Source of the DNA: Candidatus Campbellbacteria bacterium
GTDB lineage: Bacteria; Patescibacteriota; Minisyncoccia; Phycocordibacterales; GCA-2747955
NCBI GenBank assembly: GCA_002747955.1
Contig: PDQZ01000003.1
Location: 1-39,273 of the forward strand
Length of the DNA stretch: 39,273 bases
Reading direction: 5' to 3'
Below the pieces are notes generated by a model. That model did no database searches. It was not told the DNA's origin and worked only from the letters and a program-made list of their open reading frames with translations. Positions 1-39,273 of this stretch are shown piece after piece. How positions within the stretch are numbered: the stretch's first letter is position 1; each line of letters starts with the position of its first letter. Position numbers and translations under genes: made by a program.

Positions 1-9298: not shown

Positions 9299-10204
9299 AT
9301 GAGCACGCAAAAAATTAAAAAATTAATTCTTTCCATGGAAAAAGAATTGAAAAGAATTGAAAAAACACTAAACGAAATTAGTAATTCTTTGCAAAAAGAA
9401 ATCATAATTGTCGAAAACGGTGTTGTGGACATCAAGGGGGCCGAAAAAATTATGGGTTCAAAACAATTTTTGGGACCAGAAGATATTAAAAATACCTTTG
9501 ATTTTTATCCTGAAAATATTCCAGCGATTCCTTTTTCTTGGAAAGAGCTGGAGAGAGCTAGGGATTTTGGGCAACACTTAATTCTTTATGTCGAAAAAAC
9601 TAATGACGGGAAACCATTTACTGTTAAAGAAATGGTTGATATTGTGGACAATAAAACAAGTGAGGGGGAAGAAATTTTTTGTTTTAAAACCCATATACAA
9701 GATGATGAAATCTTGAAAGAGCAAACTCCAAGGAGCGGTTGGAGATTAACAGGCCCTGAAGTTGTTAAGGACAGTACGCAGAAAAATTATCTTGAACAAA
9801 CGGATGTTTTGATATCTTATCTTCAGAATGAGGTTTTTGAAAACCAAGAAGTTCCTGAAGTATATCAAAATGCCATTGATCAGTTTTTAGAAAGAAAAGT
9901 TGAGTTTAAAAAGGAGATAGCCTATTCACCTTATTGGGAAGAAGTGACAAAAAAACTTTCAGAAATTTCAATAAGTCAGCTTTTAAGAGAAAGGTCGAGT
10001 GAAATCATATATCGGTTAATTTTACAAGAGAGAAAATATGGAATTAAAGATTTTATTTCAGGAAGCTCTCTATCAAACTCAATAGGTACGAACGGTAAGA
10101 TTGTACATGTTGACATGCACAAACCCAGTGATTGGCATGTCGGAGGAGTGAGAGCGTGTAAAGGTGCTTGGAGATTGGGAGTTTGTTTTTCTCGAGGTGT
10201 GTGA
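9299..10204 (+). CDS. Hypothetical protein; C-terminus resembles CLec-type DGR variable proteins
   Basis: GAGGAG 8 nt before ATG 9299; N-terminal coiled coil; ends ...GKIVHVD...LGVCFSRGV; resemblance is from recall, not a search. Confidence 0.6.
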   Translation: MSTQKIKKLILSMEKELKRIEKTLNEISNSLQKEIIIVENGVVDIKGAEKIMGSKQFLGPEDIKNTFDFYPENIPAIPFSWKELERARDFGQHLILYVEKTNDGKPFTVKEMVDIVDNKTSEGEEIFCFKTHIQDDEILKEQTPRSGWRLTGPEVVKDSTQKNYLEQTDVLISYLQNEVFENQEVPEVYQNAIDQFLERKVEFKKEIAYSPYWEEVTKKLSEISISQLLRERSSEIIYRLILQERKYGIKDFISGSSLSNSIGTNGKIVHVDMHKPSDWHVGGVRACKGAWRLGVCFSRGV

Positions 10205-10262
10205 AGGTAACCGAAATTTGCGTAAGCAAATTTCGGTTTCAAAAAAGTCTGCGTTTTTTAAT

Positions 10263-10290
10263 AAGCCGAGCAATTTTGCTTGGCTTTTTT
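10263..10290 (+). terminator. Intrinsic terminator
   Basis: AAGCCGAGCAA-TT-TTGCTTGGCTT plus T-run. Confidence 0.65.
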
Positions 10291-10292
10291 TT

Positions 10293-10333
10293 GCACGATT
10301 TTGGCTGCGTGGTTGTGTTTGTCAAAATCGTGC
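10293..10333 (-). repeat. 15-nt-loop hairpin family copy (reverse orientation)
   Basis: Reverse complement GCACGATTTTGAC-AAACACAACCACGCA-GCCAAAATCGTGC. Confidence 0.85.
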
Positions 10334-10348
10334 TTTTGTATACTAAAC

Positions 10349-10385
10349 ATAAAGCGCGCGCAGCCTTCGGCTGCGCGCGCTTTAT
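10349..10385. repeat. GC-rich TTC/GAA triloop hairpin, copy 2
   Basis: ATAAAGCGCGCGCAGCC-TTC-GGCTGCGCGCGCTTTAT, 17-bp perfect stem. Confidence 0.9.
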
Positions 10386-10409
10386 TTTCATTTATGTTAT
10401 AATATCCCT

Positions 10410-12095
10410 ATGATTTTAAAAATAAAAAAAGAAATACAAGAAAACATTTTACAAGCTCTGGAAGAGCTTGGAATTGTCTATGCAGGAAAAATTTCTGTTG
10501 AAAATCCAGATGTTTTAAAAATGGGTGATTTTTCTTCAAACATCGCAATGGTTCTATCAAAACAAGAAAAAACATGTCCGCGTGAACTTGCACAACAAAT
10601 CATCACAAAAATTCAGCCAAATCAAAATATCGCAAAAGTTGAAGTTGCAGGTCCAGGTTTTATAAACTTCTTTTTGTCAAAAAAATATTTTTCAGATTTT
10701 GTAAATGACGAACATTTAAATCTAAATATTTTAAAAAACAAAAAGTTTTTAATCGAACACTCTTCACCAAACTTGTTCAAACCATTTCACATTGGACATT
10801 TGGTAAATAACGCAGTAGGGGAATCTTTATTTAGAGTTTTTCAATTTGCCAAAGCAGATATTAAACAAATTTCTTTTCCATCGGACAAATCACTTGGAAT
10901 TGCCAAAACAGTTTGGGGTCTAAAACACAAAATGCAACAAGAAAAAAACGAATTAGTTTTTGACATTAAGTCTTTTGGTGATGCATATGTTTTGGGAACA
11001 CAAGAATTTGAAAAATCAGAAGATGTTAAAAACGAAGTAATTCAAATCAACAAAGACATTTACAACGAAGAAGGGGAGAACTTTGAAATTTACAAAAAAG
11101 GAGTTGAAATTTCAAAGCAATATTTTCTAGACATTACAAAAAGACTTGGATCAAGATTTGACGGATTTATTTACGAATCAGAGTCAGAAGAGGTTGGAAA
11201 AGAAATTATTCAAAACAATATTGGAAAAGTTTTCAAAAAATCAGAAGGGGCAATTATTTTTGAAGGTTCAAAATACGGTGTTTACGACAATGTTTTCATA
11301 AACAGTGACGGTTTTGCCACTTATTCTGGAAAAGACTTAGGACTTTTACAAAAAAAGTTTAGTCTTTACGACTTTGACAAATCAATTACTTTAACAGACA
11401 TTGAGCAAAAAGGGCATTTTCAAGTTGTTAAAAAAGCAGCAGGTTTGATTGAAAAAAGTTGGGAAGAAGATTCAGAATATATTTCACACGGACGACTTGG
11501 TTTTGCGGGCAATGTTAAAATTTCATCAAGATACGGAAACGTACCACTAGCAGCTGACTTAATTGATAAAGTAAAAGAAAGCATTAAAGAAAAAATTAAA
11601 GATCGTGATTTTGAAAAAAAAGAGCAGGAGGAAATAATGGAAAAACTTGCCATTGGAACTTTAAAATACACAATTTTGAAAGTTTCATGTGGTAAAAATA
11701 TGGTTTTTGATTTTCAAAAAGCTTTATCTTTACAAGGAAACACTGAATCTTATTTAAATTATTCTCTTGTTAGAGCTTTGTCAGTTTTGGAAAAAACTAA
11801 TCAAGAAAACACAAAAGAAGATGCTCAAAAAACAAGCGATGTTTCAGAATTTGAACAAAATTTATGTCGTTTCGATGATATAATTTTAAAAGTTATAGAA
11901 TCTTATTCTCCGCACCACTTGGCAAATTATTTACATCAAATTGCAACAGATTTTAATTCATTTTACGCTGAAACAAAAATCTTAGATCAAGAAAATCAGA
12001 ATTATTTGTATAATTTAAAATTAACAAAAAAGTTTTCAAAAATTATGCAAAAAGGACTTGATTTGCTTGGAATTCAATTTGTAGAGAAAATGTAA
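10410..12095 (+). CDS. argS: Arginine-tRNA ligase
   Basis: GDFSSNIAM, VAGPGFINF, EHSSPNLFKPFHIGH (HIGH), KISSRYG, C-terminal DALR-type FNSFY. Confidence 0.96.
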   Translation: MILKIKKEIQENILQALEELGIVYAGKISVENPDVLKMGDFSSNIAMVLSKQEKTCPRELAQQIITKIQPNQNIAKVEVAGPGFINFFLSKKYFSDFVNDEHLNLNILKNKKFLIEHSSPNLFKPFHIGHLVNNAVGESLFRVFQFAKADIKQISFPSDKSLGIAKTVWGLKHKMQQEKNELVFDIKSFGDAYVLGTQEFEKSEDVKNEVIQINKDIYNEEGENFEIYKKGVEISKQYFLDITKRLGSRFDGFIYESESEEVGKEIIQNNIGKVFKKSEGAIIFEGSKYGVYDNVFINSDGFATYSGKDLGLLQKKFSLYDFDKSITLTDIEQKGHFQVVKKAAGLIEKSWEEDSEYISHGRLGFAGNVKISSRYGNVPLAADLIDKVKESIKEKIKDRDFEKKEQEEIMEKLAIGTLKYTILKVSCGKNMVFDFQKALSLQGNTESYLNYSLVRALSVLEKTNQENTKEDAQKTSDVSEFEQNLCRFDDIILKVIESYSPHHLANYLHQIATDFNSFYAETKILDQENQNYLYNLKLTKKFSKIMQKGLDLLGIQFVEKM

Positions 12096-12104
12096 AATAA
12101 AAAT

Positions 12105-12380
12105 ATGAAAAAACCAAAAATTTTATTTTTCATATTTTTTATTTTGTTACAATTATACTTAATATATTTTGCATTTAGATATGAAAGTATAGAAAAGTAT
12201 ATTACAAATTATTATTTAAATAAAAATGAAAAAATCCAATACCAAATTTCAAATATCAATTGTACTAGAACCAAATGTTTTGTTAATTTAAAAAACACAC
12301 AAAATCAAAAAAACAGAAATATCACAGTTTTATTATTTCCATTTCCAGAAGTTTGGCGTGATACAAAATATCTTCCTTAA
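12105..12380 (+). CDS. Small membrane-anchored hypothetical protein
   Basis: 91 aa, N-terminal TM helix, CxxxxC; follows argS by 9 nt. Confidence 0.6.
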   Translation: MKKPKILFFIFFILLQLYLIYFAFRYESIEKYITNYYLNKNEKIQYQISNINCTRTKCFVNLKNTQNQKNRNITVLLFPFPEVWRDTKYLP

Positions 12381-12394
12381 AAAATTAATAAAAG

Positions 12395-12444
12395 AAGCCC
12401 GAAAATTTGGTCCACACAACCACACAAGCCAAATTTTCGGGCTT
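12395..12444 (+). repeat. 15-nt-loop hairpin family copy
   Basis: AAGCCCGAAAATTTGG-t-CCACACAACCACACA-ag-CCAAATTTTCGGGCTT. Confidence 0.85.
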
Positions 12445-12479
12445 TTTAACTTGATTTTTAATATAAAATATATATAAAT

Positions 12480-12740
12480 ATGACAAATAACAATCAAACA
12501 GCAATTTTAAATATCACAATTCCAAAAAATACCAAAGCTGATTTTCAAGCTTTAGCAAAAAATATGGGTACAACTCCGTCAAATTTAATCAAAATGTTTA
12601 TCACACAAAGTTTAAACAGCGACGAAATCACATTTTCAACAAACACTGAAAATACTTTAAAAACAGAACAATTTTCAAAACAAGAACAAGAAGATTTATT
12701 GAATAATGAAAGTATTAAAAATAACATTTCGAAAATGTAA
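12480..12740 (+). CDS. RelB/DinJ-like ribbon-helix-helix antitoxin, no adjacent toxin
   Basis: AILNITIPKNTKADFQALAKNMGTTPSNLIKMFITQ fits the RHH pattern of RelB/DinJ. Confidence 0.65.
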   Translation: MTNNNQTAILNITIPKNTKADFQALAKNMGTTPSNLIKMFITQSLNSDEITFSTNTENTLKTEQFSKQEQEDLLNNESIKNNISKM

Positions 12741-12760
12741 GGCTTGCTTAAAAAATAAAA

Positions 12761-12800
12761 CACGATTTTGACTCGCGCAACTAAACACGTCAAAACCGTG
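12761..12800. repeat. Divergent loop-family hairpin
   Basis: CACGATTTTGAC-16 nt-GTCAAAACCGTG. Confidence 0.7.
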
Positions 12801-12849
12801 CTTTTTTATTTCCCCAAATTGAAAGTTTGTAGTATAATTTAAAAATATT

Positions 12850-14073
12850 ATGAAAAAATTATACATCGTAGCAAATTTTGGAGAAGTTTATTTAAAAGGA
12901 CAAAACATTTCTTTTTTTGAAAAAAAACTTTTTCAATCTTTAAATTTAAAAATCAAAAAAATTAAACACAAGATCAAATTTGATAAAAAAAGTGGAGGTT
13001 CTTTTTTTATCAAACTTTCAGAAGACATTACAAATGATGAAATAAATTTTCTAGAACAAAGTATTAAAAACACTTTTGGTTTTTCAAACTATTACAAAGC
13101 ATATTTTGCACAAGATTTTTCAATGGAAAGTTTAGAAAAAACCGTTTTGGACTTTCTAGAAGATTTTGATTTTTCAAAAAAAGAAATCCAAACTTTCGGT
13201 GTGCATACAGAAAAAGTTTCACACAACGACAAGCTTAAAACTCAAAATGTAAATGTTCAAATCGGTTCTGCAGTTTACAATTTTTTAGAAAAAAAGTTTG
13301 GGAAGATAAAAGTGGATTTAGACAATCCAGATTTTGTTATAAATATTAAAATCAGAAATGACAAAGTTTTAGTTTTTGGAACACCAAAACAAGCGTTAGG
13401 TGGACTTCCAACAGGTGCCATTGGAAAAAACATTGTTTTGCTTTCAGGAGGTTTTGACTCACCAGTTGCATCTTTTTTAGCTCAAAAAAGGGGACTTGAA
13501 ACATATTTTGCCCACTTTCACTCAGTTCCTAAAACAGACAAAAGGTCGATAGAGAAAGTTAAAGAACTTGCAAATGAACTTGTTAAATTTCAAGGTTTTG
13601 GAAAGCTTTTTTTAGTACCAATTATTGATATTCAAAAAGACATTGTTCAAAATGCAGAAAGAAGATATTCTATTTTGTTGCAAAGAAGAGCTTTTTTGGA
13701 AATCGCAGAGCAAATTTCAAAACAATACAATCTAGAAGCACAAGTTTTTACAACAGGAGACAGTTTAGGACAAGTTGCTTCACAAACTTTAGAAAACTTA
13801 GTGACAGTTTCAGAGAAACTTGATGATCACAATTTGATTTTAAGACCGTTGATCACTTACGACAAACAAGAAATTTTAGAACTTGCAAAAAAAATTAACA
13901 CTTACAAAATTTCAGAACGTCCACATCAAGATGCTTGCGAACTTTTTGTACCAGATAAACCTGAAACAAGATCAGTTTTAGAAAAAGTGAAAGAAGAAGA
14001 AAAAAACTTAGATAAATTTTTAATCCAAAAAGCAATTGATAACACAGAAGTGATAAATTTAAAAATTGATTAA
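12850..14073 (+). CDS. thiI: tRNA 4-thiouridine synthase ThiI
   Basis: GEVYLKGQN, THUMP domain, LLSGGFDSPVA PP-loop, TGDSLGQVASQT, LRPLITYDKQEI. Confidence 0.95.
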   Translation: MKKLYIVANFGEVYLKGQNISFFEKKLFQSLNLKIKKIKHKIKFDKKSGGSFFIKLSEDITNDEINFLEQSIKNTFGFSNYYKAYFAQDFSMESLEKTVLDFLEDFDFSKKEIQTFGVHTEKVSHNDKLKTQNVNVQIGSAVYNFLEKKFGKIKVDLDNPDFVINIKIRNDKVLVFGTPKQALGGLPTGAIGKNIVLLSGGFDSPVASFLAQKRGLETYFAHFHSVPKTDKRSIEKVKELANELVKFQGFGKLFLVPIIDIQKDIVQNAERRYSILLQRRAFLEIAEQISKQYNLEAQVFTTGDSLGQVASQTLENLVTVSEKLDDHNLILRPLITYDKQEILELAKKINTYKISERPHQDACELFVPDKPETRSVLEKVKEEEKNLDKFLIQKAIDNTEVINLKID

Positions 14074-14090
14074 AATAAAAACTCAAAAAA

Positions 14091-14131
14091 GCCCGATTTT
14101 GACCCACACACCCACCCAGTCAAAATCGGGC
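14091..14131 (+). repeat. 15-nt-loop hairpin family copy
   Basis: GCCCGATTTTGAC-CCACACACCCACCCA-GTCAAAATCGGGC; 40/41 identical to 37292-37332. Confidence 0.9.
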
Positions 14132-14151
14132 TTTTGTCAAATTATAAAAAT

Positions 14152-14180
14152 TTGACAAACAAAATACAAAGGTGTATAAT
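14152..14180 (+). promoter_or_regulatory. Consensus sigma70 promoter P1 of peptide array
   Basis: TTGACA-N17-TATAAT. Confidence 0.85.
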
Positions 14181-14222
14181 GCCAATCTAATTCTTTAAAA
14201 ACAAATATAGAAGGAGCAAAAA

Positions 14223-14339
14223 ATGAAAGATCTAATGGTTCTTTTGGTTGTTATAGCATTTTTTGCCACATATATGTGGCTTAATTACTTAAACCTCAAA
14301 AGAGGTGCAAAAATTGAACAAAAGGAGGTGGTTAAATGA
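14223..14339 (+). CDS. Small membrane peptide A (38 aa) MKDLMVLLVVIAFFATYMWLNYLNLKRGAKIEQKEVVK
   Basis: AGGAG SD; one TM helix plus charged tail; stop overlaps next start (ATGA). Confidence 0.75.
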   Translation: MKDLMVLLVVIAFFATYMWLNYLNLKRGAKIEQKEVVK

Positions 14340-14464
14340 GAAAGGTTAGAAAAACCTTTGGTCAAAGAACAACAGAAACCTTAAACCAGATTATGTTCTG
14401 GCAAGGTTTTGTTGCGGCAAGTACCATTTGGGGAGTTTTATTTTTTTTATTTGTTGTTAAATAA
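14336..14464 (+). CDS. Small membrane peptide B (42 aa) MRKVRKTFGQRTTETLNQIMFWQGFVAASTIWGVLFFLFVVK
   Basis: AAGGAGGT SD; basic N-terminus plus C-terminal TM helix. Confidence 0.75.
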   Translation: MRKVRKTFGQRTTETLNQIMFWQGFVAASTIWGVLFFLFVVK

Positions 14465-14482
14465 AAATACAAGGGGCACAAA

Positions 14483-14575
14483 ATGAAAACCTTAGAATTC
14501 TTTTTATACACACTGCTTGCAATAGCAACAGCTATTGCTTTAGCAATGGGTATGGCAACAATTATAATAACTTAA
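14483..14575 (+). CDS. Small membrane peptide C (30 aa) MKTLEFFLYTLLAIATAIALAMGMATIIIT
   Basis: AAGGGG SD-like; hydrophobic helix; terminator directly after. Confidence 0.65.
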   Translation: MKTLEFFLYTLLAIATAIALAMGMATIIIT

Positions 14576-14577
14576 AA

Positions 14578-14609
14578 AAAACCACCTTTGGTTTTCCAAA
14601 GGTGGTTTT
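14578..14609 (+). terminator. Terminator after peptides A-C
   Basis: AAAACCACCTTTGG-TTTT-CCAAAGGTGGTTTT. Confidence 0.8.
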
Positions 14610-14639
14610 CACTTTTCCCAAAAACTTACAAAAAAGGTG

Positions 14640-14668
14640 TTGACACAAAAAACATAAACTGTTAGAAT
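14640..14668 (+). promoter_or_regulatory. Sigma70 promoter P2 of peptide array
   Basis: TTGACA-N17-TAGAAT with TG-n extended -10. Confidence 0.8.
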
Positions 14669-14711
14669 GAATATAGGTTAAATAAAACAACGGCAACAAA
14701 GGAGGTATATT

Positions 14712-14828
14712 ATGTTCCCGGTTTTTACAATCTTGGCTATCGGGCTACTGTCAGCCTTTGTAGCCGCAGGTCTTTTAGGACTCGTTTTATTTGCTTATTT
14801 CGGGTTCGAAAAGTTTATCCATCATTAA
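14712..14828 (+). CDS. Small membrane peptide D (38 aa) MFPVFTILAIGLLSAFVAAGLLGLVLFAYFGFEKFIHH
   Basis: AAAGGAGGT SD; long Gly/Ala-rich hydrophobic helix; own promoter and terminator. Confidence 0.8.
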   Translation: MFPVFTILAIGLLSAFVAAGLLGLVLFAYFGFEKFIHH

Positions 14829-14854
14829 CAAAACTAGTTTTTAGTTTTTACAAC

Positions 14855-14878
14855 AGGCTCGTTCAACGAGCCTTTTTT
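14855..14878 (+). terminator. Terminator after peptide D
   Basis: AGGCTCGTT-C-AACGAGCCT-TTTTT. Confidence 0.8.
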
Positions 14879-14902
14879 AATCAAAATTAAGGTAGGAGAA
14901 AA

Positions 14903-14992
14903 ATGGTTCACAATATACTATTTCTGGTTGGTGTTGCAGGAGTTTTGACCTTTATTGGATTTGGGGCTTATCTTTTTCTGCACAAAAAATAA
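14903..14992 (+). CDS. Small membrane peptide E (29 aa) MVHNILFLVGVAGVLTFIGFGAYLFLHKK
   Basis: TAAGGTAGGAG SD; TM helix with basic C-terminus. Confidence 0.75.
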   Translation: MVHNILFLVGVAGVLTFIGFGAYLFLHKK

Positions 14993-14999
14993 AAACTTA

Positions 15000-15027
15000 A
15001 AAAACTCGTTTTCCAAAACGAGTTTTT
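15000..15027. terminator. Bidirectional terminator
   Basis: AAAAACTCGTTTT-CC-AAAACGAGTTTTT between convergent genes. Confidence 0.75.
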
Positions 15028-15717
15028 CTATTTTTTCTTTTCTTTAATATATTTTCCCATTTTAAACCAAAACTCTTTTTTCTTTTCAAAATTCGTCTTT
15101 CGACTTTGCTTAGCTTCTGCAAAAAACTGATTGATTTTGTGTTCAGGCACTTGTTTGAACATTCCAATATAAAAAGAAAAAGATCCATACCCGAAAGCGG
15201 CATTTTCTCCAAAATAATTTCGAATAGTATCAACAAGCTCTTGCATTTCAGAGTGGTATTTTTTTTCTCGATTTAAAATATTGTCAGTATTTAAAAGTTC
15301 AGAAATAGAACTTGTAGAACCTTTTTTTTTGCTTTTTTCAGAAATTGATTTTTTCTGTCTTTTGTTTGGGAAAAAAGATTTTAAATTTTTGTTTTGACAA
15401 TTTTTAATTTCAAAGGGATTTTTCAAATATTTTTTAATCTGATTTATCTCAAAATTTTCAACAATTTTTCCATCTTTAAAATCTCCACTTTTTGAAAGTT
15501 TTAGTTTTTTAATCTCGATTTTTCCACTTCGAATTTCTTCTTTTAAATCAGAAACATTTTGAATTTTCAAAACAACAGCTTTTGATTTTTTGTTTCCCTC
15601 AATTATTTCAAACATATCTCCAACTTTAAAATTGACATTTGAAAAAAACTTCAAAAACTTTCTGTTTTTTGAAATTTCCCTAACAGACCTTTTTGTCAAA
15701 AGTGTTAAAATCTTCAT
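15028..15717 (-). CDS. Hypothetical protein; N-terminus resembles PriA 3'-DNA-binding domain
   Basis: 229 aa, TG-n-TATAAT 6 nt before ATG; F-S...VGDMFEI...KAVVLKIQNVSDLKEEIR pattern; no helicase motifs. Confidence 0.6.
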   Translation of the reverse strand: MKILTLLTKRSVREISKNRKFLKFFSNVNFKVGDMFEIIEGNKKSKAVVLKIQNVSDLKEEIRSGKIEIKKLKLSKSGDFKDGKIVENFEINQIKKYLKNPFEIKNCQNKNLKSFFPNKRQKKSISEKSKKKGSTSSISELLNTDNILNREKKYHSEMQELVDTIRNYFGENAAFGYGSFSFYIGMFKQVPEHKINQFFAEAKQSRKTNFEKKKEFWFKMGKYIKEKKK

Positions 15718-15760
15718 GCTTATATTATAACAAAAAATAAACTTGTGTTAAAATAAAAAC

Positions 15761-16423
15761 ATGACAAAAATACCAAATCAAAATATAATAGAGATTTTTA
15801 ACTTCCGATATGCTTGCAAAAAATTCAACCCAAACAAAAAAGTGACTAAAAAAGATCAAGAAACTATTTTAGAAGCAGGGCGACTCTCTCCATCTTCTTT
15901 TGGAATCGAGCCTTGGGATTTTGTAGTTGTTCAAACTAAAAAAGCAAAAGCTGAACTCTCAGAAACAGTTCCAATTACAAACAAAACCAAAATCAAAACC
16001 GCATCTTTTGTTGTTATTATTTTAAACAAAACAAAAAACAGTTTAGATGTAAATTCAAACTATATTGAAAAATTGTTTTCAAAATTCAAAAAATTAAATT
16101 TTGTTGTTAAGAGGGGTTTGAAATTTGTATATGGAAAATTTATTATTTCAAGCTTAAAAACAGAAGAAAAAATAAACGCTTGGTCTCAAAAACAAACACA
16201 CATTCCACTTGCAAATATGTTAACAACTTCAGCCATGCTTGAAATCGACTCAATTCCAATGGAGGGGTTTTACCAGCAAAAAGTTTTAGATTTTTTAAAA
16301 CAAAACAATTACGATATTTCCAACAAAGAAGTTTCGGTTTTGGCAGCCTTCGGGTATTCAGCTGAAAAAAGACCAAAAGAAAAATTAAGACGAGATTTTG
16401 AAGATGTGGTAACTTTTTTGTAA
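15761..16423 (+). CDS. Nitroreductase family (NfsB-like) flavoprotein
   Basis: RYACKKFN, LSPSSFGIEPWDF, IDSIPMEGF, AAFGYSA. Confidence 0.9.
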   Translation: MTKIPNQNIIEIFNFRYACKKFNPNKKVTKKDQETILEAGRLSPSSFGIEPWDFVVVQTKKAKAELSETVPITNKTKIKTASFVVIILNKTKNSLDVNSNYIEKLFSKFKKLNFVVKRGLKFVYGKFIISSLKTEEKINAWSQKQTHIPLANMLTTSAMLEIDSIPMEGFYQQKVLDFLKQNNYDISNKEVSVLAAFGYSAEKRPKEKLRRDFEDVVTFL

Positions 16424-16544
16424 CCCCTTTACTTTTTATCAAAATAATATATAATATATACATAAACGCTTCGGCCAGCACTTCCCGTGCCCGCCGAAGT
16501 TTTTTTAAAAAACAATAAAAACAAAACCAAGCCAAAACTTGATT

Positions 16545-16790
16545 TTATTTTATAATGTTTGCTTTCTTCAAAACTTTGTAAGCTCCGTGTTTTGCAATTG
16601 TTTTAATTGCTCTTGTTGACAAGTTTAGGTTATAAGTTTTTCCTGTTTCTTCAACAAACACTCTTTTCTTTTGAATATTAGCTTGTTTTCTTTTTTTTCC
16701 TGTTGGATTAAACTCTGTTGCACGAATTCTGTTTGAATATCCTCCACCAACTGTTGAGCTTTTTTTTGTTACATCACATTTTTTACTCAT
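16545..16790 (-). CDS. rpmB: 50S ribosomal protein L28
   Basis: MSKKCDVTKK...GGYSN...KRKQANIQKKR...LNLSTRAIKTI. Confidence 0.93.
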   Translation of the reverse strand: MSKKCDVTKKSSTVGGGYSNRIRATEFNPTGKKRKQANIQKKRVFVEETGKTYNLNLSTRAIKTIAKHGAYKVLKKANIIK

Positions 16791-16841
16791 AATTTTTTAT
16801 TAGTTATGTTATAATAACATAAATTAATTTTTTTACAAGTT

Positions 16842-17480
16842 ATGATAACAACAGAATCAATCATATTTTTTATTATTTTAATAATTTCAATTATCGTGCA
16901 CGAACTTGCTCACGGATATACAGCCTTATTTTTAGGAGATCACACAGCCGAAAACAAAGGCCGATTAACTTTGAACCCAATTGCACACGCTGATTTGTTT
17001 GGAACAATAATACTTCCTTTAATTTTTCTACTTTCAGGTTCATCTTTCTTTTTTGGTTTTGCCAAACCCGTGCCTTATAACCCAGAAAATTTAAAAAATA
17101 AAAAATGGGGAGAAACAATAGTAGCTATTGCCGGTCCAATTTCAAATATTATTTTAGCTTTATTTTTCCTTTTGCTTTTATTTCTTTTTACTCACACAGG
17201 TTTTGGAAACGAGCTTGTTTTAAAAGTTTTAAATTTATCAATTTTAATTAACATTTTGCTTGCTGTTTTTAATTTGTTGCCAATCCCACCACTTGATGGA
17301 TCAAAAGTTTTGTTTGATTTAATTAAAAATTACAAAGTTAAATATTACAAACCAGTTTTAAACTTTTTTCACAAATATCAACTTTTAATTTTTATTGCTT
17401 TTTTATTCGTTCTAATTTCAACAAATTTTTTAGGAAAAATAGTTTATCCAATTTATCAATTTTTAATTAATTTAATATAA
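16842..17480 (+). CDS. Site-2 protease (peptidase M50)
   Basis: HELAH, GRLTLNP, AIAGPISN, FNLLPIPPLDGS. Confidence 0.93.
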   Translation: MITTESIIFFIILIISIIVHELAHGYTALFLGDHTAENKGRLTLNPIAHADLFGTIILPLIFLLSGSSFFFGFAKPVPYNPENLKNKKWGETIVAIAGPISNIILALFFLLLLFLFTHTGFGNELVLKVLNLSILINILLAVFNLLPIPPLDGSKVLFDLIKNYKVKYYKPVLNFFHKYQLLIFIAFLFVLISTNFLGKIVYPIYQFLINLI

Positions 17481-18190
17481 TGTCAAATCAAGAAAATCAA
17501 AAAGGAAAATTTTTCGTGGTCGGAACACCCATTGGAAATTTAGATGAAATTACAAAAAGAGCAATCGATGTTTTAAAAGAAGCTGACTATATACTAGCCG
17601 AAGATACAAGGGTAACAGGAAAACTTTTAAAAAGGTTTGATATATCAAAAAAAATGTATTCTTATAACTCTTTTTCTTCACAAGAAAAATCTGAAAAAAT
17701 TATCGATTCTTTAAAAAAAGGGCAAAAAATTGCTTTAGTTTCAGATGCAGGAACACCTACAATTTCAGATCCAGGGTTTAAAATCGTTTCTGAAATTTAT
17801 CAAAATTTATCTGAAAATGAAGTTGAGATTTTGCCAGTTGCAGGTCCTTCGGCTTTGATTTGTGCTTTGTCGGTTTCTGGATTTACTTCATCTTCTTTTG
17901 TTTTTTATGGTTTTTTACCACACAAAAAAGGACGGGAAACTATTTTTAAAGAAATTGCTCAAAATACTAAAACTTCTGTTTTTTATGAATCTCCAAACAG
18001 AGTTTTAAAAGCCTTAACTTCTTTAGAAAAATTTTGCGAAGATAAAAGACAAGTTTTTGTAATCAGAGAAATTTCAAAGTTATTTGAAGAGAAAAAAAGA
18101 GGAAGTATCAAAGAAGTTTTAAATTTTTTTGAACAAAATCCAAACAAGCTTAAAGGTGAGTTTGTAGTGGTGGTTGATAAGGTTAAATAA
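17480..18190 (+). CDS. rsmI: 16S rRNA (cytidine-2'-O)-methyltransferase RsmI
   Basis: VGTPIGNLDEIT, AEDTR, LVSDAGTPTISDPG, FYESPNR, REISKLFEE, KGEFVVVV. Confidence 0.95.
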   Translation: MSNQENQKGKFFVVGTPIGNLDEITKRAIDVLKEADYILAEDTRVTGKLLKRFDISKKMYSYNSFSSQEKSEKIIDSLKKGQKIALVSDAGTPTISDPGFKIVSEIYQNLSENEVEILPVAGPSALICALSVSGFTSSSFVFYGFLPHKKGRETIFKEIAQNTKTSVFYESPNRVLKALTSLEKFCEDKRQVFVIREISKLFEEKKRGSIKEVLNFFEQNPNKLKGEFVVVVDKVK

Positions 18191-18246
18191 CAAAAAAACC
18201 GTGAGGCAAAAATCCACAAGGAAAGGCCTCACAGTTTTTTTAAAAC

Positions 18247-18347
18247 GAAAATAAAAGCCCGAAATTTTTTGCCCTTGTTTTCACTTGTGACAGGCAAGGC
18301 CTGTCACAAGTGAAAACAAGGGCAAAAAATTTCGGGCTTTTATTTTC
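18247..18347. repeat. 101-bp perfect palindrome (49-bp arms, AAG loop)
   Basis: Arms 18247-18295 and 18299-18347 are exact reverse complements. Confidence 0.92.
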
Positions 18348-18369
18348 ATCCTATGATATAATAAGATAT

Positions 18370-18768
18370 ATGAACATAAACAAAATTTCAAAAATATTTT
18401 TAAACCTTGTAATTTTATTGGCAGTTTTTGTTTTAGGAATAAAAGCTGAACAATTTTTACATCAAGATTATTGTTTAGACGCAGGTGGTGCTTTAAACTC
18501 TAAAGGTTTTTGTGAATTTTCAAAAGAAAATAAGGCACAAAAAAACTCAAGCGCCAAAACAGAAATAACATGGATCAAAGCAGTTGACTTAATTAAAAAC
18601 AATCCCGACCAAATTCAAACAATTTTTCAAACACACAATCTAGACATTTCAATTACAATGAAAGACGGTCAAAAATTTTCTACCAAAGAATCAAGAATTG
18701 ACGAGATTTTTGAAATCATAAACCAGTGCGGAGAAAAATGTAAAGGAATAAGTCTGGCAACAGAGTAA
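18370..18768 (+). CDS. Hypothetical membrane-anchored/exported protein with two Cys pairs
   Basis: Start moved to 18370 (TATAAT 7 nt upstream; longer ORF runs through the palindrome); N-terminal TM, CLDAGG...C and CGEKC. Confidence 0.7.
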   Translation: MNINKISKIFLNLVILLAVFVLGIKAEQFLHQDYCLDAGGALNSKGFCEFSKENKAQKNSSAKTEITWIKAVDLIKNNPDQIQTIFQTHNLDISITMKDGQKFSTKESRIDEIFEIINQCGEKCKGISLATE

Positions 18769-18830
18769 TTTGACTTTTTATAAAAACTTGTTATAATATA
18801 ATGAGTTTTTATTTTTTGTGAGGCAATCAA

Positions 18831-19169
18831 ATGGATATTAAATCTCACGAGGGTTTATTTCACTCATTAAAACATTTCCTATTTAGATTTTACAAAAACC
18901 TAAATAGAAAAAACCAAAGTATTTTCATTTACAACGGTGCTTTGGAGGAGTTAAAAAGAAAAGGAAGTAAAAGCGGGAATAGTTTTGATTCGGTTTCAAA
19001 AATAGAAGTTTTTTTTGACAAAGATTTAAAAACTATCCTCTCAATATCTTTCTTTTTGGGAGACGGAGAAAGAAAAATAATTTGGAAAGCTGAAGATAAA
19101 ATGCAGAAGTTTTCCGAAATCTTCTTTAACTTCATGTATAAAAGATACAGAAATAAGCGGGGACATTAA
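18831..19169 (+). CDS. Hypothetical protein
   Basis: 112 aa; TTGACT-N16-TATAAT promoter (18770-18797) and GAGG SD. Confidence 0.6.
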   Translation: MDIKSHEGLFHSLKHFLFRFYKNLNRKNQSIFIYNGALEELKRKGSKSGNSFDSVSKIEVFFDKDLKTILSISFFLGDGERKIIWKAEDKMQKFSEIFFNFMYKRYRNKRGH

Positions 19170-19185
19170 GTCTCCGCTTTTTTAC

Positions 19186-19228
19186 TTATCCACAGTTTAT
19201 TGACTTTTTATTTTTTTTGGTATATACT
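19186..19228 (+). promoter_or_regulatory. DnaA box next to a consensus promoter
   Basis: TTATCCACA 19186-19194; TTGACT-N17-TATACT 19200-19228. Confidence 0.5.
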
Positions 19229-19568
19229 AAATTCAGTTGAACATTAAACATTTGCCATAACAAAAATTGGCAAAATTAAAAACACAAGTTTTTAATACAG
19301 TAGTTTCAAAAAATATATAAAAAGAATAGTTTTCAAAAACAAATAATATAATAAACATTTTAACTTCAAAAAACAAAAATAGTTTCAAAAACAAACAAAT
19401 TTTTTCTTTAAACTTTTCTTGATATAATTTATTTTTCTTTACAACTATATAAAAACTTGATACCAAATATTTTGGAATCAAAAAATTAGACAATCGTCTG
19501 GCCAACGAATAATCTAAAAAAAAACTTGATAAAAAAAGACGACGGAATAAAACCGTTGTTTTTTATTT

Positions 19569-20702
19569 TTAATGAGTATGTGCACAAGAGTGTTTTGCTC
19601 CACCTTCTTTTTTAGGTGGATATTTTTTATAAATTAAAATTGAAATAATTGTCACAAGCGGAACAGTTAAAATCAATCCAAAACTTCCCACAACAGACCT
19701 TGCAATTTCAACAATGAAAAACTCATTTGAATAAATCATACCACCGTCAATCTCAAGCCCCGCCTGAATCTGCTCTTTGTAATTTGGAGAAAAAATAATC
19801 AAAAACATTGGCAAAGCAACAGCAGTATAAGCCAAAACAATTGTGTTTACAAGCGCTGCTGTATGTTCTTGTCCAACCTTCATTGCTTTTTTGAAAACTT
19901 CTTTTACACTTTTATTTTTGTCTTCAAGCATAAACTCTCGAACCAAAATAGCTTGCATCACAGCCACATCGTCTAAAATTCCCACAATACCAATTATAAT
20001 TGTGGCGATTAAAAGATTTTGTAAATTCATTTCTGGATAAAGCTCTAACATTTGACTTGAAAACTCCAACCCAAAAACTGAAATATTTAAAAAATAAATT
20101 GAAAAGTAAGCTAAAAAAGTTGAAATCAAAACGCTTATCAATGAACCCAAAAAAGAAGCAAAAGAAACCACCGAAATTTTATGCGTAATGAAAATAGCAA
20201 AAAACAAAATCAAGCTTGAAACCAAAACTCCAACTGTCAAAGCGTCGTATCCTTTTGCTAAAGCTGGGATTAAAATAAGCCACACAGCAAAAACAGAAAT
20301 AGCCAAAGCAACCAAAGACCGGAGTCCTTTTTTTCCAGCAATTAACAAATAAAAAGCCATAAAAAATACAAAAAGCCAAATGATTTTATTTAACCGAAAA
20401 ACTTCCTCGACATAATAAGTTTTAACCGCACTTTCTTCATCTACAACTTCGTTTATATAAACAGAAGTTCCAGGCGAAACTTTCACTAAATCATTTAAAA
20501 CATTTTGAATAATTTCTCCATTTTCTTTTTGAACTTTTAAAAACTGTTGAACATCTTTTTGATTTTCAGAACTTTTTTCTTCTTTTATAATTTCCAAAAC
20601 TTCAACTTTTTGAATTTTGCTTTGACTGTCTTCAAAATACCTTTCTTGAGCCCCAGCAAAAAAGGGAACCAAAATTAAAATCAATACCAATATTTTTTTC
20701 AT
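19569..20702 (-). CDS. YibE/F family membrane protein
   Basis: GKKGLRSLVAL, GILDDVAVMQ, GQEHTAALVNTIVLAY, EIARSVVGSFGL; C-terminal HSCAHTH. Confidence 0.88.
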   Translation of the reverse strand: MKKILVLILILVPFFAGAQERYFEDSQSKIQKVEVLEIIKEEKSSENQKDVQQFLKVQKENGEIIQNVLNDLVKVSPGTSVYINEVVDEESAVKTYYVEEVFRLNKIIWLFVFFMAFYLLIAGKKGLRSLVALAISVFAVWLILIPALAKGYDALTVGVLVSSLILFFAIFITHKISVVSFASFLGSLISVLISTFLAYFSIYFLNISVFGLEFSSQMLELYPEMNLQNLLIATIIIGIVGILDDVAVMQAILVREFMLEDKNKSVKEVFKKAMKVGQEHTAALVNTIVLAYTAVALPMFLIIFSPNYKEQIQAGLEIDGGMIYSNEFFIVEIARSVVGSFGLILTVPLVTIISILIYKKYPPKKEGGAKHSCAHTH

Positions 20703-20756
20703 ACATACATTTTAACACAACTTTTTCAGAAAAAGTATTTTAACATAATAAAATAA

Positions 20757-20777
20757 AAATGCAAATCATTTGCATTT
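20757..20777. promoter_or_regulatory. Perfect 10-1-10 operator, Fur/Zur-box-like
   Basis: AAATGCAAAT-C-ATTTGCATTT between divergent YibE/F and CooC-like genes. Confidence 0.7.
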
Positions 20778-20829
20778 AACTTTTCTTGTGTTAAAATATT
20801 TATTATAAACAATTCACATTAAACAAATT

Positions 20830-21672
20830 ATGATATTAGGATTTTTAGGAAAAGGCGGAAGTGGAAAATCTTCTGTTTCAACACAAATGACATATTTTTT
20901 AACACAAGTTAAAAATAAAAAAGTTTTAGCAATAGACAGTGACCATAACATGGACTTGTCTTTTAACTTATCAAACGGAGAAAGTGTTAAGATGAATTCA
21001 CTTGGAGAAAGCTTTAAAGATTTGGAAAAATACACAGGAGAAAGTCAATACAAAGAAACTTTTTTAAAAAACAAAGATGTTATATTTACCTTAAGTCCAA
21101 AAGACGAATTTACAGAAAAGTACACAAAAAAAATTTCTGAAAACTTAAACTTAATGCAAGCGGGTCCTCAAACTGAGAATGTTTTATATGGAAAATCTTG
21201 CAGCCATATTTTAACAACTCCTTTGAAAACTTATTTACCACTTTTAAAACTCAAAAAAGACGAGTTTGTTGTTGTTGATGAAAAAGCAGGGGCAGACGGA
21301 GTAACAACAGGAATTGTAACAGGACTTGATGTTGGAGTTATAGTTTTTGAGCCAACAACTCACAGCATAAAAACAGCAAAGCAAATTTCAGAACTTATGA
21401 ATTTTTACAAAACACCTTTTGTATTTGTGGCAAATAAAACTCAGTCAGAAGATGACATAGATTTTGTGAAACAGAATTTTGAAAACGAAAATATTTTTTA
21501 TTTGCCAAGCACAAGAAAGGTAAAACAAAATCCATTTGATTTTGACACAAAATGGGAGGGTGAGCTTGAAAAGGTTTTGGAAAAAGCAAAAGAGAAAAAC
21601 CAAAACAACAGAAAGGAGAGGACTTTGGAGAAGTTTAAAAAAAGTGATAGGTTTGAAAAAAATAGTTTTTAG
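20830..21672 (+). CDS. CooC/AcsF-like (MinD/ParA superfamily) metal-insertion ATPase
   Basis: Deviant Walker A GKGGSGKS, DSDHN, GKSCSH (CxH at the CxC site), DEKAG, VANK. Confidence 0.75.
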   Translation: MILGFLGKGGSGKSSVSTQMTYFLTQVKNKKVLAIDSDHNMDLSFNLSNGESVKMNSLGESFKDLEKYTGESQYKETFLKNKDVIFTLSPKDEFTEKYTKKISENLNLMQAGPQTENVLYGKSCSHILTTPLKTYLPLLKLKKDEFVVVDEKAGADGVTTGIVTGLDVGVIVFEPTTHSIKTAKQISELMNFYKTPFVFVANKTQSEDDIDFVKQNFENENIFYLPSTRKVKQNPFDFDTKWEGELEKVLEKAKEKNQNNRKERTLEKFKKSDRFEKNSF

Positions 21673-21756
21673 TTGTTGCAAATAATTTTATTTTGTTTGC
21701 AATATGGTAAAAATTATTTTACCAGTGTTCTTTAATTAAATTTACGGAGAGTAAAA

Positions 21757-22491
21757 ATGTGTAATAAATGTAAATCAAAAGAGTATGCGGGTTTGCATAA
21801 AGGTCATTTAAAAGAAGCAAATAAAGTGTTTCCAAATCAAAAAGATTTTAACAAAAAACTTTTTGATGCAATGACAAAATTTTTAAACCCACACCATTCT
21901 TTTTACAGCTCTTTGCTTGCAGTGAGGCAAAAGCTTGAACAAAAAGATTTTGGTATTTTGCAACAATGGAATTTAGTTCGCTTGCCACTTTCAATTATTG
22001 GAAGCAATAAAGTCAGATACAGAACACCTGTTGTTGAAAATTTACACGAATCAATTTTATCGGGGCACATGTCTGATTTGATGAAAAATGAAATAGACAA
22101 AGTTTTAAAACTTTTTGATTTGAAACTTGTTTATCTTTGTTGTTGTGGAGTTGTTTTGGGAAAATCAGAAGACATTGATGATTATTATGGTTCAACAGAA
22201 CATATAAATTTAGAGCTTCTTCGTTCAGCAATTGATGCTGAAGGGAATCCTGTTGTTTCTATTTCTGATTTTTCAAAAATTGAAGTTTTAACAATGGACT
22301 TACATGTAAACGATGCCGAAAACAGACTGTTTTCAGATATTGAGTTTGCAATTAAGCAGTTTTCAAAAGCGGGTTTTCCAGATTATGATTTAGAAAGTGA
22401 TTTAAACTTTTTTATTCAAAATACTTTTGAACACCACAAGCCACAAACTTTTGAACAAATACAAAAAACAGAGTTGATTGTTGTTGCATAG
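21757..22491 (+). CDS. Cys/His-rich hypothetical protein
   Basis: 244 aa; GGAG SD; MCNKC, HKGH, HHS, LCCCG, EHH. Confidence 0.7.
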   Translation: MCNKCKSKEYAGLHKGHLKEANKVFPNQKDFNKKLFDAMTKFLNPHHSFYSSLLAVRQKLEQKDFGILQQWNLVRLPLSIIGSNKVRYRTPVVENLHESILSGHMSDLMKNEIDKVLKLFDLKLVYLCCCGVVLGKSEDIDDYYGSTEHINLELLRSAIDAEGNPVVSISDFSKIEVLTMDLHVNDAENRLFSDIEFAIKQFSKAGFPDYDLESDLNFFIQNTFEHHKPQTFEQIQKTELIVVA

Positions 22492-22560
22492 TTTTTTGTA
22501 TTTTTCACCAAACAACCTTTTCTTTTTTAGAAGGTTGTTTTTTTCTCTCTTTAGAAAAAA

Positions 22561-22600
22561 GCAGAATTTGTTAAACGCATCCACGCGCGTCAAATTCTGT
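22561..22600 (+). repeat. 15-nt-loop hairpin family copy (divergent)
   Basis: GCAGAATTTG-tt-AAACGCATCCACGCG-cgt-CAAATTCTG. Confidence 0.75.
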
Positions 22601-22636
22601 TTTTCACTTTTTACTCAAAGGTTTTTAAAATACAAC

Positions 22637-22984
22637 TTACTTTTTACAACTTCCTTTCACAATAACCTCAACTTCTTTTACATCAAAATTTTTAATTTTA
22701 ATAAGTTTTAGCAATTCTTCGTCTTTTAAATCAAAATGCAAAACTTTTTGACAGTTTGTGCAAAAAGCGTGTTGGTGGTTTTCTTTTTTAATTTCATAAA
22801 AAAACTCTTTATTTCCAAAATTGTATTTATTAACCAAATTTTCTTTTTCAAAAAAATCAAGTGTTCTATAAACGGTTGCCAAATCAATATTTTCAACTTG
22901 TGAAAAAATATCAGAGGCGCTCAAAGTTTTTTTGGACTTTTTTAAAACACTTAAAATCCATTTTCTTTTTTCTGTTAATTTCAT
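22637..22984 (-). CDS. Fur-family metalloregulator (Fur/Zur/PerR-like)
   Basis: KLTEKRKWIL, DLATVYRTLDFF, HQHAFCTNC, C-terminal GSCKK. Confidence 0.92.
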   Translation of the reverse strand: MKLTEKRKWILSVLKKSKKTLSASDIFSQVENIDLATVYRTLDFFEKENLVNKYNFGNKEFFYEIKKENHQHAFCTNCQKVLHFDLKDEELLKLIKIKNFDVKEVEVIVKGSCKK

Positions 22985-23053
22985 ATTACAATTTTAACAC
23001 AAAAATTAACAAAAGCTTAAAGGGAAAAACAAAAAATCTGTTATAATAAAATT

Positions 23054-23929
23054 ATGAAATATTTAAAAATAGCAACTTTGATTTTTCTTTTTATTTCTTT
23101 AATTTTAATTTTGTCTTTTTCTTTTCAAAAACAAAAAGAAAATCAAATCACTTTTTTAAATGTTGGACAAGGAAGCGGAACACTGATCAAAACCAAAAAC
23201 GGAACAGAGATTTTAATAGATTTATCCGACAAACAAATTGCTCAAAAGTCTCTGTTAAAAGAACTTGGTTTTTTTAACAGAGAAATTGATTTTTTGTTTT
23301 TAACTCATTACGACATTGATCACGTTGGAGGTTTTTTAGACTTGTTTGGGAAATATAAAATCAAAGGATTTTTTACTTCAAAAACCATTCCAGAAAATAA
23401 AGACCAAAAAGAAGTCTACAATTTGATTTACAAAAATTTAAAAAAAGAAAATATCAAAGATTTTAAAATCAACACCGAGGATATTTTGAAAATTTCTGAG
23501 AATCTTTATATTGAAGTTTTATATCCTTTTTCAGATTTAAATTTGAACAAGATGAACCCAAACGAAACTTCACTTGTTTTGCAAATTCATTTTACAGATC
23601 AAAGCAAAACAGAAAAGAAAGTTTTAATCACAGGCGACTTGTCTTCGAAAATGGAAAATTTTTTAGTTCAAAAATATGGAAAAAAGTTAAAGTCAGAAAT
23701 TTTGCTTGCAGGACATCACGGGTCTAAAACTTCTTCATCAGAACTTTTTTTAAAAACCGTTTCTCCAAAATATTTTGTCATTCAAGCAGGACTTTCAAAT
23801 CCTTACGGACACCCACACAAAAGTGTTTTAAACCGAGTTTTAAAAATGAACATTCAAATTTTAGAAACCTCAAAAAAAGGCAATCAAAGATTTGTTTTTA
23901 AAAATGGAAACTTGGTTTTAGAAAATTAA
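23054..23929 (+). CDS. ComEC/Rec2-type metallo-beta-lactamase domain protein (stand-alone)
   Basis: FLNVGQG, LTHYDIDHVGG, NETSLV, LITGDL, AGHHGSKTSS, NPYGHPH; single N-terminal TM. Confidence 0.9.
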   Translation: MKYLKIATLIFLFISLILILSFSFQKQKENQITFLNVGQGSGTLIKTKNGTEILIDLSDKQIAQKSLLKELGFFNREIDFLFLTHYDIDHVGGFLDLFGKYKIKGFFTSKTIPENKDQKEVYNLIYKNLKKENIKDFKINTEDILKISENLYIEVLYPFSDLNLNKMNPNETSLVLQIHFTDQSKTEKKVLITGDLSSKMENFLVQKYGKKLKSEILLAGHHGSKTSSSELFLKTVSPKYFVIQAGLSNPYGHPHKSVLNRVLKMNIQILETSKKGNQRFVFKNGNLVLEN

Positions 23930-23971
23930 AATTTTGTTTCGTTTTAAACTTAAAAATGCTATAATTTAAAA

Positions 23972-25072
23972 ATGTTTAAAAAGCTTGATAAAAAAATTTT
24001 ATATACAACATATATTTTATCTTTTATTGGTTTTTCTGTATTTTTTTCAGCTCTTCTTTACAGTACAAAGGACCACTCTTTTTTTGTATCAGTTTTAACC
24101 AAACAAGTTTTTGCTTTTGTTTTAGGTTTTATTTTAATGTTTTTTATAGCAAATTACAAAAAAATAAACGCTCAATTTTTAAGAAAAAACTCAATTTTTA
24201 TACTTTTAGCCGCTTTAATTTTACAACTTTTAGTTTTTTCACCCTTAGGTTTTGAAACCAAAGGTGCAAGAAGGTGGATTACTTTTGACTATTTTACAAT
24301 CCAACCTTCAGAGTTTTTTAAATACGCTTTTATCATTTTCTTTTCGGCTGTTTTGGTTACCCAAGGAAAAAAACTTGCTAAATTCAAAAATTTTGTTATT
24401 TTAGGTTTTTTAACTTATCTGCCTATTCTTGCAATTTATGTTGCCATAAATGACTTTGGATCAATTATCATTTTAACTTTCACAATGTTGGTTTTGCTTT
24501 TTATGTCAAAAACAAAATACAAATATTTATTTTTAATTTCAATTTTAATCGCACCCATTGCCGTTGTGACAGCTTACAACTTTGTTCCACATGTAAAACA
24601 AAGACTTGAAGTTTATGTTTTCCCAGAAACTCGTGATCCTTTAGGAAACTACTATCAACAAACTCAAATGATTCAAACAATCGGTTCGGGAGAAACTTTC
24701 GGACGTGGTCTTGGAAGGTCTGTTCAAAAACTTTCAGGTCGAATTCCAGAACCTTTGGGAGATTCCATTTTTTCTGTTTTTGCAGAAGAAACAGGTTTTG
24801 TAGGATCAATCTTTTTGATTTTTCTATTTTTCTATTTTTTAATTATTATTTTAAGCAAAGCCAAAAAAACCAAAGACTGCTTTTCTGAAATGGTGGTTGT
24901 GGGACTTGGACTTTTAATTGTTCTGCCTGCCTTTTACAATATCGGAGCAAATTTAGGTGTTTTGCCACTTTCTGGAATGCCCATGACATTTGTTTCAAAA
25001 GGAGGAACTTCTGTTCTAGCAGCCTTTCTGGCTCTGGGAGTAATTTTATCCCTAACCAAAAAAGCAAGATAA
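23972..25072 (+). CDS. ftsW: SEDS family peptidoglycan polymerase FtsW/RodA
   Basis: GARRWI, IQPSEFFK, DSIFSVFAEETG, LPLSGMPMTFVSKGGTS; ftsW versus rodA not resolvable. Confidence 0.85.
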   Translation: MFKKLDKKILYTTYILSFIGFSVFFSALLYSTKDHSFFVSVLTKQVFAFVLGFILMFFIANYKKINAQFLRKNSIFILLAALILQLLVFSPLGFETKGARRWITFDYFTIQPSEFFKYAFIIFFSAVLVTQGKKLAKFKNFVILGFLTYLPILAIYVAINDFGSIIILTFTMLVLLFMSKTKYKYLFLISILIAPIAVVTAYNFVPHVKQRLEVYVFPETRDPLGNYYQQTQMIQTIGSGETFGRGLGRSVQKLSGRIPEPLGDSIFSVFAEETGFVGSIFLIFLFFYFLIIILSKAKKTKDCFSEMVVVGLGLLIVLPAFYNIGANLGVLPLSGMPMTFVSKGGTSVLAAFLALGVILSLTKKAR

Positions 25073-25085
25073 TTTATAAGATAAA

Positions 25086-25116
25086 AAAACAAGCCCTTAA
25101 AATTAAGGGCTTTTTT
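25086..25116. terminator. Bidirectional terminator
   Basis: AAGCCCTTAA-AA-TTAAGGGCTT with flanking A/T runs. Confidence 0.7.
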
Positions 25117-25134
25117 CTTTTTTTAATTTAAATT

Positions 25135-25401
25135 TCAGATCTCCATATCATCTGGAGCTTTTGCAATCAGTTCAGAAAATATTTTTTCTCTTGTTTTTTC
25201 AGGTAGCAAAAGAGAAAAAAGATAAAAAATCAAAAAAGCAAAAGAAGTTAAAATAACCGTAAGAATTCCACTTCCAAAAACTTTTAGTAGAACAAAATTA
25301 TTTGAATTTTTTTGATCCAAAATCAAGAAAAACTCATGCCACGAAAAAAAATAAGCAAACAAAACCACAAAACCAATTAAAAGTATAAAAAACCTTTTCA
25401 T
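25135..25401 (-). CDS. Small two-TM hypothetical protein
   Basis: GGGAG SD 5 nt before ATG at 25401; TGGACA-N17-TATAAT promoter (25468-25440). Confidence 0.65.
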   Translation of the reverse strand: MKRFFILLIGFVVLFAYFFSWHEFFLILDQKNSNNFVLLKVFGSGILTVILTSFAFLIFYLFSLLLPEKTREKIFSELIAKAPDDMEI

Positions 25402-25526
25402 TTTTTCTCCCATTATTAAACTGTAAAAAACCGAACCACATTATAACACCAAAAAAAATTTATGTCCAATTTTTTAAATAAAATTTTAGGCTAATTTTTT
25501 CCAAACAAATATGATATAATATTTTT

Positions 25527-27272
25527 ATGAAACAAAAAACCGCTTTGGAAATTTTAAAAACCGGGCAAAATCTTTTTATCACAGGGCAAGCAGGAACAGG
25601 TAAAACATATTTGTTAAATCAATATATAGACTTTTTAAATCAACACGCAGTTGATGTTTCTGTTGTTGCACCAACAGGGATTGCGGCTTCTCACTTGGAT
25701 GGTTCAACTATTCACTCTTTTTTTGGGCTTGGTTTAAGAAACAATGTGGATGATTATTACATTGACAATTTACTTCAAAAAAAATATTTACACAAAAGGT
25801 TTAAAAACTTAAAAGTTTTACTAATTGATGAAATTTCAATGGTTTCTCCCGAGCTTTTAGACAGTATGAACAAAATCACAAAAGCTTTTAAGTTTTCAGA
25901 CAAGCCTTTTGGAGGTGTTCAGGTTATTATTTCAGGGGACTTTTTTCAGCTTCCACCCATTATCAAAGACAAAAGCATAAAAAAGAAATTTGCTTGGCAA
26001 AGTGATGTTTGGAAAGAGCTTGATTTAAAAACTTGTTATTTAGAAGAAAAGTTCAGGCAAAAAGACAACAAGATTATTCAAATTTTAGAGCAAATCAGAG
26101 AAGGTAAGGTTGATCAAGAAAATATTGATTTTTTAAATTCAACAAGGAAAAATACTTTTGAATTTGAACCAACCAAACTTTACACACACAACATAGACAT
26201 TGACAGAATAAACCAAAAAAAGCTTGAAGAGCTTCAAGAAAAAACCCAAATTTTTGAGGCCAAAACTTTAGGAGCCAAAAAAAATGTTCAGAAAATTTTT
26301 GCTTCATCAATGATTGTTGAAACATTGGTTTTGAAAAAAGAAGCAGTGGTTTTGTTTATTAAAAATGACCCTCAAGGAAAATATGTGAACGGAAATTTAG
26401 GAAAAATTATTGGTTTTACAAAACAAAATCTGCCCATTGTAAAAACTTTAGAAGGGAAAAGAATAGAAGTCGAACAACAGTCTTTTGTTTTGAAAAATCA
26501 AGACAACAAAGAAATCGCAGAAGTAAAGCAAATTCCTTTAAAATTAGCTTGGGCTATTACAGTTCACAAATCTCAAGGAATGACTTTAGATGGAGCAGAA
26601 ATTGACTTGTCAAAAACTTTCGAAATCGGACAAGGTTATGTTGCTCTTTCTCGTGTTAAAGACACAAAAGGTTTGAAGGTTTTGGGGATGAACCAAAAAG
26701 CACTGGAAGTTGATAAGCTCACTTTGTTTATAGACTCAAAAATCAAAGAAGCGTCTTTGAAAACTCAAAAAGAATTTGACCAAAAAACCAAAGAGGAAAT
26801 TGAAAATGAAAAAAGAAAGTTTTTTGAAAAAATAGATGCTGTTTTTGACAAAGAAAATGTTGAAAAAGTAACAAAAGAAGTAAAACAAAAAGTTCAAAAA
26901 ATCAAAAAGGCCAAAAAAGAAAAAGAGAAAAAAGAGAAAAAAACAACTTATCAAAAAACAGCAGAACTTATTTATAAAGTTCAGAGTTTAAACGAGCTTG
27001 TTGAAGAAAGGGGATTTTCTTATGACACTATTTTGAAACATTTAGAACAATTACTAAAAGACAACCAAATCAAAATCAAAGATTTAAAAAAGTTTAAACC
27101 TCAAAAAGAGATTTTCTCTAAAGTTCAAAAAGCTTACAAAGAGATTAAAAAAGAAAATAAAAAAGAAGACTTTTTAGAAAGTGGAAAAATCAAGTTAAGA
27201 TCGATTTTTGAAAAACTAAATGAAGAAGTTTCTTATGATGACATTAAACTTTCAAGAATTTTTCTAGATTAA
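25527..27272 (+). CDS. PIF1/RecD-like SF1B helicase with C-terminal HTH
   Basis: TGQAGTGKT, APTGIAA, IDEISM, GDFFQLPP, LAWAITVHKSQGMTLD, YVALSR. Confidence 0.92.
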   Translation: MKQKTALEILKTGQNLFITGQAGTGKTYLLNQYIDFLNQHAVDVSVVAPTGIAASHLDGSTIHSFFGLGLRNNVDDYYIDNLLQKKYLHKRFKNLKVLLIDEISMVSPELLDSMNKITKAFKFSDKPFGGVQVIISGDFFQLPPIIKDKSIKKKFAWQSDVWKELDLKTCYLEEKFRQKDNKIIQILEQIREGKVDQENIDFLNSTRKNTFEFEPTKLYTHNIDIDRINQKKLEELQEKTQIFEAKTLGAKKNVQKIFASSMIVETLVLKKEAVVLFIKNDPQGKYVNGNLGKIIGFTKQNLPIVKTLEGKRIEVEQQSFVLKNQDNKEIAEVKQIPLKLAWAITVHKSQGMTLDGAEIDLSKTFEIGQGYVALSRVKDTKGLKVLGMNQKALEVDKLTLFIDSKIKEASLKTQKEFDQKTKEEIENEKRKFFEKIDAVFDKENVEKVTKEVKQKVQKIKKAKKEKEKKEKKTTYQKTAELIYKVQSLNELVEERGFSYDTILKHLEQLLKDNQIKIKDLKKFKPQKEIFSKVQKAYKEIKKENKKEDFLESGKIKLRSIFEKLNEEVSYDDIKLSRIFLD

Positions 27273-27282
27273 AAACAAAAAC

Positions 27283-27335
27283 AAAAACCCGAAAATTTGG
27301 CAAACACATCCACACAGCCAAATTTTCGGGTTTTT
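27283..27335 (+). repeat. 15-nt-loop hairpin family copy
   Basis: AAAAACCCGAAAATTTGGC-AAACACATCCACACA-GCCAAATTTTCGGGTTTTT. Confidence 0.9.
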
Positions 27336-27370
27336 TAATTAAAATAAAAAACTAATTTTAAATTAGTTTT

Positions 27371-28087
27371 TTATTTTGTTACTTTTTCTGTTTCTTCTTT
27401 TTGGTTAAAGTAATTTTCCAGAGCCTCGTCCACCACCTTAAAGTCAGCCACAGCAGGGAATGTTTCTCCAGATTTAAGTTGAATAAATACAGTGGGTGTT
27501 CCTCTCACTCCAGCATCAACCCCACTTTTGTAATCGTCTCTTATTTTTTTAGTTGTTGCTTCATTTTTCAAACAAGCCTCAAAAGCTTTTTTTTCAAGTC
27601 CAATGCTTGTTGCAATTTCTGGTAGTCTTTTTACATTAAATTTTCCGTTTGAGCTTGTTTCAGCAAAAATTTTATTTTTATATTCGTAGAATTTTTTTGA
27701 ACCACCCACAACCCCAGCACATTCTGTTGCAATTGCTTCCCCGAAAGCTGAAGGGTGAATTGTCAAAGGAAAGTTTCTGAAAACAAAAGCCACTTTACCA
27801 TCTTCTAAATATTTATCTTGAAGTTTTTTTGAAGATTCATCGTTGTAAGTTTTACAAAACGGACATTCCAAGTCAGAATATTCGATAACAAAAGCTTCCG
27901 CGTTTTCGTTTCCTAAAATATAATCACCCTCACCAACTTTTTTGATAGTAGTTTCTTTTACTACTTTGTCTTTTTCTTCTTTAACCACAACTTTTTTTTC
28001 ATCAGATGAAGTTGCAAAATAAATTGCAAGCCCAACAATAGCTGCTCCGATTAAAATTGAAAAAGGAATTAATAATTTTTCGTTCAT
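27371..28087 (-). CDS. DsbA-family thiol:disulfide oxidoreductase
   Basis: EYSDLECPFC, FRNFPL, GVRGTPT cis-Pro loop; N-terminal TM anchor. Confidence 0.92.
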   Translation of the reverse strand: MNEKLLIPFSILIGAAIVGLAIYFATSSDEKKVVVKEEKDKVVKETTIKKVGEGDYILGNENAEAFVIEYSDLECPFCKTYNDESSKKLQDKYLEDGKVAFVFRNFPLTIHPSAFGEAIATECAGVVGGSKKFYEYKNKIFAETSSNGKFNVKRLPEIATSIGLEKKAFEACLKNEATTKKIRDDYKSGVDAGVRGTPTVFIQLKSGETFPAVADFKVVDEALENYFNQKEETEKVTK

Positions 28088-28182
28088 TATTTTTTCTTTA
28101 ATTTTGTTTATAATATAAACATTTTAACATAAAAATTATTTTTTAAAATACCTTTTTTAATTATCTATGTTAAAATTATTTC

Positions 28183-29319
28183 ATGCAAAAAATAACAGAT
28201 CTAAAATTAAAAAAAGAAAGTACAGTTTTGATCAGAGCAAGTTTAAACGTGCCAGTTAAAAAAGATAAAAATAAGAAAGAAAAAATTGAAGACGATTTTC
28301 GTTTAAAATCAATTTTAAAAACTTTAAAATATTTATCAAAAAAGGAAGCCAGGATTGTTTTAATAGGTCATATTGGAAAAGACCAAAAGAGTAATTTTGA
28401 TTTGGTTTTTAAGTGGCTAAAAAAAGAATTGAAAAAAGACAATATCAATATTTATTTTGATTCTGGAACTTTTTTAAATTTTGATAAAGAAAAAATAAAA
28501 GAAGTGCAAAATAAAATTGAAGATTTAGAGGGCGGAGAAATTTTACTTTTAGATAATTTAAGACATACAGAAAAAGAGAAGAAAAATAGTAAAAAGTTTG
28601 CGAGAGAACTAAAAAACTTAGCTGATTTTTATATAAATGAAGCATTTGCTGTTTCGCACAGAAAACATTGTTCGGTTTCAGCTTTACCTGATAAATTTAC
28701 TTTAAGTAAAAAAGCTTATGGTTTTAGATTTGAAGATGAGTTAAAAAATATACAAAAAATTAAGAAACATAAATCTCCTTCGATTTTGTTTTTAGGCGGA
28801 GCTAAAATTGAAACAAAATTGCCAATGATTAAAAACTTGATCGATGAGTTTGATCTTGTTGTTTTGGGTGGGGGAATTGCAAATACATTTTATAAACAAA
28901 AAGGTTTTGAAATTGGAAAGTCAATTTGTGATGATAAAAACATAAATATCAAAAATCTTTTGAAAAATCCAAAAATTTTTATTCCTGAAATTGTAGAAAC
29001 TGAAAACGGAATAAAGCATATTTCTGAAGTTAAAAAAAATGAAAAAATTTTGGATAACAACCCAAGGTCTTATAAAGAACTTGAAGAGGTTTTCAAAAAA
29101 GCAAAATTTGTTTTTTATAACGGGCCTTTTGGGTATTATGAAGGTGGGTATAAAAAAGGAAGTATTTATATTTTGAAAAAATTTGCAAACAAAAAACAGT
29201 ATTTTGTCATTGGCGGTGGAAACACAGTTTCGGTTGCCCAAAAACTAAAACTTGAAGATAAAATAAATTTTATTTCAACGGGTGGAGGAGCTTTGCTTTA
29301 TGGGTTAAGCCGAAAATAA
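28183..29319 (+). CDS. pgk: Phosphoglycerate kinase
   Basis: LNVP, EAFAVSHR, LGGAKIETK, GGGIANTF, NGPFG, IGGGNT, ISTGGGALL. Confidence 0.93.
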   Translation: MQKITDLKLKKESTVLIRASLNVPVKKDKNKKEKIEDDFRLKSILKTLKYLSKKEARIVLIGHIGKDQKSNFDLVFKWLKKELKKDNINIYFDSGTFLNFDKEKIKEVQNKIEDLEGGEILLLDNLRHTEKEKKNSKKFARELKNLADFYINEAFAVSHRKHCSVSALPDKFTLSKKAYGFRFEDELKNIQKIKKHKSPSILFLGGAKIETKLPMIKNLIDEFDLVVLGGGIANTFYKQKGFEIGKSICDDKNINIKNLLKNPKIFIPEIVETENGIKHISEVKKNEKILDNNPRSYKELEEVFKKAKFVFYNGPFGYYEGGYKKGSIYILKKFANKKQYFVIGGGNTVSVAQKLKLEDKINFISTGGGALLYGLSRK

Positions 29320-29337
29320 AAATTGTAAAAAACAAAA

Positions 29338-29378
29338 GCCCGATTTTGACAAACACACCCACGCAGTCAAAATCGGGC
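29338..29378 (+). repeat. 15-nt-loop hairpin family copy
   Basis: GCCCGATTTTGAC-AAACACACCCACGCA-GTCAAAATCGGGC. Confidence 0.9.
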
Positions 29379-29391
29379 TTTTTCATTTAAC

Positions 29392-30195
29392 CTACTTCAA
29401 ATTTATCTCTAAAAAAACAGGACAATGATCCGAACCTAAAACTTGATCATAAATTTCAGCTTTTTTAATTTTATTTTTCAAACTCTCTGAAACCAAAAAA
29501 TAGTCAATTCTCCAGCCAGAGTTGTTTTTGCGTGCGTTAAATCTGTAAGACCACCAAGAGTATTTTTCACTTTCTGGATTTTTAAACCTAAAAGTGTCAA
29601 TAAATCCTTTTTTCAAAAAGTTTTCAAACCCTTCTCTTTCTTTGTCAGTAAAACCAGCATTTCCAGGTTTTGTTTCTGTGGTTTTGTTTGTTTGAGGATT
29701 TTTCAGATCAATTTCTGTGTGAGCCACATTTAAGTCTCCACAAAAAATAACCGGTTTTTTCTTTTCTTTTTTCTTAACAAATTTTAAAAAGTCTTTGTCC
29801 CAACTTTGATGTCGCACATCAACTCTTGATAAATCAGGCTTTGAATTTGGAGTATAAACTCCTGTTACAAAAAATTTTTCAAACTCAAGTGTAATCACGC
29901 GACCCTCAGAGTCCAAGTCGTGACCAATTCCAAACTCAATATTTAAAGGCTCTTCTTTGGTAAAAAAAGCAACTCCCGAATAACCTTTTTTTTCGGCCGA
30001 ATTAAAAAAGTGGTATTTGTATTTTTTGAAAAAATCCAATCTTTCATCTTTGATAAAATCTTCAATCTGTTCTTTTTGGGCTTTTGTTTCTTGCAGACAA
30101 ATAATATCTGCTTTTTGTTTTTCCAAAAATTCAAAAACATTTTCTTTTTTAGCCCAAGCTCGAAAGCCATTTACATTCCAAGATAATAATTTCAT
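29392..30195 (-). CDS. xth: Exodeoxyribonuclease III
   Basis: SWNVNG, CLQETK, KKGYSG, CGDLNVAH, YSWWSYR, GWRIDYF, GSDHCP; ATG at 30195 preferred. Confidence 0.96.
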   Translation of the reverse strand: MKLLSWNVNGFRAWAKKENVFEFLEKQKADIICLQETKAQKEQIEDFIKDERLDFFKKYKYHFFNSAEKKGYSGVAFFTKEEPLNIEFGIGHDLDSEGRVITLEFEKFFVTGVYTPNSKPDLSRVDVRHQSWDKDFLKFVKKKEKKKPVIFCGDLNVAHTEIDLKNPQTNKTTETKPGNAGFTDKEREGFENFLKKGFIDTFRFKNPESEKYSWWSYRFNARKNNSGWRIDYFLVSESLKNKIKKAEIYDQVLGSDHCPVFLEINLK

Positions 30196-30256
30196 AAACA
30201 CAATTATAACATATAAAAAAAGCTGGATTTTGCATACGCAAAATCCAGCACCGTAT

Positions 30257-30658
30257 TTAGTGTAAAACTAAATGTTCTGTAAAACCACCATCTGGCAGTC
30301 TTTCAGATATATAAATTTTTGATGGAACCCACTTTAAGGTGGTTTCACACCAATATAAATAATCATCCTGACTTCTAAGAAAGTCAAAAATTCCTCCATC
30401 TTCAGAAATTAAAATAATTTCTGTAAGAGTTGAATTTATTTTGATAACACCCTCATCGAATACAAAGTTGTTCCCAGCAATATCTGACTCATCCAGTTCA
30501 TATTTGTAACCAGGCGCACAACCAAAACGGTCACAAATAATACGTCTTTTTTTCTTTAGGTCCTTTTTGCTTGCCGCTCCTGCTTGCATTATTAATTCGC
30601 AGGTTCGGACTATTCTATTTAAGTCAATCACACTTTGAATTTTATGTTTTGTTTTCAT
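30257..30658 (-). CDS. Hypothetical protein, paralog 2 of tandem pair
   Basis: GGAG SD; aligns by eye with 30676-31125. Confidence 0.7.
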   Translation of the reverse strand: MKTKHKIQSVIDLNRIVRTCELIMQAGAASKKDLKKKRRIICDRFGCAPGYKYELDESDIAGNNFVFDEGVIKINSTLTEIILISEDGGIFDFLRSQDDYLYWCETTLKWVPSKIYISERLPDGGFTEHLVLH

Positions 30659-30675
30659 TTTTTCTCTCCAAGATA

Positions 30676-31125
30676 TTAACCAAAAAATTTATACCAAATA
30701 TTTATCAATTTCATTTTTAAATTAATAAACATCCCACCTTTAACAGGAACCCATTTTTGTCCGCTTTCAGACCAAAACAGGAATTCTTTATCGTGTCTTA
30801 AAAGATATAAAACATCTTTGTACCAACAAGCACGATTGTTTGCACCAGCAAAGTTTTTTGGAGTTTTTAAAACAACTTCCTCAAGACCAGAGCTATAAGA
30901 TATTTCAATATCATCAAGCTTAAAGCTAAAAGTATTACCTTTTAAATCCTCTTTACTTAATCTATGTTCATAGTAAGTTTCCTGGCAATCAAAATCACCA
31001 GTAATTCTTTTTTTCCCATTCACATCTTTTGAACTTTCAGCGCTGTGGTCCATAAGGTAGTTACAAACCCGTAAAAGCTCTGAAAGATAACTATTTTCTA
31101 TTGGATGCTTCGTGATTAAATACAT
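30676..31125 (-). CDS. Hypothetical protein, paralog 1 of tandem pair
   Basis: GAGGT SD, TTGACT-N16-TATAAT promoter (31199-31172). Confidence 0.7.
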   Translation of the reverse strand: MYLITKHPIENSYLSELLRVCNYLMDHSAESSKDVNGKKRITGDFDCQETYYEHRLSKEDLKGNTFSFKLDDIEISYSSGLEEVVLKTPKNFAGANNRACWYKDVLYLLRHDKEFLFWSESGQKWVPVKGGMFINLKMKLINIWYKFFG

Positions 31126-31213
31126 TTTTATTTACCTCTTTTTTGTATTTCATATTAAAAAACCGAACTAGATTATAAAATATTTAAAAATAAAGTCAAT
31201 CTTTTCGGGTTGG

Positions 31214-31310
31214 GGAAAACCGCCGAAATTTTTTGAAACCTTTTGGAAAATAATTTGGGCGCCGCCCAAATTATTTTCCAAAAGGTTTCAAAAAATTTCG
31301 GCCGTTTTCC
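31214..31310. repeat. 97-bp palindrome (47-bp arms, one mismatch, GCC loop)
   Basis: Arms 31214-31260 and 31264-31310. Confidence 0.92.
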
Positions 31311-31353
31311 ATCCACCTTTTGCTTTTCCTTTTTTATTGTGTAAAATATATTT

Positions 31354-31920
31354 ATGATAAACACACTTGAAGGTAAAGTTACAATCAAAGAAGAAAGTTT
31401 TTTAGTTTTAAACGTAAACAACATTGGCTACAAAATTTTTGTCGGAACTGATTTGCAAAACGTTTCTGTCGGAACCGATCTTTTTGTTTACACATATTTA
31501 TCCGTTAAAGAAACATCTTTGGAACTGTACGGATTTGCCACACACGATTATTTAAAAATCTTTGAACTCCTTTTAACAATCTCAGGAATTGGTCCCAAAG
31601 CAGCCCTTGGAATTTTGTCCGTTTCAACTCCAGCTTCCTTGAAAAAAGCAGTTTTAACAGAAAACACAGATGAACTAACAAAAGTTTCAGGAATTGGAAA
31701 AAAGAACGCTCAAAAAATCATCATTGAACTTAAAAACAAAATTGAAAAAATCAAACTTGATCAAACTGTTTCAGAATCTTTCGATCTTGAGGTTTACGAA
31801 ACTTTGGAAAGTTTAGGGTTTGAAAGAACAAAAGTCAGAGAAGTTTTAACAGAACTTGATGAAAGCCTAAATACTGAACAAAAAATCAAAATGGCTCTAA
31901 AAATTTTAGGAAGAAAATAA
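31354..31920 (+). CDS. ruvA: Holliday junction branch migration protein RuvA
   Basis: NNIGYKI, LELYGF, LLTISGIGPKAAL, KVSGIGKKNAQKIIIELK, LESLGF. Confidence 0.96.
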   Translation: MINTLEGKVTIKEESFLVLNVNNIGYKIFVGTDLQNVSVGTDLFVYTYLSVKETSLELYGFATHDYLKIFELLLTISGIGPKAALGILSVSTPASLKKAVLTENTDELTKVSGIGKKNAQKIIIELKNKIEKIKLDQTVSESFDLEVYETLESLGFERTKVREVLTELDESLNTEQKIKMALKILGRK

Positions 31921-31972
31921 AACCAAAATCATTTGGTTTTTGTTTTGTTAAATTTTGTGCTAAACTTGAAAT

Positions 31973-33502
31973 ATGAGTATTTCAAAAATATATTCAACTC
32001 AGTTTGATATTTTAAATTCTTTTATCGTTGAAATAGAGTCTGACATTGCCAAAAAAGGTCTTTTAAAAACTTTCAAAATCGTTGGGCTTCCAGACAAAGC
32101 AACCGATGAAGCCAAAGAAAGAGTACCGTCTGCCATAGCAAATTCAGGTTTTGATTCACCCAGACAGTATAAAGTTACCGTTTCACTTTCACCAGCCTTT
32201 AAGAAAAAAGAAGGTTCTATTTTTGACCTGCCAATTGCTTTGGGGTTTTTACTGGCATCAGAACAAATTAATTTTAACTTTCAAAACAAAATTTTCATCG
32301 GCGAGTTAAGTTTAAACGGAGATGTAAAGAAAATCAAAGGTGTTTTGCCAATGGTAAACTGTGCCAAAAAACAAGGTTTCACTTCTGTTTATTTACCCGA
32401 AGAAAACAAACAAGAAGCAAGTTATATAGAAGGTATAAATATTTTTCCCATCAAAAATTTAAAACAACTTGCCCAACACTTAGAACAAGAAAACAAAGAA
32501 CAAAAAGATTTAACTAAAATAATCAAGCCATTTGTTCGAAAAAAAGAACCTCAAAACCAAAATCATCAACAAATTCAAAAAAATGATTTTTGTTATATCA
32601 TCAATCAGGACACAGCCAAAAGAGCTTTAGAAATTGGAGCTGCGGGAGGGCACAACACAGCAATGTACGGTCCTGCCGGGACAGGAAAAACAATGCTTGC
32701 AAAATCTTTCTGCACAATTTTGCCCAAACTTTCACAAAAACAAGCTTTAGAAGTCACAGAGATTTTTTCAGCAAGTGGAATTTTAGAAACAGATTTTATC
32801 ACACAGCCACCTTTTAGAAGTCCGCACCACACATCATCTTATGTTTCCATTATCGGTGGAGGAACAAATATCAAACCAGGCGAAGTAACTCTTGCCAACA
32901 ACGGAGTTTTGTTTCTAGACGAGTTTGTAGAATTTGACAAAAGAGTTTTGGAGTCTTTAAGAGAGCCACTTGAAGATGGATATATAAACATTTCACGGGC
33001 AAAGGGAAGCGTTAAATTTCCAGCCAACTTTATTTTACTTGCAGCTTTAAACCCACCTTCAGCAGTTTCTCAAAATTACTCTTTAAATGACTTGAAAAAA
33101 TTTCAGAAAAAACTTTCAGGACCAATTATCGACAGAATTGACTTGTGGACCGAAGTTCAAAAAGTAAAACACAAAGATTTATCAAACAAGAAAGTTTCAG
33201 GAGAAAAGTCCTTTCAAATCAGACAACGAGTTCAAAAAGCTCGAGAAATTCAAAAAGAAAGATTTGGAAAAGAGAAACTCAACAGCCAAATGTCTGTTAA
33301 AGAAATTAACAAATTTGTCATTTTTTCACAAACCCAAAAAGAACTTTTGGAAAAAGCAGCCGAGCAGATGAATTTTTCTCCCAGGGTTTTTCACAAAATC
33401 AAAAAAATCACTCAAACAATAGCAGATTTAGACAACAACGGAAAAATCAAAGATGAACATATTTTAGAAGCGTTGCAATATCGCCCCAAAGACATAATAT
33501 AA
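31973..33502 (+). CDS. comM: ComM/YifB Mg-chelatase-like AAA+ helicase
   Basis: IVGLPDKA, DLPIALG, GELSLNG, GPAGTGKT, PFRSPHH, PGEVTLANNGVLFLDEF, SGPIIDRID. Confidence 0.92.
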   Translation: MSISKIYSTQFDILNSFIVEIESDIAKKGLLKTFKIVGLPDKATDEAKERVPSAIANSGFDSPRQYKVTVSLSPAFKKKEGSIFDLPIALGFLLASEQINFNFQNKIFIGELSLNGDVKKIKGVLPMVNCAKKQGFTSVYLPEENKQEASYIEGINIFPIKNLKQLAQHLEQENKEQKDLTKIIKPFVRKKEPQNQNHQQIQKNDFCYIINQDTAKRALEIGAAGGHNTAMYGPAGTGKTMLAKSFCTILPKLSQKQALEVTEIFSASGILETDFITQPPFRSPHHTSSYVSIIGGGTNIKPGEVTLANNGVLFLDEFVEFDKRVLESLREPLEDGYINISRAKGSVKFPANFILLAALNPPSAVSQNYSLNDLKKFQKKLSGPIIDRIDLWTEVQKVKHKDLSNKKVSGEKSFQIRQRVQKAREIQKERFGKEKLNSQMSVKEINKFVIFSQTQKELLEKAAEQMNFSPRVFHKIKKITQTIADLDNNGKIKDEHILEALQYRPKDII

Positions 33503-33625
33503 AAAAGTCATAAATTGACGAAAATCTTTGTTGACTTTATAAAATTATTTTTCAACGTAATAACACATACGTCTCAAAATAATTTTATTCGTCGCCTCGA
33601 TTTTCATTCAATTTCTGACTTTTTT
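33501..33625 (-). repeat. Bulged long-hairpin element, copy 1
   Basis: Reverse complement AAAAAAGTCA...GAGGCGACGA-ATAAAATTATTT-TGAG-ACGTA-TGTGTTAT-TACGT-TGA-AAAATAATTTTAT-AAAGTCAACAAA...TGACTTTTTT. Confidence 0.85.
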
Positions 33626-33650
33626 AAAAAACTTGGAAAATTAAAAAAAT

Positions 33651-33671
33651 CCCGCCGCCTTCGGCGGCGGG
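33651..33671. repeat. GC-rich TTC/GAA triloop hairpin
   Basis: CCCGCCGCC-TTC-GGCGGCGGG. Confidence 0.85.
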
Positions 33672-33730
33672 CTTTTAAAAACACTTCACCTTTCAATATT
33701 TTTCAATAATAAAAATAAAATAAATTAAAT

Positions 33731-33816
33731 GAAAATCGCGGAAAAAGAGAAAAAATCTTTGAGACGTATGTAATAAGTACGTTGAAAGGATTTTTTCTTT
33801 TTTGACAAAGATTTTT
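33731..33816 (+). repeat. Bulged long-hairpin element, copy 2 (degenerate)
   Basis: GAAAATC...AAAAAATCTTT-GAG-ACGTA-TGTAATAAG-TACGT-TGA-AAGGATTTTTT...GACAAA-GATTTT. Confidence 0.75.
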
Positions 33817-33834
33817 ACTAACCCACCTTACTTT

Positions 33835-33962
33835 CTAAAACTTAAAAAATTGGATGAATTGCGAGGCGTCGAATAAAAAAATCGCGAAACGTATGTGTTA
33901 TTACGTTGAGCGATTTTTTTTATGAAGGCAACGAAGCAAGTCGCCAATTTTTTAAGTTTTAG
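33835..33962 (+). repeat. Bulged long-hairpin element, copy 3
   Basis: CTAAAACTTAAAAAATTGG...GAGGCGTCGA-ATAAAAAAATCGC-GAA-ACGTA-TGTGTTAT-TACGT-TGA-GCGATTTTTTTTAT-GAAGGCAACGAA...CCAATTTTTTAAGTTTTAG. Confidence 0.85.
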
Positions 33963-33963
33963 T

Positions 33964-35067
33964 TTAGATTAAGAATTCTATAACATCGCCGTCTCGAACT
34001 ATATACTCTTTCCCCTCTGTCCTCAACAACCCTTTCTCCCTGGCAACCTTTTTTGACCCACAAGCCAACAAATCTTTATAATCAATCACCTCGGCTCTAA
34101 TAAACTTATCTTTAAAGTCATTGTGAATAGCAGTTCCAGCTTCAGGCGCTGTTGATCCGTCTTTTACAGTCCAAGCTCGAGTTTCAGCTTTTCCAACTGT
34201 AAAATAAGAAATAAGCCCAAGTAAAGAATAACACTTTTTAATCAAAACATCGATTCCATCAAAGTCAGCTCCAAGCTCCTCTTTGTACAAAGTTTTTTCA
34301 TCGGGTGAAAAAGAGTTTAACTCTCCTTCGGTTTTACCGTCAATTACAATATATTTAAAATCATTTTCTGCAAAATAGTTCATCAAGTCATCCCAAAGCC
34401 CATCATCTTTCGAATCAACATTTTCTCCAGAAAAATCTTTGTTCAAAGCATACAAAATTGGTTTGTTTGTTAAAAGTTGCAAACCTTTTAAAGCTTTCTT
34501 CTGGTCATCTGAAAACTCATCTTCAAACTGAATAATAAACTTCTCATCGTTCAAAATTTCCTGACATCTTTTCAAAACCTTATCCAAAACTTTTGCATCA
34601 GCATCATTTCTTTTCAAATCTTTTTCATTTGATTGCATTCTTTTTTCAACCACTTGCTTGTCAGCCTCAATCAACTCCAAGTTAATAATTTCAATATCAG
34701 TTTTCGGATCAGTTCGTCCTTCAACGTGAATAATCTCAGGATCTTCAAAAATTCTTGATACATGCAAAATCGAATCAACATCTCGAATATTTGCCAAAAA
34801 CTGATTTCCCAAACCTTCTCCTTTCGAAGCCCCTTTTACAAGACCCGCAATGTCTACAAACTCAACAATAGCCGGAACAGTTTTTTCGGTTTCAGCCATC
34901 TCAGCAAGTTGGTGCAGTCTTTCATCTGGCACCTCAACCACTCCCACAGAAGGGTCAATAGTACAAAAAGGGTAATTTTGAGCATCAACTGACTTTTTTG
35001 TTAATGCATTAAACAAAGTTGACTTTCCAACATTTGGAAGTCCTACAATTCCTACTTTTAAACTCAT
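33964..35067 (-). CDS. ychF: Ribosome-binding ATPase YchF
   Basis: [63 protein letters not shown]. Confidence 0.97.
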
Positions 35068-35216
35068 AATTTTTTATTTATTTTTATATTATAACACATT
35101 TTCAAAAACAAAATATAACAGTACTTAAAATACTTTTACACTTGTTTTTAACATTTTTATACAAGTTTTTTTATTTTTCTAAAAACAAAATCAAAACATT
35201 ATGCTAAAATATTGTT

Positions 35217-36602
35217 ATGGATAAAAAAGATTTCAAAATACCACCACAAAATATTGATGCAGAAAAAGCCCTTTTGGGTTCTATTTTAGTAAAGTCAGAT
35301 TCGATTTACGAAATCATAGAACTCGTAACCCCAGACGCTTTTTACGCTGAAAAACACAAAATAATATATCAAGCCATTGTTGAACTTTTTAACAAAAACG
35401 AACCAATCGATCTTTTAACTTTAAGTACAATTTTAAAAAACAAAGGGGTTTTGGAATCAGTAGGCGGGGAAGAGTATTTAGCCGAACTTTCTGTTGCTGT
35501 TCCATCAGCTACAAACATCGAACATTACGCTAAAATCGTTCAAGACAAATCAATCAAAAGAAAAATCATCAAAGCCTCAGAAAACATCGCTCAAATTGGT
35601 TTTGACGAAGCAGAAGACACAGAAGTTTCTGTTGATCTAGCTGAAAAAGAAATTTTTGACATCTCCCAATCAGTCGGCTCATCTGATTTTCACTCAATCT
35701 CAGACTCAATTAAAGATGCCTACGAAAGACTTGAAAAACTTCAAGAAAACGAAGGAAAATTAAGAGGTGTTCCAACAGGCTTTGCATCTTTAGACTACAA
35801 ACTTTCAGGTTTTCAACCGTCAGACTTAATCATTCTTGCTGCTCGTCCATCTGTTGGTAAAACATCTTTAGCTTTAGATTTTGCACGGAAAATCGCTGTT
35901 GAAAATCAAAAAACTATCGCATTTTTCTCACTTGAAATGTCCAAAGAACAGTTAATCGACAGGCTTTTGTCAGCTGAAGCCATGATCGACTCTTGGAAAC
36001 TCAGAACAGGAAATATCAAAGAACAAGCAGACATTGACGCTATCAAAGACGCTGCAGCAAGGCTCGACAGTGCTAAAATTTTCATCGACGACAACTCTTA
36101 CAACAACGTTTTAAAAATGAAATCAGCAGCCAGAAAGTTAAAAAGAAAGCACGGACTTGATTTAATCATCGTTGATTATTTGCAACTTATGGCACCAATT
36201 AAAACAGGAAAAAATAGCTCACCTGTTCAAGAGGTTACAGAAATTTCAAGAGGTTTAAAACAACTTGCCAAAGAGCTTGACGTTCCAGTCATTGCTCTTT
36301 CACAGCTTTCTCGTAACATCGAACACAGGGGGGAAAATTCTGAACCAAGACTTGCAGACTTGCGTGACTCAGGATCAATTGAGCAAGATGCCGATGTTGT
36401 AATGTTTATTCACCGAAACAAATCAGAAGACGATGACAAAGCACGAGAACTTGAAACAAAACTTATTATTGAAAAACACAGAAACGGAGCCACAGGTGTG
36501 GTAAATATGTACTTTAACTCAGACAAAACTTCATTTACAGAACTTGACGAAAAACATTTTGCACAGGTTTCAAGCGGATCCGATGACGATTTTGAATTTT
36601 AA
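35217..36602 (+). CDS. dnaB: Replicative DNA helicase
   Basis: PPQNIDAE, LAARPSVGKT, FSLEMS, IVDYLQL, LSQLSR, DLRDSGSIEQDAD, KHRNGATG. Confidence 0.97.
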   Translation: MDKKDFKIPPQNIDAEKALLGSILVKSDSIYEIIELVTPDAFYAEKHKIIYQAIVELFNKNEPIDLLTLSTILKNKGVLESVGGEEYLAELSVAVPSATNIEHYAKIVQDKSIKRKIIKASENIAQIGFDEAEDTEVSVDLAEKEIFDISQSVGSSDFHSISDSIKDAYERLEKLQENEGKLRGVPTGFASLDYKLSGFQPSDLIILAARPSVGKTSLALDFARKIAVENQKTIAFFSLEMSKEQLIDRLLSAEAMIDSWKLRTGNIKEQADIDAIKDAAARLDSAKIFIDDNSYNNVLKMKSAARKLKRKHGLDLIIVDYLQLMAPIKTGKNSSPVQEVTEISRGLKQLAKELDVPVIALSQLSRNIEHRGENSEPRLADLRDSGSIEQDADVVMFIHRNKSEDDDKARELETKLIIEKHRNGATGVVNMYFNSDKTSFTELDEKHFAQVSSGSDDDFEF

Positions 36603-36617
36603 TGTTAAAATACAATT

Positions 36618-37226
36618 ATGAATAAAATTATTTTTGATATAGAAACAAGAAATATTTTCGCAGACGTAGGAAGTGACAATCCTGCTGATTTAGATATTTC
36701 AGTTCTTTCACTTTATGACTACAAAACCGATAAGTATTATTCTTTTTTACAAGAAGATTTTGACAAAATGTGGCCATTTTTTGAAAATGCAGATGTTCTG
36801 ATTACTTTCAATGGAAAACATTTCGATCTTCCGCTTTTACAAAAATATGCTCCCTTTGATCTAAGCAGAATTAAGCATTTGGACATTTTCCAAAAAGTTC
36901 AAGAAAGTATTGGGAGAAAAATTGGGCTTGATACAATTGCCAACCAAACACTTGGCGAGGCAAAATCAGCAAACGGACTTCAAGCAGTGGCTTGGTGGAA
37001 CGAGGGAAAAGTTGATGAAATCATCAAATATTGTGAAAAAGATGTAGAAGTTACAAAAAATGTTTACGAATATGCAAAGGAAAACAAAATTTTGTATTTT
37101 GAAGACAGAAACACAAAAGCAAAAACTGAAATAAAACTAAATCCTGAAACTTGGGAAGACCGAGAAAATTCTGAAAATGATTTATTTGGTTCAGCGGGCA
37201 ACAATGAGCCTTTAACCTTATTTTAA
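36618..37226 (+). CDS. RNase H-like (DEDD) 3'-5' exonuclease domain protein
   Basis: FDIET, TFNGKHFDLP, YCEKDV. Confidence 0.85.
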   Translation: MNKIIFDIETRNIFADVGSDNPADLDISVLSLYDYKTDKYYSFLQEDFDKMWPFFENADVLITFNGKHFDLPLLQKYAPFDLSRIKHLDIFQKVQESIGRKIGLDTIANQTLGEAKSANGLQAVAWWNEGKVDEIIKYCEKDVEVTKNVYEYAKENKILYFEDRNTKAKTEIKLNPETWEDRENSENDLFGSAGNNEPLTLF

Positions 37227-37291
37227 AAAAGTTAGAAATTAACCAAAACTTTTATTATAAAATTTTTGATTTTTTTAATAAAAAGAAAAAA

Positions 37292-37332
37292 GCCCGATTA
37301 TGACCCACACACCCACCCAGTCAAAATCGGGC
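37292..37332 (+). repeat. 15-nt-loop hairpin family copy
   Basis: GCCCGATTATGAC-CCACACACCCACCCA-GTCAAAATCGGGC. Confidence 0.9.
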
Positions 37333-37364
37333 TTTTAAACTTAAATTTTTTTTTAAAATTTTTC

Positions 37365-37397
37365 AAAGCCAAAACAGGCTTCGCTTGTTTTGGCTTT
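37365..37397. repeat. TTC/GAA triloop hairpin
   Basis: AAAGCCAAAACAGGC-TTC-GCTTGTTTTGGCTTT; resembles 8969-9003. Confidence 0.8.
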
Positions 37398-37494
37398 CAT
37401 TCTCCAAAAACCTCCAGAAAATTCTAAAAATCTCACCCACAACCCTCCATCAAAACCCCTTTCATTTTCTCACTTTTTCTGATAAAATAAATTT

Positions 37495-39273
37495 ATGAAA
37501 AACTTAAAAAATATAATAATAGCAACAGCAGTTCTAACTGCAACAACAGCAGGTTTTGTTTTGGCAGAACCTTGGACAAACCCAACAACAACAGCTCCAG
37601 GGGCAAACGCTGATTCACCAATCAACACATCAGCAAGCAACCAAACAAAACAAGGTGGATTAAGCCTGGGGTCTCTGTTGGTTAACAACAACGCTTCGGT
37701 TTTGGGAAATCTAGGAATTGGAACAAACCCACAAGTAAAGCTCCATGTTAAAGGCAATGCTAAAGCATTCGTTCTAGAGGGTAATGGCCATGTTTATATG
37801 GAATATCATCCAAAAGGTTATGCAGTAGGGCGTAAAGCTTATGTTGGTTTTGGAACTCCTTCAAAAAATGATTTTTATATAAACAATGAATACTCTTCTG
37901 GTGTGGATTTGACTTTAGCTGAAAATGGAAATATAGGAATCGGGACGGTAACTCCGAGCCAAAAACTTGACGTAAAAGGACATATTGAAGTAGATGGAGG
38001 TTACATAAGTTTAATCAAACCAGTTACAGCAGGAACATGGGCTCGAGGTTTACTTTTCAGATCAACAGAAACAGGAGCATATGAATCAGGTATTGGTTAC
38101 TATGGAACAGCAACAAACTTACAAAGAATGTTTCTTGGTTTTGGTGGTAACCCTTGGACATCAACAAAAGGAATGTATATTCTTCCAAATGGAAACATAG
38201 GAATCGGAACAGTGACCCCAAGCCGGAAACTTGATGTAAACGGAGAAATCATGACAAGAACAGGAACACTTTATCTAAGAAACAACACTCAATACCTTCA
38301 CGGAGACAACAACTCTGCTTTACACTACAGATCAAACCACTCATCTTATTCTCAAATGCTTTTCCGAGACAAAGAAGTATACGGAAGAGTATATGGTGCA
38401 GACAATGGTCAACACTTCGGTTTGCTTGATGCAGATGGAAACTGGTCATACCGTGCTACAAAAGACAATCACACAGCTTTCGTTATCAACAACTCAGAAA
38501 AAATGAGAATCCTTGCAAATGGAAATGTGGGAATTGGAACAACTTGGAACAACAGCTCCAAAACAAAAACTTGATGTAAAAGGACATATTAAAGTAGGAG
38601 GTGGTTCTATAAAAATGCATATTCCATCTACATGGACAGGAAAATGGGGTCAGGGTCTTTATTATAGAGACTCTGGTGCTGGGTTTGGATTAGCAGGAAA
38701 TGCTGATGAATTACGAAGAATATTTATGGGATTTGATGGTTCTATGCTAGGTATAAATGTTGTACCTAGTGGAAATGTAGGAATTGGAACAACAACTCCA
38801 AAAGAAAAACTCACAGTAAATGGTGGTATAAATGCAAAAAAAATGGAATTAGAGTATGGTTCTTTGATATTAGACCCTTCATGGGGCGGTAAGTGGAATC
38901 AAGGTGTTATCCATAAGTCTGGAGTAGCGAAATTTGGAATAAGTGGAAGTGGAGATGTAGTAAGTAAAGTATTTATGGGATTTAATGAAAATGGAGTAAA
39001 TGTTATACCTAATGGAAATGTGGGAATTGGAACATCAGCACCCTCATATAAATTACATGTAAACGGTGTAGCATACGCTTCATCTTGGAACACACCGTCT
39101 GACCTAAGATACAAAAAAGACATTAAAACTCTACCTTACATTTCTCAAAAGCACACAGGATTTATCGCTCAAGAACTTGAAAAACAAATTCCTTCTGTTG
39201 TAAAAACAGACAAAAAAGGTTACAAATCTGTAAACTACAACGAACTTGTTCCTTATTTGACAAAAGCTATTCA
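37495..39273 (+). pseudogene. Secreted tail-fibre-like GNxGIGT-repeat surface protein with C-terminal peptidase S74 chaperone domain; frameshifted, runs off window end
   Basis: Signal peptide, six GN(V/I/L)GIGT repeats, SDLRYKKDI...GFIAQE...VNYNELVP. The 10-bp duplication at 38534-38553 causes a stop at 38574; the alternate frame is open to 39273. Confidence 0.75.

Follow-up and report, generated by a model that had tools for sequence, protein, structure and literature searches.

In the staphylococcal psm-alpha operon, tandem micro-ORFs, each led by a Shine–Dalgarno (SD) sequence, are read from short transcripts that were long overlooked by annotation, and the PSM-alpha and aureocin A70 peptides are amphipathic paralogs with an ABC transporter devoted to their export. 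Patescibacteria, the group from which the DNA described here derives, have minimal genomes and a host-attached lifestyle, and to our knowledge their small proteins are essentially unstudied. Two further classes of short peptides invite comparison. Small membrane proteins of ≤50 aa, such as AcrZ, KdpF, MgrB, YohP, and CydX, consist of a single non-amphipathic transmembrane (TM) helix without a signal peptide, carry an SD of their own, and mostly escape annotation; membrane proteins of ≤45–50 aa undergo SRP-dependent post-translational insertion (PMC12648545). Type I toxins (as defined in PMC12648545; Fst/Ldr, TxpA, BsrG/BsrE, Ibs, and TisB are examples) are similarly short, with a helix that has charged ends, a promoter and terminator of their own, an intergenic site, and variability among strains.

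We analysed a stretch of 39,273 nucleotides (the window) from a 30% GC, Paceibacteria-like CPR bacterium, a Patescibacterium as the first-pass annotation had surmised, in which a seemingly empty gap of ~950 bases separates thiI from the gene for a 229-aa protein. As Table 1 shows, the gap holds five plus-strand ATG ORFs of 29–42 aa, here called A–E, and each carries an SD and encodes one hydrophobic helix, just as the first-pass annotation had described. The genes form two transcription units, P1-A-B-C-T1 and P2-D-T2-E-T3. The claim that the ORFs have their own promoters and terminators holds for P1, P2, and the four hairpin terminators, but not for E, which lacks a promoter of its own and is therefore probably read through from P2. 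The region had also been reported as blank in the ORF track. In fact A, B, and C are already present in public gene calls; D and E are uncalled, being absent from every public gene catalogue checked, an example of how gene callers overlook well-signalled micropeptide genes in Patescibacteria. An independent Logan contig agrees with the contiguity of the cassette and the 229-aa protein gene at 100% identity.

Table 1. Features of the micropeptide cassette and its flanks (positions in the window).
Feature	Coordinates	Strand	Description
thiI, left flank	12850..14073	+	tRNA 4-thiouridine synthase; Pfam ThiI 7.7e-56, THUMP, ThiI_fer
T0	14088..14135	+	thiI terminator and left cassette border; 17-bp stem, C/A-rich loop CCACACACCCACCCA
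P1	14152..14180	+	Promoter, TTGACA-17-TATAAT, 12/12 consensus
Gene A	14223..14339	+	38 aa, MKDLMVLLVVIAFFATYMWLNYLNLKRGAKIEQKEVVK; TGA stop
Gene B	14336..14464	+	42 aa, MRKVRKTFGQRTTETLNQIMFWQGFVAASTIWGVLFFLFVVK; ATG overlaps the TGA of A (ATGA)
Gene C	14483..14575	+	30 aa, MKTLEFFLYTLLAIATAIALAMGMATIIIT; bare TM helix
T1	14578..14609	.	Perfect 14-bp hairpin 3' of C; A-tract and U-tract flanks, bidirectional shape
P2	14640..14668	+	Promoter, TTGACA-17-TG-n-TAGAAT, 11/12 plus TG extension
Gene D	14712..14828	+	38 aa, MFPVFTILAIGLLSAFVAAGLLGLVLFAYFGFEKFIHH; long TM helix
T2	14855..14873	+	8-bp GC-rich hairpin and six T in the D/E gap; one-directional terminator or attenuator
Gene E	14903..14992	+	29 aa, MVHNILFLVGVAGVLTFIGFGAYLFLHKK; TM helix, HKK end
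T3	15000..15027	.	Bidirectional terminator common to E and the convergent 229-aa protein gene; scored on both strands
229-aa protein gene, right flank	15028..15717	-	Soluble, conserved; leaderless promoter

Five such ORFs in a row had been called very unlikely by chance, and this is borne out. We filtered for ATG ORFs of 25–70 aa with an SD of ≥4 nt and a 17-residue Kyte–Doolittle window of ≥2.0. On both strands of the window, six of the 97 ATG ORFs pass on SD and hydrophobicity, and five of the six are A–E. In 5000 first-order Markov regions of matched composition, 0 or 1 such ORF is found per strand (mean ~0.02), and two or more are never seen. A–E are very probably real genes.

The SDs of the cassette read AAGGAG for A (spacing, 6 nt), AAGGAGGT for both B and D, AAGG(GG) for C, and (GT)AGGAG for E, and they end 4–8 nt before the ATG. 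While all five micro-ORFs carry an SD, only 5 of 36 long ORFs do (hypergeometric, ~3e-4). A -10 box is located 4–9 nt before the start in 16 of the 36 long ORFs, and in 15 it ends exactly 6 nt 5' of the ATG; these are therefore leaderless. The earlier observation that most housekeeping genes lack SD sites is thus confirmed. Since the ordinary genes of this host are mostly leaderless, the leadered, SD-dependent units of the cassette are atypical for the genome, and the locus allows SD-led and leaderless initiation to be compared as they naturally occur side by side in one genome.

The leaders are 35–43 nt long overall, with ~35–40 nt between P1 and the A-B-C unit and ~37 nt between P2 and D. 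P2 fits the TGnTAnAAT motif of the genome itself. The terminator folds have predicted energies of -24.8 (T0), -21.3 (T1), -12.1 (T2), and -11.5 kcal/mol (T3). T0 is a repeated element of the genome, with near-identical copies at 37289–37337 and 29335–29381. T1 is scored by the terminator scan on the minus strand only, because its plus-strand U-tract is interrupted. T2 probably attenuates transcription, so that D would be made in excess over E. Within the first unit, the predicted fold of the ABC mRNA is strongly structured (z = -6.1), and both the MFE and centroid structures pair the SD of B with the A coding sequence. Together with the ATGA overlap, this pairing implies translational coupling of A and B, and A, B, and C would then be co-produced at fixed ratios, as expected of peptides that cooperate in the membrane. 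In the predicted 5' fold of D, the SD is paired with codons ~14–18 (z = -2.98), whereas the folds around A (z = -0.54) and E (z = +0.74) are no better than those of shuffled sequences.

The peptides themselves have the properties of classical, non-amphipathic TM helices. Mean hydrophobicity over 18 residues is 0.78–0.88 for A–E and the hydrophobic moment is 0.04–0.12, values that are near those of Fst, AcrZ, and KdpF and unlike those of PSM or aureocin. In A, the TM helix is N-terminal and followed by a cationic C-terminal tail, while B has a basic N-terminus and a C-terminal helix, as in the tail-anchored type. Around their translation starts, A and C share 76% identity over 41 nt. The peptides had been described as not obvious paralogs; we likewise detect no paralogy among the units.

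These observations lead us to favor, as a somewhat better than even proposition, that A–E are genuine genes, that they form a cassette which is specific to the lineage and varies between strains, and that they encode small integral membrane proteins with an accessory role in the membrane of the producer. Because A–E are shorter than co-translational targeting allows, they would leave the ribosome first and enter the cytoplasmic membrane post-translationally (SRP/YidC/SecYEG), as expected of the small membrane proteins introduced above. On the basis of the positive-inside rule, A would adopt an N-out/C-in topology with its cationic tail in the cytoplasm, B would be anchored by its tail and keep its basic N-terminus on the cytoplasmic side, and the other three would be near-bare helices. 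Most likely, the peptides would bind or tune larger membrane proteins of the producing cell, or its bilayer. The likeness to AcrZ, KdpF, MgrB, YohP, and CydX extends to the single non-amphipathic helix, the absence of a signal peptide, the individual SDs, and the poor record of annotation. It does not extend to sequence kinship with the named families or to a partner complex nearby, and here five unrelated peptides occur at one locus, in a Patescibacterium whose genes are otherwise leaderless. The neighbors of the cassette are thiI, the soluble 229-aa protein gene, and genes for a nitroreductase, L28, and an M50 protease; with no kdp, cyd, acr, or sec genes among them, they offer no candidate partner complex. 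Identity with regulators of the MgrB/AcrZ/KdpF type, one of the classes raised in the first-pass annotation, is therefore not supported, as Pfam and NCBIfam give no family match and partner genes are not found nearby; the same applies to CydX and SecE/SecG.

Comparison with relatives supports the earlier proposal of an accessory membrane-peptide cassette: there are five genes for classical TM helices here, one in the closest relative (L005), and none in relatives at 55% identity. In L005, the synteny of thiI and the 229-aa protein gene is kept, but the gap is 306 bp and contains one C-like micro-ORF. Its position, strand, and AAGGGG SD all match those of C. The Smith–Waterman score of the two peptides is 53, compared with 22.9 ± 4.6 for shuffled sequences, and none of 5000 shuffles scores as high. 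A check for frameshifts or stops, applicable to C only, shows this significantly similar ortholog to be an intact ORF. C and its ortholog are ~37% identical, whereas the flanking proteins are 73–78% identical, which suggests that constraint acts mostly on hydrophobicity. C is the only one of the five peptides for which an ortholog is detectable. The cassette is absent next to thiI in the 55%-identity relatives, and relatives of the 229-aa protein at ~60% identity (L007–L015, L061–L063) have other neighbors and no comparable cluster. Its absence from these more distant relatives indicates that the locus is accessory and fast-evolving.

Wider searches gave no relatives of the peptides. A–E have no match at E ≤ 1 in Pfam or NCBIfam and none in PHROGs (noise only, E ≥ 0.08), PADLOC, or PDB, and the best E value by tblastn against 56 related loci is 0.07. 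A search of 1.84 billion representative proteins yielded no genuine homolog of B; an apparent one, the 588-aa tandem-repeat protein P0163, is spurious, its score being summed over 10 repeats. Motifs back-translated from A, B, and D in degenerate form gave two matches in GTDB genomes and IMG/VR, both within unrelated large ORFs and attributable to chance. Searches of phages and plasmids with the cassette (tblastn/blastn) returned nothing meaningful, the one 64-nt match being at chance level. For A, B, D, and E, homologs are thus found nowhere in the databases and loci searched, so purifying selection cannot be demonstrated for these four. The 229-aa protein has 37 homologs and is specific to Paceibacteria and other Patescibacteria, with related loci in Parcubacteria/Paceibacterota MAGs; relatives in which it is 78–80% identical are represented in SRR33677552 and SRR33677557. 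Its predicted structure (pLDDT 85.5) has no PDB fold match at E < 0.1, and a functional link by way of this structure was set aside.

The first-pass annotation had listed type I toxins among the known classes of this shape, and in such a reading at least one peptide, most of all D, as a monocistron, or A, whose MKDLM start resembles that of Fst, would depolarize or permeabilize the membrane of its own cell and would ordinarily be silenced through a small RNA, mRNA structure, or both. We regard this, the main alternative to the favored reading, as rather unlikely. The peptides match the known toxins in size, in having one TM helix, and in their charged ends, and the units do so in their promoters and terminators, their site between convergent genes, their strain variation, and their orphan status; the sequestered SD of D is a possible further likeness. 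T0, T1, and T3 are bidirectional in shape and could terminate antisense RNAs. However, the minus strand of 14190–15027 contains no promoter-like site by either the sigma-70 consensus or the TGnTAnAAT motif of the genome, so that the promoter of an antisense or adjacent small RNA is not found. The leaders are also short, the folds of A and E are unremarkable, a translationally coupled tricistron such as A-B-C is atypical of type I toxins, and the units are not paralogous repeats. There is no match to Fst/Ldr or any other Pfam family, and no Rfam family, antitoxins included, reaches its threshold in the region. The MKDLM start shared by A and Fst gains no support from alignment, with a phmmer score of 5.8 bits, and no PDB Fst match is seen at E ≤ 10. 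A type I toxin (Fst/Ldr) role is therefore unsupported, given the missing antisense promoter and family match.

It is also conceivable, but very unlikely, that A–E are exported, membrane-active peptides directed against other cells (bacteriocins, PSMs, or host effectors of an episymbiont) and made in bulk as in the psm-alpha operon. The very strong expression signals (a 12/12 promoter and 8-nt SDs), the attachment of Patescibacteria to hosts, and the back-to-back, unannotated micro-ORFs with individual SDs and short transcripts, which recall psm-alpha and aureocin A70, are in line with this idea. On the other hand, A–E are uniformly hydrophobic rather than amphipathic or cationic like PSMs and leaderless bacteriocins (AurA and PSM-alpha3 have hydrophobic moments of 0.22–0.53), they are not detectably paralogous, no bacteriocin family is matched, and the vicinity lacks an ABC exporter, an immunity gene, and a double-glycine leader. 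Accessory helices are most likely the better description than secreted amphipathic peptides. Finally, the ORFs could be non-functional, that is, chance or newborn ORFs in T-rich DNA, fragments of a decayed multi-TM gene, or parts of mainly structured non-coding RNAs. The lack of orthologs for four of the five ORFs, which L005 does not have, the strong structure of the ABC transcript, and the presence of a multi-TM AI-2E transporter 3' of thiI in a relative with 55% ThiI identity (L057) might be taken in this sense. Yet the fivefold combination of ATG, spaced SD, and TM helix with promoters and terminators is unmatched in the 5000 random regions, C is kept as an ORF in L005, and the Rfam result above offers no known RNA. 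In addition, the region is not hit by tblastn when the AI-2E protein or the proteins encoded next to it serve as queries (best E, 0.47), and a pseudogene remnant of that transporter was rejected on this ground. We consider a non-functional origin highly improbable, and small integral membrane proteins of the producer remain the reading we prefer.

Other assignments were either rejected or gained no support. The defense role suggested earlier lacks a PADLOC match, the host-contact remodeling raised along with it likewise finds no support in these analyses, and an inovirus coat protein, also named among the possible classes, is not supported: phage genes are absent, the PHROGs hits are noise, and the flanks are conserved chromosomal genes. 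The N-terminus of C (TLE...) resembles that of a type IV pilin, but Gly is missing at -1, and C has neither a globular domain nor a Pfam match; this idea was rejected. A RiPP/TOMM cluster, brought to mind by the nearby nitroreductase, was discarded, as YcaO-type and other modifying enzymes are lacking and A–E form TM helices rather than Cys/Ser/Thr-rich cores.

Taken further, the cassette could represent the first array of type I-toxin-like or host-directed membrane effectors known from Patescibacteria, read through a separate, SD-led translational channel and placed at a hotspot for the gain or birth of TM micropeptide genes, but we view this larger picture as distinctly unlikely. If it were true, a leader with a strong SD would constitute a translational channel apart from that of the housekeeping genes, switchable by C-rich RNA, mRNA structure, or ribosome state. 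The hotspot is proposed because a relative with 73–78% protein identity has one such gene where this genome has five, a difference that also suggests that micropeptide genes of this type turn over fast among close relatives. Should the peptides be toxins or effectors, type I-like systems would extend to CPR; should they be accessory subunits, membrane complexes that have gone unrecognized would be indicated.

With regard to composition, T-rich DNA at 30% GC readily yields hydrophobic ORFs, but not with an SD, promoter, and terminator in addition. GC3 pooled over A–E is 0.31, compared with 0.22 ± 0.04 in long ORFs; with the same amino acids only, the values are 0.25 and 0.195, a difference of ~1.5 SD. 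A foreign origin is thus only weakly indicated by composition. D has the highest GC of the five genes (41%), and it alone (0.41) stands out.

The gap between thiI and the convergent 229-aa gene had been reported in the first-pass annotation to hold five micro-ORFs, and we confirm them at 14223-14992, each with a Shine-Dalgarno (SD) site. As the table shows, the 954-bp spacer contains five ATG ORFs, A to E, all on the + strand, with the ATG of B overlapping the TGA stop of A (ATGA). The SD cores end 4-8 nt from the ATG and read, in order, AAGGAG, AAGGAGGT, AAGG(GG), AAGGAGGT and AGGAG. The promoters P1 and P2 are the top two + strand promoter sites in the 3.5 kb scanned. The promoters and terminators claimed for the array were recovered as P1, P2 and the hairpin terminators T1 to T3 (a fourth, T0, follows thiI), except that E lacks a promoter of its own: none was found between terminator T2 and the SD of E, which would therefore be read through from P2. 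In this arrangement, T2 would set D above E.

Features of the cassette, its flanks and related elements in the window
Feature	Position	Strand	Remark
thiI	12850-14073	+	left flank
T0, hairpin terminator after thiI	14088-14135		-24.8 kcal/mol folding energy
P1, TTGACA-17-TATAAT	14152-14180	+	12/12 consensus (promoter scan)
A	14223-14339	+	ATG ORF, 38 aa
B	14336-14464	+	ATG ORF, 42 aa
C	14483-14575	+	ATG ORF, 30 aa
T1, hairpin terminator	14578-14609		-21.3 kcal/mol
P2, TTGACA-17-TAGAAT with TG extension	14640-14668	+	11/12 (promoter scan)
D	14712-14828	+	ATG ORF, 38 aa
T2, hairpin terminator	14855-14873		-12.1 kcal/mol
E	14903-14992	+	ATG ORF, 29 aa
T3, hairpin terminator	15000-15027		-11.5 kcal/mol
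229-aa gene	15028-15717	-	right flank, convergent
TGnTAnAAT/leaderless sites (examples)	10395-10412, 15711-15732, 23039-23056

The clustering of A-E exceeds chance. The whole 39-kb window has 97 ATG ORFs of 25-70 aa on its two strands; an SD of 4 nt or more occurs together with a strongly hydrophobic 17-residue window in only six of them, five being A-E. In first-order Markov sequences (n = 5000) with the composition of either the cassette region or the whole window, at most one such ORF arose per strand (mean ~0.02), never two, and no comparable cluster occurs in ~383 kb of related Patescibacteria loci. The sixth ORF, 29270-29386 (-), 38 aa, has a weak, badly spaced SD, overlaps a copy of a repeated terminator hairpin and is probably spurious rather than a gene.

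Each peptide has one stretch of transmembrane length, with mean hydrophobicity of 0.78-0.88 on the Eisenberg scale and a negligible hydrophobic moment (0.04-0.12). This profile is close to those of Fst, AcrZ and KdpF and unlike those of PSM-alpha3 and aureocin, which are amphipathic. The C-terminal tail of A is cationic, B has a basic N-terminal segment of ~20 residues, E ends in HKK, and C and D consist of little more than the helix. The peptides had been described as not obvious paralogs; indeed, paralogy is not detectable, the best pairs reaching an uncorrected p of ~0.02 with ten comparisons made. At the translation start, A and C share 76% nucleotide identity across 41 nt. Searches of Pfam, PHROGs, NCBIfam and PADLOC gave nothing beyond noise at E <= 1 for A-E, PDB sequences gave no match for A, B or D, and phage and plasmid records gave no meaningful match for the cassette peptides. 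In a 15-billion-protein collection, A, B and C each sit in a singleton cluster, and D and E are absent. When B was searched exhaustively with HMMER against 1.84 billion representatives, the sole matches were B itself and a tandem-repeat protein, rejected as spurious; for A, B and D, searches with degenerate DNA motifs gave chance matches only.

The nearest relative found, locus L005 from another sequencing run, is 78% identical to the window in the 229-aa protein and 73% in both ThiI and the nitroreductase. There thiI also converges on the 229-aa gene, across a spacer of only ~306 bp that holds a single micro-ORF on the thiI strand, MKKKIELLMYTALTILMIMAVFLGIASLFIKV, with AAAGGGG upstream. Its product aligns with C without internal gaps (Smith-Waterman score 53 versus 22.9 +/- 4.6 in composition-preserving shuffles, 0 of 5000 as high) and shows no resemblance to A, B, D or E; the DNA match is limited to the start region of C (74% over 50 nt). 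This makes C a conserved, fast-evolving gene; A, B, D and E were either gained in the window lineage or lost in that of L005. ThiI relatives at 55% identity have other genes directly after thiI, and where the 229-aa protein is ~60% identical, its surroundings differ. In L006, a second close relative (231-aa homolog, 80% identity), the contig ends at that gene's terminator and the cassette side is missing. Adjoining the homolog, on the side occupied by the nitroreductase in the window, is a 57-aa ORF containing a single hydrophobic stretch (L006 109-282, -; MEKIRRRKGSKKFYMMVGVFGIIIISTITF...), a further sign of small-gene turnover around the locus.

The 229-aa protein has 37 homologs, and related loci lie in Parcubacteria, Paceibacterota and Campbellbacteria MAGs; the host is therefore a Patescibacterium, as had been guessed. 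The window (30% GC) uses the standard genetic code; none of its 36 long ORFs is broken under table 11, only three of them end in TGA, and Trp in A and B is encoded by TGG. The Logan gene caller, applying a TGA-sense code, reads through the stop of A to give a 53-aa product. On the contig of the closest full-length ThiI relative (L057 4747-6728, 55% identity), the genes further downstream contain in-frame stops when read with table 11; these are presumably TGA, and this lineage probably uses an alternative code. Expression in the host genome is largely leaderless: the TGnTAnAAT motif occurs 42 times in the window versus 13 expected, and 15 of the 36 long ORFs have a -10 box whose end lies exactly 6 nt upstream of the ATG. 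The remark that most housekeeping genes lack SD sites was, if anything, understated, as only 5/36 long ORFs have any SD core, versus 5/5 in A-E. With SD-led starts on 35-43 nt leaders, the cassette is therefore atypical for its own genome.

Folding predictions give the ABC transcript a strong structure (z = -6.1, terminator included), in which the SD of B pairs with the coding sequence of A, which together with the ATGA overlap fits translational coupling. The 5' region of D also has a predicted fold (z = -2.98), its SD pairing with codons ~14-18; around A and E, predicted folding does not surpass that of shuffled sequences. That A-E are type I toxins would suit their size, autonomy and variability as well as the D fold, but we consider it unlikely, as the defining RNA antitoxin and family matches were not found and the coupled A-B-C tricistron fits badly. 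The minus strand inside the cassette has no site resembling a promoter, whether judged by the sigma-70 consensus or by the extended -10 motif of this genome, and Rfam returned no family at threshold, sub-threshold matches being driven by terminator hairpins. Exported amphipathic peptides are a still poorer prospect, contradicted by the hydrophobic-moment profile and with no exporter found nearby. It is just as improbable that A-E are non-genes or pseudogene debris, a reading contradicted by the chance statistics, the conservation of C and the negative tblastn.

Therefore, A-E are in all likelihood real small-protein genes, and we lean towards a role as small integral membrane proteins that act in the membrane of the cell producing them. 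The accessory membrane-peptide cassette proposed in the first-pass annotation is supported, and its peptides are best regarded as new, orphan additions to the bacterial small membrane proteins, a known class. Peptides of this length cannot engage SRP during translation, and A-E would be expected to insert post-translationally via SRP to YidC or SecYEG (PMC12648545). The coupling of A-B(-C) synthesis points to a small hetero-oligomer. The cassette stands out by the clustering of its genes, by their turnover between close relatives and by apparently depending on SD sites for expression, in a CPR genome that is leaderless otherwise.

Independent Logan contigs cover 14106-18276 (100% identity) and 9850-14129, and break within the thiI terminator (14106-14129). 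This 48-nt hairpin, AAAAGCCCGATTTTGAC-CCACACACCCACCCA-GTCAAAATCGGGCTTTT, is a repeated element of the genome, with further copies at 29335-29381 and 37289-37337; all three have a conserved C/A-rich loop on the + strand and lie 3' of + strand genes. The break is thus explained by the repeat and is no sign of a chimera. An A-rich 19-nt direct repeat, AAAATAAAAACTYAAAAAA (18/19 identical), flanks the cassette at 14072-14090 and 14986-15004, immediately past the thiI and E stop codons, and may be an insertion trace or simply a low-complexity, A-rich terminator flank.

The 229-aa protein is conserved and Patescibacteria-specific, its C-terminal ~80 residues being conserved also in Saccharibacteria and Kazan MAGs. 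Its structure model is confident (pLDDT 85.5), with no PDB fold match at E < 0.1; the top match, weak, is of the N-terminal domain to PriA. Upstream of thiI lies an 86-aa RelB/ribbon-helix-helix antitoxin-like gene (12480-12737, +; Pfam RelB 1.4e-06) with no obvious RelE-type toxin partner, and no family was found for the preceding 91-aa ORF (12105-12380). Finally, the intergenic stretch 37340-37480 has no Rfam match, is unusually C-rich for a 30% GC genome, contains two anti-SD-like CCTCC motifs and, close behind the repeated terminator copy, a second hairpin at 37368-37397, and could be a small RNA.

What the first reader, a model, noticed from the sequence alone, without database searches (positions are those of the whole stretch)
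33501..33962. Three copies of a covarying ~90-125 nt bulged hairpin between comM and ychF
Copy 1 (minus), copy 2 (plus) and copy 3 (plus) share an apical ACGTA-(8-9 nt)-TACGT stem flanked by conserved unpaired GAR/TGA. Copies 1 and 3 also share an asymmetric internal loop, GAGGCGWCGA opposite AAGKCAACRAA. The paired segments differ between copies yet stay complementary (ATAAAATTATTT/AAATAATTTTAT; ATAAAAAAATCGC/GCGATTTTTTTTAT; AAAAAATCTTT/AAGGATTTTTT), and so do the outer stems (AAAAAAGTCA/TGACTTTTTT versus AAAACTTAAAAAATTGG/CCAATTTTTTAAGTTTT). Conserved loops with covarying stems indicate selection on a fold, not simple duplication. Copies 1 and 2/3 are inverted around a GAA-triloop hairpin, like a BIME. 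Inference: a non-autonomous mobile element processed as ssDNA (REP/HUH- or attC-like recognition of extrahelical bases), or a structured ncRNA/protein-binding RNA. The GAGGCG...CGTA..TACG...CAACG layout seems familiar from other environmental genomes, but I cannot name a described family.
Basis: partly seen in the sequence, partly recalled or inferred. Interest (0 to 1): 0.75.

Follow-up and report, generated by a model that had tools for sequence, protein, structure and literature searches.

The report
Widespread covarying hairpin repeat, uncatalogued
The three hairpins between comM and ychF are real copies of a ~130-nt structured element, absent from Rfam, that recurs with compensating stem changes in candidate-phyla-radiation bacteria and other lineages and behaves here like a dispersed, probably mobile, intergenic repeat of unknown function.

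Summary
Three copies lie between comM and ychF: 33500-33626 (-), 33725-33821 (+, lacking the outer stem) and 33836-33961 (+). Each is a long bulged hairpin with the same purine-rich loops and different but complementary stems.

The hairpin between them (33646-33676) is an ordinary intrinsic terminator, not part of the element.

Pattern scans and a covariance model found about 55 distinct loci. They come from Saccharibacteria, Paceibacteria, Uhrbacteria, Peribacteria, and MAGs labelled Clostridia and Proteobacteria. Covariation is strong: 44-49 of 52 pairs change on both sides. No Rfam 15 family, plasmid or phage record matches.

The copies sit beside unrelated housekeeping genes. The motif's 3' end usually abuts a gene end, most often the stop codon of a convergent gene, so the motif is antisense to that gene. 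A 96%-identical copy lies next to atpD on another contig. YchF relatives at 74-87% identity lack the element. Truncated copies occur.

Saccharibacteria carry an elaborated three-way-junction version.

Best reading (about 0.45): a non-autonomous, MITE-like repeat built round a deeply conserved recognition hairpin. A genuine non-coding RNA gene family is a serious rival. REP/RAYT and attC membership fail the tests I could run.

The parts
33500..33626 (-). Copy 1, full-length element; the motif strand is the minus strand. The outer stem P1 pairs 33500-33518 with 33608-33626. GAGGCG is at 33593-33598 (read on the minus strand) and the apical word at 33552-33572. The comM stop codon TAA (33500-33502) lies inside the base of P1.
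   Evidence: CM R1 110.3 bits, E 5e-24, model 1-132. RNA fold -46.6 kcal/mol, z -9.6. Arms I5 and I6. Word matches.
33725..33821 (+). Copy 2, core only. It has P2, the inner stems, the GA/GA loop and the apical ACGTATGT..TACGT (33764-33785), but no outer stem P1. I read it as a truncated or decayed copy.
   Evidence: CM R1 58.9 bits, E 1e-11, model positions 19-115 only. Fold -34.0 kcal/mol versus -18.2 on the other strand.
33836..33961 (+). Copy 3, full-length element. P1 pairs 33835-33853 with 33944-33962. GAGGCG is at 33863-33868, the apical stem ACGTA at 33889-33893 pairing with TACGT at 33902-33906, and CAACGAAG at 33929-33936. It ends 2 nt before the ychF stop codon (33964-33966, minus strand).
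   Evidence: CM R1 125.8 bits, E 1e-27. Fold -52.6 kcal/mol, z -8.2. 96% identical over 126 nt to L072:889-1013, which has unrelated flanks.
33646..33676 (-). GC-rich intrinsic terminator hairpin between copy 1 and copy 2: CCCGCCGCC-GAA-GGCGGCGGG followed by ATTTTTTT on the minus strand. It is the likely terminator of ychF, and more weakly of comM. It is not part of the repeat family.
   Evidence: Terminator scan: 9 pairs, all G-C, with a T run. Arms I18. Only generic terminator-type Rfam noise.
31973..33502 (+). comM (Mg-chelatase/ComM-type AAA+ protein). Its stop codon is abutted by the 3' end of copy 1, which is antisense to it.
   Evidence: Pfam Mg_chelatase 7e-72, ChlI, Mg_chelatase_C.
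33964..35067 (-). ychF (ribosome-binding ATPase). Its stop codon is abutted by the 3' end of copy 3, which is antisense to it.
   Evidence: Pfam YchF-GTPase_C 2e-33, MMR_HSR1. Homologues are from Patescibacteria/Parcubacteria.

Best explanation
The three hairpins are copies of an uncatalogued family of ~125-135-nt elements.

Anatomy (shown). The core is a long hairpin with invariant purine-rich loops:
- a bulged A followed by a U.G pair;
- an RAGG(C/A) loop opposite (C/G)AAC(R)A(A)G;
- a tandem GA/GA loop;
- an apical R-ACGUAUG...(A)UACGU-Y stem.
All intervening stems covary.

Behaviour in this lineage (shown). In this AT-rich Patescibacteria lineage the core is carried inside a long A/T-rich inverted-repeat outer stem bounded by TA...TA (TAAAAC...GTTTTA). 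The unit behaves as a dispersed, non-autonomous, MITE-like insertion. It occupies the untranslated space next to gene ends, here between each stop codon and the shared terminator. It occurs in clusters, leaves truncated copies, and is present or absent among relatives.

Mechanism (inferred, not shown). The conserved core is the recognition structure, folded from one strand, for a trans-acting protein that copies or moves the element. I infer this from the core being the conserved part while the termini vary. Local selection then filters insertions. Surviving copies mostly have the structured strand antisense to the abutted gene, so the structured strand is not part of that gene's mRNA.

For comM and ychF themselves the copies are probably passengers. 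When read through, they add very stable hairpins to the 3' untranslated regions.
For: The family is real and under structural selection.
- 22-sequence MAFFT alignment: 44 of 52 pairs change on both sides; covariation score 0.53 versus 0.12-0.17 when partners are slid; 0 of 500 shuffles reach it.
- 57 distinct sequences: 49 of 52 pairs, score 0.61 versus about 0.15.
- The apical stem also covaries: CCGUA/UACGG, GGCCUAU/AUAGGAC.

It is dispersed and multi-copy.
- 64 covariance-model hits in 55 distinct loci, with several loci holding 2-4 copies.
- Flanking genes are unrelated housekeeping genes: atpD-atpC, carA-carB, gyrB, IleRS, LeuRS, EF-G, murG and tRNA clusters.

Signs of recent spread.
- Window copy 3 is 96% identical to L072:889-1013, which follows atpD; the flanks share no similarity.

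Presence/absence.
- No element follows ychF in relatives with 74% identical YchF (L099-L102).
- None lies within the 64 nt after the stop codon in an 87% identical relative (L103).

Decay.
- Copy 2 and L060:2679 lack P1.
- L057, L076 and L077:2286 keep only the 3' half.

Termini.
- In two AT-rich families the termini are TA-bounded inverted repeats.

Polarity and orientation.
- The motif's 3' end is within 10 nt of a gene end in 29 of 51 loci, against 5 of 49 for its 5' end.
- 22 of those 29 abut the stop codon of a convergent gene.
- In co-directional intergenic regions there are 21 antisense and 11 sense copies.

Stems decay symmetrically. Outside three conserved positions, G.U is about equal to A.C (99 versus 68), as expected for mutating DNA copies.
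Against: - No transposase, integrase or reverse transcriptase recurs near the copies, and none is in the window.
- No empty-site/filled-site pair with a target duplication was obtained. TA..TA may simply be part of the palindrome, and it is absent in GC-richer lineages.
- The logic is the reverse of ordinary MITEs. The interior is conserved across phyla while the termini vary.
- The Saccharibacteria versions look like single genes. They have an extra closing stem and a second hairpin. In L023 the element lies in sense between tRNA genes. Both look like a transcribed RNA.
- As RNA, the loop-bearing strand is more stable than its complement in 54 of 57 cases.
- The opposite orientations of copy 1 and copies 2/3 within one spacer argue against a simple replication-strand rule.
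Confidence: 0.45

Rival explanations
1. It is a genuine structured non-coding RNA: a gene family or cis-acting RNA module. The motif strand is transcribed and binds a conserved cellular protein or ligand. Multi-copy arrays in Patescibacteria are paralogues or degenerate duplicates of that gene.
For: - Purine-rich conserved loops, a tandem GA motif and conserved U.G / G.U positions all lie on one strand.
- That strand is on average 11 kcal/mol more stable as RNA than its complement, in 54 of 57 cases.
- Saccharibacteria versions form a ~190-nt three-way junction, with 40 of 60 pairs showing compensatory change. By my count from the pair table, G.U outnumbers A.C by 29 to 7.
- In L013, L042, L068 and L075, the 3' arm of the closing stem covers the ribosome-binding site or start of the next gene.
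- In L023 the element lies in sense between tRNA genes, 2-4 nt ahead of the next tRNA.
- In L036 it lies next to SRP RNA and a tRNA.
- The median 83-nt gap on the 5' side could hold a promoter.
Against: - In 21 co-directional spacers the motif is antisense. It fills the spacer, leaving only 9-42 nt to the next gene's start, so there is no room for its own promoter.
- No conserved promoter lies at a fixed distance.
- There is no consistent gene association.
- Truncated copies occur, and presence or absence differs among close relatives.
- The G.U excess in the stems is modest once the conserved positions are removed.
Confidence: 0.3
2. It is a host-serving REP-like element. It acts as a barrier hairpin placed flush against gene ends: a terminator or insulator against read-through or antisense transcription entering the abutted gene, or a 3'-end stabiliser of mRNA.
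For: - In the window each copy is in sense to read-through coming from the opposite convergent gene, and sits flush with the stop codon of the gene it would shield.
- In this lineage P1 starts with an A run and ends with a T run, like a bidirectional terminator.
- The hairpins are very stable.
- The element is depleted from divergent spacers: 3 of 45 against 15% background.
Against: - Many copies lie inside operons (atpD-atpC, carA-carB), where termination would be harmful.
- GC-richer members have no T run.
- The window has ordinary terminators, including one in this very spacer.
- Termination does not explain the invariant internal loops.
- Enrichment in convergent spacers is weak: 10 of 45 against 15% background.
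Confidence: 0.12
3. It is a member of a known ssDNA recombination-site family: REP/BIME mobilised by a RAYT (HUH) transposase, IS200/IS605-type ends, or integron attC sites.
For: - It is an intergenic palindrome in clusters of mixed orientation.
- The structured strand is antisense to the upstream ORF and begins at its stop codon, as attC bottom strands do.
- AAC...GTT lies near the termini in the AT-rich families.
- As DNA both strands fold well.
Against: - It is 125-135 nt with five helices, not 20-40 nt.
- There is no GTAG or CGTC tag.
- There is no RYYYAAC/GTTRRRY. The termini read TAAAAC / TAGAAC and are not conserved across lineages.
- The apex is the most conserved part, whereas the attC apex is variable.
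- The neighbours are core genes, not cassettes.
- No Y1 transposase or integron integrase is in the window.
- No Rfam attC-type model matches.
Confidence: 0.05

Closest known systems
ERIC/IRU, Correia (NEMIS) and RUP-type bacterial MITEs (from my own knowledge of those families)
   Same: - They are imperfect palindromes of about 105-155 bp that fold into one long hairpin.
- They are intergenic, often right after stop codons or inside operons.
- They are dispersed and multi-copy, with TA at both ends and clusters and truncated copies.
- They are transcribed as part of neighbouring mRNAs, with orientation-dependent effects.
   Different: - Those families are confined to one genus or family, and their sequence is conserved because the copies are recent.
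- Here the interior loops are conserved across phyla while every stem covaries and the termini differ between lineages.
- No cognate IS630-type transposase was seen.
- TA duplication is not demonstrated.
REP/BIME/REPIN elements with RAYT transposases
   Same: - They are extragenic palindromes at gene 3' ends, in clusters of direct and inverted copies.
- They are proposed to be recognised as ssDNA hairpins.
- They have possible roles at transcript ends.
   Different: - REPs are 20-40 nt simple hairpins with a GTAG/CGTC tag and are species-specific.
- This element is three to four times longer, has several conserved internal loops, lacks the tag, and has no RAYT nearby.
Orphan structured RNA motifs found by comparative genomics, such as the long-hairpin LOOT motif of candidate phyla, and the DUF1874 motif suspected to be an unusual attC (PMC5737381)
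   Same: - It is a covarying structure of unknown function in uncultivated phyla.
- RNA and ssDNA cannot be told apart by sequence alone.
- It occurs in consecutive intergenic regions.
   Different: - No Rfam 15 model, which should include those motifs, matches any tested copy even at E <= 10.
- This family is multi-copy and polymorphic in position.
Integron attC sites
   Same: - It is a folded single strand, antisense to the preceding ORF and starting at its stop codon.
- It has extrahelical bases and internal loops that are conserved while the stems vary.
   Different: - There are no R/L boxes.
- The apex is conserved instead of variable.
- The outer stem is about 20 bp.
- There are no cassette arrays or integrase, and the neighbours are housekeeping genes.

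Membership tests
Any Rfam 15 family | A covariance-model match at or near the family's gathering score | tested here: not met
   There were 0 gathering-level hits in the window. On 16 related loci the only hits were tRNA and SRP RNA elsewhere in the loci. At E <= 10 the window region gave only terminator-type noise. L004 and the L013 three-way-junction version gave nothing relevant.
REP/BIME (RAYT-associated) | A short (20-40 nt) palindrome with a conserved GTAG or CGTC tag at one end | tested here: not met
   The elements are 125-135 nt with five helices. The termini read TAAAAC/TAGAAC or lineage-specific sequence, with no tag.
REP/BIME (RAYT-associated) | A RAYT (Y1 HUH transposase) gene in the genome, typically flanked by REPs | tested here: inconclusive
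   None was found among the 27 window ORFs scanned. No protein family recurs near the copies in 54 loci. Whole genomes could not be searched.
Integron attC | R''/R' boxes RYYYAAC...GTTRRRY with an unpaired central spacer and extrahelical bases; a variable terminal structure | tested here: not met
   Only AAC/GTT is present, and only in the AT-rich families. The outer stem is about 20 bp. The apex is the most conserved part: 18 invariant columns.
Integron attC | Arrays of promoterless cassettes next to an intI integrase | tested here: not met
   The neighbours are core genes: comM, ychF, atpD/atpC, carA/carB, aminoacyl-tRNA synthetases and tRNAs. One XerC/D-like gene abuts a copy in L089 only.
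MITE (IS630/ERIC/Correia-like) | A 100-300 bp non-coding unit with terminal inverted repeats | tested here: met
   P1 consists of 17-20-bp inverted repeats at the ends of a 126-nt unit.
MITE (IS630/ERIC/Correia-like) | Multiple dispersed copies with unrelated flanks, and insertion polymorphism | tested here: met
   There are 55 distinct loci. A 96%-identical copy has different flanks. The element is absent downstream of ychF in relatives. No strict filled/empty allele pair was obtained.
MITE (IS630/ERIC/Correia-like) | Target-site duplication (TA) and a cognate transposase with matching terminal repeats | tested here: inconclusive
   TA is present at both ends in two AT-rich families. It cannot be separated from the palindrome itself, and it is absent in other lineages. 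No transposase was found.
IS200/IS605-derived elements (PATE) | Two different subterminal hairpins (left and right ends), with insertion 3' of a fixed tetra- or pentanucleotide | tested here: not met
   The element is one continuous hairpin. No conserved flank word lies next to either end.
Intrinsic terminator | A G+C-rich stem directly followed by a T run at the end of a transcription unit | tested here: inconclusive
   This is met by the central hairpin 33646-33676. For the repeat itself, P1 ends in a T run only in this lineage. Many copies lie inside operons.
Riboswitch / cis-regulatory leader | A consistent position in the 5' UTR of a functionally coherent gene set | tested here: not met
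   The downstream genes are diverse, and most copies are antisense to their neighbours. Only the Saccharibacteria version overlaps downstream ribosome-binding sites.
TIGR-Tas guide arrays (PMC12045711) | Tandem 36-nt units with dual spacers next to a Nop-domain Tas gene | tested here: not met
   The unit is about 130 nt and has conserved, not variable, loops. No Nop-domain gene is in the window.

The most novel reading that the evidence does not exclude
The core hairpin, and its three-way-junction form in Saccharibacteria, is a new and widespread class of functional structured RNA. It could be a protein-scaffolding or even catalytic RNA. In some Patescibacteria it has become a self-propagating multi-copy element, that is, a mobile structured-RNA gene. 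Its strict 3'-end abutment to gene boundaries would then reflect how it is processed or inserted.
Probability: 0.3. Interest if true: 0.85.

Novelty: new variant of a known kind. Interest (0 to 1): 0.72.

Why it matters
Candidate-phyla-radiation bacteria have tiny, compact genomes, and almost nothing is known about their non-coding elements.

This is a 130-nt structure whose loops are conserved across several phyla while every helix covaries. It is absent from Rfam. It is either a new structured RNA class with a conserved partner, or a new kind of mobile element recognised through an elaborate fold rather than through its termini.

Either outcome would add a tool-like recognition module. It would also give a marker for genome dynamics in uncultivated symbionts. 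The strong polarity at gene ends offers a concrete handle for experiments.

Tried and rejected
- **Rfam.** Five searches, at gathering level and at E <= 10, on the window, 16 loci, L004 and L013. Nothing matched.
- **BLAST of copy 3 against plasmids and phages.** No match.
- **IMG/VR pattern scan.** One probable chance hit.
- **Small-ORF idea.** An AUG at the P1/P2 junction opens 14-34-codon frames in several copies. The AUG is missing in many members, the frame shifts in L004, and the stems covary. Rejected on my own reading.
- **Own promoter.** No conserved -35/-10 lies at a fixed distance in 55 upstream flanks. The internal TTGAAT-18-TAAAAT match in copy 1 is not conserved.
- **Partner protein.** All-against-all clustering of 404 flanking ORFs gave no recurrent family.
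- **TIGR-Tas.** Considered after a literature hit, then rejected on architecture.
- **K-turn reading.** The GA/GA loop is a symmetric 2x2 loop without the 3-nt bulge, so this was rejected by inspection.
- **Similarity of GAGCCGUAUG (L082:8715) to group II intron domain 5.** Judged coincidental, because there is no bulge and the helix length is wrong.
- **Replication-strand rule for orientation.** Contradicted by the opposite orientations within this one spacer.
- **Half-element HMM searches for 5' versus 3' truncation.** Only three clear 5'-truncated copies turned up, too few to argue for a retro-type mechanism.
- **Literature keyword and supplement searches.** No description of the motif was found.
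Full report
**1. What is in the window**

The 461-nt spacer lies between comM (31973-33502, +) and ychF (33964-35067, -). Both gene names are confirmed by Pfam.

The spacer holds three related hairpins.
- The exact word ACGTATGT-N(4-8)-TACGTTGA occurs three times in the 39-kb window, all here, against 0.00 expected.
- On the GAGGCG strand the copies fold as RNA at -46.6, -34.0 and -52.6 kcal/mol (z -9.6, -7.4, -8.2). The complementary strands are 8-16 kcal/mol weaker.
- As DNA the two strands fold about equally well.
- A covariance model built later scores the copies at 110, 59 and 126 bits. It finds no other member in the window.

Copy 2 lacks the outer stem and matches only model positions 19-115.

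The hairpin in the middle (33646-33676) has nine G-C pairs followed by a T run on the ychF strand. It is an ordinary terminator.

So the layout is: stop codon, element(s), shared terminator, element, stop codon. Each element's structured strand is antisense to the gene it touches. The comM TAA lies inside the base of copy 1. Copy 3 ends 2 nt from the ychF TAA.

**2. The family outside the window**

One scan of species-representative genomes and one of metagenome contigs with the apical word gave 97 loci.
- About half are chance or coding hits, such as a conserved Mucilaginibacter gene.
- The rest show the same architecture around the word.
- These come from Saccharibacteria, Paceibacteria, Uhrbacteria, Peribacteria and unclassified bacteria, and from MAGs labelled Clostridia/Eubacteriales and Gamma-, Beta- and Deltaproteobacteria.

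**3. Consensus structure and covariation**

A plain MAFFT alignment of 22 members, with a consensus structure taken from individual folds, has 52 pairs.
- 44 of the 52 pairs change on both sides.
- The covariation score is 0.53, against 0.12-0.17 when partners are slid by 1-3 columns.
- None of 500 shuffles reaches it.

The model R1 then found 64 matches in the fetched loci. These include copies whose apical stem itself covaries, such as CCGUA/UACGG and GGCCUAU/AUAGGAC. On the 57 distinct sequences, 49 of 52 pairs show double changes.

Read 5' to 3', the consensus is as follows:
- P1, about 20 bp and lineage-specific;
- a bulged A and a U.G pair;
- P2;
- a loop RAGG(C/A) opposite (C/G)AAC(R)A(A)G, with a lone G-C pair inside;
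- P3 and P4, variable, often with extra GA-rich loops in GC-rich genomes;
- a tandem GA/GA loop;
- the apical R-ACGUAUG...(A)UACGU-Y stem.

**4. Is it known?**

- No Rfam 15 model matches any version, even at E <= 10.
- There is no BLAST match in plasmid or phage collections.
- There is essentially nothing in IMG/VR.
- Keyword and supplement searches found no description.
- TIGR arrays, which are also common in these phyla, have a different unit and need a Tas gene.

**5. How the copies are distributed**

After merging identical loci there are 55 distinct sites.

The neighbours are unrelated housekeeping genes:
- atpD-atpC, carA-carB, gyrB, IleRS, LeuRS, EF-G, murG;
- a penicillin-binding protein, an AcrB-type pump, a XerC/D-like gene, Obg, sugar transferases;
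- tRNA clusters.

No protein family recurs near the copies. The window encodes no transposase, integrase or reverse transcriptase among the ORFs scanned.

The polarity is striking.
- The motif's 3' end lies within 10 nt of a gene end in 29 of 51 loci (median gap 0).
- Its 5' end does so in only 5 of 49 loci (median gap 83 nt).
- 22 of the 29 abut the stop codon of a convergent gene.

By spacer type there are 21 co-directional antisense sites, 11 co-directional sense, 10 convergent and 3 divergent. The background is 70% co-directional, 15% convergent and 15% divergent.

**6. Signs of mobility or turnover**

- Window copy 3 is 96% identical over 126 nt to a copy that follows atpD on metagenome contig PDWI01002255. 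The similarity stops exactly at TAAAAC...GTTTTA and the flanks are unrelated.
- Five more contigs of that assembly carry family members in other contexts, with outer and inner stem types combined in a mosaic way.
- A second AT-rich family, TAGAAC...GTTCTA, has many near-identical copies at different sites in another sample.
- Relatives with 74% identical YchF have no element after ychF.
- An 87% identical relative has only A-rich sequence in the 64 nt after its stop codon.
- Truncated copies exist: copy 2 here; L060:2679; and L057, L076 and L077:2286, which keep only the 3' half.
- Tandem or clustered copies are common, as in L082, L060, L074, L089 and the window.
- Outside three conserved positions, G.U and A.C mismatches are nearly balanced (99 versus 68). 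This fits random decay of DNA copies better than long-term RNA-only selection.

**7. Signs of an RNA**

- All conserved loops are purine-rich on one strand.
- That strand is more stable as RNA in 54 of 57 members.
- In Saccharibacteria the hairpin is embedded in a ~190-nt three-way junction, with a 14-bp closing stem and a second hairpin. 40 of 60 pairs there show compensatory change.
- In four of those genomes, the 3' arm of the closing stem covers the ribosome-binding site or start of the next gene.
- In L023 two copies lie in sense between tRNA genes, ending 2-4 nt before the next tRNA.
- Against a free-standing RNA gene: in 21 operon-like spacers the motif is antisense and fills the spacer, and no promoter is conserved.

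**8. Verdict**

The fold is under selection, and the family is widespread and uncatalogued.

I favour a non-autonomous, MITE-like repeat whose conserved core is the recognition structure for an unidentified trans-acting protein (0.45). The copies at comM/ychF would be passengers in the 3' untranslated space.

The rivals are:
- a bona fide structured RNA family, a strong rival (0.30);
- a host-serving barrier or terminator role (0.12);
- membership of REP/RAYT or attC, which fails the defining features that could be tested (0.05).

What is shown: the anatomy, covariation, distribution, polarity, and presence/absence among relatives. What is inferred: mobility, the acting strand, and any partner.

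Noticed in passing
window 14092-14130, 29339-29377, 37293-37331, 27288-27330, 12389-12449 (+); 10294-10332 (loop on the - strand); also L091:8284-8331: This is a second repeat family. It consists of terminator-like hairpins, CCCGATTTTGAC...GTCAAAATCGGG, whose 15-nt C/A-rich loop (CCACACACCCACCCA or a near variant) is itself conserved. Five of the six sit 9-20 nt after the stop codon of a + strand gene (37293 is 67 nt after its stop). The conserved loop is unexpected for a plain terminator.
   Followed up: partly
window 18247-18347 and 31211-31312: These are two very long, almost perfect palindromes. Their stems are about 49 and 45 bp, with RNA fold energies of -84 and -75 kcal/mol. They lie in intergenic spacers, one just upstream of ruvA. 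They share A/T-rich arm words with the terminator family, and the covariance model scores them equally on both strands.
   Followed up: partly
L013:2692-2872, L068:1928-2108, L075:2572-2752, L093:2095-2282(-), L042:7335-7522(-), L017:625-805(-): Saccharibacteria carry an elaborated version of the motif. A closing stem and a second hairpin, with a GG / CAGG internal loop, make a ~190-nt three-way junction. The 3' arm of the closing stem overlaps the ribosome-binding site or start codon of the downstream gene: a sugar transferase twice, and Obg once.
   Followed up: partly
L074:9350-9491 and L077:2277-2424(-): In two copies, part of the element is replaced by another small hairpin that shares the word AAATCTTCCGACATGATTT. 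This suggests a second small element that inserts into, or recombines with, this one.
   Followed up: no
window 2893-2959; L057:4620-4693: Another conserved intergenic hairpin lies after pheT, with stem AAAAAAGCCCATTTTCGC... It is 84% identical to a hairpin on an unrelated PDWI01 contig. Several hairpin families therefore seem to be shared between these genomes.
   Followed up: no
L023:21-329 and 1785-2134: In a Saccharimonadia MAG, two copies of the motif lie in sense inside tRNA clusters (tRNA-Cys, motif, tRNA-Leu; and tRNA-Phe, motif, tRNA-Gly). Each ends 2-4 nt before the next tRNA, so RNase P cleavage would define the motif's 3' end.
   Followed up: partly
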